From Squalus acanthias (lineage: Eukaryota), in contig CM059431.1 of assembly GCA_030390025.1 (NCBI GenBank), positions 101,930,001-101,994,000 of the forward strand: DNA of 64,000 bases. The letters are read 5' to 3'. Shown here piece after piece: positions 1-64,000 of this stretch. Positions within the stretch are counted from its first letter, which is position 1. The number at the start of each line of letters is the position of its first letter. Position numbers and translations under genes: made by a program. Under the pieces are notes generated by a model that did not search any database, had not been told where the DNA came from, and saw nothing but the letters and a program-made list of their open reading frames with translations.

Positions 1-332
1 CGGATAAAGAAGTTTCTCTTGAATTCCCGATTGGATTTATTATTGATTGTCTTATATTTTTGATCCCTAGTTTTGGACTCCCCCACAAGTGGAAACATCA
101 ATTGTGCTTATGCTGCAGTTGTGTCTCATCCTACCTTGTGTGCGTTACCATGTATAGACTGCACGATAGTCAATCTCAGGGATCCGGAAGCAAGCCACCC
201 TATTGATTAATTTGATGTCCGTTTCTGAATAGTCTTTCATTATGCCCTGGCATTAACATGAAATTGAAAAATGGGCTGGATGTTTTTATTGTTCCATCTG
301 TTTTGCAGTGTAGGCACTTCACACCTGCTGCC

Positions 333-721
333 AAAGTCTTGCATTTCTATAGCGCCTTTCACAACCTCAGGAGGTCCCAAAATGCTTTACAGCCAATGAA
401 GTACTTTTTGAAGTGCCGTCACTGCTGTACTGTAGGAAACCAATTTGCACACAGCAAGCTCCCACAAACAGCAATGAGATAATGACTAGATAAACTTTTT
501 TTTTTAGCGATGTTGGTTGAGGGATAAATATTGGCCCCAGGACACGGGGGATAACTCCCCCTGCTCTTCTTCGAAATAGTGCCGAGGGATCTTTTCCGTC
601 CACCCGAGAGAGCAGACGGGGCCTCGGTTTAACGTCTCATCTGAAAGACGGCACCCTGACAGCGCAGCACTCCCTCAGTACTGCACTGGGAGTGTCAGCC
701 TAGATTTTATGCTCAAGTCTC
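333..721 (-). mobile_element. Deu-domain SINE fragment (SacSINE1/AmnSINE1-like) with L2-like tail
   Basis: Reverse complement contains GGAGTGCTGCGCTGTCAGGGTGCCGTCTTTCAGATGAGACGTTAAACCGAGGCCCC, the central Deu-SINE segment repeated at ~9650, ~52090, ~52810 and ~54160. Confidence 0.7.
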
Positions 722-810
722 TGTGTACAATGCACCTAATTAATTTACATTGTATTCAGTTAAGCATTGCGAGCTTTCATGATTGTGGATTTTCTTACTT
801 ATGCACACAG

Positions 811-855
811 GGCTCAAGATGGACTTTCCAAGCAACCAAAATGAATGGAAATTTT
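811..855 (+). CDS. SLC15A1: SLC15A1/PEPT1 exon (GSRWTFQATKMNGNF)
   Basis: cacag|GGC...TTT|gtaag; 45 nt; matches the PEPT1 GSRWTLQA motif. Upstream exons lie outside the window. Confidence 0.95.
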
Positions 856-954
856 GTAAGAATATTAATAAACACAAACGTTGCAGTTTACAATATTTAA
901 TACTTTTTTTTTAACGGGACTGATATTTACTATTATATACTTTCTTTTCTGTAG

Positions 955-987
955 GGAGGTATTGATATCCATCCTGACCAGATGCAG
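955..987 (+). CDS. SLC15A1: SLC15A1 exon (GGIDIHPDQMQ)
   Basis: tgtag|GGA...CAG|gtatgt; 33 nt; PDQMQ motif of the POT family. Confidence 0.95.
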
Positions 988-1098
988 GTATGTAATTAAG
1001 GTTTGAATATATCACTTCTCATGATGAGCTTTGCGTTCAGTAGCTGCTACCTCTCGATGCACAATCTGATTGATTTTGTTCTCCTGATTTTTGCACAG

Positions 1099-1187
1099 AC
1101 AGTCAACCCGATTCTGATTCTGGCCCTGGTTCCAATTGTTGATGGTATCGTTTATCCCTTGATTGCTAAGTGCAAATTAAACTTTAC
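1099..1187 (+). CDS. SLC15A1: SLC15A1 exon (TVNPILILALVPIVDGIVYPLIAKCKLNFT)
   Basis: cacag|ACA...AC|gtaagt; 89 nt; TM8 region. Confidence 0.95.
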
Positions 1188-1394
1188 GTAAGTAGAACAA
1201 TCGGGCAAGCCTGGTGGTTTAGATACACCTTTTAGAATTCTGGGATTGCTAGTTGGCGTTGCGGCAGAGTGGAATATTCCAGCATGGTGCAGTACAGGGG
1301 ATTGAACCAAACTGGCCACTGCAGATGCCGAATCCATGTGACAAATAAATGTGGGCTCCAAGTCCAATATGGAGCACCGGATAAGAGTATTTCT

Positions 1395-1729
1395 GTCCAG
1401 CCCTACAACTCTCCGAGATCCCCGCGCTCCTCTAATTCCGGCTTGCGCATCCGCTACTTATTTCGCCTAACCATTGGCGGCCGTGCCTTCAGCTGCCGGG
1501 ACCCTAAGCTCTGGAATTCCCTCCCTACACCTCTCCGCCTCTCTCTCTCTCTCTCCTCCTTAAGACGCTCCTTAAAACCTACCTCTTTGAGCAAGCTTTA
1601 GGTCACCTGTCTGAATATCCCCTTATGTGGCGCGGTGTCAAATTTTGTTTGATAATCGCTCCTGTGAAGCGCCGCGGGGCGTTTTACTACGTCAAAGGCG
1701 CTATATAAATGCAGGTTGTTGTTGTTGTT
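1395..1729 (+). mobile_element. L2-type LINE 3' fragment
   Basis: Encodes the GGRAFS..PKLWNSLP C-terminus and ends in gcgctatataaatgcaggttgttgttg; same family at 13505, 14345, 17280 and 63240. Confidence 0.7.
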
Positions 1730-2169
1730 GAGTGGGGACTGGTTGGAGCATAGGACAATGATCCTTGGCATAGTTGATTTACAGAACCACTGCAGATGTA
1801 TATATCAATCTTAACTTATTAATTCTATTTCATTACCGCAGTGTACAAGTTGAACACGATTCCCAGTCTGTACAGGGATTTCCGTTTGGACAGGATTTCC
1901 ATTTTAAGCATTTCATTGAATGGGATGGAAAATATAAGTTTTCCTCACCCAATTATTCAGCACCGACCTCTTTAAAGATGCCCAGTGGCCTATAATGACC
2001 AGGTGCCGTATTGGCCCGGTGGGAATGGGGGAAAGAACAAGAGAGGAACTCACTTTGTACAGGCATTCAGAAGGCTGACATTTTCACATTGTTCCTGCCA
2101 ATATTTTCCTTTTCAGAGCCACCATAATGAACTTAATGGACATTAATTCTGTTCAACATTTCTATTATC

Positions 2170-2512
2170 AGGAAAGGCTGAACAGGCTGGGGCTCTTTTC
2201 TCTAGAAAAGAGAAGACTGAGGGGAGACCTGATGGAGGTCTTTAAAATGATGAAAGGGTTCGATAAGGTAGACACAAAGAGAGTGTTTCCACTTGTGGGG
2301 GAGACCAGAACTAGGGGCCATAAAGATAAGATAGTCATCAATAAATCCAATAGGGAATTCAGGAGAAACTTCTTTACCCAAAGAGTGGCGAGAATGTGGA
2401 ACTCGCTACCACAGGGAGTGGTTGAGGCGAATAGTATAGATGCATTTCAGGGGAAGCTGGATAAACACATGAGGGAGAAGGGAATAGAGGGTTATGCTGA
2501 TAGGGTGAGATG
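2170..2512 (+). mobile_element. CR1 LINE ORF2 3' fragment
   Basis: ERLNRLGLFSLEKRRLRGDL...FFTQRV..WNSLP, the CR1 ORF2 C-terminus. Confidence 0.85.
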
Positions 2513-2750
2513 ACGTAAATAGAGTGGAAGGAGGTTTGTGAGGGGAAGAAAGAAAGAAAGAGCGAAAGAAAGAGTGAAAGAGAGAAAGAAAGAGCGAAAG
2601 AAAGAAAGAAAGATTGCATTTATATAGCGCCTACTTTTTGAAGTGCAGTCACTGTTGTAATGTAGGAAACACCAGTTGGGCCGAATGGCCTGATTCTGTG
2701 CTGTAGATTCTGTGTCACATTTCATACCAGCATTTTGTTTGCGTTTTTAG

Positions 2751-2832
2751 GCCTCTGCGAAGGATGACAGTGGGGATGTTTCTTGCAGCAACGGCATTTA
2801 TTGCTGCTGCTTTGGTGCAAGTTCAAATCGAC
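2751..2832 (+). CDS. SLC15A1: SLC15A1 exon (PLRRMTVGMFLAATAFIAAALVQVQID, TM9)
   Basis: ttttag|G CCT...GAC|gtgagt; 82 nt; phase matches the previous exon. Confidence 0.95.
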
Positions 2833-3107
2833 GTGAGTAACGGTAGCCTGGTAATTAAAATGGCAGCTTTCAGAACGGGAGGCCAGTGCAGCTAAAGCCT
2901 CGGTTTCTGTTACAGCTTCTGTAGTTCTAGAGTAACGAAGGGGGCGGATGTTCCTCTCCCGACAATGTCCGGGAGCAACTTCAGTGGCGGGGGGGGGGGG
3001 GGGGGGGGGGTGCGGGGGCAGGGGGGTGGGGGGCAGAGCAGCAGAAGTGCACAACCTCAGCCCCTGAACCTCCTGCGGGGTCCTGGTGCCAATATGACGG
3101 ACACACA

Positions 3108-3740
3108 TTGGGTCGCCAACCCTCCAGCACTGTCCTGGAGCCTCCAGAAATTACCGATCAATCTCCAGGACATTGCTGCCAGCGACTCCGGGAGATAAAT
3201 CACAGATGATTTTGACATGAATCTTGTCATTCATGGGAAATGACTTATGAAATAATACTGGGCGGCCTGCTGGTGGCGCTGTCCAGGGAGAGTATAAATA
3301 CTCGGGCATGGGCCCAGCTTGCTCAGGACATTCTTTAACAGGAACTTGTGAAGGACACAACTAGACCTCCATGTTGTAAAACAGTTGATTAAAGCTTTGT
3401 TTAACGCTTAGACCAAGTGCCTAGTAGTTTTCTTATGTCAGATTTCTTTTTAAAACTGTTTTTTTTTCATTTTCTTTGAACATTCTTGCTTACCAGTTGT
3501 AAAAAATATCGGGCATGTGGAGGGGGGGTGGGGGGGGGCGGGGAGAAAAGGCTGTTTGACCGACAGTCAGACTCATCCGATCGGATCTGTTCGCTGTCTG
3601 ATGGAGGTAGGGAGGCGGGGCCCAATGAGGATAGACATGTTGGGCGACCAATAGCAGGAATGTAGGGGCGGGGCTGTTGGAGGCGGGAGGTCATGTGATG
3701 AATCCCTCAGGAATGCGTCTAACCAGAGTTGGCAACCCTA
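3108..3740. mobile_element. Non-autonomous hAT-like DNA transposon (MITE) interrupted by a solo LTR
   Basis: Terminal inverted repeats TTGGGTCGCCAAC / GTTGGCAACCCTA; 8-bp flanks GACACACA (3100-3107) and GACAGACA (3741-3748). Confidence 0.75.
3213..3440 (+). mobile_element. Solo LTR (Gypsy-type), 228 bp
   Basis: TGACAT...ATGTCA inverted ends; perfect 5-bp TSD GATTT (3208-3212, 3441-3445); TATAAATA at ~3294; AGTTGATTAAAGCTT at 3383 shared with the LTRs at 45881 and 50167. Confidence 0.85.
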
Positions 3741-4321
3741 GACAGACACGGAGCTGCAATATTGGGTGCAGGGGGGCAGAGAGGAGCGCCAGTGGGACTG
3801 TACAATTCTAACGGCTCCTGGTACTATGCGAGGAAATCTCTGTGCAAAAACCATGGGCCTTAGATTTTTCCTTTTTTTTTTGCCTCTCCCAGATGATTAC
3901 ATGGCTGCGGGGGGGGTGGGGGGGGAAGTGTCCAGTCACGATGCTCCGGCCATCATGGGTGTGGGGCAGCCTTGATGGACCAGCTGGTCTTTCCCTGCCC
4001 GTCAGTGTTGTATCTTCGTATGACACGCATTGGCTTGTGACTCACCTTGCTCCGCACCCTTCAGGTACAGCCAGGCGCGCACACCTGAGAAGCTATTGAG
4101 GAAGTTTAGATGCCGTGCTATACAGGTGCTGATTAACAGCCACTTTTCCCCTGCATTGCATCCATGTTTTAGATGTTATTCAGGAACAGGGCTGCTCTAA
4201 AAATATGCTCTACAATCTCTGTTATTGTGTAATTTTTGAGGCAAACTGCAGTATTATGCTGATGCAGTAATAACTTTGCTCTGTTCTGCACTCTAGAAAT
4301 GAATCTTACCAATGCATCACA

Positions 4322-4763
4322 TCATAGAGAAACATAGAACGATACAGCACAGAAGGAGGCCATTCGGCCCATCGTGCCTGTGCCGGCTCTTTGAAAGAGC
4401 TCTCCAATTAGTCCCACTCCCCCTGCTCTTTCCCCATAGCCCTGCAAATCTTTCCTTTTCAAGTACTTATCCAATTCCCTTTTGAAAGTTACTATTGAAT
4501 CTGCTTCCACCGCCCTTTCAGGCAGCGCATTCCAGATCACAGCAACTCGCTGCGTGAAAAAAATTCTCCTCATCTCCCCCTCTGGTTCTTTTGCCAATTA
4601 CCTTCAATCTGTGTCCTCTGGTTACCGACCCTCCTGCCACTGGAAACAGTTTCTCCTTATTTACTCTATCTAAACCCTTCATAATTTTGAACGCCTCTAT
4701 TGAATCTCCCCTTAACCTTCTCTGCTCGAAGGAGAACAACCCCAGCTTCTCCAGTCTCCCCAG
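4322..4763 (-). mobile_element. CR1 LINE 3' fragment
   Basis: ORF2 C-terminal peptides on the minus strand plus CR1 3' UTR; same subfamily at 7065-7480, 7540-7785, 52190-52650, 57955-58245 and 62555-63050. Confidence 0.85.
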
Positions 4764-4781
4764 GTAACACTATGACACTTT

Positions 4782-5415
4782 GGGCTGGATTTTCCCCGTT
4801 TCCCACCCGCACGGTGCGGGGGGGACCCGGGAGACGGCGAGAAACCCAGAAGTTCAGGTTTCCCGGCACGCTGTGGAGTTTCCAAGTTGTGGCAGGGGTC
4901 GAGGCCGCCGGGAGGGAGGGGGGGGGCGACCAGATCCCCGACACCCGGGTCTGAGTCTCGATCCCCATGGGGGGGGGGGGGGGGAGGGGGGCTGGTGTTC
5001 CAAGCCCTGGGGCGGGCGGGGGGGGAGGGGTCTGATCCCCGACCCCGGGGAGTGGCAGGCTGATGGTGGGGGAGCATGGGGGTGCCAGGAGGAAGCACTC
5101 CTGCTCCTCCCGGCCCACAAGGATTGCTCCCCGAGGCTGAGGCCTCCTCGTTGCAGCTACCGGGATCCCCGGCCCCCTGCAGTAAATCCTGCGAAGCAGG
5201 TTAAAGCGGAGGCTTCAGACCTCATTATCATATTTAAATTGCCAACCCGCCTCCTGCCCCCCCCCCCCCCCCCACCCCGTCCCGTCCCGCCTGAGTGAAA
5301 GGTGAATGTGGGCGGGTTGGAGGTAGGTTTTACAACTTTTATAATTTTCACTTCCCCCCCCCCGCCCAGACCCACGTCTCCAACCCACCCGCTCTTTCCT
5401 GTGAAAATTCCAGCC
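4782..5415. mobile_element. Harbinger-like MITE
   Basis: Ends GGGCTGGATTTTCC ... GAAAATTCCAGCC, flanked by TTT; left end resembles the GGACTGGATTTTCC end of the Harbinger at 31336. Confidence 0.65.
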
Positions 5416-5626
5416 TTTGTGATCGTTCATAATCCTGAATACTGTGCCATTTTGTAGATGTGCTGTTAATTACTTCTCTTGTGAAAGATTGCTTTTCTGG
5501 TGTGGCAAAGATCAGATCTGATCAATGCTGAGCAACCAACAGGATAACCCAACACTCGATTCCGTCTTTCCCCCGTGTAAATGACCGTTGCTATTGGAAA
5601 CTATGTTTGCCACTTATTCTGTGTCG

Positions 5627-6240
5627 AATCATAGAATGGTTACAGCACAGATGGAGGCCATTCGGCCCGTCGAGCCCGTGCCGGCTCTGTGCAAGAGCAC
5701 TTCAGCTAGTCCCACTCCCCCGCCCTTTCCCCATAGCCCTTGTGAATTTTTTTCCTTCAGGTACTTATCCAATTCCCTTTTGAAAGCCACGATTGAATCT
5801 GCCTCCACCACCCTTTCAGGCAGTGCATTCCAGATCCTAACCACTCGCTGCGTAAAAAAGTTTTTCCTCGTGTCGCCTTTGGTTCTTCCGCCAATCACCT
5901 TAAATCTGTGTCCATTGGTTCTTGACCCTTCCACCAATGGGAACAATTTCTCTCTATCTACTCTGTCTAGACCCCTCGTGATTTTGAACACCTCTATCAA
6001 ATCTCCTCTCAACCTTCTCTGCTCTAAGGAGAACAACCCCAGCTTCACTAGTCTATCCACGTAACTGAAGTCCCTCATCCCTGGAATCATTCTCGTAAAT
6101 CTTTTCTGCACCCTCTCTAAGGCCTTCACATCCTTCCTAAAGTGCGGTGCCCAGAATTGGACACAATACTCCAGTTGGAGACCGAACCAGTGTTTTATAA
6201 AAGGTTCATCATAACTTCCTTGCTTTTGTACTCGATGCCT
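5627..6240 (-). mobile_element. CR1 LINE 3' fragment
   Basis: [11 protein letters not shown]...LERVQKRFTRMIPG...WNALP on the minus strand. Confidence 0.88.
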
Positions 6241-6772
6241 CAAGCTACGAATCCCAGTAAAATAAAAATCCTTTGGATTGCAGCACATAAGAACATAAGA
6301 AACAGGAGCAGAATTAGGCCATTCGGCCCTTCGAGCCTGCTCCGCCATTCAATAAGATCATGGCTGATCTTCTACCTCAACTCCACTTTCCTGCACGATC
6401 CCCATATCACTTGATTCTCTTCTCCTGCACAGAAGGAGGCCATTCAGCCATTGCTGGCTGGTCAACTGGAAGTATCTCTTCTCATCCCATCTCCCTGCCC
6501 TTTCCCTGAATGAAACTAAGAATGATCATTTTGGAATTCACAACAGGGGTCTTCATAGCTCCGTGACCAGGGCAGACATCATCGTGACACTTTTAAAGAA
6601 GCTTTCTTTTTTGTCATTGAGGCATTTTTTTTTAAAAACGACACAATTGCAACCTATTGATGGAGGTGACGTAATATAGACAATAAGGTGTTCAGTGTCA
6701 ATTTGTCTGTCTCAATAGCCATTGGAATGATACTGTGTGTTGCTATCTGCATCTTGCTCCCTTCTCCTGCAG

Positions 6773-6895
6773 AAAACTCTTCCGATCTTCCCCGTTGGAG
6801 AGCAAAGCCAAATTAAACTCATCAATATGGGCAACTCGAATGTCAATGTAACACTGGACAGACTTTCCCCGCCTTATTCAGTACAGCCGTCAGAG
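6773..6895 (+). CDS. SLC15A1: SLC15A1 exon (KTLPIFPVGEQSQIKLINMGN..., start of extracellular domain)
   Basis: ctgcag|AAA...GAG|gtaagt; 123 nt; resembles PEPT1 KTLPVFP..QIKVLN. Confidence 0.93.
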
Positions 6896-8545
6896 GTAAG
6901 TAGTATCGGTGAACTACGTTCCAACCAACATGCTTCGATTTCACACCGAGCAATGTGTGTTGCTGAACTCATTCAGAAAATCGTGCCACTGGACTACTAT
7001 CAAGACACAATCAGCACACCCGCTCACAATTGTTCTATTAATGGATGTTTATATTAGATGCGATCATTCATAGAATCCCACAGCACAAGAGGAGGCCATT
7101 CGGCCCATCGTGCCTGTGCCGGCTCTCTGAAAGAGCTCTCCAATTAGTCCCACTCCCCCCTGCTCTTTCCCCGGAGCCCTGCAAATGTTTCCTTTATATC
7201 CAATTACCCTTTTGAAAGTTTTTATTGAATCTGCTTCCACCGCCCTTTCAGGCAGCACGTTCCAGGTCACCACAACATGGTGTGAAAAAAATGTCTCCTC
7301 ATCTCTACCCTCTGGTTCTTTTGCCAATTACCTTCAATCTGTGTCCCTCTGGTTACCGACCCTCCTGCCACTGGAAACAGTTTCTCCCTATCCACTCTAT
7401 CAGGACCCTTCATGATTTTGAACACCTCGATTAAATCTCCTCTTAACCATCTCTGCTCGAAGGAGAACGACCCCAGCTTCTCTCGTCACATTGCAAAATG
7501 TGTATTTTGTTTTAAAAAGTCTAAAATCTTATAAATGAGTCATAGTATCATAGAACGATACAGCACAGAAAGAGGCCATTCGGCCCATCGTGCCTGTGCT
7601 GGCTCTTTGAAAGAGCTCTCCAATTAGTCCCACTCCCCCCCCCTGCTCTTTCCCCACAGCCCTGCAAATGTTTTCCTTTTCAAGTATTTATCCGATTCCC
7701 TTTTTGAAAGTCACTATTCAATCTGCTTCCACCGCCCTTTCAGGCAGCGCGTTCCAGATCACAGCAACTCGCTGCATAAAAAAGATGTTTCGGCATTTGT
7801 CCGAGTTTATGGAAGATTAAATGACTGGAATGGGTTTAATTTCCATTGACGTTCTCCAATCATTTCAAAACGTTGTCACTTTGCCGGAAGCACTTTATGT
7901 GAATAAAGGCCCTGCCTGATCTCCTCTTGGGAGCTAGAACTGGGGAAGAAACTGGTGATGATTTTCCTTTCATGTCGTCCTGTCAGGCTTCAGAATTAAT
8001 AGCGGAGAGCTTGACAGTTGTAGGCGCGCTGCGCCTCCTGAGGCATGAGCGCGCCTGGCCCGGCATTTCCTGGCCTGGGTCCCCTCCCGGCACAGGCCCG
8101 TTCCCCAGTACAGCCCGGCACGGGGTGCATTGGGAGCAGACAAGGTTACAGCTGCGTGCCTGATATGCCTGTAGTTACACTCCTAAGTCACCAGCATCCT
8201 GGAGAACAGCAACAGCGTGCATTTATATAGCACCTTTAACATCCCGAGGCGCTTCACAGGGGCGATCATCAAACACAATTTGACATCGAACCACATAAGG
8301 AGATATTAGGACAGGTGACCAAAAGCTTGGCCAAAGAGGTAGGTTTTAAGGAACATTTCTACAGGAGGAGACAGAAGTAGAGAGGCGGAGAGGTTTTCAG
8401 AGGGAATTCCACAGCTTAGGGCCTAGGCAGCTGATGGCACGGCCGCCAATGGTGGAGCGATGGAAATTAGGGATGCGCAAGAGCAGGTGGTTCTGTGCCT
8501 TCTCCTTGAGTTGCGGCTGTCCTTGTGATAATCGAACTCCAAGGA

Positions 8546-9788
8546 AGACTTGCATTTATATAGCACCTTTCATGACCACCAGACGTCCCAAAGCGCTTTA
8601 CAGCCAATGAAGTACTTTTTGAAGTGTAGTCACTGTTGTAATGTAGGAAACGCGGCAGCCAATTTGCACACAGCAAGCTCCCACAAACAGCAATGTGATA
8701 ATGACCAGATAATCTCTTATAGTGATGTTGGTTGAGGGATAAATATTGGCCCCAGGACACCAGGGAGAACTCCTCTGCTCTTCTTCGAAATAGTGCCATG
8801 AAATCTATTACCATAGATAATATATATATATTATATTATTACTATTATATATTGGCCCAGAAATTGATCTCGCTCTGTTCCCACGGGGGTAAGGCTTCCC
8901 CGCGATCTCTCACTCCGCTTGTGCTTTTTCAGATCCAGCTCGCACGAACTTGATGTTCCAGACATCAGCTGGGCAGTGCTTGCGTATCCCACCGGCGTAG
9001 TGAATTCGTGCGAGCTGTGGGATCACGTGACTCAGTTAGAGCCAATGGCAGCACACCATCTTCCATTCATAAGTTTCACATACGTGCTGTGAAATCTATG
9101 AATCTTACACCCCCCCAAAATAACAGCTAAACCTCAATTAAATTTAAAAAAAAACCCATCACATTAATAAAATAAGTATAGTTAAATAAATTAACCATTT
9201 TAAATAAAAAATTAAATTTTTGAAAAAATTTAAAATCTTTTAAAAAGTTATAAAAATAAACTTACCTGTCTTTAAAGTCTCTAAAAAAGATATACCTGTT
9301 AAAAAAAATTCAAAAAAATACTTAATTCACTACTTACCTTGTTAAAAGTGGGTCTTACTCCTCCTTTTTCCATTTCTAAAATCTTCCGTCCTTACCTGCG
9401 CGTCCAAAGCATGAAGTGCACAGCGTGCGCGCAGCCTGTAGCGCGCACGCGATGCACCTAGGAACCGCCCCCTTTTCCAAAGACCAAGTGCCGGTTTTCA
9501 GCGCATGCGCAGGGCATGCAGAAAACCGGCAATTGGAGAGCGAATACGCGAGAGTACGTAGTGCGTACTCTCGCGTCGCGGGATGAATTTTTGGCCCATT
9601 ATATTATTATATCTATTACCACATCTCGCCTCCACCCGAGAGAACAGACGGGGGCTCGGTTTAATGTCTCATCCGAAAGACGGCACCTCTGTCCGTGCAG
9701 TGCTCCCTCAAGTCTCATGGAGTGGGACTGGAACCCACAACCTTCTGACCCAGAGGCGAGAGTGCTACCCACTGAGCCACGGCTGACA
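8546..9788 (-). mobile_element. tRNA-headed Deu-SINE split by a MITE insertion
   Basis: Tail and body at 8546-8800, remainder at ~9627-9788, with Pol III A box (TGGCTCAGTGG) and B box (GGTTCCAGTCC) on the minus strand. Confidence 0.7.
8854..9597. mobile_element. Harbinger-like MITE with AT-rich core and internal hairpins
   Basis: TIRs GGCCCAGAAATT / AATTTTTGGCCC; 3-bp ATT on both flanks. Confidence 0.65.
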
Positions 9789-10083
9789 GACAAAGTGGTA
9801 GGGAATCTCGGCGTTGGTGAAGGAACGTTGGTCGACGACCAAGTTAGGAAGGTGTGTGACTTGGAGCGGGACCTTGAGGTGAAGGTGTTCCCATGATGTT
9901 GCCTCTCTTGTCCTTCTCAAGTGACAGAGGCCATGAGGCTGGGAGGTGCCGTCAAAATAAACCCAAATACTTAAACCTACAATAGATAGAATCACAAAAC
10001 AACTGATGCCGTTAAAAACAAACCTGCATCTTGAGAATGTCTTGCTTTTTTGTCAATGTAATGTTTAGCTCCTTCTTTTCTAG

Positions 10084-10233
10084 GCCACTGAATATATCAC
10101 TGTTACAGCAGACATTTTAAAGAATGTCGAGGTTCTGTATGGGAACATGACAACAACCTATCCAGCTAATATTATTGCTGCATCTCGTCACACCCTCCTC
10201 GTAACAAACTTTCCGAACTCTGCTGTGGAATGG
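10084..10233 (+). CDS. SLC15A1: SLC15A1 extracellular-domain exon (ATEYITVTADILKNVEV...RHTLLV...VEW)
   Basis: ttctag|GCC...TGG|gttagt; 150 nt, open and phase 0; RHTLLV matches PEPT1. Confidence 0.9.
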
Positions 10234-10547
10234 GTTAGTGCATTTCTGCAGATATCATGGGTAAAATGCAATATTATTATGAAAGAAAAAGTGCTCAACA
10301 CCTCTAGCTGAATATTTCTTAAACATGAATTTCTATTTCACTAACAAGGGCACGATCTGGATTGCAAACAAAGCGTGATATCTATGCGTGTCAGGCAGAT
10401 TTCGCCTCTGGTACCTCAGTTTGAGCCCAGCCCCCAGTGTTGGGTTGGAGTATGAAATGTGTTTGGGCCGTCAAAACCCCCTTCTTAACGAGTGTGGGTC
10501 CTCAGTGGAAACAGACCGTAGTTTAGCACAAGTTGGCAATTTCAGTC

Positions 10548-11150
10548 AGAGAGACCACAGGATGTCTGGTGTGGGAGAGACCGCAGCATGTCTGGTGTGG
10601 GAGAGACCGCAGGATGTCTGGTGTGGGAGAGACCGCAGGATGTCTGGTGTGGGAGAGACCGCAGGATGTCTGGTGTGGGAGAGACCGCAGCATGTCTGGT
10701 GTGGGAGAGACCGCAGCATGTCTGGTGTGGGAGAGACCGCAGGATGTCTGGTGTGGGAGAGACCGCAGGATGTCTGGTGTGGGAGAGACCGCAGGATGTC
10801 TGGTGTGGGAGAGACCGCAGCATGTCTGGTGTGGGAGAGACCGCAAGGATGTCTGATGTGGGAGAGACTGCAAGGATGTCTGGTGTGGGAGAGACCGCAG
10901 CATGTCTGGTGTGGGAGAGACCGCAGGATGTCTGGTGTGGGAGAGACCGCAGGATGTCTGGTGTGGGAGAGACCGCAGCATGTCTGGTGTGGGAGAGACC
11001 GCAAGGATGTCTGGTGTGGGAGAGACCGCAGGATGTCTGGTGTGGGAGAGACCGCAGGATGTCTGGTGTGGGAGAGACCGCAGCATGTCTGGTGTGGGAG
11101 AGACCGCAGGATGTCTGGTGTGGGAGAGACCGCAGGATGTCTGGTGTGGG
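10548..11150. repeat. 26-bp minisatellite, ~23 copies (GGAGAGACCGCAG[G/C]ATGTCTGGTGTG)
   Basis: Direct tandem units without spacers; the ORFs over it have a 26-aa periodicity (3 units). Confidence 0.95.
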
Positions 11151-11621
11151 AAGTGGAAAATTCACAGTGACAAAGGCACATTATTGGTTAAAGCTAATGG
11201 AATCCCTGCTCTGTAAGTGACTATGTTACGCTTGACCGGCGAGTGCCTTATGACAACAGCGAGTGATGAAGCGTTCCATCCATGGTATGGAAACCTCCCA
11301 CACGAATGAAGGCTAGAAACAAAGTTATAGAATGGTTTTACTTAGGCCAAGGACAATATTTACAATCTACCTACGTTTTAACTATTGGATCACATATACA
11401 GTGACGTAGCTCTAATGTTAGTTACACTGCTGCTTTTGGCTTGATGAGGGGGAAATCTGTCCGGTTTAGCAGATGGGTTACACCCTGGAAACATACTTTA
11501 TAGCCTGTGTTATTCCAGATAGTATTACACCTATGCTTTGAGCAGGAGTGCTATTGTACCATAGAATTCAAACTAAAGTGATATTTGTTTTGCATCACTG
11601 TACATCACAGGAAAAGGCATC

Positions 11622-12252
11622 AAGAACATAAGAACATTAGAAGCAGGAGTCGGCCATTCGGCCCCTCGAGTCTGCTCCGCCATTCAATAAGATCATGGCT
11701 GATCTTCGACCTCAACTCCACATTCTCGCCCGATCCCCATATCCCTTGATTCCCCTGGAGTTCAAAAATCGATCGATCTCTGTCTTGAATATACTCAACG
11801 ACTCAGCATCCACAGCCCTCTGGGGTAGAGAATTCCAAAGATTCACAACCCTCTGAGTAAAGAAATTTCTCCTCATCTCAGACTTAAATGGCCGACCCCT
11901 TATTCTGAGACTGTGCCCCCTAGTTCTAGACTCTCCAGCCAGGGGGAAACATCCTCTCAGCATCTACCCTGTCAGTCCCCCTCAGAATCTTATATGTTTC
12001 AATGAGATCACCTCTCATTCTTCTAAACTCCAGAGAGTAGAGGCCCAATCTACTCAATCTCTCCTCATAGGACAGCCCTCTCATCCCAGGGATCAATCTA
12101 GTGAACCTTCGTTGCACTGCCTCGAAGGCAAGTATATCCTTCCTCAGATAAGTAAACCAAAACTGTGCACAGTACTCCAGGTGTGGTCTCACCAAAGCCC
12201 TGTACAATTGTAGTAAGACTTCCTTACTCTTGTACTCCAACTCCCTTGCAAT
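11622..12252 (-). mobile_element. CR1 LINE 3' fragment
   Basis: LVRPHLEYCAQFW...WNSLPQ on the minus strand with a (TTCTTATG)n-type tail. Confidence 0.88.
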
Positions 12253-12772
12253 AACCTGCCGATATGACCGTAAATATCACCGTGGCAGTACGTACCACCA
12301 AATATGAAATTCGTTAGCTATTTGCTTCCATGCACACCAGCATCATTATTCTGCAATTTATCACCCAGATGATTAAGAAGAAAAACTAGGGAATTGGTTA
12401 GGATTAGGGTTAGGGAGTCGGGATAATGGGTATGCAGACCGAGATTGGGAACTCACATGCGGGTGTAACCACAAGTGCAAATCTGTACCCTGCTGCACTG
12501 GATAACAACACAGTGGATCCTGGCTCATAAGTTTGACCCCCTATCAGATGTCTTGTCGCACTCTTCCAACCTGAGTGCGTATATCCAGGGCTTTCCTTTT
12601 CTGCAGGTCTGAGCTGAATACTGCGGGTCTCACAAGAGTAATACAGATTGGAGCTCACCAAGGTTTGGTGCTTTGCCAGATGATTGTAATTCAGATTAGG
12701 GGATCCACCAGGAAAGAAGTCTCAGATGTAATCTGAGTCCCATCGATCTAGAGTCCAACATGTCAATGTAAT

Positions 12773-13310
12773 ACGATAGCAAAATACTGCGGATGCTGGA
12801 AATCCAAAATAACAACAGAAAACGCTGGGAAAAACTCAGCAGGCCAGGCAGCATCCGTGGAGAGAGAAACAGAGTTAACGTTTCAGGTTGAAGACCTTTT
12901 GTCAGAACTGGAAAAAAGCAGGAAATGAAATAGATTTTAAAGCAAGGATAATGCTGGGAAAAGGGGGAGGGGATGAAAGAACAAAAGGGAAGGTCAGTGA
13001 TAGGATAGAAAGCAGGAGAGATTAAGAGACATTAAGAGATATTCAAGGCAAGAGGAGGTGGTAATGGGACAGGTTGAGGAACAAAGGATGGCTCTAGATG
13101 AAGTGTGAAATGCGCTGGCAGAATGAAGGACAGCTGCCAGCTTCTGGGAGGGAAGAAAAAAAAAAGGCCAAACAAAAGGGTGGATGAAAAAATAAAATAA
13201 AAATATATATATGTGATGGGGGCCGGGGTTATGATCTGAAATTGTTGAACTCTATGTTGAGTCCAGAGGGCTGTAGAGTGCCTAATCGAAAGATGAGGTG
13301 CTGTTCCTCG
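12773..13310 (-). mobile_element. 5'-truncated Penelope-like element (GIY-YIG C-terminus, 3' UTR, pLTR)
   Basis: Reverse complement aligns with ~44552-45050 (EEQHLIFRLGTLQPSGLNIEFNNF and the pLTR); flanks ATGTCAATGTAATA / ATGTCAATATAATA. Confidence 0.85.
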
Positions 13311-13446
13311 TAACAGGTTATTATATGTCAATATAATAACCTGTTACATCGCCAGTCCATTGAAAGGTCAGAGCACAGGAACTGTCACTGTGTAACTACA
13401 ATATATTTTGAAGCTAAAGTGGAAATCTATGACCCTCTTTTCACAG

Positions 13447-13493
13447 CTCAATGATATTGACGCCAAACCAGAGGAAGGAGAAAATGCCATCAG
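13447..13493 (+). CDS. SLC15A1: SLC15A1 exon (LNDIDAKPEEGENAIR)
   Basis: cacag|CTC...AG|gtatgt; 47 nt; matches PEPT1 KPEKGENGIR. Confidence 0.93.
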
Positions 13494-13504
13494 GTATGTT
13501 TCTT

Positions 13505-14070
13505 CAGACTGGCCGGCCTCCCACCTTCCACCCTCTGTAAACTTCAGCTCATCCGAAACTCTGCTGCCCGTGTCCTAACTCGCACCGAGCCCCGTTCACC
13601 CATCACCCCTTGTGCTCGCTGACCTACATTGGCTCCCGGTCCGGCAATACCTCGAATTTAAAATTATTGTCCTTGTGATCAAATCCCTCCACGGCCTCGG
13701 CCCCCCGCCCCCCCCCCCCCCCCCTATCTCTGTAACCTCCTCCAGCCCTACAACCCTCCCAGATCTCGGCGCTCCTCCAATTCTGGCCTCTTGCATAGCC
13801 CCCGATTTCCATCACTCCATCATCGGCGGCCGTGCCTTCAGCTGTCTAGGCCCTAAGCTCTGGAATTCCCTCCCTAAACCTCTCCGCCTCTCTACCTCTC
13901 TTTCCTCCTTTAAGACGCTCCTTAAAACCCACCTCTTTGACCAAGCTTTTGGTCGCCTGCCCTAATATCACCTTATGTGGCTCGGTGTCAGGTTTTGTTG
14001 GATAACGCTCCTGTGAAGCGCCTTGGGACGTTTTACTACGTTAAAGGCGCTATATAAATGCAAATTGTTG
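13505..14070 (+). mobile_element. L2-type LINE 3' fragment
   Basis: LADLHWLPV...GGRAFSCLGPKLWNSLP...FKTLLKTHLF. Confidence 0.8.
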
Positions 14071-14184
14071 TACATTATGACTCTCTTGTGTCTATTTTTT
14101 GCCAATCTGAATTCAGCATATTTACTGTGTAATATTCTTTTATTTAATATTTTTGAAATGCAACTAAACGTGGCTTCTTTCCAG

Positions 14185-14292
14185 ATTTGTGACTTCGTTG
14201 TCAAATGTTACGAACATCACAATGGACGGTCTTGATTTTGGAAGTTTGGACAGATTGTCTGCAACAAACTATACATTGTTTACTAGAGGAAA
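14185..14292 (+). CDS. SLC15A1: SLC15A1 extracellular-domain exon (FVTSLSNVTNITMDGLDFG...)
   Basis: ttccag|A TTT GTG...AA|gtaagt; 108 nt; phase consistent. Confidence 0.92.
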
Positions 14293-14344
14293 GTAAGTGA
14301 TTCTCTCGATGATAATAATAATAAATCTTCTGCTACGCAAGTGA

Positions 14345-15090
14345 AACGCCACAAACTCCGTTCCCGAGCCGCCGACTCCATCTCTCTCCCTGGCAACTGT
14401 CCGAGGCTGAACCAGACCGTTCGCAACCTTGGTTGTCGCCCTATTTGATCCCCGAAATGAGCTTCCGACCACACGTTCCTGCCATCGCTGAGACCGCCTG
14501 CCTCCACCTCCGGAACATCGCTCGACTCCGCCCCCCTGCCTCAGCTCATCCGCTGCTGAAACCCTGCTGCTGGAGCTCATCCGAAGCTCGGCTGCCCCAT
14601 GTCCTAACTCGCACCAAGTCCCGTTCGCCCATCACCCCCTGTGTGCTCGCTGACCTACATTGGCTCCCGGTTAAGCAACGCCTCGATTTTAAAATTCTCA
14701 GCTCTGTTTTCAAATCCCTCCTCGCCCCTCTCCCTATCTCTGTAAACTCCTCCAGCCCCGCAACCTTCCGAGATCTCTGCGCTCCTCTAATTCTGGCCTC
14801 TTGAGCAGCCAAGATTTTAATCGCTCCACCATTGGCGGCCATACCTTCAGCTGCCTGGGCCCTGAGCTCTGGAATTCCCTCCCTAAACCCCTCCGCCTCT
14901 CTAACTCTCTCTCCTCCTTTAAGACACTCCTTAAAACCTACCTCTTTGACCAAGCTTTTGGACATCTGCCCTAATATCTCCTTATGTGGCTCGGGGTCAA
15001 ATTTTGTCTGATAATCACTCCTGTGAAGCGCCGCGGGACGTTGCACTAAGTTAAAGGCGCTATATAAATACAAGATGCTGTTGTTGTTGA
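14345..15090 (+). mobile_element. L2-type LINE 3' fragment
   Basis: HLRNIARLRP...LHWLPV...; same tail as 1395-1729. Confidence 0.8.
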
Positions 15091-15649
15091 AAATGGTTGT
15101 CTGTACACCAAATGCCTTAGGATGTGGGGCAGGCTTGATGGGCCAGGTGGTCTTTTCATGCCCATTGCTTCTGTTTGTTCACAAATATAACCCTTCCTTA
15201 AAGTTATAGAATGGTTTTACTTATGCCAAGGAGCATATGTACGATCTACCTACATTGTAACTATTGGCTCATGTACACAAATGACAATAGGAAACTGCTC
15301 TAATGTTAGTTACACTGCTAGTTTTGCCTTGATGAGGGGGCAATCCGTCCGGTTTAGCAGATGGGTTACATCCTGGAAACATACTTTATAGCCTGTGTTA
15401 TTCCAGTATTACACCATATCCTTTGAACAGAAGTGCTATTGTACCGTAGAATTCAAACTACCGTAATGTTCGTTTCTCCGTCACTGTACATCACAGGATC
15501 CGGCACAGGCTGCCTATATTCTTCTAAATATCACCATGACAGTATGGAGCACTAAATATGAAATTTGTTAGTCATTGTTTCCATGCAGTTTTCTTTTGTT
15601 TTCTGAATTATTCTACAATTTAACACCCAGATGATTGAGAAGAAAAACT

Positions 15650-16705
15650 ATGGAATTGGTTAGGAGGTAGGAGACAGAGAGTAGGGATAACGGGTGTATG
15701 TACACCAGTTGGCGGGATGTGACGAGTGGTGTCCCCCCCCAGGGATCTGTGCCGGGGCCTCGGCTTTTCACCGTATTTATCAATGACTTGGATGAAGGAA
15801 TAGAGCGCCGTATGCCCAGGTTTGCTGACATCACTAAGTTAGGCGGCACAGTCAGTGGTGTAGACGGGAGCAGGAAGTTGCACAGGGGCATTGATAGATT
15901 CAGCGAGTGGGCAAAGCTGTGGCAGACGCAGTTCAATGTGGGGAAGTGGGAGGTCACCCACTTTGGTCCTAAGGAAGATCGATCAGTGTATTTTCAAAAT
16001 GGTAAGAAGCTGGGAACTGTGGAGGAGCAGAGAGAATCAGGGGTCCGCGTACAGAAACCAGTGGAAAGGTACAAAAATAATTTAAAAGGCTAATGGAATG
16101 TTGGCCTTTATCTCGAGGGGGCTGGAATACAAAGGGGTGGAAGTTGTGCTACAGCCGTATAAAAGCCTGGTTAGACCCCATCTGGAGGAACTGCGTTCAG
16201 TTCTGGGCCCCGCACCTCAGGAAGGATATATGAGCCTTGGAGGGGGGGCAGCGCAGATTCACCAGAATGATACCGGGGCTAAAAGGGTTAAATTATGAGG
16301 ACGGGCTGCACAAACTGGGCTTGTATTCCCTCGAGTTTAGAAGATTAAGGGGTGATCTAATCGAGGTGGTTAAGATGATTAAAGGAGTTGATAGGGTAGA
16401 TAGAGAGAGAAACTATTTCCTCTGGTGAGGGGGAGTCCAGAACAAGGGGGTATAACCTTAAAATTAGAGCCAGGCCGTTCAGGGGTGATGTCAGGAAGCA
16501 CTTCTTCACACAAAGGGTAGTGGAAATCTGGAACTCTCTCCCCCAAAAAGCTGTTGAGGCTGGGGGTTCAATTGAAAATTTCAAAACTGAGATTGATAGA
16601 TTTTTGTTGGGCGAGGGTATTAAGGGTTATGAAACCAAGGCGGGTAGATGGAGTTAAGATACAGAACAGCCATGATCTGATTGAATGGCGGGACAGGCTC
16701 GAGGG
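15650..16705 (+). mobile_element. CR1 LINE RT and 3' fragment (decayed)
   Basis: VTSGVPPQGSV.GP.LF.VFINDLD...FADITKL with frameshifts. Confidence 0.85.
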
Positions 16706-17088
16706 GAGACAGCTAAGATTTGACGTTGCCAAGGTCAGTGTTTAGATCAGAGGACCACACAGTGCTCAGTAGTAAATTAAGATACTGAGGCGAATTCAGC
16801 AATCCTGCACTCCCAGTGGTTTGAAGAATTGCAGAATTGAGATGCTGTAACCATATCTTCAGCCACACTCCCTTCAAGATCCGCTTCCCACAGGGAGCAC
16901 GGGATCGCTGAATTTATCCCGACGTTCCCGGAGTTTACGTTCAATTTGGTTTCAGTAACACAGGAGGCCAAAGAGGGAAAGGCAAAGGAGTGAGAACAGG
17001 AGCAAAGAAGTGGTTAGTGCGACCAAATGTCGTTGACTGTGGAAATGTTCAAGTTTGAGTTTCTAATTTTGTTATCTTTTTGGCTCAG

Positions 17089-17185
17089 GAAAATGATCAC
17101 GTTTTGGGTAAATGGAATGGAATGTTCACAGATGTCCACTGAATTTGGTTTTGGAAGCTCCTTCACGATCGGCATTAATGAAACG
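17089..17185 (+). CDS. SLC15A1: SLC15A1 extracellular-domain exon (KMITFWVNGMECSQMSTEFGFGSSFTIGINET)
   Basis: ctcag|G AAA...ACG|gttcgt; 97 nt restores phase 0; FGS..T matches the PEPT1 LEFGSAYT region. Confidence 0.88.
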
Positions 17186-17794
17186 GTTCGTAGTGCACGA
17201 GTGTCCTGCTGTTTTCCTTTCATGTGGGAAGTTTACTAGAATTTTATTCTTAAAACTGTTGCTGTCAGCTAAAACCATTCTTCCTCTCTCTGTAGCCTCC
17301 TCCAGCCCGACAACCCGCCGAGATCTCTGCGCTCCTCCAATTCTGGCCTCTTGTGCACGCCCCTGATTTTCTTTACTCCACCATCGGCGGCCGTGCCTTC
17401 AGCCCCCTCGGCCCTAAGCTCTGGAATTCCCTCCCTAAACCTCTCCGCCTCTCTACCTCTCCTCCTTTAAGACGCTCCTTAAAACCTAACCTCTTTGACC
17501 AAGCTTTTGGTCACCTGTCCTAATATCTTCTTATGTGGCTCGGTGTCAATTTTTGTTTAATAATCGCTCCTGTGAAGCACCTTGGGATGTTTTACTATGT
17601 TTAAGGCGCTGTATAAATACAAGTTGTTGTTGTTTTAAGCAGCTGAATATTTGGTTGTATTAAAGATAGTGACCCGGCAAAATGAATGTTAATTTTGAAC
17701 ACAAAGCTGCTATTATACTTTTTTTTAAAGCATTTTTAATAAAATCTACATAGATGCAGGTGAACTGGCCATGCAACACGTTACTGCATCAATA

Positions 17795-18477
17795 CATGGA
17801 TCATTAAAATGTCATGAACAGGTACAGTAAATAATCAAAAAGGCTAATGGAATGCTGGCCTTTATATCTAGAGAACTAGAACACAAGGGGGTAGAAGTTA
17901 TGCTGCAGCTGTTCAAAACCCTGGTTAGACCACACCTGGAGCACTGTGAGCAAATCTGGGCATCACACCTTAGGGAGGATATATTAGCCTTGGAGGGAGT
18001 GCAGCGTAGGTTTACCAGAATGATACTCAGACTCCAAGGGTTAAGTTACGAGGAGAGATTACACAAATTAGGGTTGTATTCCCTGGAATTTAGAAGGTTG
18101 AGGGGTGATCTGATCGAAGTTTTCAAGATATTAAGGGGAACAGATAGCGTAGACAGAGAGAAACTATTTCCCTTTTGGTTGGGGAGTCTAGGTCTAGGGG
18201 CCATAGTCTAAAAATTAGAGCCAGACCTTTCAGGAGTGAAATTAGGAAACACTTCTGCACACAAAGGGTGGTAGAAGTTTGGAACTCTCTTCCGCAAACA
18301 GCAATTGATGCTCGATCAATTGTTAATTTTAAATCGGAGATTGATAGATTTTTTTAACCATAGGTATTGAGGGATTGGGGCAAAGGCGGGTATATGGAGT
18401 TAGGTCGCAGATCAGCCATGGTCTCATTGAACAGGCTCGAGGGGCTAAGTGGCCATCTCCTGCTCCTATGTTCTTAT
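17795..18477 (+). mobile_element. CR1 LINE 3' fragment
   Basis: ORF2 C-terminal peptides; same subfamily at 30880-31230(-), 39575-39995(-) and 60431-60838(+). Confidence 0.85.
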
Positions 18478-19486
18478 GCACCACAGAGAGCAAGGCTATT
18501 GAGTTCCTGGCCTTAGCTAGAGCATCAAGGAAGGAACCGAATGGGGGCGAAGTATTTACCCGCAGAGATTATTGCTTGTTTTTTAGAATGACGTTGACAG
18601 ACTCCTGGGAACGAGTAACCTCATCATCCTAAACAGAGGGGGAGTGAAAACAATCACTTTTAAGATTTTTGAAACGACAATTCAAATTCTTTAGAGGAAG
18701 GAACTTGAATTTTCACAGCGCCTTTTACAACCTCAGGGTGTCCCAAAGCGCTTTACAGCCAATGAAGTACTTTTGAGAGTGTAGTCACTGTTGTAATGGA
18801 GGAAAACACAGCAGCAAATAGATACATGACCAGATAATCCGTTTTAGTGATGTTGGTCGAGGGATAAATATTGGCCAAGACAAGGTTTAATGGCATCTTG
18901 GTGTTTTTTCAATGTGGTCTCCATGTTTGCTGGGATACACAGCAAGCTCAGTGTGGCTTCATGCTCCAACCAACAGAAACAATAAATGCCTAACTTTAAT
19001 AGTTTATGAGAAACTTATGCATCACAATGCTATGAGCCCTGAACCACTGCAAAATTTGACTATAGAAATTAAAAAGAAGAAGCATTGACTTCGAGAATCC
19101 ACCATTATCTATCCTGAAGATACAGGGCTAAAAGGGTTAAATTACGAGGACAGGTTGCATAGACTAGGCTTGTATTCCCTCGAGTATAAGAGGTGATCTA
19201 ATTGAGGTGTTTAAGGCGATTAAAGGAGTTGACAGGGTAGATGGAGAGAAACTATTTCCTCTGGTGGGGGGAGTCCAGAACAAGGGGGCGTAACCTTAAA
19301 ATTAGAGCCAGGCCGTTCAGGGGTGATGTCAGGAAGCATTTCTTCACACAAAGGGTGGTGGAAATCTGGAACTCTCTGCCCCAAAAAAGCTGTTGAGGCT
19401 GGGGGTCAATTGAAAAGTTCAAAACTGAGATTGATAGATTTTTGTTGGACAAGGGTATTAAGGGTTACGGAACCAAGGCGGGTAGA

Positions 19487-22400
19487 ATCATAGAATCATA
19501 GAATGGTTACAGCATAGAAGGAGGCCATTCGGCCCGTCTAGCCTGTGCCGGCTCTCTACAAGAGCACTTCAGCTAGTCCCACTCCCCCGCCCTTTCCCCG
19601 TAGCCCTGCAATTTTTTTTCCTTCAGGTATTTATCCAATTCCCTTTTGAAAGCCACGATTGAATCTGCCTCCAGCACCCTTTCAGGCAGTGCATTCCAGA
19701 TCCTAACCACTCGCTGCGTAAAAACGTTTTTCCTCATGTCGCCTTTGGTTCTTCTGACAATCACTTTAAATTTGTGTCCTCTGGTTCTCGACCCTTCCGC
19801 CAATGGGAACAGTTTCTCTCGTATCTACTCTGTCTAGACCCCTCATGATTTTGAACACCTCTATCAAATCTCCTCTCAACCTTCTCTGTTCTAAGGAGAA
19901 CAATTCCAGCTTCTCTAGTCTATCCACGTAACTGAAGTCCCTCATCCCTGGAACCATTCTGTAAATCTTTTCTGCTTCCTCTCTAAGGCCTTCACATCCT
20001 TCCTAAAGTGTGGTGCCCAGAATTGGACACAATACTCCAGTTGAGGCCGAACTCAGTGTTTTATACAGGTTCATCATAACTTCCTTGCTTTTGTACTCTA
20101 TGCCTCTATTTCTGAAGCCCAGGATCCCATATACTTTTTTAACTGCTTTCTCAACATGGCCTGCCACCTTCAACGATTTGTGCACATATACCCCCAGGTC
20201 TCTCTGTTCATGTACCCCCTTTAGAATTGTACCCTTTAGTTTATATTGCCTCTCCTCATTCTTCCTACCTAAATGTATCGCATCACACTTTTCTGCGTTA
20301 AATTTCATCTGCCACGTGTCCGCCCATTCCACCAGCCTGTCTTATGTCTTCTTGAAGTCTTTCACTATCCTCCTCACTGTTCACTATACTTTCAAGTTTA
20401 GTGTCATCTGCAAATTTTGAAATGGCACCCTGTACACCCACGTCCAAGTCATTAATATATATCAAGAAAAGCAGTGGTCCTAGTACCGACCCCTGGGGAA
20501 CACCACTGTGTACCTTCCTCCAGTCCGAAAAACAAACGTTCACCAATACTTTCTGTTACCTGTCACTTAGCCAATTTTGTATCCATGTTGCCATTGTCCC
20601 TTTTATTCCACGGGCTTCAACTTTGCTGGCAAGCCTGTTACGTGGCACTTTATCAAAAGTCTTTTGCAAGTCCATGAACACCACATCAACCACATTGCCC
20701 TCATCAACCATCTTAGTTACCTCATCAAAAAACTCAATCAAGTTAGTTAAACATGATTTGTCTTTAACAAATCCGTGCTGGCTTTCCTTAATTAATCCAC
20801 ACTTGTCCAAGTGACTGCTAATTTTGTCCCAGATTATCATTTCTAAAAGCTTCCCCACTACCGAGGTTAAACTGACTGGCCTGTAGTTGCTGGGTTTATC
20901 CTTACACCCTTTTTTGAACAAGGGTTTTGCAATTCTCCAGTCCTCTGGCACCACCCTCCGTATCTTAGGTTGATTGGAAGATTATGATCAGTACCTCCAC
21001 AATTTCCACCTTTACTTCCCTCAGCATCCTAGGATGCATTCCCATCCAGTCCTGGTGACTTATCTACTTTAAGTACAGCCAGCCTTTCTAGTACCGCCTC
21101 TTTATCAATTTTTATCCCATCCAGTATCTCAACTACCTCCTCTTTCACTATGACTTTGGCAGCATCTTCTTCCTTGGTTAAGACAGATGGAAAGTACTCA
21201 TTTAGTACCTCAGCCATGCCCTCTGCCTCCATGCGTATGTCTCCATTTTGGTCCCTAATCGGCCCCATCCCTCCTCTTACTACCAGTTTCATATTTATAT
21301 GCCTATAGAAGACTTTTGGATGTCCTTTTATGTTAGCTGCCAATCTATTTCTCATACTCTCTCTTTGCCCCTCTTATTTTCTTTTTCACTTCCCCTCTGA
21401 ACTTTCTATATTCCACCTGGTTCTCACTTGTATTCTCATCCTGACATCTGTCACACGCCCCCTTTTTCTGCTTCATCTTACAATCATACAATGGTTACAG
21501 CACAGAAGGAGTTCATTCGGCCCATCGAGCCCGTGCCGGCTCTCTGCAAGAGCACTTCAGCTCGTCCCACTCCCCGCCCTTTCCCCGTAGCCCACAAATT
21601 TTTTTCCTTCAGTTACTTATCCAACTCCCTTTTGAAAGCCACGATTGAGTTTGCCTCCAGCACCCTTTCAGGCAGTGCATTCCCGATCATAACCACTCGA
21701 TGCATAAAAAAAGTTTTTCCTCATGTCGCCTTTGGTTCTTCTGCAAATCACCTTAAATCTGTGTCCTCTGATTCTCGACCCTTCTGCCAATGGGAACAGT
21801 TTCTCTCTATCGACTCTGTCCAGACACCTCATGATTTTGAACACCTCTATTAAATCTCCTCTTAACCTTCTCTGCTCTAAGGAGAACAACCCCAGCTTCT
21901 TCAGTCTATCCACGTAACTGAAGTCTCTCAACCCTGGAACCATTCTTGTAAATCTTTTCTGCTCCCTCTCTAAGGCCTTCACATCCTTCCTAAAGTGCGG
22001 TGCCCAGAATTGGACACAATACTCCAGTTGAGGCCGAACTCAGTGTTTTACAAATGTTCATCATAACTTCCTTGCTTTTGTACTCTATACCTCTATTTAT
22101 GAAGCCCAGTATCCCGTATGTTTTTTTTCACCGCTTTCTCAACCTGCCCTGCCACCTTCAACGATTTGTGCACATATACCCCCAGGTCTCTCTGTTCATG
22201 CACCCCCTTTAGGATTGTACTCTTTAGTTTATATTGCCTCTCCTCGCTTAAAGCACTCTCAATACGTGGGCTACATGCAGGTCAGGACTCCCTCTACACT
22301 GCCCAAAAATGGACTTTAACCCCCATCCTTGGAACAGCGATCCTGACTGCACAGCACTGAACTTTCCATTTCCCTAAGCAGCTAGCTTGGTGTACTACTG

Positions 22401-25104
22401 CCAGATTAGTGTTAATTTGTAGTTAATCTGTGGGCCGTTTTCTGCTGTGTAACAGAGTTGAAACCAGCCAAGGGTTTTTTTTTCATGCTCGATGCCCGGC
22501 AGAATTACACCCAGGAGACCTTCCGTCTATTCCGCCTGGGCTGGCTTTAAGCACCTGTCTACACGGTGAGAAGCAGTGTCTAACCCATAGTACTGCCATT
22601 CTACATTATAGACATGTTGAAATCTTCGGCTGGCTGTGCATGTTGGCTGACGAGCTTTTAAAGTCCGTCGACAGTTTGTTCTGCTCAATCCAATTAAGTA
22701 TTTTTACTGTAGATTGCTCCCTGTCCTTTTCCATAGCTAATCTAAACCTTATGATACTATGATCACTGTTCCCTAAATGTTCCCCTGCTAACACTTGCTC
22801 CACTTGACCCACCTCATTCCCCAAAACCAGATCCAGCAATGCCTCCTTCCTCGTCGGGCCGGAAACGACCTGATCAAGAAAGTTCTCCTGAACACACTTC
22901 AGAAATTCTTCCCCCTCTCTGCCCTTTACACTATTACTATCCCAGTCTATATTAGGATAATTGAAGTCCCCCATTATTACTGCTCTATAGTTCTTGCACC
23001 TCTCTGTAATTTCTCTGCAAATTTGCTCCTCTATATCTTCCCACACCTGTTGGTGGTCTATAGAATACACCTAGTAGTGTAATGGCACCTCTATTGTTTC
23101 CTAACTCTAGCCAAATAGATTCTGTCCTTGACCCCTCCAGGACATCCTCTCTCTCCAGCACTGTAACATTCTCCTTAACCAATACTGCCACCCCACCTTC
23201 TTCCTTTCCTTCCCTATCTTTCCTGAACACCTTATATCCAGGAATATTTAGTGTCCAATCCTGTCCTTTTTTGAGCCAGGTCTTAGTTATTGCCACAACA
23301 TCATATTTCCATGTGGCTATTTGCGCCTGCAGTTCACCAACCTTATTTACTACACTTCATACATTTACACACATGCACTGTAAACCTATCTTAGACCTTC
23401 TTGTATTCTCTCTTAGTCTGACCCCACCTATTACCGTACTATTTCTTACTCTAGTGCTATCTGTCTCTCCCAATCCTTTGTGCACCTTGTTTCTCCTTTC
23501 TAATGCTACATCCTGGTGCCCATCCCCCTGCCAAATTAGTTTAAACCCTCCCTAACAGCACGAGCAAACCTCCCCACGAGGACATTGGTCTGTTGAGGTG
23601 CAACCCATCCGGCCTCCCTCAGAACCGGTCCCAATGTCCCAGGACTGTAAAGCCCTCCCTCCTGCACCATCTCTCCAGCCACACATTCATCTGCTCTATC
23701 CTCCTATTTCTATACTCACTAGCTCGTGGCACCGGGAGCAATCCGGAGATTACTACCTTTGAGGTCCTGTTTTGTAATCTATTTCCTAGGTCCCTGAAAT
23801 CTGCCTGCAGGACCTCATCCCTCTTTCTACCTATGTCGTTGGTATCGATGTGGACCACGACCTCTGGCTGTTCACCCTCCCCCCTCAGAAAGTTCTGCAG
23901 CCGCTCAGTGACATCACAGAATCACAGAATCCCCACAATGCAGATAGAGGCCATTTCGGCCCATCGAGCCTGCACCGACACATATCCCACCCTATCCCCG
24001 TAACCCCACGTATTTAATCCCCCCTAACACTAAGGGTCAATTTATCATAGCCAAATCAACCTAACCCGCACATCTTTGGACTGTGGGAGGAAACTGGAGC
24101 ACCCGGAGGAAACCCACGCAGACACGGGGAGAATGTGCAAACTCCACACAGACAGCCACCCGAGGCCGGATTCGAACCCGGGTCCCTGGTGCTGTGAGGC
24201 AACAGTGCTAACCACTATGCCACCGTGCTGCCCCCTTGACTCTGGCACCAGGGAAGCAACATACCATCCTGGAGTCACGTCTGCGGCTGCAGAAACACCT
24301 GTCTGCTCCTCTAACTATCGAATCTCCTATCACTATTGCTCTCCCACTCTTCTTCCTTCCCCACCTGTGCCTCTAAGCCACCCGTGGTGCCGTGGACTTG
24401 GCTCTGGCTGTACTCCACAGAGGAACCATCGCCCTCACCAGTATACTGATTAGAGAGTGAGATGCACTCAGGGGGCTCCTGCACCACCTGCCTGGTCCTC
24501 CTTGTCTGTCTGACGGTCACTCATTCCCTCTCTGCCTGCACAACTCTTACGCTGCGGGGTGACCGCCTCCTGAAACGTGTTACCCACGAAGCTCTCGAGC
24601 TCCTCCAGCTGACGACACCTCCTGCACAAGTGGTTGTCCAGGACAAGGGAAGCGTCTTGGAGTCCCCACATGGCACAAGATGTGCATTCCATGGGACTGA
24701 GGTGCCCTGCCATGCCTCTACTTAATAGACTATTAACTAACTTAACAGAAATAAACTCTCAAGACTTATAAAAAAAAACAATCACCAGCTACCACCAATC
24801 AGCTCCATCCCTTGTGCTGATGTCACTTTAGGTTTTTTGCCTTGCTCCCTGACACTCGTGCTCCCTCCGGGCTCTCGGGCCTACCTTTATCTGCAGCCGC
24901 TCCTCTTGCTCTCCTGCAGGTCCTCTCTCGGGCCTATTAACTTAGAGACCTTGGGTTCTGTGGCTCCACTCCTCCTTTTCAGTCAGACGTCCCAACCGAC
25001 TCCCTCCTCTCCACCAAATTCTTGCTCTCACCAAATTCTTCCACTCTGATTGCGATCCGCTCCGATTGCGCTCTCCCAGCTCTGTCTCCAATCTCTGTGC
25101 TCGA
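19487..25104 (-). mobile_element. Near full-length decayed CR1 LINE (ORF1 SGNH-esterase-like, ORF2 APE endonuclease and RT), nested in another CR1 3' UTR
   Basis: Minus-strand peptides: ORF1 VHIDTNDIGR...VVISGLLPV...HWDRF (23.6-23.9 kb); EN GDFNYPNIDW...LDLVL..SDH (22.7-23.3 kb); RT NYRPVSLTSV, GVPQGSVLGP, FADDTKL (20.0-21.0 kb). The host CR1 (+) runs 19125-19486 and resumes at ~25105. Interrupted by another CR1 3' piece (21481-22245) and an HE1 SINE. Confidence 0.85.
23914..24233 (-). mobile_element. HE1-type V-SINE (tRNA-derived)
   Basis: Minus strand: GGGCAGCACGGTGGCATAGTGGTTAGCAC (A box), GGTTCGAATCC (B box), V-domain GTGTGGAGTTTGCACATTCTCCCCGTGTCTGCGTGGGTTTCCTCCGGGTGCTCC, CR1-like tail. 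Confidence 0.88.
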
Positions 25105-25320
25105 GATGGAGTTAAAATACAGATCAGCCATGATCTAATTGAATGGCGGAACAGGCTCGAGGGACTGAATGGCCTCCTCCTGTCCCTATGTTCCTACGAT
25201 GCATATTTACTGTATACTTTACCTTTCTTAGTGGGGTACGATTAATACAGATACAGTGACTTTCAATTTGTGTGATATTATTTCCGTTTTGGTGACACTG
25301 TTGTATGTTTTGTCTTTCAG

Positions 25321-25467
25321 TGTCCCAACAATAACTTTAAATTAAATTACGTTGAAGACATCGGAGCAAACACTTATCACATGGCATGGCAGATTCCCCA
25401 GTACCTTCTCATCACAAGTGGTGAAGTGGTTTTCTCCGTCACTGGTCTCGAGTTCTCCTACTCACAG
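25321..25467 (+). CDS. SLC15A1: SLC15A1 exon (..ANTYHMAWQIPQYLLITSGEVVFSVTGLEFSYSQ, TM10)
   Basis: tttcag|TGT...CAG|gtgggt; 147 nt; includes the conserved TM10 glutamate (GEVVF). Confidence 0.97.
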
Positions 25468-25919
25468 GTGGGTAACAATTTTTTAACGGCAAAAAAATTC
25501 GGAGTGTTGTGAACTTCCAGTATATCTACCGTTCACTGTCCGAAGGCTGTGTCACCATCAGGAAAGCATGGAGTGAGCGGAAATATTTGGGCCATTAGAG
25601 ATTGATCCTTCCAAGAGACCCATGGTCCGTCAGAGCTTCCAACAAGAGCTAACCATTCGAAATTTTATCCAGGTCGATAGATACCTAATATTGTGCCATA
25701 CATTACTGGACCCTGACCAGTGAGGCTCCACAGATCAATTATCCAGAATAAGATCTGTAATATTTTCACAGAGTATTTCTAACTTTCAATCCTGTTATTA
25801 ACCCAGTAATACTCATCGCTTTTTAAGATGGAGCTAATGTACTTTAGGAGGATGTAAGTAGGTCCATGGATTGAACAGAAAGATGTCAGATGAAATGAAA
25901 TGTGAATTGTGGAGTAAGT

Positions 25920-26533
25920 TGGTGTTGTTGTTGGTGCTGCTGGTGTGCCTGGGGCTGATCGTGGTCAGATTCTGAGGACCAAGGTGAGAGAGTATAAAGT
26001 GCGCCCATGCTGATGGAATAGATGGCAGGTGGACTAGAGATGACAGAAGCGATCTGTCAATGGTGGGAGAGGTAATGAGGTCAGACTGCATGGAGACTTG
26101 TATAAAGACTTGCAGCATTCTGAATCTGTAGTGGAAATGCAGTTTAGAGAAGCTAGTGGTTAAGGGAACATTTCTCAATCAGCTGGGAGCTTTGACTTGA
26201 CATTTGAAGCTGTCAACTCATCAGCTGATTCAATGGCCACTGACCTCCCGCCTCAGCTTCACAGACGAGGTCTAGGCACAGCGGGAAACCGGTGGGCGAC
26301 CTGTCAAATTCAAAAAGCTGGGAAAAAAACATTGTTAAGTGGCTGTAAACAAGCCACTAATGATTTTAATTGCCTCCCCCACCGCTGCCTGTCGGGTCTG
26401 CTCAGCGCTGGCAGACCCAACATCGGGAAATGCGCGTTTTGGCAGCCGGTTCCCGACCCGCTGTCAATCATTTTAAATTTCACAGCTGACCCGCCACCCA
26501 TCCCGTCCGCTGAGCGCCGGCAAAATTGCGGCC
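25920..26533 (-). mobile_element. Truncated Harbinger relative (transposase start and right terminus)
   Basis: Similar to 34945-35562: tctgaggacc..gagagagtataa..cccat, gtcgggtctg, gtcaatcattt, ctgacccgcc, ctgagcgc..aaattgcggcc. Confidence 0.7.
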
Positions 26534-26599
26534 TTTGTTTATTTAAACGCGAATGTACAGAAACCCCCCGGGAGTGGAGGGGGAGATTCTCGGCCCGTT

Positions 26600-26860
26600 C
26601 CCGCTCGGTTTGGGCTCGGGAACAGATTCCAGGAGCCGGTTGAACGGAGGCGACGATGGCGGCTCCGCCTTCCCACAATGCAGCGCGGTAGAGAAAAGGC
26701 CCCATCGCTAGCTCGGGCCGCACTGCACTCTGGGGGTTTGAGTCACCTGACCCCACGTTTCAGCCAATCGTGACCGAAGGGCGGAACCTGTAAAATGCGC
26801 GGGAGAACCCGAGGGCGCGGTGAGAGCTGGCGGAATCGGATGGATTTACTTTACCTCAGA
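26600..26860. promoter_or_regulatory. CpG-rich promoter-like segment within an SLC15A1 intron
   Basis: YY1-like GATGGCGGC (26655), ZNF143/SBS-like TTCCCACAATGCAGCGC (26670) and an inverted SBS-like site (~26719-26743), TGAGTCA (26739), CCAAT (26764), GGGCGG (26779). Confidence 0.45.
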
Positions 26861-27388
26861 TTAGTATGGTGCATCGTGTTTTTTTTAACTGAATGAGGCA
26901 AGCTGTAAATTCTCCCACCGGGAAGAGGTTTCTCAAACTTTCTGAGACAGAGGGTGTCTCACACCTTGTAGGGAAAATCTCAGTCTGTTTGGAACAGATT
27001 TAAAATTGAGAGATGTAAAAGTTCGGGTAGTCGGGGACGAGTATAGATGGTACAGCACGATTATCAGAACACGCGTAAGATTCGAGATTCGGTGTAAAGT
27101 GAAAATGGCGTTGTCTCTACACGCATTCCACTAGCAGAAGCAACAAGGTCGTCATTGCCGGTTTTCTTGAAAAGAGCCCTGACTGCTTTGCTGTGCTCCC
27201 ACCCTGCGTGTCTCCGGATTCGGTTGAGAAAATACGGTCACCTACAATGCTGTGTTTAGTTCATTATATTATCGTAAATTTCCTCTTCCATTTTTATTAC
27301 CATATTCACACTTACAGTAAGTTTTTTGCATTCTGTGCCTGTTGCCGCCGCCCAGAAGGGTTATTGTTTTTTTATTGATGTTTTCTAG

Positions 27389-27496
27389 GCGCCGCCCAAC
27401 ATGAAGTCCGTACTCCAAGCTGGTTGGCTGTTGACGAATGCATTTGGTAACATTATTGTCCTCATAATAGCGGAAGCTTCAACTATTGAGGAACAG
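27389..27496 (+). CDS. SLC15A1: SLC15A1 exon (APPNMKSVLQAGWLLTNAFGNIIVLIIAEASTIEEQ, TM11)
   Basis: ttctag|GCG...CAG|gtatgt; 108 nt; the QAGWLLT signature fits PEPT1 (PEPT2 has QAAWLLT). Confidence 0.97.
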
Positions 27497-28645
27497 GTAT
27501 GTGAATATTGGGAACTAAATAAATCCACAGAGCTGGTACCTCTTTTTACTTCCACTGAGGCCAGGAGTTTATTTTGTAGGTGTAGACTGGGCCGATACTC
27601 TCTGGAGTTTAGAAGAATGAGAGGTGATCTCATTGAAATGTATAAGATTCTGAGGGGGAATGACAGGGTAAATGCTGAGAGGCTGTTTCCCCCTGGGCTG
27701 GAGTGTCTAGAACTAGGGGGTCAGAGTCTCAGGATAACTGGTCGGCCATTTAGGACTGAGATGAGGAGCAGTTTCTTCACTCAGAGGGTGGTGAATCTTT
27801 GGAATTCTCTACCCCAGAGAGCTGTGGAGGCTCAGTCGTTGAGTATATTCAAATATTTTTATTCAAAAACAATAATATCTGTACAACTCATCAATTACAT
27901 AGTAAATCCATTACATAGTAAATCCATTACATTCATCCATCACAGTAAAAAATAAAGCCTTAAAAACAGCCTTATAGTTAATATAAATGCAATGATTAAT
28001 TTTACAAATAATCAATAATGTTTACAGTACAAATACCCTTAAACAATACCACCCAACTTTTTAGATTTAAAATAATAAATCTCAAAGTTAACTCCACATA
28101 AAACAAAAACCATTTCAACACCAGTGTACAAACACATAGCACCATCATAATCCAATAGTGGAGTTGAGGTCAAAGAGCAGCCATGATCTTATTGAATGGC
28201 GGAGCAGGCTCGAGGGGCCGTCTGGCCAACTCCTGCTCCGAATTCTTATGCCCTTATGAACTGGAAATGAACTCGGGATAAGAAATGTGACTCTCCAGAT
28301 TCGGCTATGTGTTGACCAAGGCATAAAACAACGAAAGTGTTTACAAAACGGAAAATAAAAAAAATGAAATTCCAGGTGTTCGAGTTTATTGTCAGAGCAA
28401 CGTGGTTTTGGTGTCAGACTGATAATAAATTTGTGTGGTGTGAATTGGGTGTTAACTGACTGCAATATGAAGTGGGAGTTGTGTCATGACTCTGGATTAT
28501 AAATAATTTGAATGGGCCCCTAGAATACAAACGGTTCCCAATGGTCCGCTGTATAAACAGTCTGCATTTTCCTTTTTGTCACATGGGAGAGAGAGAGCGG
28601 ATTTGTCCCACTGCTAATTGTTATTATCTTTTCTCCCTCGTACAG

Positions 28646-28846
28646 TGGGCAGAGTATCTCTTGTTCGCCACTCTGCTGATTGCCGTCTGCATAGTATTTG
28701 CCATCATGGCCTATTTCTACACTTACGTGGACCCCATTCAAATAGAAGCTGAATTTGAGGAAAAGCTAAGAGCCAAGAAGAAAATGGAGGAGTTGGAGTC
28801 ATCGGTCAAATACGAGAATGGAACCGTTGCTCAATCAAAACTCTAA
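28646..28846 (+). CDS. SLC15A1: SLC15A1 last coding exon (WAEYLLFA...YFYTYVDP...QSKL*)
   Basis: tacag|TGG...TAA; TM12 and cytoplasmic tail. Confidence 0.97.
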   Translation, partial: WAEYLLFATLLIAVCIVFAIMAYFYTYVDPIQIEAEFEEKLRAKKKMEELESSVKYENGTVAQSKL

Positions 28847-29581
28847 ATGTGCTAAAATAGAACATGTTCGCTAAGTTTGACCAGGCAGACGGAACTTATG
28901 AGCTGAGACGAGTGCACCCTTCAGCTCACCTGCCTTTATAAGAGATTCAAGTGTGACGCCTGCACTGACTTCCTGGTAATTGTGTTAGAAGTCCCTCGCA
29001 ACAAATGTTTTTTTTTCCACACACCCTTTCAAATATACTAGCCAGTGTTTCAGTGTTATTTCTAAAAGCTGGAATATGACTGAGTAAAAATAAAATAGTA
29101 AGCACTTGGAACTGAAATGCTCATCAGAATTTTCCGTATGTTTTCATATTTCTTGATGTCTGATAGTCTGTTGCCCAACTTTGCAGCACAAGCATCAAAG
29201 TGTGACCATTTTATGTACGATACATTTCTAATTCTCGCTATAGTTTTTTTTACCAAGATATTGTAATATTTCAAGAATATGTTTGCTGGTGTTAATTCTG
29301 TATATTATTGCACATCTAATCAAAACTTTAAACCCGAGGAAATGGAAAGGCTAATTAATCGCCCTCCCACAAAGGTATCTTAATATTCTGGACTTGACAT
29401 CTTATGGTTTTTTTTTAAACCGGAGCCTGCCCTGCTTGAAATGGAGTTCGCCAAAGTAAATACCAGTTCACACGCCAAGACAGAGAGACTCTAGCTGAAG
29501 CAGTCTGAATGCTTGGAGAAGGAGTGGGTGGAGAACATATCTTGAAGAGTCATGAATGTTGAAGTAGGCATAAAAACTGAT

Positions 29582-29587
29582 AATAAA
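29582..29587 (+). terminator. Candidate SLC15A1 polyadenylation signal (alternative AATAAA at 29089-29094)
   Basis: AATAAA followed by GT/T-rich sequence at ~29597-29665, just before repeats resume. Confidence 0.45.
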
Positions 29588-30277
29588 GGTGACATGTATT
29601 TATGTGTTTGCAAAGCCTGGTTTGAATTTTTTTTTAATGACTTTTTTTTTTAGTTGTCTTATTGTCTGCAAAAATTGTCCCCGAATTATTTTTGCACATC
29701 AACCATGTAGTTAGTACAACCTACTTAAAAAAAAATTCATTCTTGGGATGTGGGCGTCACTGGCAAGGCCGGCATTTATTGCCCATCCCTAATTGCCCCT
29801 TGAGAAGGTGGTGGTGAGCTGCCTTCTTGAACCGCTGCAGTCCGTGTGGTGAAGGTACTCCCACAGTGTTGTTAGGGAGGGAGTTCCAGGAGTTTGACCC
29901 AGCGATGATGAAGGATCAGCCGATATACTTCTAAGTCGGGATGGTGGGTGTGACTGGGAGGGGAACTTGGAGGTGGTGGTGTTCCCATGTGCCTGCTGCC
30001 CTTGTTCCTTCTGAGTGGTGGAGGTTGCGTGCTCGGGAGGTGCAGTATGCCTTCCACCATTCACTTAGCCACCTGTTACTTGGTTGCCTGTTGCTTCGGG
30101 TCTTTGCACCCCAGTAAAAGAATAACTGTCAAGGGTTCCGAACATTACTCCATTTTAGCAACATGGTAACTTTGGACTCTAGCGACTGGTATGGTAACTG
30201 GACATTCCATCTACCCACATTGGTTCCGTAACCCTTAATACCCTTGCCCAACAAACATCTATCAATCTCAGTTTTGA

Positions 30278-30593
30278 TGCGGAGATGCCGGTGTTGGACT
30301 GGGGTGGACAAAAATGAGAAGTCGCACAACACCAGGTTGTAGTCCAACAGTTTTATTTGAAATCACGAGCTTTCGGAGCGGCTGCTCCTTCGTCAGGTAA
30401 AGTGAAGGAATACAAATCAGCAAAGCATATATAGACAGAGAACAATGTGTAGCGTACAATGTCAGATGACTACAGTAAATCTGTAAATCAGTGATTTGTA
30501 TTCCTTCACTTCACCTGACGAAGGAGCAGCGCTCCGAAAGCTCGTGATTTCAAATAAAACTGTTGGACTATAACCTGGTGTTGTGCGACTTCT
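30278..30593. mobile_element. Mini Penelope-like insertion made of two inverted pLTR arms
   Basis: Arms 30317-30419 and 30492-30593 are near-perfect reverse complements; 14-bp TSD AATCTCAGTTTTGA (30264-30277, 30594-30607) in a host CR1 3' end. Confidence 0.85.
30511..30547 (+). ncRNA. Minimal type I hammerhead ribozyme motif (mirror copy on minus strand at 30363-30400)
   Basis: TCAC-CTGACGA-A-GGAGC(AGC)GCTCC-GAAA-G-CTC-GTGA: helix I TCAC/GTGA, conserved core, stem II, palindromic minimal helix III. Confidence 0.75.
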
Positions 30594-31605
30594 AATCTCA
30601 GTTTTGACATTTTCAATTGACCCCCAGCCTCGACAGCTTATTGGGGGAGAGAGTTCCAGATTTCCACCACCCTTTGTGTGAAGAAGTGCTTCCTGACATC
30701 ACCCCTGAACAGCCTGGCTCTAATTTTAAGGTTCTACCCCCTTGTTCTGGACTAGTTTCTCTCTATCTACCCTATCAACTCCTTTAATCATCTTAAAACA
30801 CCTCAATGATATCACCCCTTAATCTTCTATACTCTATATTATTCTATACAAGCCAGGTCTTTGCAACCTGTCCTCGTAGGAACAGGAGGAGGCCATTCAG
30901 CCCCTCGAGCCTGTTCCGCCATTCAATGAGATCATGGCTGATCTGTGACCTAACTCCATATACCCGCTTTTGGCCCATATCCCTTAATACCTTTGGTTAA
31001 CAAAAACCTATCAATCTCAGATTTAAAATTAACAATTGATCTAGCATCAATTGCTGTTTGCGGAAGAGAGTTCCAAACTTCTACCACCCTTTGTGTGTAG
31101 AAGTGTTTCCTAATTTCACTCCTGAAAGGTCTGGCTCAAATTTTTAGACTATGCCCCCTAGTCCTGGACTCCCCAACCAGCGGAAAGAGTTTCTCTCTAC
31201 CCCATCTGCTCCCCTGAATATCTTGAATATCTCGAAATTTAACCCATTCAGCACTGAACTATGAGCAGCTCCACTATTTCGTTTTTAACAGAGGTCTGGA
31301 GGCTCAATGCTCTCTCGTTTTCCTGGACATATTAAGGACTGGATTTTCCGCCCGGAGGCAGGATGGTGGCGGGTCCGCTGTTTGGCGGGTTCTGGTCCCG
31401 CTGCCAGTTCCAGCCGCCCTGCAATAATGATTTTCCCCAGATTGGCCTCATTAAGGACGCCGTGCGCGCTACCCGGCCCAATCGGTGGGTGCGGGTCGGC
31501 TGATCGCGCTTGGTGACGCGCTGGGAACCTCGATATTTAAAGGGGCCATGTCCCCTTTGATTAGGACTTTCTTTTTTCTACTCCTGAATGCTGGATGCTG
31601 CAGGC

Positions 31606-33427
31606 ATGGCAGCTCAACGGTCCAAGGCTGCTCCCCGGTTTGATGATGACTCCCTCCATGCCATTGTGGAGGGAGTAAGAGGACGCAAGGAGGTCCTCTT
31701 CCCTTCAGATGGATGGAGGAGGCCGCCTCAGCACACCAAGGCAGCCTGGCTGCAAATTGCTGAGGAGGTCAGTGCAAGGTCGGTCTGTACACGCACCTGG
31801 GTGCAGTGTAGGAAAAGGTTGAATGATCTGCTGCGCTCAGCAAAAGTGAGTATAACATCACACTTACCTTCAATCTGCTTCCCATCTCTTCTCATCCCCC
31901 ATCACTCTGCATTGGCAACCTACTCCTGCACACCCCAACTCACCCTAACAACCCTTGCACCCTCACCCATCCCTCTCTATGTACGGAATCACTTCACCAT
32001 CCCACTATGTACCCCTCACACTCGCTCTCACTGTTAGGCAATGACAACAACTAACAACACACAGGGAGGGACCTTGGTATTGGCACCTCACTCCATCATT
32101 GTCTCCCTCTAAGCATCTATGTTAGCCATTCTTTACACTCACTCCATCAATCTCTCTGAAACTCCACTTGTGTCCCTCATTGCAGGAAAAGAGAGCCCAC
32201 AATAAGAGGGAGAGGGGGAGGACTGGAGGAGGTCCACCATCCATGGTGCATCTAACGTACGCTGAGGAGGCAGCTCTGGAGATCGTCGGAGGTGCAGAGG
32301 AGCTGGAAGTGGGGGACAGAGGGACGGGCGCAGTACAGCAAGCTGGTGACAGAATTGATTTCCAACCCACTGATTTTGCATTCATAAGTGACACATATGG
32401 GATCTGATGTTCATAGAAATTGAGTTCTGATCATCTGCACAATGGGATGTGTCTGCAACCTACATATCACATGTCTACCTCATGCCTTGACTCCCCCACA
32501 GGACCATCGCGAGCTCCCCTCCCCACTGTCCAGGAGGAAGAGCAGGAGGACTCCTCAGAGGAACCTCCAGCCTCTGAGGGAGCAGCATCAGCAGAAATGA
32601 GCGCAGCCAGCACCAGCGCAGAGACGCACACCTCGGTGGGTCATTTGCGAGATAGAATAGTGTTGTCACCTGGTGAATCACAGCTCACAAGTGAGCAGGA
32701 GCAGATGGTGGAGACAGGGACAGCAGAGGAGAGTCCTCGTCGGAGGCCGCAGGGTGCTCCCAGCTCTGCTCAGCTGCATGTAGACGCTGTGCCTCTGGGG
32801 CCAGCCAAAAAGAGAGGGGTGCTGGAGCCTCAGGAACAAGTGCAGGAGGCTCTGACTGGGTTTGCATCCACTGTAACTGCGAGTGTGCAGAGAATGGAGG
32901 AGTCCATCTCAAACATGAGCAATGCCGTGGTGTATGCAATGGCGAATGTAGGTGCCGCCATGGAAAGGATGGCAACCTCCATGGAGGACATAAATCGCCA
33001 GACACAAACCAACATGGTGACTCTTCTAGATAGATGGTCAGCTATAGAGGATAGATGGGCATCTATCGTGGAGAGGAATCAGAGGTACATGGACATCCCC
33101 GTTATGAGGACTGTCAGTACAGAGATGGGTCCTCATGGCCCCACTGATGTGCAGCAAGGTGCTCCCCAGTTACTTGCTAGCAGTGAAGTGCGGGTGACCC
33201 ATGAGAGGGATGGTGGTGGTCCAGAAAAAGGAAGTGGGGGCTCCTCTCCAAGCGCTCACACTCCCATGCCACTGCCGAGCCCTAGGTCAGAGCCCCAGAT
33301 GCCTCACCCAACAGAGATGACCATCTCTGCTCCTGCACAGCCGCAGGAGGATCAGACATTGGTGGAGCCCTCCAAGGCTCCAAAACCCAGAGGACAACCG
33401 CAAAAGGTGTCTAAGCAGGCACAGTAG
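31606..33427 (+). CDS. Harbinger Myb/SANT-like DNA-binding protein, 3 exons (31606-31845, 32186-32345, 32502-33427), ~441 aa
   Basis: APRF...L...V......LF...W..IAEEV......RTWVQCRKRLNDL, then HNKRERGRTGGGPP; GT-AG introns join in frame. Confidence 0.8.
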
Positions 33428-33797
33428 GGAAGTGAGCATGCTGCCTCTACATCTGCTGAAGCCACAGGGGAAGCACCACGTAGAAGCACGCGTAAGAGAA
33501 TTTTAACACGCAAATAGTCACAAGGGTAGTCACTTGGGTGTTTTCATATTATCCAAAGTAATGTTTGTGATCTTTATTTCTATTGTATTAAAGTAATGCG
33601 ATGTCAATGATTCAATGCGTTGCCCTATGTGTGCTCAGAATTGGAAATGGCACAGTGAAGGTTGAGGGCGCCTTTCATCTGCAGTGATGGTGGAGAGTGT
33701 GATAGGAATGCACAGTTCATTGTTCAGATGCTGTATTGTGTGGAATGGGGGTCCTGGCAACCTTCATGTGCATGTCACATGTCTGTGCTGCGTAAAG

Positions 33798-35043
33798 TTA
33801 TGCGAATCTGGCATGGATTAGCCCATCCCTTGCCTCACAGCCAGCAATGAGCTCGTGTGCTGGTAGCACTGGGGCTGCAGCCTCCGCCAGGTCTTCCTCA
33901 TCTGCAACCTCATTCAGCTCTTCCTCCTCCTCCTCCTCCTCCTCCGAGGCTCTGCGCTGAGCCACTTGTTGCTCAGGCAGCAGTAAGCCAGGCTGCGGTG
34001 CGATGTTGTGCAGTGCACAGCAGACCACGATGATTCTGGAGACCCTGGCTGGTGCATACTGTAGGGCTCCACCTGATCTGTCCAGGCATCTGAAGCACAT
34101 TTTGAGCAAGCTGATGGTTTGCTCTATGATGCTTCTGGTGGAAATGTGGCTCACATTGTAACGCTCCTCAGCTTCATTTGACAGCCTCCTCATCGGTGTC
34201 GTTAGCCACTTTTTCAGGGGATAGTCCTCGTCTCCAAGTAGCCATCCGGAAAGTTGGGTTGGCGGATTGAACAGCTGAGGGACAGTAGACTGCCGCAGGA
34301 TGAACGAGTCATGATAACTGCCAGGGAACTTGGCACAAACATGCATAATGTTCTTCCTGTGGTTACACACCAGCTGCACGTTAAGGGAGTGGAAGCCCTT
34401 GCGGTTCACAAATACTGCTGGGTTGTGATGGGGTGCCCTGATGACTACATGTGTGCAGTCTACGACGCCCTGCACCCTTGGGAAGCCATCCATATTGGCA
34501 AACCCAACCGCCCGCACAGTAACACTTGCTTATCCGTTGAGAAGTGGATGTCATTGGCCGACTTGGCAAACAGGACATCGGTAACCTGCGTGATGCATCT
34601 GTGGGCGGCCGACTGGGAGATGCCGCTGACGTCTGCAGCTGATCCCTGGAAGGACCCTGACGCAATGAAGTTAAAGGCAGTGGTGACTTTGACAGCCACT
34701 GGTAAGGAGTGTCCACCTGCTCCTCTGGGCTCCAGGCCTTGGTGCAGCATTTTGTGCAGATGTCAGCGACTACCTCTCGCGAAAGTCTCAGCCTCCTTTG
34801 GCACTGCTGCTCAGTCATGTTGAGGAAGCTCATCCTCTGCCTGTAAACCCTGTGTTGGGGGTATCTCCTGCGGCGTGGTGCAGCCCTGCACTGACGCCCT
34901 CTGTCCTGTGCAGCATCAGGTGGCTGAGGAGAAGGTTGGCGCTCCTGCTGTTGGTGCTGCTGTTGAGCCTGGTTCTGCTGCTGTCGCGGCTGCTCATCCT
35001 CCGAATCTGAGGACCAGGATGAGAGAGTATAAACGGTTCCCAT
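33798..35043 (-). pseudogene. Harbinger (HARBI1-like) DDE transposase with two frameshifts
   Basis: Three overlapping frames: ..RLRLSREVV.., ..ASGSFQ...GISQSAAHRCI.., ..[35 protein letters not shown]; shifts near 34750 and 34515. Confidence 0.9.
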
Positions 35044-35809
35044 TCTGCTGGTATATATGTCACTTGAGGATGAAATATTATAAGCGCTCAGTCAATGTGG
35101 AGAGAGGTTATTCCAAGGAGGTCACAGTGCATATAGACCTCACAACACACACTTACAACCTCAACACACCTGAAATATGTCTTCCAAATCCTGAAATCAG
35201 AAAGTTCTGCCATTTGAAATTGAACTGATGAGGCATGTTAGGGTTTAAGCCGCAGTTGCAGCTGTGAACGATTCAGCTTGTTGGAACACCCGACACAATC
35301 AGCTGGCGTGTTCCTCGAACGCCGTGGAAGACGGTGAAAATGTGGCAAAATTGAAAAAACCCTGCCAAAATAGCATTTAACAGGTAGTTAACTACCTTAC
35401 GTGCCTCTCCCGCCGCTTGGTGTCGGGTCTGACCTGGAGTCGTAGACCCGACACTTTGGAAAGCCGCGTGGAGGCGGGTTCGCGATCCGCCGTCAATCAT
35501 TTCGGATTTAACTCCTGACCCGCCTCCAAACCCGCCCTCTGAGCGCTGGCTAAATTGCGGCCTAAGTTCCTGGAGCAAGTTCATGCAGTGCATTACCATT
35601 GCGTTGCCTGTCCATGTGGACACCAATTTACCCCTCATAATAATTGTACCTGGTTTTAAAACGTCAAGCATTGCTTTCCATTCCTAAAATACCACTGGGC
35701 TTGCATCACATCCAGCGTATATTAACAATCTTGTGTCTGGAAGCACTCCCTGTCCGCAAAAATGTACTTGTTGTTGTCAACCTATTATAAATTCCTACAT
35801 CCATATTTA

Positions 35810-36445
35810 TAACATTCGCGCCACACAAGTGCCAGGCAATGACTATCTCCAACAAGCGAGAGTCTAACCACCGCCCCTTGACATTCAACGGCATTACCAT
35901 CGCCGAATCCTCCACCATCAACATCCTGGGGGTCACCATTGACCAGAAACTTAACTGGACCAGCCACATAAATACTGTAGCTACAAGAGCAGGTCAGAGG
36001 CTGGGTATTCTGCGGCGAGTGACTCACCTCCTGACTCCCCAAAAGCCTTTCCACCATCTACAAGGCACAAGTCAGGAGTGTGATGGAATTCTCTCCACTG
36101 GCCTGGATGAGTGTAGCTCCAACAACACTCAAGAAGCTCGACACCATCCAGGACAAAGCAGCCCGCTTGATCGGCACCCCATCCACCACCTTAAACATTC
36201 ACTCCCTCCACCACCGGCGTACCGTGGCTGCAGTGTGTACCATCTACAAGATGCACTGCAGCAACTCGCCAAGGCTTCTTCGGCAGCACTTCCCAAACCC
36301 GCGACCTCTGCCACCTAGAAGGACAAGGGCAGCAGGCGCATGGGAACACCACCACCTGCAAGTTCCCCTCCAAGTCACACACCATCCCGACTTGGAAATA
36401 TATCGCCAATCCTTCATCGTCGCTGGGTCAAAATCCTGGAACTCA
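35810..36445 (+). mobile_element. CR1-group LINE ORF2 3' fragment (family distinct from the main CR1s)
   Basis: FAPHKCQAMTIS..ILGVTIDQKLNWTSHI..; its 3' tail recurs at 9830-9955, 29735-30040, 40325-40735 and 41065-41235. Confidence 0.7.
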
Positions 36446-37655
36446 GAATAGATAAGGGGGAACCAGTAGATGTGGTGTATTTGGATTTTCAGAAGGCATT
36501 CGATAAGGTGCCACACAAGAGGTTATTAAACAAAATTTGGGCTCACGGGTTTGGGGGGTAATATACTAGCATGGATTGAGGATTGGTTAACGGACAGAAA
36601 ACAGAGAGTAGGAATAAATGGGTCATTTTCAGGTTGGCAGGCTGTAACTAGTGGGGTACCGCAAGGATCAGTGCTTGGGCCTCAGCTATTCACAATCTAC
36701 ATCAATGATTTGGATGAGGGGACCAAATGTAATATATCCAAGTTTACTGATGATACAAAGCTGGGTGGGAATGTAAGTTGTGAGGAGGATGCAAGGAGGC
36801 TTCAAGGGGATATAGACAGGCTAAGTGAGCGGGCAAGAACATGGCAAGTGGAATATAATGTGAAGTTATCCCCTTTGGTAGGAAAAATAGAAAAGCAGAG
36901 TATTTTTTAAATGGTGAGAGATTGGGAAATGTTGGTGTTCAGAGGGACCTGGGTGTCCTTGTACACGAATCACTGAAAGTTAACATGCAGGTACAGCAAG
37001 CAATTAGGAAAGCAAATGGTATGTTGGTCCTTATTACAAGAGTATTTGAGTATAAGAGTAAAGACGTCTGACTGCAATTATATAGGACCCTGGTGAGACC
37101 ACACCTGGAGTATTGTGTACAGTTTTGGTCTCCTTACCTAAGGAAGGATATACTTGCCATAGAGGGAGTGCAACGAAGGTTCACCAGACTGGTTCCTGGG
37201 GTGGGGGGATTGTCCTATGAGGACAGACTGAGTAGACTAGGCCTATATTCTGTAGAGTTTAGAAGAATGAGAGGTGATCTCATTGAAACATACAAAATTC
37301 TTATAGGGCTTGACAGAGTAGATGCTGGGAGGATGTTTCCCCTGGCTGGGGAGTTTAGAACCAGGGGTCACAGTCTCAGGATAAGGGGTCGGCCATTTAG
37401 GGCTGAGATGAGGAGAAATTTCTTCACTCAGAGGGTGGTGAATCTTTGGAATTCTCTGCCCCAGAGGACTGTGGCGGCTCAGTCGTTGAGTATATTCAAG
37501 ACAGAGATCGATGGATTTTTGAATATTAAGGGAATCAAGGGATATGGAGATCGGGCGGGAAAGTGGAGATGAGGTAGAAGATCAGCCATGATCTTATTGG
37601 CTCGAAGGGCCAAGTGGCCGACTCCTGCTCCTATTTCTTATGTTCTTATGTTCTT
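36446..37655 (+). mobile_element. CR1 LINE RT and 3' end
   Basis: VYLDFQKAFDKVPH, GVPQGSVLGP, FTDDTKL, C-terminus and (TTCTTATG)n tail. Confidence 0.9.
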
Positions 37656-40047
37656 AACTCGACTTCTCTGCTCCCCATATTGTTGCGACTTTTGCTATTT
37701 GTTTATATAATAATATAAAATCAAATAGTGTACAAAATAAGAACAAGATGCATGATTTTAAAATGGAGACTGAATTATGTCTGTGGCCAATGGTCCAATT
37801 GTCCCTTGCCCTCTAAATAACCCCGCTTCATTTGAAGATTACACTTGGTCTTAATTCTGCCTGTGCAGTGTCGCAAGAGATTGATTGCCCCATAAATCTG
37901 TCATTTCACATCTATTGGAACACTCAAGGCAGATTGCTGATTAGTTATTACCTGAACAAGGTCAAAAGCATTGCTGCTTGTGGTACCTTGCTGTGCACAA
38001 ACTGTTGGCCGCATTTGTCTACGTAACAACAGTGACTGCACTAAGAAAATCATTCGTTGGTTGTAAGATGCTTTGGGATGTATCCAGTGGTGGGAGGGTC
38101 GGTAACCAGAGGACACAGATTTAAGACAATTGGCAAAAGAACCAGAGGGGGAGATGAAGAGAATTTCTTTTAACGCAGCGAGTTGTTGTGATGCGAACAT
38201 ACAAATTTGGAGCAGGAGTCGGCCACTCGGCCCCTCGAGCCTGCGCCGCCATTCAATAAGATCATGGCTGATCCGATGACTCTACATTCCCGCCTACCCC
38301 CGATAACTTTTCACCCCCTTGCTTACCAAGAATCTACCTCTGCCTTAAAAATATTCAAAGACTCTGCTTCCACCGCCCTCAAAGACTCACGACCTCTGTG
38401 AGAAAAAATTTCTCCTCATCCCGAGGAGGACCTCTCCCCCAAATCGCTTGTCCGCTCACAATCTGAGGTCCTCCCCTCACCAAACCCACCCATGGGGGGT
38501 CCTGATTGCATGCTGACCGCCTGGTACTTGCCCACCTCAGAATCGGCATTACAGCACATTGTAGAGTCGTGGTGGGACTCCTTCACCGTCTACGCTTGGT
38601 GGATGTCGCTGGTCACACTTGACTGAAGAGCCTCTAGGTGGCACTGAGACAGTAATAGTAGAAAGTGAACGGATGCACTGCTTTTGGTTAGTAATACTTA
38701 ATAACCCGATTTAACTAGAGGAATGTGGTCTTTAGCTGAAGTAATGCCGGGTCTAATCAACTCTGCCCTGTGGATCAGTGGAACATCCAGTAAATGCACA
38801 AGAAGTCCCACGACCCAGTGCATGTTGTCCTAATATATGTTTTGCTTAGTTCAATCTGCTATCACTGCTTTGCGTATCCAGCAGTGAGTGTGCTGTGTTC
38901 AGGAGCAGCATTTACCCCATGTACAGGTTCAGATTGGGGCATTTATTAGACAATGATACCAGATATAAATTTCAATTTTCTTTTGATACATAGAAAAAAA
39001 AATATGGGGAGAGAGCGGGAATATGGTATTGAGATAGAGGATCAGCCATGATCATATTGAATGGCGGAGCAGGCTCGAAGGGCCGAATGGCCTACTCCTG
39101 CTCCTATTTTTCTATGTTTCTATCTCTGTCTTAAATGGGCGACCCCTTATTTTTAAACAGTGACCCCTAGTTCTAGATTCTCCCACAAGAGGAAACATCC
39201 TCTCCACATCCACCCTGTCAAGACCCCTCAGGATCTTATATGTTTCAATCAAGTCACCTCTTATTCTTCTAAACTCCAGCAGATACAAGCCTAGCCTGTC
39301 CAACCTTTCCTCATAAGACCAGTGATCTGGAACGCGCTGCCTGAAAGGGCGGTGGAAGCAGATTCAACAGTAACTTTCAAAAGGGGGAATTGGATGAATA
39401 CTTGAAGGGGAAAATTTTGCAGGGCTGCGGGGAAAGGGCAGGGGGGGGAGTGGGACTAATTGGAGAGCTCGTTCAAAGAGCCAGCACAGGCACGATGGGC
39501 CGAATGGCCTCCTTCTGCGCTGTATGATTCTATAATATTACTGAAACCCAAACAGGGACTAGTTGAAGAGACACATAGGAACAGGAGGAGGCCATTCAGC
39601 CCCTCGAGCCTGTTCCGCCATTCGATGAGATCATGGCTGATCTGCGACCTAACTCCATATGGCCTACTCCTGCTCCTATTTTTCTATGTTTCTTTGGCCC
39701 ATATCCCTTAATACCTTTGGTTGACAAAAATCTATCAATCTCAGATTTAAAATTAACAATTGATCGAGCATCAATTGCCGTTTGCGGAAGAGAGTTCCAA
39801 ACTTCTACCACCCTTTGTGTGTAGAAGTGTTTCCTAATTTCACTCCTGAAAGGTCTGGCTCTAATTTTTAGACTATGCCCCCTCGTCCTAGAATCCCCAA
39901 CCAGCGGAAATAGTTTCTCTCTATCTACCCTATCAGTTCCCTTTAATATTCTGAAAACTTCGATCAGGTCACCCCTTAACTTCTAAATTCCAGGGTAGTT
40001 AAGCCACTTTCAAAGATTTGTTCTGGTGGAAGTAAACAAAGTGCAAC

Positions 40048-40065
40048 TAGCGCCCTCTTATGGCA
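40048..40065 (-). promoter_or_regulatory. CTCF-like motif in unique intergenic DNA
   Basis: Minus strand TGCCATAAGAGGGCGCTA resembles the CTCF core CC(A/G)(C/G)(C/T)AG(A/G)GGGCGC. Confidence 0.3.
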
Positions 40066-41714
40066 GAACCCAATACTTTCACAAAGAATTGTTACGGGAC
40101 TCTGCTAATGGCGCAGACCCAAGCTATGGGTAAACTCGAGTTCAGGCCCTATTCTCAGCATGCCCCATTTCTGCAGTGAAGATAATTGCCGGGTTTTTGG
40201 TGTAAGCATGTGTAAGGAAAGTATAGCGAAGGGTGGGCTTCTGTGTATTAACTAGATCAAGTTTTAAAACATGGTTTAGGGGCTTTACAAGGCAGAACGT
40301 TAAAAACCAGCACCTCACAAAACAGCGACCTCTACCGCCTAGAAGGACAAGGGCAGCAGGCGCGTGGGAACACCACTACCTCCAAGTTCCCCTCCAAGTC
40401 ACACACCATCCTGACTTGGAAATATATTTATTTATTTATTATTCGATCTGGGCGTCGCTGGGAAGGCCAGCATTTATTGCCCATCCCTAATTGCCCTTGA
40501 GAAGGTGGTGGTGAGCTGCCTTCTTGAACCGCTGCAGTCCGTGTGGTGAAGGTACTCCCACAGTGCTGTTAGAGAGGGAGTTCCAGGATTTTGACCCAGC
40601 GACGAAGAGGGATCGGAATGATATACTTCTAAGTCAGGATGGTGTGTGACTTGGAGGTGGTGGTGTTCCCATGCACCTGCTGCCCTTGTCCTTCTAGGTA
40701 GAAGAGGTCGCGGGTTTGGGAGGTGCTGCCGAAGTTTCATAGCGGTTAATTACAACTGAGTGACTTGCTAGGCCATTTCAGAGGGCAGTTAAGAGTCAAC
40801 CACTTTGTTGTGGGTTTGGAATCACATATAGGCCAGACCAGCAGATTTCCTTCCCTAAAGGACATTAGTGAACCAGATGGGTTTTTACAACAATCCAGTA
40901 GTTTCATGGTTACCATCACTGATACTAGCTTTTTATTCCAAATTTATTTAATTAACTGAATTTAAATGGTGGGATTTGAACTCACGTCTCTGGATCATTA
41001 GTCCAGGCCTCTGGATTACTAACCCAGTGACATTACCACTACGCTACCGTTCCCATATATCATCGATCCTTCATCGCCGCTGGGTCAAACTCCTGGAACT
41101 CCCTCCCTAACAGCACTGTGGGAGCACCTTCACCACACGGACTGCAGCGGTTAAAGAAGGCGGCTCACCACCACCTTCTCGAGAGCAATAAATGCTGGCT
41201 TTGCCAGCGACGCCCACATCCCACAAACGAATAAAAAGAAAACAAGGATAGCTACAAAAAGGGACATTATAAAGGCTAGAGAGGGAGTATAAGATTTAAA
41301 AAATTAGCAAAAAATATAACAGGCAATTATAAAATTTCTTTGTGCTGGTACATTAGAAGTAAGAAGTAGTCAGGGTCGGGTTGCTAAGAGATAAAGGGGG
41401 CAAGCTTAGAGTGGGGAGTGAGGGAACGGCACCGATATTAAGAAAGAAGAACTTGCATTTCTACAGCGTCTTTCATGACAACAGGACGTCCCAACATGCT
41501 TTACAGCCAATGAAGTGCTTTTTGAAAGAGCAGTCACTGTTGTAAAGTAGGAAACGCGGCAGCCAATTTGCGCGCAGCAAGAAAATATTGCGTTTCCGTT
41601 TTCACAGAAGAGGTGGTAATTAGGAGGGTAAAACCACAACGGGTTTGTGTTTTAAGTGTTTTTACTCAAAGCCTCAGCAGGTATCTGGGCTCAGCGGCTC
41701 CAGGTTACAGAACT

Positions 41715-44700
41715 TTCTGACGAAAGGTCTTCGACCTGAAACGTTAACTCTGTTTCTCTCTCCACAGATGCTGCCTGGCCTGCTGAGTTTTTCCAGCGTT
41801 TTCTGTTGTTATTTCGATTTCAAGCATCCGCAGTATTTTGCTATCGTATTAGTGTTTGGTCCACTGCCACCTCTCTTCTAGGAATGCCCACCTTGAAGAA
41901 GTTCTGCTCTTCTCTTCGACGGGACTTCCGTTTGTCTCTTCAACCTTGTTCATCTTCACTGCTTTCAGTTTCCCTTCTCGTGTTTGATCAGGTATCTGCC
42001 AAGACTCGGTTTCACAGCCACATTACTTTCCTCAGCAACTGTCTCCGGTTCCGTCTTATTCCACGTGGATTCCAACTAAACTTCCACCCTTCGTGTTTCG
42101 GATCCACCCAGGATTACAAATATCTCCAAGATATTCATCGTTCCTCGAACTACTGCTCTCGCCGCATCTTGAGATCCACGCTCAACGCCATGCAGCGCCA
42201 CATGAACACTCTCGACCTCTCTCTTCAGCAGCACCGACGCACTCTATCTCAAAGCTGTCCGGGTCCACAGTTCCATTTCATCCTTCGACTCATCAGACGC
42301 TTCAACAAAAAACTTTTTTTCTTCCTTTCTGATGTCAAGGATCGCAATCTTCATCAACTCTTGAACACCAACGTCCCTCCGGAACCTTCTTCCCCTTCAC
42401 TTTCCTCTGACCCCCCTTCTCCCAATCTCACCCCCTGCCGCATTTTCACTATCCCCTCTGACCTTCCCCTCTCTGACCCCGAACGATCAGTCCTCAGCAA
42501 AGGCCTGAGCTTCATCCCCTTACGCCCCCACCTCAATGAATTTTGAGCTCGGCACGATGCTGAGCTCTTTTTCCGCCGCCTTCGCCTCTGTGCCCACTTC
42601 TCTGGCCAGGAGTCTTCCCCCCGCACGCCTGACCCTTTCTCCCGCTTTCAGAATTCCCGTTCTACCTGGACCCCTCCCTCTGGCCTCTTACCCTCTCTAG
42701 ATCTTTTCATTGCTAACTGCCGGCGTGACATCGGCCGTCTCAATTTCTCTGCTCCCCTCTCTCACTCCAACCTACCTCCCTCTGAACTTGCAGCACTCCA
42801 TTCCCTCAGATCCAACCCCGACATTGTCATTAAACCTGCTGACAAGGGTGGTGCTGTTGTTGTTTGGCGTACCGACCTCTACCTAGCAGAAGCTGAACGC
42901 CAACTCTCCGACACCTCCTCCTACCTCCACCTGGACCATGACTCCACTACCGAACATCAAACCACCATTTCCAAGACCGTCACTGACCTCATCTCCTCTG
43001 GAGATCTTCCCCCCACGGCCGCCAACCTCATAGTTCCCCAACCCTGCACAGCCCGCTTCTACCTCCTTCCCAAGATCCACAAACAGGACTGCCCCGGTAG
43101 ACCCATCGTTTCAGCCTGTTCTTGCCCCACGAAACTTATCTCTTCCTATCTCAACTCTATTTTTTCTCCCCTTGTCCAGTCTCTTCCCACCTACATCCGC
43201 GACTCTTCCGACGCCCTCCGCCACTTTAACAGTTTCCAGTTTCCCGGCCCCAACCGCCTCCTTTTCACTATGGACGTACAATCCCTCTACACCTCCATTC
43301 CCCACCAGGATGGCCTGAGGGCGCTCTGCTTCTTCCTTGAACAGAGGCCCAACCAGTCCCCATCCACCACCACCCTCCTCTGCCTGGCTGAACTTGTTCT
43401 CACATTGAACAACTTCTCCTTTGACTCCACCCATTTCCTCCAAATTAAAGTGTTGCTATGGGTACCCACATGGGTCCTAGCTATGCCTGCCTTTTCGTGG
43501 GATATGTGGAACACTCTTTGTTCCAGTCCTACTCGGGTCCCCTCCCTCACCTCTTTTTCCAGTACATTGATGACTGTATCGGTGCCGTCTCCTGCTCTCG
43601 CCCTGAACTAGAACATTTCATTCACTATGTTTCCAATTTCCACCCTTCCCTCACCTTCACATGGTCCATCTCCGACTCTTCCCTTCCCTTCCTCGACTTC
43701 TCCGTCTCCATCTCTGGGGATAGGTTATTGACTAACATTCACTACAAGCCCACTGACTCCCACAGCTACCTGGACTACACTTCCTCCCACCCCGCCTCCT
43801 GTAAGGACTCTATTCCATTCTCCCAGTTTCTCCGTCTCCGCCGCATCTGCTCTGATGATGCCACCTTCCATACCAGTGCTTCCGACATGTCTTCCTTGTT
43901 CCTCAACCGAGGATTCCCCTCTACCGTGGTCGACACGGCTCTCGACCGTGTCCGTTCCATCTCCCGCACTTCTGCCCTCACCCCTGCCCCTCCCTCCCAG
44001 AACCACGATAGAATTCCCCTTGTCCGCACCTTTCACCCCACCAGCCTCCACATTCAACAGATCATCCTCCGCCATTTCCGCCACCTCCAGCGTGATCCCA
44101 CCACCAAACGCATCTTCCCCTCACCTCCCCTTTCAGCATTCCACAGGGACTGCTCCCTCCGCGACACCCTAGTCCACTCCTCTACCACCCCCAGCACCCC
44201 TTCCCCTTCGCCCGGCACCTTCCCGTGCAAGCGCAGGAGATGCAACACATGCCCTTATACCTCCCCTCGTCCCACTGTCCAGGGCCCCAAACACCCCTTC
44301 CAGGTGAAACAGCGATTTACTTGTACTTCCTGCAATTTAGTATACTGTATTCGCTGCTCACGATGTGGTCTCCTCTACATTGGGGAGACCAAACGCAGAT
44401 TGGGTGACCGCTTTGCGGAACACCTCCGTTCAGTCCGTAAGGGGGACCCCGAGCTCCCGGTGGCCTGTCACTTTAATTCACTGCTCCACTCCCACTCTGA
44501 CCTCACCGTCCTCGGCCTATTACACTGTTCCACGGAAGCTCAGCGTAAGCTCGAGGAACAGCACCTCATCTTTCGTTTAGGCACCCTACAGCCCTCTGGA
44601 CTCAATATCGAGTTCAACAATTTTAGATCTTAACCTCGGCCCCTATCACATTTATATTTTATTTTTTCATCCACCCTTTTGTTTGGCTCCACCCCCTTTT

Positions 44701-45049
44701 TTTTTTCCTCCCAGAAGCTGGCAGCTGTCCTTCATTCTGCCAGTGCATTTCACACTTCATTTAGCCTCAACTTGTCACATTAACACCTCCTCTTGCCCTG
44801 ATTATCTCTTAATGTCTCTCAATGTCTCTTAATCTCTGCTTTTGTTCTTTCATCCCCTCCCCCTTTTCCCAGCTTTATCCTTGCTTTAAATCTATTTCAT
44901 TTCCTGCTTTTTCCAGTTCTGACAAAAGGTCTTCGACCTGAAACGTTAACTCTGTTTCTCTCTCCACGGATGCTGCCTGGCCTGCTGAGTTTTTCCAGCG
45001 TTTTCTGTTGTTATTTTGGATTTCCAGCATCCGCAGTATTTTGCTATCG
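41715..45049 (+). mobile_element. Penelope-like element, Neptune type, near full length with direct pLTR repeats
   Basis: Direct repeats 41715-41847 and 44917-45049; flanks TACAGAACT / TACAGAGCT; RT plus GIY-YIG ORF. Confidence 0.92.
41883..44633 (+). pseudogene. Penelope RT + GIY-YIG endonuclease ORF with one nonsense codon (TGA 42544-42546) and one frameshift (~43450)
   Basis: LSKGLSF.P, KPADKGG, LPKIHK..GRPIVS, DVQSLYTSIP, MGT.MGPSYA, YIDD, FLD, CxxxxCxxC linker, VYCIRC..C..LYIGET..L..RF.EH. Confidence 0.92.
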
Positions 45050-45880
45050 TACAGAGCTGCAGTGTTCCTAATGTCCACCGGAGGGCCCTCAAACATTATG
45101 TTAATGTTAGAAATTCATCAATTCAAATTCCTGGCATTCAAATTAATTTAAATAAGGGTTGGGTGAGCGAGATGGACTTGAAATGCTGGAATTGACATTC
45201 ATAGTCCCTACTTAAAGTAAGCATCTAATATGTTTACTATGTTGTTACGTGTGATTTGATAAACACATTGTTAATTGCAGTCGGCATAATTGTGAAGTGT
45301 TTCCTTGTTTTTGTATGATTTTTGAGCTACCAGGGCTCTTTGGGCCTGAATTTGCGGTCGCAGGCTTTGTGCGGGGAAATGGCCCCCGATCTGCAAATAA
45401 AATCCCCGCCTACCTTTTGCCTCGGGATCCACGGAGACTCGCGCTCCTGGGCCTCTACGCGTATGGGATTGGGGGTAATATACTCGCATGGATTGAGGAT
45501 TGGTTAACGGACAGAAAACAGAGAGTAGGAATAAACGGGTCATTTTCGGGTTGGCAGGCTGTAACTAGTGGGGTACCGCAAGGATCAGTGCTTGGGCCTC
45601 AGCTATTCACAATCTACATCAATGATTTGGATGAGGGGACCAAATGTAATCTATCCAAGTTTGCTGATGATACAAAGCTGGGTGGGAATGTAAGTTGTGA
45701 GGAGAATGCAAGGAGGCTTCAAGGGGATATAGACAGGCTAAGTGAGTGGGCAAGAACATGGCAAGTGGAATATAATGTGGAGAAATGTGAAGTTATCCAC
45801 TTTGGTAGGAAAAATAGAAAAGCAGAGTATTTTTTAAATGGAGAGAGATTGGGAAATGTTGGTGTTCAGAGGGACCTGGG

Positions 45881-48800
45881 TGTGGTAACACAATACAGCT
45901 TCCTGTGACTCGAACTTTATTGCATCACTTCCTGTGATTAGTCCAGGATAAATACTGGACTGATCAGTTGAATCCTGGAGAGGCATAGAGTAAGACCTCT
46001 TTTGTATGTAGCACCTTTTTAGTTGATTAAAGCTTACTTTAAGTTCACCACGTGTAAGGCTCATTCTTACGACAATTTAATCAACTTTGAAAAACTTCGC
46101 ACTCAAACTTTTTGGACGAACTCGGAACTAAGGATCCAGGGAATCACCCATCATGGAAAACATCCTTAAACCATCGCGTCTTGACTTGGACCCAAACACC
46201 CCAGCAGCCGGTAAGGTGTGGAAACACTGGTATCGCACGTTTGACAATTTTCTCGAATATTGCAAGGCTGATGATGACTCAAAGTTGCGGATACTCATCA
46301 ACTGTGTCACCCCAAATGTATTTCAGTATGTCGAGGAATGGGGCAGTTACGAGGAGGCAATTCGGACGCTTAAAAGACTATATACTAAGACACCGAATGA
46401 GGTCTATGCCAGACATCTACTAGCTACAGCCCAACAAGGGCCGGAGGAATCCATTGATAAATTCCTCCAAGAGCTTCGCAGACTTAGTATGGACTGTAAC
46501 TTTCAGGCGGCCTCAGCTGAGCTGTACCGTGAAGAAATGATCCGTGATGCTTTCATCTGCGGGCTTGCCTCCCCATTTATACGCCAGCGTCTACTGGAAA
46601 GTAAGACACTTGAGCTTCAGAGAGCTTATGACATGGCTTGCTCTCTAGATCTGGCAAAAAGAAATGCAGACCTTTATACAGTGCCCAGACCTCGGTCTGC
46701 TGCCTTAACTACAGTCAGGCAATTTAAGAGGCCACAGGTGAACTCTATTAGGGAGGACTTTATCCCTGACGATCAATCTGATGACTTCACTGATGAAGAG
46801 GATGATGACCCCACTGTGGCAGCCTCTTGGCAATCTAAGAAATGCTTCTTTTGTGGTGATGAGTTTCACCCTCGGAAATTCTGCCCTGCTCGCAATGCGT
46901 TTTGCAGTCATTGCAACAAAAAGGGTCATTTTGCAAAGATTTGCCTATCAAGAGCCTCTACGAGGGCTTATCAAGCTAAGTCCTACCGAACTGCCCCGGT
47001 AAGGGCCTATCAAGATGTTCCGGCTAAAATCTATCGTGCTTCCTCTCGGGTTTTCTCTCGAAGAAACACACCTAGAGTTTCAGCCACTCTTTGTGCAACG
47101 ACACCAATTACAGCTGCTTGTCCTCAGAACCTATTCCATGCAGCTACAAAAGCATCAATTAATGGACATACTTTAGATGCCTTAATTGACTCAGGTAGCA
47201 CTGATAGTTTCATTAGGGAACAGATTGTTGCAGAGTTAAAGCTACATGTTTTCCCATCAGACCAGGCAATTGCGATGGCTCAGTCATCACTTAATACCAG
47301 AATTTCTGGCTTTTGTATGGTTGAAATAACACTTAATGGTCACAGGTATCCCTCCACCCGGCTTTCGGTGCTCAAGGACTTATGTAGTGATCTTATCTTA
47401 GGGCTGGATTTTCAAAAGCAGCATAAGAAGCTCACCATTGAGTTCGGCGGATCCAAACCTGAACTCACTATTTCTAATATACGACCTCGATTACCGTTCT
47501 GTGCATTGTCAGCAGCTTCACTGGATGAACCCTCACTGTTTACCAGTATCCCTCCTCGATGCAAACCGATTATAACAAAGTCACGACGTTTCAGTCAGGA
47601 AGACCAGTCTTTTATTGCGGCTGAGATTTCTCGGCTTTTAGCAGAGGATATCATCGAGCCTTGTTCGTTGCCATGGCGCGCCCAGGTCGTTATTGTTAAG
47701 AACCCTCTACAACCTCACAAGAAACGGCTGTGCATTGACTATTCACAGACCATCAATCAATATACGGATTTGGACGCATACCCATTGCCGCGCATCGATG
47801 ATATGGTTAATAAACTGGCTGAGTACACGGTGTTCTCAACATATGATCTGAAAAGTGCCCATCATCAGGTACCCTTGAAGGTCTCAGACAAGCAGTATAC
47901 GGCCTTTGAAGCCAATGGACGGCTGTATCAATTTTGTCGCCTCCCCTTTGGGGTCACTAATGGAGTGGCTGTCTTCCAGCGAGCAATGGATGACCTGGTC
48001 AAACAGGAAGACTTGAAGGATACGTTTCCTTATCTGGACAATATTACTGTCGCAGGTCGCAATCAGCGGGAACATGACGCCAATCTCCAACGATTTTGGG
48101 ATGCACTCCAGCACCGTAATTTGACATTAAATGCGGCTAAATCCATTGAGTCACAACCAACCATCAACATCCTTGGCTATTGTGTGGGCAATGGCATCAT
48201 TAAACCTGACCCTGAAAGGCTTCGCCCACTCCAAGAACTCCCGCCACCTAAGAATCCGGCCTCCTTGCGCCGGGCCCTCGGCCTGTTTGCATACTATGCT
48301 AAATGGATTCCTAACTTCTCGGGCCGAATCCAACCTCTACTGAAGGCCAGCACATTCCCACTAGACACAGCGGCTGTTGCAGCCTTTAACCTCCTGAAAA
48401 AACAGTTGGAGAAAGCGGCTCTTCTCTCCATCGATGAGAGTCTTCCTTTTGTTGTTGAGTGTGATGCCTCGGAGGTGGCGATCTCGGCCACTCTGAATCA
48501 GGAAGGTCGTCCGGTGGCATTTTTGTCCAGGACTTTTCAAGGGGCTGAGCTACATTATCCTCCAGTCGAGAAAGAAGCTACAGCCATCATAGAGGCAGTA
48601 CGGAAGTGGACTCATCTCCTAGCTCGCCAGCACTTTACCTTAATCACGGACCAGCGATCGGTCGCCTTCATGCTCGATAATCGAAAACGGACCAAAATTA
48701 AAAATAATAAAATCCAGCTTTGGCGGCTGGAATTGGCCTCTTTTGGTTACACCATCCACTATCGACCTGGCAAGGAGAATGTGGCTCCGGATACCCTCAC

Positions 48801-50360
48801 ACGAGCATTCTGCTCCGCCATGGCACCCTCTACGCTCGTAGACATCCATGATGGGTTGTGTCATCCGGGCGTTACTCGCATGCTACACTTCGTGCGGTCC
48901 CGAAATCTCCCATTCTCTACCGGGGATGTAAAGAAGATGTGCTCGGACTGCAGAGTCTGTGCGGAATTGAAACCTCAGTTTTTCCGCCCCTCGGGTGGTA
49001 TACTCATACATGCGACCCAGCCAATGCAACGGCTTAGCATCGATTTTAAGGGGCCGTTGCCCTCTTCAACTCGCAACACTTATCTATTGACCATGGTCGA
49101 TGAGTATTCCCTTTTTCCGTTTGCCTTTCCCTGCCCCAATATGCTGACGACCACGGTTATCAGCTGCCTTGAGCAGGTATTTGCTTTCTGTGGCATGGCA
49201 TCCTATGTTCATTCGGATCGGGGCCCTTCTTTTATGTCAGGAGAACTCAAGGCCTATCTCTCGGAACGGGGTATTGCTGCCAGCAGAACGACGCCTTATC
49301 ATCCGGTCGGGAATGGGCAAGTCGAGCGTTTTAACGCTATCATCTGGAATGCGGTACGTCTGGCTTTGAGATCTCGGGGCCTACCCAACCAGCAATGGGA
49401 AGCAGTACTTCCAGATGCATTACACTCCACACGGTCCCTTCTTTCGACCGCCACAAATACGACGCCTCATGAACGGTTCTTCCGATTTCAGCGTCGCTCA
49501 TCCTATGGGATATCTCTCCCGTCGTGGCTGACTGCACCGGGACCAGTGCTACTCCGAAGATATGTCCGGGCGTCTAAGAATGACCCCCTGGTAGATGAGG
49601 TTGAGCTCACTGACGTCAACCCTACCTACGCCTATATTCGGTATCCTGACGGTCGGGAATCTACCGTGTCATTGCGGGATCTGGCTCCCTGCCCGCCGAA
49701 ACATAGAGGGACACCAGGGGATGATATTGTACCAGGCACATCTCTGGGCTCGCCAGGTGCCTCTCATCACGATCTGGATCTGACGCCGGCTGGTACCTCA
49801 CTCCAGCGTGCCGACCTGGGGCAGACTGACTATGAGCCCGTCGGGGCTTGCACGCGCAGCCACGATCCACCCTGTACCGTACGCTCGGAAACGGATCTGC
49901 CACAGCCCTGCCCGACACCCGTTCGGGCACCAGTACACAGTCAGGATCGTCCTGACCCCTCACAGAGCGGGCTGGACCACTCGGACTCTGGTCCACGGCC
50001 CGTGGCGGGTAAACGGGCTAGGGGCCCTCTACCGCTACGAGAACCCAAACGGGTGCGGCTCTCCCTCGTCCAGCGGCTACGAAATGGAGGGAGAATGTGG
50101 TAACACAATACAGCTTCCTGTGACTCGAACTTCATCCCGGCCTCCTAATCTTTTGGGGGGGGAGAATGTGGTAACACAATACAGCTTCCTGTGACTCGAA
50201 CTTTATTGCATCACTTCCTGTGATTAGTCCAGGATAAATACTGGACTGATCAGTTGAATCCTGGAGAGGCATAGAGTAAGACCTCTTTTGTATGTAGCAC
50301 CTTTTTAGTTGATTAAAGCTTACTTTAAGTTCACCACGCGTAAGGCTCATTCTTACGACA
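45881..50360 (+). mobile_element. Full-length Gypsy/Ty3 LTR retrotransposon
   Basis: LTRs 45881-46074 and 50167-50360 (194 bp, TG...CA, one T/C mismatch); TSD CTGGG (45876-45880, 50361-50365); [15 protein letters not shown] before the 3' LTR. Confidence 0.98.
46153..50103 (+). CDS. Gypsy Gag-Pol polyprotein, 1316 aa, single uninterrupted ORF
   Basis: Two CCHC knuckles (CFFCGDEFHPRKFC, CSHCNKKGHFAKIC), protease LIDSGS, RT (LPFG, YLDN), RNase H (CDAS..E..TD..D), integrase HHCC and D-D-E (IDFKG, SDRG, VERFN) in Gypsy order. Confidence 0.97.
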   Translation: MENILKPSRLDLDPNTPAAGKVWKHWYRTFDNFLEYCKADDDSKLRILINCVTPNVFQYVEEWGSYEEAIRTLKRLYTKTPNEVYARHLLATAQQGPEESIDKFLQELRRLSMDCNFQAASAELYREEMIRDAFICGLASPFIRQRLLESKTLELQRAYDMACSLDLAKRNADLYTVPRPRSAALTTVRQFKRPQVNSIREDFIPDDQSDDFTDEEDDDPTVAASWQSKKCFFCGDEFHPRKFCPARNAFCSHCNKKGHFAKICLSRASTRAYQAKSYRTAPVRAYQDVPAKIYRASSRVFSRRNTPRVSATLCATTPITAACPQNLFHAATKASINGHTLDALIDSGSTDSFIREQIVAELKLHVFPSDQAIAMAQSSLNTRISGFCMVEITLNGHRYPSTRLSVLKDLCSDLILGLDFQKQHKKLTIEFGGSKPELTISNIRPRLPFCALSAASLDEPSLFTSIPPRCKPIITKSRRFSQEDQSFIAAEISRLLAEDIIEPCSLPWRAQVVIVKNPLQPHKKRLCIDYSQTINQYTDLDAYPLPRIDDMVNKLAEYTVFSTYDLKSAHHQVPLKVSDKQYTAFEANGRLYQFCRLPFGVTNGVAVFQRAMDDLVKQEDLKDTFPYLDNITVAGRNQREHDANLQRFWDALQHRNLTLNAAKSIESQPTINILGYCVGNGIIKPDPERLRPLQELPPPKNPASLRRALGLFAYYAKWIPNFSGRIQPLLKASTFPLDTAAVAAFNLLKKQLEKAALLSIDESLPFVVECDASEVAISATLNQEGRPVAFLSRTFQGAELHYPPVEKEATAIIEAVRKWTHLLARQHFTLITDQRSVAFMLDNRKRTKIKNNKIQLWRLELASFGYTIHYRPGKENVAPDTLTRAFCSAMAPSTLVDIHDGLCHPGVTRMLHFVRSRNLPFSTGDVKKMCSDCRVCAELKPQFFRPSGGILIHATQPMQRLSIDFKGPLPSSTRNTYLLTMVDEYSLFPFAFPCPNMLTTTVISCLEQVFAFCGMASYVHSDRGPSFMSGELKAYLSERGIAASRTTPYHPVGNGQVERFNAIIWNAVRLALRSRGLPNQQWEAVLPDALHSTRSLLSTATNTTPHERFFRFQRRSSYGISLPSWLTAPGPVLLRRYVRASKNDPLVDEVELTDVNPTYAYIRYPDGRESTVSLRDLAPCPPKHRGTPGDDIVPGTSLGSPGASHHDLDLTPAGTSLQRADLGQTDYEPVGACTRSHDPPCTVRSETDLPQPCPTPVRAPVHSQDRPDPSQSGLDHSDSGPRPVAGKRARGPLPLREPKRVRLSLVQRLRNGGRMW

Positions 50361-50822
50361 CTGGGTGTCCTTGTACACGAATCACAAAGTTAACATGCAG
50401 GTACAGCAAGCAATTAGGAAAGCAAATGGTATGTTGTCCTTTATTACAAGAGGATTTGAGTATAAGAGTAAAGACGTCTTACTGCAATTATATAGGGCCC
50501 TGGTGAGACCACACCCAGAGTATTGTGTACAGTTTAGGTCTCCTGACCTAAGGAAGGATATACTTGCCATAGAGGGAGTGCAACAAAGGTTCACCAGACT
50601 GATTCCTGGGATGGGGGGATTGTCCTGAGGAGAGATTGAGTAGACTAGGCCTATATTCTCTAAAATTTAGAAGAATGAGATGTGATCTCATGAAAACATA
50701 CAAAATTCTTACAGGGCTTGACAGGGTAGATGCAGGGAGGATGTTTCCCCTGGCTGGGAAGTCTAGAACCAGGGGTCACAGTCTCAGGATAAGGGGTCGG
50801 CCATTTAGGACTGAGATGAGGA

Positions 50823-51757
50823 GTTATACAGCACAGAAAGAGGCCCTTCGGCCCATCGTGTCTGCGCCGGCCATCAAGCCCTATCTAGTCTAATCCCATT
50901 TTCCAGCACTTGGTCCGTAGCCTTGTATGCTATGGCGTTTCAAGTGCTCATCTAAATGCTTCTTGAATGTTGTGAGGGTTCCTGCCTCTACCACCCTTTC
51001 AGGCAGTGAGTTCCAGATTCCAACCACCTTCTGGGTGAAAAAGTTTTTCCTCAAATCCCCTCTAAACCTTCTGCCCCTTACCTTGAAACTATGCCCCCTG
51101 GTTATTGACCCCTCTACTAAGGGGAAAAGTTCCTTTCTATCTACCCTATCTATGCCCCTCATAAATTTTTACACCTCAATCAGGTCCCCCCTCAGCCTTC
51201 TCTGCTCTAAGGAAAACAACCCCAGCCTGTCCAGTGTCTCTTCATAGCTGAAGCGCTGCAGCCCAGGTAACATCCTGGTGAATCTCCTCTGCACCCTCTC
51301 CAATGCAATCACATCCTTCCTATAGTGTGGCGACCAGAACTGCACACAGTATTCCAGCTGTGGCCTAACTAGCGCTTTGTACAGCTCCATCATAACCTCC
51401 CTGCTCTTATATTCTATGCCTCGGCTAATGAAGGCAAGTATCCCATATGCCTTCTTAACCACCTTATCTACCTGTCCTGCTGCCTTCAGGGATCTATGTA
51501 CACGCACACCAAGGTCCCTCTGATCCTCTGTCCTTCCTAGGGTCCTACCATTCATTGTGTATTCCCTTGCCTTGTTAGTCCTCCCAAAATGCATTACCTC
51601 ACACTTTTCAGGGTTAAATTCCATTTGCCACTGTTCTGCCCATCTGACCAACCCGTCTATATCGTCCTGTAGCTAAGGCTTCCCTCCTCGCTATTTACCA
51701 CCCCACCAATTTTCGTGTCATCTGCGAACTTACTGATCATACCTCCTACAATCATAT
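50823..51757 (-). mobile_element. CR1 LINE 3' fragment inserted antisense in the host CR1
   Basis: WAEQWQMEFNPEKC...[13 protein letters not shown]...WNSLP on the minus strand. Confidence 0.88.
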
Positions 51758-52789
51758 CCACTCAGAGGGTGGTGAATCTTTGGAATTCTCTACCCTAGAG
51801 GGCTGTGGAGGCTCAGTCGTTGAGTATATTGAAGTATATACAGGTGTTTTAATGTTTAAATAAGTCAAAAAAAATTATTTTTATACTCATTTAAACTCTT
51901 ACGCTGGTAAAAGCAGGCCTTACTCCTGCTTTGAGCAGGCGTAAGAATTTCACGGGCATTCGCCGGGCACTAGTTGGGCAAATAGCGCAACTCTCCGCCG
52001 GCGGAGGCCCCTTTTCCCGGGGATGGCTACGAGCAGTCAAGAAGATTCTTTTACGTCCACCCGAGAGAGCAGACGGGGCCTCGGTTTAACGTCTCATACC
52101 GAAAGACGGCACCTCCGACAGTGCAGCACTCCCTCAGTACTGCGCTGGAGTGTCAGCCTAGATTTTTATGTGCTCAAGTCCCTGGAGTGGGATGAGGGAC
52201 TTCAGTTATGTGGAGAGACTGGAGAAGCTGGGGTTGTTCTCCTTGGAGCAGAGAAGGTTAAAGGGAGATTTAATAGAGGTGTTCAAAATCATGAAGGGTT
52301 TTGATAGAGTAAATAGGGAGACACTGTTTCCAGTGGCAGGAGGGTCGGTAACCAGAGGACACAGATTTAAGATAATTGACAAAAGAACCAGAGGGGGAGA
52401 TGAGGAGAATTTTTTTTTATGCAGCGAGTTGTTGTGATCTGGAATGCGCTGCCTGAAAGGGCGGTGGAAGCAGATTCAATAGTAACTTTCAAAAAGGAAT
52501 TGAATAAATACTTGAAGGGAAAGATTTGCAGGGCTACAGGGAAAGAGCAGGGGGGAGTGGGACTAATTGGAGAGCTCTTTCAAAGAGCCGGCACAGGCAT
52601 GATGGGCCGAATGGCCTCCTTCTGTGCTGTATCGTTCTATGATTCTCTATGTTCTGATGTGCCTCTTGCCAGCCTGTAGAACACAACATTGAAGCTGCTC
52701 ACAGGGCACATTGTCCCACCAGTGTTATTGCCACGGATTTATTTTGGAAGATTTTTAGTTATGTAACATAAAGCCCTCATTCTGAATGA

Positions 52790-53130
52790 TCCAGGGAGTG
52801 CTGCATTGTCGGAGGTGCCGTCTTTCGGACGAGACGTTAAATCGAGGCCCCCTCTGCCCTCTCAGCTGGATGTAAAAGATCCCATGGCACTATTTCGAAG
52901 AAGAGCAGGGGAGTTCTCCCCGATGACCTGGCCAATATTTATCCCTCAATCAACATCACTAAAAACAGATTATCTGGTCATGATCACGTTGCTGTTGTTG
53001 GGAGCTTGCTGTGCGCAAATTGGCTGCCGCATTTCCTACAACAGTGACCACACTTCAAAAGTACCTCATTGGTTGTAAAGCGCTTTGGGAGGTCCCGAGG
53101 TTGTGAAAGGCGCTATAGAAATGCAAGTTC
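52790..53130 (+). mobile_element. Deu-SINE body and tail
   Basis: GGAGTGCTGCATTGTCGGAGGTGCCGTCTTTCGGACGAGACGTTAAA ... GGCGCTATAGAAATGCAAGT. Confidence 0.75.
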
Positions 53131-53859
53131 TTCTTCACAGCATAACGCCAAAGCTGTTGTTTTCGGTTTCAGCTGTAAGACTTGGGTTAGCTCAGATCTC
53201 GAGCTCTCAATCCCAGGGGCCAGTGCACAATCCACCGCGGAACACCTGTGAACACAAACACATCTTCACTGTACTGAGGTCGGGAGCTTCAGATACTCGT
53301 GTCTCTGGTCTGAATCAGGGGGTGGGGGAACCAATTAAGCTCAGCCTATCAACAGGGTTTGAGCAGAGCTGGCAATGTAAGGGCAATTGTAGGAGGACTA
53401 TTTATGATCAGCAAGACTCAGTGACACGGTTTGGAGATACAGTTAATGATTTGGAGCTCTGTTTGTTCAAAGACTGATGTACAACAAAATAGTTCCTGTT
53501 TCAAACCCAAGTTGTTACTGCTAATGAGTGTCACTTTTCTAGAGTGAATAAAACGTACTCTTATTGCTAGACTACCCGAGACTAGGATGTTCAGTAAGTG
53601 TATGGAGATAAATTACATATTCTACACAGGAGCTATTTAAGGAGCAGCATAGAGCCGTGGAAATTATTCACGTACAACATATAGATGGAGCGTTGGGGCC
53701 GTAATAAAACATTAAAGATGGGACAATTCTCTGAGGCAGGAAATGAAAAAAACGAAGATGTTGTTGTTTCGTATGACAGGAAAAGGTCAAAAGAAGACAT
53801 TTAAAGAGGAGCTGAGGTTGCTAACAAGCTAATTTAAGCTGTCATTAGCTAGTGTGGCA

Positions 53860-54154
53860 GCAGCTGTTGGTAATGGTTCTGCTGTTGGCATTTACGCCTC
53901 CTCTAGATCCATCCTTTGTTTCTTGTCCCATTACCACCCCCTTTCACCAACATTCCTTTTGTCCTTTAATCACTCCTGCCTTCCACCCTATCACAGACCT
54001 TCCCTTTATGTCTTGCCTCCCCTCCCCCCTTTCCCTGCCTCTGTACTTGCTTAAAATCTGTTAAATCTCTAACATCTTCCAGTTCTGATGAAAGGTCATC
54101 GACCTGAAACGTTAACTCTGTTTCTCTCTCCACAGATGCTGCCTGACCTGCTGA
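53860..54154 (+). mobile_element. Penelope 3' UTR/pLTR fragment with intact hammerhead core (54081-54117)
   Basis: AGTT-CTGATGA-A-AGGTC(ATC)GACCT-GAAA-C-GTT-AACT; similar to the pLTR at ~44915. Confidence 0.75.
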
Positions 54155-54197
54155 GTGACGGGGCCTCGGTTTAACCTCTCGTCCGAAAGACGGCACC

Positions 54198-55234
54198 TCC
54201 AACAGTGCAGCGCTCCCTCAGTACCGCCCCTCCGACAGTGCGGCGCTCCCTCAGTTCCGACAGTGCGGCGCTCCCTCAGTACTGCCCCTCCGACAGTGCG
54301 GCGCTCCCTCAGTACTGCCCCTCCGACAGTGCGGCGCTCCCTCAGTTCCGACAGTGCGGCGCTCCCTCAGTACTGCCCCTCCGACAGTGCGGCGCTCCCT
54401 CAGTTCCGACAGTGCAGCGCTCCCTCAGTACCGCCCCTCCGACAGTGCAGCGCTCCGACAGTGCGGCGCTCCCTCAGTACCGCCCCTCCGACAGTGCGGC
54501 GCTCCCTCAGTACCGCCCCTCCGACAGTGCGGCGCTCCCTCAGTGCCGCCCCTCCGACAGTGCGGCGCTCCCTCAGTGCCGCCCCTCCGACAGTGCGGCG
54601 CTCCCTCAGTGCCGCCCCTCCGACAGTGCGGCGCTCCCTCAGTGCCGCCCCTCCGACAGTGCGGCGCTCCCTCAGTGCCGCCCCTCCGACAGTGCGGCGC
54701 TCCCTCAGTGCCGCCCCTCCGACAGTGCGGCGCTCCCTCAGTGCCGCCCCTCCCGACAGTGCGGCGCTCCCTCAGTACCGCCCCTCCGACAGTGCGGCGC
54801 TCCCTCAGTACCGCCCCTCCTACAGTGCGGCGCTCCCTCAGTGCCGCCCCTCCCGACAGTGCGGCGCTCCCTCAGTGCCGCCCCTCCGACAGTGCGGCGC
54901 TCCCTCAGTGCCGCCCCTCCGACAGTGCGGCGCTCCCTCAGTGCCGCCCCTCCGACAGTGCGGCGCTCCCTCAGTGCCGCCCCTCCGACAGTGCGGCGCT
55001 CCCTCAGTGCCGCCCCTCCGACAGTGCGGCGCTCCCTCAGTGCCGCCCCTCCGACAGTGCGGCGCTCCCTCAGTGCCGCCCCTCCGACAGTGCGGCGCTC
55101 CCTCAGTGCCGCCCCTCCGACAGTGCGGCGCTCCCTCAGTGCCGCCCCTCCGACAGTGCGGCGCTCCCTCAGTGCTGCCCCTCCGACAGTGCGGCGCTCC
55201 CTCAGTACTGCCCCTCCGACAGTGCGGCGCTCCC
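54198..55234. repeat. 33-bp CpG-rich minisatellite derived from a Deu-SINE (CCGACAGTGCGGCGCTCCCTCAGTGCCGCCCCT), ~30 copies
   Basis: Begins directly after SINE sequence gacggggcctcggtttaac..gaaagacggcacct; the unit equals the next SINE segment (compare 52115-52145). Confidence 0.92.
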
Positions 55235-55239
55235 TTCAC

Positions 55240-56164
55240 CATTGTCGCTAAGTCCCGCCCCTTGCATGCTACAGGGCCCCCTCGCGGCCGGCGGCCCTCC
55301 ATGTTCTGGAAGCCCCGCCCCCTGCCAGCCACAGCGCCCCCTGGCGGCCCTCTCTGCGCCGTGCTCCCTCTGCCTTCAGCGCGATGACGTCGATGCGTAA
55401 GTCCCGCCCCCTCCGTTCTATCGCCAACGCCTGTCCCCCCTTGGAAACGCCCCAACCCGTTGACTTGGTAGTCGCCCCGCCCCCTCTCCGCCGTCGACAG
55501 CGGCTTCTGGCGGCCGGCGGTTCGCAATGTGTGTAAAAAAAAGCAAAACACTGCGGATGCTGGAAATCGGAAATAACAGACAGAAAAATGCTGTAAACGC
55601 TCAGCGGGTCAGGCAGCATCTGTGGAGAGAGAGACAGAGTTAACTTTTCAGGTCGGTGACCGTTGGTCAGAAACGGTCTCAACGTTTTGCCCTTGCAGAG
55701 GCTCCTACGTGGTGACGTTTTGACGTTACCATTAAGTCCTGCCCCCGCAGCCTGGCCCTCCCCTCCGCCCACAGCGGCCTCTGGCGGCCGGCGCTTCTCA
55801 ACGCGCGGCGCTCCCACGGCAAGGAGCGAGGTGACGTTGCGGTCAAGCCACGCCCCCGATCGTCGGCCACGCCCCCTCACCGCCCTCCACCGACAGCGTC
55901 CTCACCGGGCTGGAGGTTCTCGACGTACAGCAGGCCCTGCGCGGTGACGTTACGGTTAAGCCACGCCTCCCTCTCCTCCCGGGCCCCTGGCCCCGCCCCC
56001 TCCCCGCCTTCCGCCCACAGCGCCCTCTCCGGCCGGCGGGCGCCCCTCGCTGTGCGGCAGCGGCGCGGCCCCCGGCTGAGAAGATGGCGGCGGCCGAGTG
56101 AGGCGAGCGGCTGCCGCGCTCCGCTCTGCTCCCGGTCACTCCGGGCCCTTCGCTCCGCCTTCAG
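55240..56164 (+). promoter_or_regulatory. STK24: STK24 CpG-island promoter and putative non-coding exon 1 (ends 56164)
   Basis: Many GC boxes, TGACGT sites, CTCF-like sites, YY1 motif AAGATGGCGGC (56081), donor CAG|gtgcga at 56164/56165. Confidence 0.7.
55536..55671 (-). mobile_element. Penelope pLTR fragment inside the promoter
   Basis: Reverse complement resembles 44917-45045; hammerhead core decayed. Confidence 0.75.
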
Positions 56165-56364
56165 GTGCGAGGCCCGATTTTCACCTCGCGCTCAACAGGA
56201 AGCGCGGTGCGGGAGCTCGGGGCGGGGGGTGAGGGGAAGAGAGAGAGAGAGGCCGCGGGGAAACAGGCCGCGCCCCACCCCAACCCACCCCACCCGGAAA
56301 CACGCAACGGCCCCGGTGGGGACCGAGGCTGGGGGGGTGCCTGGGGGCCTGGGACTGTGCTGGG

Positions 56365-56982
56365 GGAGGATCTGTGGGTGGGGGGATCTGTGGGGGGGTT
56401 GGGGTGGGGGGATCTGTGGGGGGGTTGGGGCTGGGGGGGATCTGTGGGGGGGGGGGTTGGGGCTGGGGGGATCTGTGGGGGGGGGTTGGGGCTGGGGGGA
56501 TCTGTGGGGGGGGGTTGGGGCTGGGGGGATCTGTGGGGGGGGGTTGGGGCTGGGGGATCTGTGGGGGGGGGTTGGGGCTGGGGGGATCTGTGGGGGGGGG
56601 GTTGGGGCTGGGGGGATCTGTGGGGGGGGGTTGGGGCTGGGGGGATCTGTGGGGGGGGGGTTGGGGCTGTGGCTGTGGGGGGGGGATCTGTGGGGGGGGT
56701 TGGGGCTGGGGGGATCTGTGGGGGGGGGTTGGGGCTGGGGGGATCTGTGGGGGGGGGTGAGGCTGGGGGGATCTGTGGGGGGGGGTTGAGGCTGGGGGGA
56801 TCTGTGGGGGGGGGTTGGGGCTGGGGGGATCTGTGGGGGGGAGTTGGGGCTGGGGGGATCTGTGGGGGGAGGTTGGGGCTGTGGGAGGAGGTTGGGGCTG
56901 GGGGGAGGTTGGGGCTGTGGGGGGAGGTTGGGGCTGGGGGGATCTGTGGGCGGGTTGGGACTGGGGGGATCTGTGGGGGGGC
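56365..56982. repeat. G-rich minisatellite (~27-bp unit GGGGGATCTGTGGGGGGGGTTGGGGCT) in STK24 intron 1
   Basis: About 20 units with variable G-run lengths. Confidence 0.92.
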
Positions 56983-57243
56983 CTGAGACAGGCTGTGACG
57001 GTTCAGGGTGGGCTGTGATGGGACCGGGCTGTACTGACTCTTCTTTCCTTATGTTGCAGGCTTGGTCAGTCGGTGTCCCCCCAGGCGGGGAGGAGCTGTT
57101 GTGGTTGATTCAGGCCTGCTCTTCGCTCTTGATTCCTGGTCTTTGACGGGTTGGTGTCCCTCAGCCCCCGGCTTCTCTCTCAGCCCCAGGAGCCACTTCA
57201 CTCACTACCGAGCAGAGAAGGAATAACCGGCGGCAGTGGTGCC

Positions 57244-57285
57244 ATGGCTCACTCTCCGGTGCAGGCCGCTCTGCCCGGGATACAG
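57244..57285 (+). CDS. STK24: STK24/MST3 first coding exon (MAHSPVQAALPGIQ); exon spans 57060-57285
   Basis: Branch point tactgac, pyrimidine tract, tgcag| at 57059; Kozak GCCATGG; CAG|gtgaga donor; resembles human STK24 MAHSPVQSGLPGMQ; adjacent to SLC15A1 as in mammals. No further exon recognised in the window. Confidence 0.88.
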
Positions 57286-58889
57286 GTGAGAGATGGTGTG
57301 GGGCGGCAACACTGGGGAGAGGGGCAGCATCCTGGGCTGGTAACCAGGTCTTGGTGTTTGTAGCCGGGACCCGATCTCCTGGTGATTTCCGGTTGCAGCT
57401 CATTTCTCCTGGGCAGGGGACACAGTCTCGGAAGCTGTTGCCCTGTGGGTCCAGGAACACGGTGCTGGACCAGAAAATACCTGAGCTCTGGCTTTTGGAG
57501 GGTCCCCATGTTTTACTAGGGGTTAAAACAAACAACAACTTTTAACGTAGTAAAACGTTCCAGGTGCTTCACAAGCGTTATCAAACAAAATTTGACACTG
57601 AGCCCCATAAGGAGATATTAGGGCAGGTAAGAGGTAGGTTTTAAGGAGTGTTTTAAAGGAAGGAGGGACGAGGCCATGGAGAGATGAGAATTTTAAAACA
57701 CCGTCAGTGCTAGATTGTTAGATTAACCGCACTCCTTAAACTGTCCAATCCTTCATTAAATTGGCAAGTTTGTGATTCTTTACATTATCAGCAAAGAGTT
57801 AAAATATGGAAACTTTATATTTCAAAGATTTCATTCAGGTCTGCAGGAAACCTAAATTTAGACACACACACCTTCATTCTTGTATGTCTGTCTATATCAT
57901 CCCTGACTTTGTTACTTGACTATTCTGACGCTCTCCTGGTCGACCTCCCACTTTCTGGTTGGTAACCAGAGGACACAGATTTAAGGTAATTGGCAAAAGA
58001 ACCAGAAGGGAGATGAATTTTTTTTACGCAGCGAGTTGTTGTGATCTGGAATGCGCTGCCTGAAAGGGAGGTGGAAGCAGAATCAATAGTAACTTTCAAA
58101 AGGGAATTGGATAAACACTTGAAAAGGAAAACTTTGCAGGGGTTTGGGGAAAGAGCAGGGGGAGTGGGACTAATTAGATAGTTCTTCAAAGAGCCGGCAC
58201 AGGCACGATGGGCTGAATGGCCGCCTCCTGTGCTGTGAGATTCTACGATAGTAGGTACACGTGAGTTATATGCCACTGATGAATGCTGTGTTCTCACTAC
58301 ATAAGTAGCCACCCAGTGTTGCAAGTTCTGTGGCCGGTAATTTGCGGTCAGCGGCGAAGCAAAGGCGTTTGCCGCCGGCCCTGAAGTAAGCTTCCCACAA
58401 AGATCTCGCAGTCTCTGGCGAGAAGTTCGGCTTTTCCGAAGTGCAGTTGAAATCAGTGGAAGTTAATGGGGAATCCCTAACGCAAGCTGTTGTGATGTCA
58501 ACAAGCTGTCTAAGCAGCCAATTACAATGCAGAATTCTCATAGACCGAGAAAGTGAAGAAGCTCCTTTGATTCTAACCTTTTAAAAACAAGGAAATCAAC
58601 TTGCATTTATATAGCGCCATTAACGCAGTAAAATGTCCCAAGGCGCTTCACAGGAGTGTTATCAAACAAAATTTGACACCGAGCTACATAACATGATGTT
58701 AGGACAGGTTTTTAAGGAGTGTCTTAAAGGAGGTAGAGAGAGGTAGAGAGGCGGAGAGGTGTAGGGAGTGAATTCCAGAGCGTAGGGCCTCGGCAGCTGA
58801 AGGCACGGCCGGCGATGGAGGGGGCGAAGTAAATCGGTGATGTGCAAGAGGCCAGAGATCTCGGAGGGTTGTACGGCAAGCCTAAAATT

Positions 58890-59609
58890 GGCCCGGAATT
58901 TGCGGTCAGCGGCGAAGGCGCTTGCCGCTGGCGCCGAAGTAAGCTTCGCACAAAGATCTTGCCATCTCTGTGTCGAGAATTTCGGGTTTTCCAATGTGTA
59001 ATTCCAATCAATGAAGTATAATGGGAATCCCATAGCACGAACTGCTGTGACGTCAACAAGCTGTCTAAACAGCCAATCAAAACGCAGAGTTCTCACAGAC
59101 AGCGAACCAGGAAGTGGGTAAGCTCTTAAAAGTCTAACTTTTTAAAAATGTTAGAGAGAGCAAAACAAAGATTGGGGCTCTCACACGGGGAAAAGGCAAA
59201 CCTGAAATAAAGATGAACAAACTTTAAAAAAAAATAAACTTTTAAAAGTTTCTTAAATTTATCCATTTCAATAAAAATTAAAATTGACATTACACAAAAT
59301 TAAAATGAGTGCTTCAGGGCCATAATGTTTGTTTAGCAGTCAATACACTGTTAAAACCACAGTTACACCTAATCTAAAAGTGTCTAACATTTAATGGGGT
59401 ATTTAACAGTGATATTACCGCGGAAAAGCCCAAGTTTTCGTCAGTTTGTCTGATTGCCGGGGGTGGGGGCACAGTGCAGCGGAGCAGTGAATGACTGACT
59501 CGCAACTTCAGGAATTCCACGTTTAGATGCGCATGCGCTACATCCTGAAGTTGCGGTCAGTTTCAAAGGGGTAACAACAGCTGTTATTACCCACCGCAAA
59601 TTCTGGGCC
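58890..59609. mobile_element. Harbinger-like MITE (related partial copy at 58332-58590)
   Basis: TIRs GGCCCGGAATTTGCGGT / ACCGCAAATTCTGGGCC; AT-rich core. Confidence 0.7.
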
Positions 59610-61334
59610 TACAAACAAAGTATGTGAAAAGGAGCATTTTTGTCTCCATCTTGTGGCTGTTATTCACAGAGCGGTTTCGGTTTCCTGTACTGTGACACTG
59701 TGCTTGACATCTCAAATACTCAGTTTTGAAGTGATGCAACTTAGATGATGTGCCATTTGGCAAACTGCTATTGGAACTAGCGGAAGCATGCAGATTGCTG
59801 TCTGTAATTTCCCTTACATACTGTTCTGTCAGTTTCTGTGCTAAGTTAATTAATGAAGTACTACATTGGAAATAATAGCTAAGCTGCAAATTATTTACTT
59901 TTACAAGCAGCATTTCCCCAACAGTTTGGTAAATGGCATTGGTATGGTACGGTAACAAAGTTGCAGAGCAGGGACTCGTTGTGCAGCTGTATTGGGCTGC
60001 ACTGGCTGGTTTCCTGCCCTCTTTGACATACCTGCAAAAATCCAGTTCTGGAAAAACTGCAGATTCAAAATTAGGTTGACAGACAGCTTGCTTATTCAAC
60101 AGCAAGAACAACAACTTGAATTTATATAGCGTCTTTAACGTAGCACGATGCCAGTGTAGATTCATGTGACCTGGTGGCGATATTACAGCACTCTATAAAC
60201 GTTGACTTTATGCGGCCAAAGGACATTAATGTTATGACGACGAGGTATTGAATCTTCCTCTCCAATTGTTAATTATACCCTTGGCTGCAGATGAATTCAA
60301 GCGTGCAATTCCAAACGTCTTCCTTTTATTTTTTAGCCAGTTTATAAAACGCCTTTAACTATAAGCTGTTCCCCAGTGATTCAGTTATTAATACTTGGCA
60401 CGCTAAGAGCAGTTAGCCGGAAAGTCCAAAGGGTTGTATTCCCTGGAATTTAGAAGGTCAACTGGAGATTTGATGGAAGTTTTCAAGATATTAAGGGGAA
60501 CAGATGGAGTAGATAGAGAGAAACTATTTCCGCTGGTTGGGGAGTCTAGGACTAAGGGGCATAGCCTAAGAATTAGAGCCAGACCTTTCAGGAGTGAAAT
60601 TAGGAAACACTTCTACACACAAAAGGGTGGTAGAAATTTGGAACTCTCTTCCGCAAACGGCAATTGATGCTAGATCAACTGTTAATTTTAAATCTGAGAT
60701 TGATAGCTTTTTGTTAACCAAAGGTATTAAGGGATATGGGCCAAAGGCGGGTATATGGAGTTAGGTAGCAGATCAACCATGATCTCATCGAAGGGCGGAA
60801 CAGGCTCGAGGGGCTGAATGGCCTCCTCCTGTTCCTATAAACAACAAAAGACAGAAGATTTTACAAGTACAAATTAAGTTGCTGCTTGCTTTGTATTTAA
60901 TAGTACTTAATAACAAGTATTTAATGAATCTAGCATTCTTAGCTTTATTGCTACGTGCCGACAAAATGGTGGCAACTGAAACTAGACGGTCGGCGTGAAG
61001 GGCGAGGAGATGGGGCTGATAGTGGAATTGAGGGACTGAAAGCAGGAGTCCCAGCGGAGATTGCAAGTTGAATTTTCAGCGTCAGAGCCTTGCTGAATGG
61101 ACAGAGAGGCAGAGTTTTAACCTCTGAAGAGATTTGTAAGTTGGCTTGACACCAATGGTCTCTCTCATGACATTTCTTTGAGAAGCTAGTTATGCAGCTT
61201 CAAGGATTCCGTTGTTTTTATATGGCCACTGGTAATATCAAACTCGATATCCTATTTATAATAACAGTGCCCCTTCTGGAAATGATTTCATTTCCTACTT
61301 CGAGAGCAACATTCCAATGGCGGCAAGAGTAAAT

Positions 61335-63050
61335 CACAGAATGATACAGCACAGGAGGAGGCCATTCGGCCCATTGTGCCTGTGCCGGCTCTTTGAAAGA
61401 ACGATCCAATTAGTCCCACTCCCCCATGCTCTTTCCCCGTAGCCTGGCAAATTGTTCCCCTTCAAGTATTTATCTAATTCCCCTTTGAAAGCTACTGTTG
61501 AATCTGCTTCCACCGCCCTTTCAGGCAGCACATAAGGACATAAGAAATAGGAGCAGGAGTAGGCCATATGGCCCATCAAGCCCGCTCTGCCATTCAGTAA
61601 GATCATGGCTGGTCTAAGACCTCAACTCCACTTTCCCGCCATATCCCTTGATTCCCTTAGTGTCCAAAAATCTATCGACCTCAGTCTTGAATATACTCAA
61701 CGACTGAGCATCCACAGCCCTCTGGGGTAGAGAATTCCAAAGATTCACAACCCTTTGAGTGAAGAAATTCCTCCTCATCTCAGTCCTACATGGCCGACCC
61801 CTTATCCTGAGACTATGGCCTCTAGTTCTAGACTCTCCAGCCAGGGGAAACAACCTCTCAGCATCTACCCTGTCAAGCCCCCTCAGAATCTTTTATAATT
61901 CAATGAGATCACCCCTCATTCTTCTAAACTCCAGAGAGTATAGGCCCATTCTACTCAATCTCTCCTCATAGGACAGCCCTCTCATCCCAGGAATCTGGTG
62001 AACCTTCGTTGCACCCCCTCTAAGGCAAGTATATCCTTCCTTTGGTACAGAGACCAGAACTGTGCACAGTACTCCAGGTGTGGTCTCACCAAGGCCCTGT
62101 ACAATTGCAGTAAGACTTCCTTACTCTTGTACTCCAACCCCCTTGCAATAAAGGCCAACATACCATTTGCCTTCTGAATTGCTTGATGTGCCTGCATGTT
62201 AACTTTCTGTGTTTCGTGTACAAAGACACTAAGGTCCCTCTGAACACCAACATTTAATAGTTTCTCACCATTTAAAAAAAAAAATTGTTTTTCTATTCTT
62301 CCTACCAAAGTGAATAACCTCACATTTCCCCACATTATACTCCATCTGCCACCTTCTTGCCCACTCACTTAACCTGTCTGTCTGCATTCCAGATCATAAC
62401 TACTTGCTGTGTAAAATTCTTTGACATCACTTAACTCTGTGACTGCTTCTCTGACATCAAGTCCTGGGTAGAGTCCCCAGTTGCTGCTACTGCAGTGGTG
62501 AGCTGTGTCTACCTGCATATTGAGTGAGCATGATCTCAACACTAGTATCTATATAGAATCCTACAACACAGCAGGAGGCCACTTGGCCCATCGTGCCTGT
62601 GCCGGCTCTTTGAAAGAGCTCTCCAATTAGTCCCACTCCCCTGCTTTTTCTCCATAGCAAATTTTTCCTCTTTAAGTATTTATCCAATTCCCTTTTGAAA
62701 GTTACTATTGAATCTGCTTCCACCGCCCTTTCAGGCAGCGCATTCCAGATCACAACAACTCGCTGCATGAAAACAAAAATCTCATCTCCCCTCTGGTTCT
62801 TTTGCCAATTACCTTCAATCTGTGTCCTCTGGTTACCGACCCTCCTGCCACTGGAAACAGTTTCTCCCTATCTACACTATCAGAACCCTTCAGGATTTTG
62901 AACCCCTCTATCAAATTTCACCTTAACCTTCTCTGCTCTGTAAGGAGAACAAGCCCAGCTTCTCCAGTCTCTCCACGTAACTGAAGCCCCTCATCCCTGG
63001 TACCATTCTAGTAAATCTCCTCTGCACCCTCTCCATGGCCTTGACATCCG
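61335..63050 (-). mobile_element. Cluster of CR1 3' fragments
   Basis: Several minus-strand ORF2 C-terminal peptides and CR1 tails (61335-61528, 61530-62375, 62555-63050). Confidence 0.8.
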
Positions 63051-63237
63051 TGGATGATAAAATTCATAGCAGAGTTTTTACTTCAACGTGCAAGATGTTA
63101 TGTGGACCACTGGTAGTTACACCAGAACTAAAATCGGCATTTGCATATAAACACTTTGGGTGGGGGGGGCCCAAAAGAAAATCAGCTGTTCCAGTTTTAG
63201 GCTTTCTTTTTAGTCTGACTAATCCTGCATGTGTCAG

Positions 63238-63745
63238 CAACAACAACTTGTACAACAATACAGCGCCTTTAACGTAGTAAAACATCCCAAGGCGCTTCAC
63301 AGGATTGTTAGCAAAAATTTTTTTGACACCGAGCCATATAAGGAAGTATTAGGGCAGATGACCAAAAGCTTGGTTGAAGAGGTAGGTGCTAAGGAATGTC
63401 TTAAAGGAGGAAAGAGAGGTTTAAGGAGGGAATTCCTGAGCTTAGGGCCTAGGCAGCTGAAGGCCGCCTGCCAATTGTGGAGCGATTAAAATCGGGGATG
63501 TTCACAAGGCCAGAATAGGCGGAGCGCAGAGGTCTCGGGGGGGGGGGGGGGTCGGGGGGCTGGAAGAGATTACAGAGATAGAGAGGGGCGAGGCCATGGA
63601 GGGATTTAAAAACAAGGATGAGAATTTTAAAATCGAGGCGTTGCTCAACTGGGAGCCAATGTAGGTCAGCGAGCAACAGGAGTGATGGGTGAACGGGACT
63701 TGGTGCGAGTTAGGACACGGGCAGCCGAGTTTTGGATCACCAAGT
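63238..63745 (-). mobile_element. L2-type LINE 3' fragment
   Basis: LADLHWLPVEQRLDFKILILVFKSLHGLAP on the minus strand. Confidence 0.8.
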
Positions 63746-64000
63746 TTACGGTGAGTGTCCCTTGTAAATGTTGTCTGGTGGGAGATTCATTAGCTGTTGA
63801 AAAGCGGGTTCATGTTACAATATTTTAGTTGTGATTGTAGCTTTAAGATTAAATAGTGTATTGCAATTGGAGTAGACCGGTTTTGCAGCTGGACTGGAAG
63901 AGTAGATCCTTTGAATATTGGATATCCTCTCCAGTTTGCAAAATGTAATCACTTGCATTTTAAATATGGAACATAGTCTATATTAGAATTTTTTTTTAAT

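Follow-up and report, generated by a model that had tools for sequence, protein, structure and literature searches.

A Ty3/Gypsy retrotransposon of Squalus acanthias most probably primes its minus-strand DNA synthesis with a short RNA segment from its own LTR, in a manner resembling Tf1 of fission yeast; judged from sequence, we put the probability of this reading at about 0.85. The element lies in a window of 64,000 nucleotides, the whole stretch of DNA analysed here, and the first-pass annotation had taken its leader for a signature of self-priming, a claim that is now supported by covariation across relatives. The presumed primer-binding site (PBS) complements part of the LTR, occupies a fixed place beside the LTR end, and has stayed complementary throughout a broad lineage by changing on both sides.

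The window element and its leader hairpin

The element is bounded by a target-site duplication, CTGGG, at positions 45876–45880 and 50361–50365 of the window, and the flanks of the insertion, when joined, form one LINE reverse-transcriptase reading frame. All features given here are on the + strand. The LTRs are direct repeats of 194 nt that begin with TG and end with CA (45881–46074, ending in GACA, and 50167–50360); they are identical at 193 of 194 positions (99.5%), the sole difference being T at 46053 and C at 50339. The insertion is recent. A single gag-pol ORF of 1316 aa (46153–50103) encodes a Gag with two CCHC knuckles, protease (PR), reverse transcriptase (RT), RNase H and integrase (IN), and no chromodomain. 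This order, PR-RT-RNase H-IN, together with the TG..CA termini and a duplication within the 4–6 bp range, marks a Ty3/Gypsy LTR retrotransposon, and the top solved-structure match of the ORF is Ty3 Gag-Pol (E 2e-57). In the ESM Atlas, only generic CCHC and gag clusters were found for Gag, and a search for relatives of the element among viral contigs found none. The polypurine tract (PPT), GGGGGGGGAGAA (50155–50166), adjoins the 3' LTR. An exact 42-nt duplicate of the PPT end and the first 37 nt of the LTR is present at 50091–50132, where it includes the ORF stop codon; it is 100% identical in all 40 genomic copies scored.

Past the end of the 5' LTR, a lone spacer A (46075) is followed by the putative PBS TTTAATCAACT (46076–46086), the exact reverse complement of AGTTGATTAAA (46021–46031), which includes ATTAAA and forms the 5' arm and putative self-primer. 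The first-pass annotation had claimed this pairing, as well as a GTAAG/CTTAC stem in the loop, and both were reproduced to the base: all coordinates of the pairing are correct, and 46054–46058 pairs with 46066–46070 within a U5 stem-loop (46052–46073) of the minimum-energy fold. The same fold contains a second small stem-loop, GCUUA/UAAGU (46032–46044), in which 46032–46036 pairs with 46040–46044 immediately past the 5' arm. The 11-bp duplex is not extendable in either direction, as T46020 lies opposite T46087 and G46032 opposite A46075. Folding of 46021–46090 gives a minimum free energy of −13.7 kcal/mol (z −2.4), and the wider context 45975–46152 is of ordinary stability (z +0.6). The arm and the PBS are identical in all 30 further genomic copies retrieved.

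Pairing and covariation among relatives

The same arrangement recurs in relatives of the element, and the comparison allows the PBS–LTR pairing to be read as a trait of the lineage. A further family of this genome, family B (L041–L043), has about 70% DNA identity and an unrelated U3, and pairs over 13 nt; its U5 stem is at the equivalent place with different letters, and families A and B share no conserved sequence 3' of the PBS. Among relatives from metagenome contigs, the pairing is present in 28 of the 29 that are evaluable (27 loci with the gag start, together with L063 and L095), being exact over 11–17 nt in 24, imperfect in four and absent in one. Four loci in which no leader hairpin was seen (L066, L072, L078 and L102) were excluded from this count because their matches begin at residue 47 or later. 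Mismatched pairing occurs in old-looking copies, with LTRs that are 83% identical in L103 and 94% in L090. For L044, L052 and L071, the "LTRs" proposed by self-BLAST were rejected as coding-region repeats of circularly permuted contigs, and the true LTR–PBS junctions were located by a hairpin scan.

Could the complementarity be a coincidence? The sequences are A+T-rich, and hairpins with arms of 10–11 nt also form elsewhere in the retrieved loci. Nonetheless, when we scored exact complements of at least 11 nt between the LTR and a segment beginning 0–3 nt past it, such a match arose in 13 of 20,000 shuffles of the window LTR and in 8 of 20,000 shuffles of the downstream 26 nt, and no hairpin of equal size resulted when the 405 nt upstream of gag were shuffled 50 times. 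Chance is refuted by the relatives, nearly all of which pair at the same place, and its remaining probability is negligible.

Wherever the LTR of a relative is defined, the duplex starts 0–2 nt past the terminal CA, and the loop ends with CAA immediately 5' of the PBS in 21 of 25 rows. When scored by position, pairing is found in 22 of 22 cases through position 11 and in 18 of 22 at positions 12–13, and is near chance by position 18. The priming end of the duplex is an invariant AAA/UUU, and an A lying 11 nt from the predicted cut and a G lying 10 nt from it are near-invariant (17/18 and 18/18, respectively). By our reading of the folds, most of the 22 relatives folded have a stem opening on the first base past the arm (RCCU..AGGY type).

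The primer cores comprise 17 distinct 11-nt sequences in a 25-row comparison. In 18 aligned sequences, nine of the 13 pairs vary on both sides (40 cells) and none varies on one side only, and G-U intermediates are absent from all 234 cells. The share of paired cells is 97.4%, against 78.8% after shuffling, a percentage that is partly circular since the sequences were selected by the presence of the hairpin; none of 500 shuffles reached the observed score, and slid controls of the same alignment gave 17–53% paired. RNAalifold, unaided, finds the same 13-bp helix, and the sister loci L047 and L049 are distinguished by a matched G>T/C>A change. The first-pass annotation had named covariation between PBS and LTR as a check on its reading, and the relatives do keep the pairing through two-sided changes.

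These data also bear on whether the hairpin is merely an RNA structure, serving poly(A) occlusion, packaging or translation control, with RT primed in another way. Such a role would fit the overlap of the 5' arm with ATTAAA in the window element and the 3' arm of some relatives, which adjoins or overlaps the gag ATG (L054, L065). However, mere structure does not need a duplex within 0–2 nt of the LTR end in all relatives, which is the site required for the 3' end of a minus-strand primer because primer position defines the U5 edge, and the lack of G-U intermediates likewise speaks against it. There is also no alternative PBS candidate: the first TGG lies 39 nt past the LTR end, at 46113, and priming there would shift the LTR edge. 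We consider a purely structural role improbable.

The claimed absence of a tRNA primer site holds beyond the window element, as the PBS does not start with TGG there or in any of 25 rows. The PBS could instead be bound by a small host RNA such as a tRNA fragment, with the LTR match being incidental; half-tRNA primers are known for some Copia elements, according to PMC6317226, and our comparison with host tRNAs covered 32 genes from RF00005 that represent eight distinct sequences of three isoacceptor types (Lys, Cys and Thr). Yet the longest match of the PBS to these eight sequences is 6 nt, and the PBS varies among relatives always together with its own LTR segment, through all 17 cores, which a conserved host RNA could not follow. 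This makes a host primer highly improbable, more so than a structural role.

A proposed route of self-priming

Tf1-like self-priming would proceed as follows; the cut and the enzyme behind it, the strand transfers and primer copying are steps that we infer. In genomic RNA, 46021–46031 would fold onto the PBS at 46076–46086, one base beyond U5, and the resulting 11-bp duplex would close a 44-nt loop with two small stem-loops. A nuclease, either the RNase H of the element or another enzyme, would cut after A46031, where the duplex meets the first stem-loop, and RT would extend the freed 3'-OH through A46075 and U5 to the cut, yielding a minus-strand strong-stop DNA of about 44 nt. This DNA would move to the RNA 3' end via the short remaining R, and plus-strand synthesis would copy the primer, thereby rewriting the PBS as the primer's complement in each cycle. 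Young copies show no one-sided (G-U) states, as would be expected if the primer served as template for the PBS in every cycle, and the two-sided changes may then be seen as a natural record of that copying.

Does the primer, like that of Tf1, consist of the 5'-terminal 11–17 nt of the RNA, or is it an internal piece? We lean somewhat toward the terminal arrangement. A TATA-like GATAAATA of putative function lies at 45947–45954, 73–74 nt upstream of the primer segment, and ATAAATACT occurs both in family A, at −73 from the arm, and in family B, at −90, although their U3 regions are otherwise unrelated. A TATA-like box shared by both families suggests that transcription may start about 45–60 nt upstream of the primer segment, that is, of 46021, in which case the primer would be internal and a second cut would be needed. 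The hairpin would then hide the ATTAAA of the 5' LTR, which is contained in the arm, and a cut after 46031 would free a long capped primer. Several observations are at odds with an internal primer. The TATA-like motif is absent in most other relatives, in which the whole span from U3 to the arm is only 85–160 nt. AAUAAA or AUUAAA occurs in only seven of the 17 cores, and masking of the poly(A) signal cannot therefore be the general reason for the pairing, although it may be a side benefit in the window element. Furthermore, plus-strand synthesis would presumably run on along a long primer beyond the PBS, creating a mismatched tail if no second cut intervened, the complementarity ends at 11–17 nt, and the near-invariant A and G described above are initiator-like. 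We regard an internal primer, as suggested in the first-pass annotation, as the less probable of the two arrangements.

Contig ends inside the 3' LTR of L046 and L050 were considered as poly(A) sites and rejected, because their terminal repeats extend exactly 127 nt from the first base of the LTR, which matches the k-mer limit of the assembler. Contigs from three sequencing runs break at the LTR edges in a DNA-like manner and show no starts or ends. Among sequencing runs reported to contain the stretch there was no RNA run, and a single raw RNA run yielded 0 reads; neither outcome bears on expression, the transcription start or the poly(A) site.

Lineage placement and comparison with known systems

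The element had also been proposed to represent a lineage apart from Tf1/sushi, and its features bear this out. No Pfam match of any kind, and thus no Chromo domain, was found in the last 267 aa of the polyprotein at E up to 10, and none of the 120 relatives listed has PF00385 among its precomputed domains. The two CCHC knuckles (C231, C234, H239, C244 and C251, C254, H259, C264) show no variation among 24 aligned polyproteins. Judged by its two knuckles and the lack of a chromodomain, the lineage is not Tf1/sushi-like. Named relatives are hosted by an anemone, a nematode, crustaceans, a mussel, a tunicate and a catshark, and by features and host range the lineage probably belongs to the Mag cluster. 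On balance, and with modest confidence, we favor the view that an ancient chromodomain-less Gypsy lineage found across animals, probably a SURL/Jule-like branch of Mag, replicates without any tRNA by means of 11–17 nt of its own LTR RNA that end in AAA and are recopied into the PBS each cycle, and that self-priming arose or was kept independently of Tf1/sushi and is common in animal genomes.

To our knowledge, self-priming is proven only for the Tf elements of fission yeast. In the Creative Commons and bioRxiv literature, we found no report of self-priming in an animal, non-chromoviral Gypsy lineage; beyond Tf, self-priming is described there for chromoviruses and a few plant Copia groups. If true, a covarying self-primer in a chromodomain-less, animal-wide lineage would make tRNA-independent priming a major metazoan strategy and no rarity, and self-priming would be common among animal genomes, the two young, abundant families of one 3.7-Gb vertebrate genome being examples. 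Self-priming would also be a reason that annotation pipelines find such elements to "lack a PBS"; a recent survey that relied solely on tRNA matching detected a tRNA PBS in 1151 of 1512 elements (PMC13524379). In addition, self-primed elements would escape repression by 3' tRNA fragments aimed at the PBS, an activity described in PMC7472051. The mechanism is amenable to direct testing, given that one vertebrate genome holds two families that are abundant and near-identical.

Similar to the window lineage, the Mag cluster has two CCHC arrays in the nucleocapsid, and Mag C shares short LTRs with the window element (194 nt). Jule reportedly is 4.8 kb long with 202-nt LTRs, close to the window element in size and LTR length. 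Two knuckles are described for the cluster, which takes in Mag, SURL/C-clade and Jule, in PMC2577118, the hosts of the cluster span cnidarians, protostomes and deuterostomes (PMC2774666), and the mean LTR of the Mag C training set is 174 nt (PMC3601003). In contrast to mosquito Mag-lineage elements, which have PBSs for tRNA-Ser, tRNA-Leu or tRNA-Arg (PMC3286476, Table 1), the window lineage has none of these.

The window lineage also differs from vertebrate chromoviruses of the Tf1/sushi group in having no Chromo domain and in its two CCHC knuckles. The primary report of self-priming in that group is said to be Butler et al. 2001. Self-priming of sushi-ichi and its relatives is cited as reported by PMC6317226 and PMC4600332, and chromoviruses usually have one CCHC knuckle, as stated in PMC2577118. 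For the Tcn1-clade chromoviruses of fungi and mosses and the plant TAR Copia elements, PMC6317226 and PMC7175516 refer to self-priming that is predicted from sequence architecture; the window lineage is neither chromovirus nor Copia and has other hosts.

In Tf1 and Tf2 of Schizosaccharomyces pombe and Tj1 of S. japonicus, like in the window lineage, the PBS beside the 5' LTR complements the same LTR, and additional stem-loops lie between primer and PBS. Tf1 has a single gag-pol ORF, as does the window element. Compared with these yeast elements, the window lineage has no chromodomain, two CCHC knuckles, an animal host and an invariant AAA/UUU at the priming end, and the window element has a much shorter LTR (194 nt) and a primer–PBS gap of only 44 nt. 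In Tf1 the primer consists of the first bases of the RNA, as it may in the window lineage. The Tf1 primer is 11 nt long, with RNase H cutting between bases 11 and 12, as described in PMC7175516, PMC4600332 and PMC5341516, and the minimum duplex of the window lineage, 11 nt, equals the primer length that PMC7175516 gives for Tf1.

A primer-binding site complementary to the element's own LTR

The Ty3/Gypsy element carries a primer-binding site (PBS) that matches its own LTR: the 11 bases after the lone spacer A46075 (46076-46086) are the exact reverse complement of an LTR segment at 46021-46031, here called the arm, and the duplex cannot be extended at either end. The first-pass annotation had read this arrangement as a self-priming signature, and all the features it described are present and in place. 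The loop between arm and PBS contains the GTAAG/CTTAC stem and a smaller stem that starts at the first base 3' of the arm. For the window alone, an equally long match arose in 13 of 20000 trials when the LTR was shuffled, and in 8 of 20000 when the downstream bases were.

The whole retrotransposon spans 4480 bp on the + strand (45881-50360), with LTRs of 194 nt (TG...CA; 5' LTR 45881-46074) that agree at 193 of 194 positions, a polypurine tract directly adjoining the 3' LTR and a 5-bp target duplication, CTGGG. It lies within a LINE reverse-transcriptase frame; the halves of the interrupted ORF (45255-45880 and 50366-50628) are in frame across the target duplication. The product of its single 1316-codon ORF combines a Gag bearing two CCHC knuckles with an aspartic protease, RT, RNase H and an integrase, and the closest solved structure to the polyprotein is Ty3 Gag-Pol (E 2e-57). 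In the 3.7 Gb host genome, the LTR-leader stretch has at least 40 copies of 99-100% identity (40 scored of 273 candidates). The arms are identical in 30 of 30 further genomic copies, so the family alone is unable to show covariation.

A stretch at 50091-50132, 71 nt before the real copy, duplicates all 42 nt of 50162-50203 exactly. It consists of the final 5 nt of the polypurine tract and the LTR's initial 37 nt, has purines (GGAGGGAGAA) in front of it and includes the gag-pol stop codon. The 241-nt stretch containing it is 100% identical in 40 of 40 scored genomic copies and thus fixed in the family; the duplicate could serve as a second site for plus-strand priming, or it may be the leftover of a strand-transfer slip. 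Two tandem arrays also occur in the window, one at 54189-55381 with a period of about 33 nt and one at 56306-56985 with a period of about 29 nt.

Recurrence and covariation of the duplex among relatives

A genome search with a 58%-identical catshark protein revealed a second family in Squalus acanthias (L031-L043, for example L041:902-5411), which belongs to the same lineage and is as young as the window family. Of 51 matches scored, 31 keep a 1315-codon frame open, and the coding DNA is about 69-72% identical to that of the window element. In the three copies examined with flanks, the LTRs are 215-216 nt long and 99.5-100% identical, with a U3 unrelated to the one in the window element. The LTR has CAAGTTGATTAAA, and TTTAATCAACTTG begins one base past it; 3' of the PBS there is no conservation between the two families.

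A profile built from 24 polyproteins identified 73 loci in metagenome contigs. Loci with gag start and leader present were considered evaluable, giving 29: 27 whose match begins no later than residue 30, as well as L063 and L095, in which LTR, leader and ATG were located after a pol 3' end. An LTR segment is the exact complement, over 11-17 nt, of the bases immediately 5' of gag in 24 of the 29; pairing includes G-U pairs or 1-2 mismatches in four (L090, L103, L106 and L111) and is absent from one, the degenerate copy L089. LTR identity is 94% in L090 and 83% in L103, which has lost the arm from its 5' LTR and kept it in the 3' LTR. In loci whose boundary is defined by both LTRs, only 0-2 nt separate the terminal CA from the start of the PBS; ..CAA immediately precedes the PBS in 21 of the 25 arm-PBS pairs collected, and loops among relatives measure 24-70 nt. 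When the 400-nt upstream regions were shuffled, 50 trials gave no equally long hairpin for most loci and one each for L047 and L049. Since hairpins with 10-11-nt arms also occur elsewhere in these loci, arm length alone does not make the case for the pairing, which is built on position and recurrence. The terminal repeats L046:1890-2016/5679-5805 and L050:803-929/4717-4843 were rejected as biological boundaries: exactly 127 nt long and running from LTR base 1 to the contig end, they look like an assembler k-mer limit.

The 11 loop-adjacent bases occur as 17 different sequences. For covariation, 18 of the 25 pairs were aligned; L076 and L079 were left out as identical to L049, and L048, L054, L071, L074 and L100, each with exact pairing of at least 11 nt, because their shifted duplex register would misalign with fixed flanks. 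Over a 13-bp helix, 97.4% of 234 row-by-pair cells are paired; shuffled data give 78.8%, and none of 500 shuffles comes as high. The percentage paired is partly circular because rows were picked for having a hairpin; position, recurrence in 28 of 29 loci and two-sided changes are not. Such changes affect nine of the 13 pairs (40 cells), four pairs are invariant, and no pair has a change confined to one side. Pairing drops to 17-53% when the partner is slid by 1-3 columns, and RNAalifold, given no structure, returned exactly the same helix. The pairing is therefore kept through change among relatives, the check that the first-pass annotation had proposed. Among 22 distinct pairs, all are paired through position 11, 18 at 12 and 13, and five by 18.

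In several relatives (L047, L049, L053, L054 and L065), 0-6 nt lie between the PBS end and the gag ATG, and in L054 and L065 the two abut. A self-primer duplex so placed would block the start codon and might act as a switch from translation to reverse transcription or back.

Probable self-priming and the position of the primer

What primes minus-strand synthesis in this lineage? The U5 edge of a retroelement is set by the minus-strand primer, and since the loop-side end of the duplex always lies at the LTR end, the primer 3'-OH belongs there. No host tRNA or other host RNA can account for a PBS that varies in step with the LTR of the same element. No PBS starts with TGG in the 25 rows, and the best match to host tRNAs is 6 nt, in a weak comparison with just eight distinct tRNAs. 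Judged from sequence, we consider it likely, with a probability of roughly 0.85, that the lineage self-primes as Tf1 does. Young copies have neither G-U nor one-sided states, which fits a PBS rewritten from the primer; by analogy with the retroviral and Tf1 scheme, the PBS would be recopied from it during plus-strand synthesis. Most of 22 folded relatives have, in our own reading of the predicted folds, a small stem from the first base after the arm, which would place the presumed cut at a helix junction.

The primer could be the 5'-terminal 11-17 nt of the RNA, as in Tf1, or an internal part of the transcript; we lean modestly toward the former. Complementarity is confined to 11-17 nt. Copying of a long internal primer would presumably run past the PBS. 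The A at 11 nt and the G at 10 nt from the presumed cut hardly vary (17/18 and 18/18) and stand in a YYAGT-like context that we take to resemble an initiator. Most relatives are without a TATA-like motif, and their LTRs extend just 85-160 nt upstream of the arm. In favor of an internal primer, ATAAATACT is common to both families of the host genome, 73 and 90 nt upstream of the arm. As for a possible masking of the 5' LTR poly(A) signal by the hairpin, ATTAAA lies inside the arm of the window element, but AAUAAA or AUUAAA is found in just 7 of 17 cores, and in some relatives (e.g. L045) the canonical poly(A) hexamer is located in the loop instead.

Lineage and comparison with known self-priming elements

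In the open literature searched, self-priming has been described for Tf1/Tf2/Tj1, the Tf1/sushi group "from yeast and vertebrates", Tcn1-like chromoviruses and plant TAR Copia (PMC6317226, PMC4600332, PMC7175516, PMC6934838). The same literature yielded no account of it in any animal Gypsy lineage that lacks a chromodomain; subscription papers and repeat databases were outside this scope, and an earlier description of self-priming in the window lineage may exist.

In alignment A1 of the 24 polyproteins, the integrase tail ends in a conserved basic motif, RRSxRxxxPPxRYG in most members, where the chromodomain sits in chromoviruses; a role of the motif in targeting or nuclear import is possible. 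Two annotated relatives have an extra Pfam domain (PF08395 in P0044, PF00632 (HECT) in P0089) and are probably gene-model chimeras of retrotransposon and host gene.

No chromodomain is detectable in the window element, even at E up to 10, or in any of the 120 protein relatives listed (precomputed Pfam lists), and both CCHC knuckles are invariant in the 24 aligned polyproteins. CCHC knuckles usually number one in chromoviruses and two in Mag and Micropia/Mdg3 (PMC2577118). Named hosts of the protein relatives are anemone, nematode, crustaceans, mussel, tunicate and catshark; the Mag cluster ranges over cnidarians, protostomes and deuterostomes (PMC2774666), and Mag C (SURL) LTRs average 174 nt (PMC3601003). 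Together, the missing chromodomain and the two knuckles set the lineage apart, by features, from the Tf1/sushi kind, as the first-pass annotation had supposed. By features and host range, the window element probably belongs to the Mag cluster as a SURL/Jule-like member.

In contrast to Tf1/sushi chromoviruses, then, the window lineage has two CCHC knuckles and no chromodomain, and it resembles the Mag cluster in its two knuckles, wide animal range and short LTRs. Mosquito Mag-lineage elements, however, have PBSs listed as tRNA-Ser, tRNA-Leu or tRNA-Arg (PMC3286476, Table 1), whereas the PBS of the window lineage matches its own LTR.
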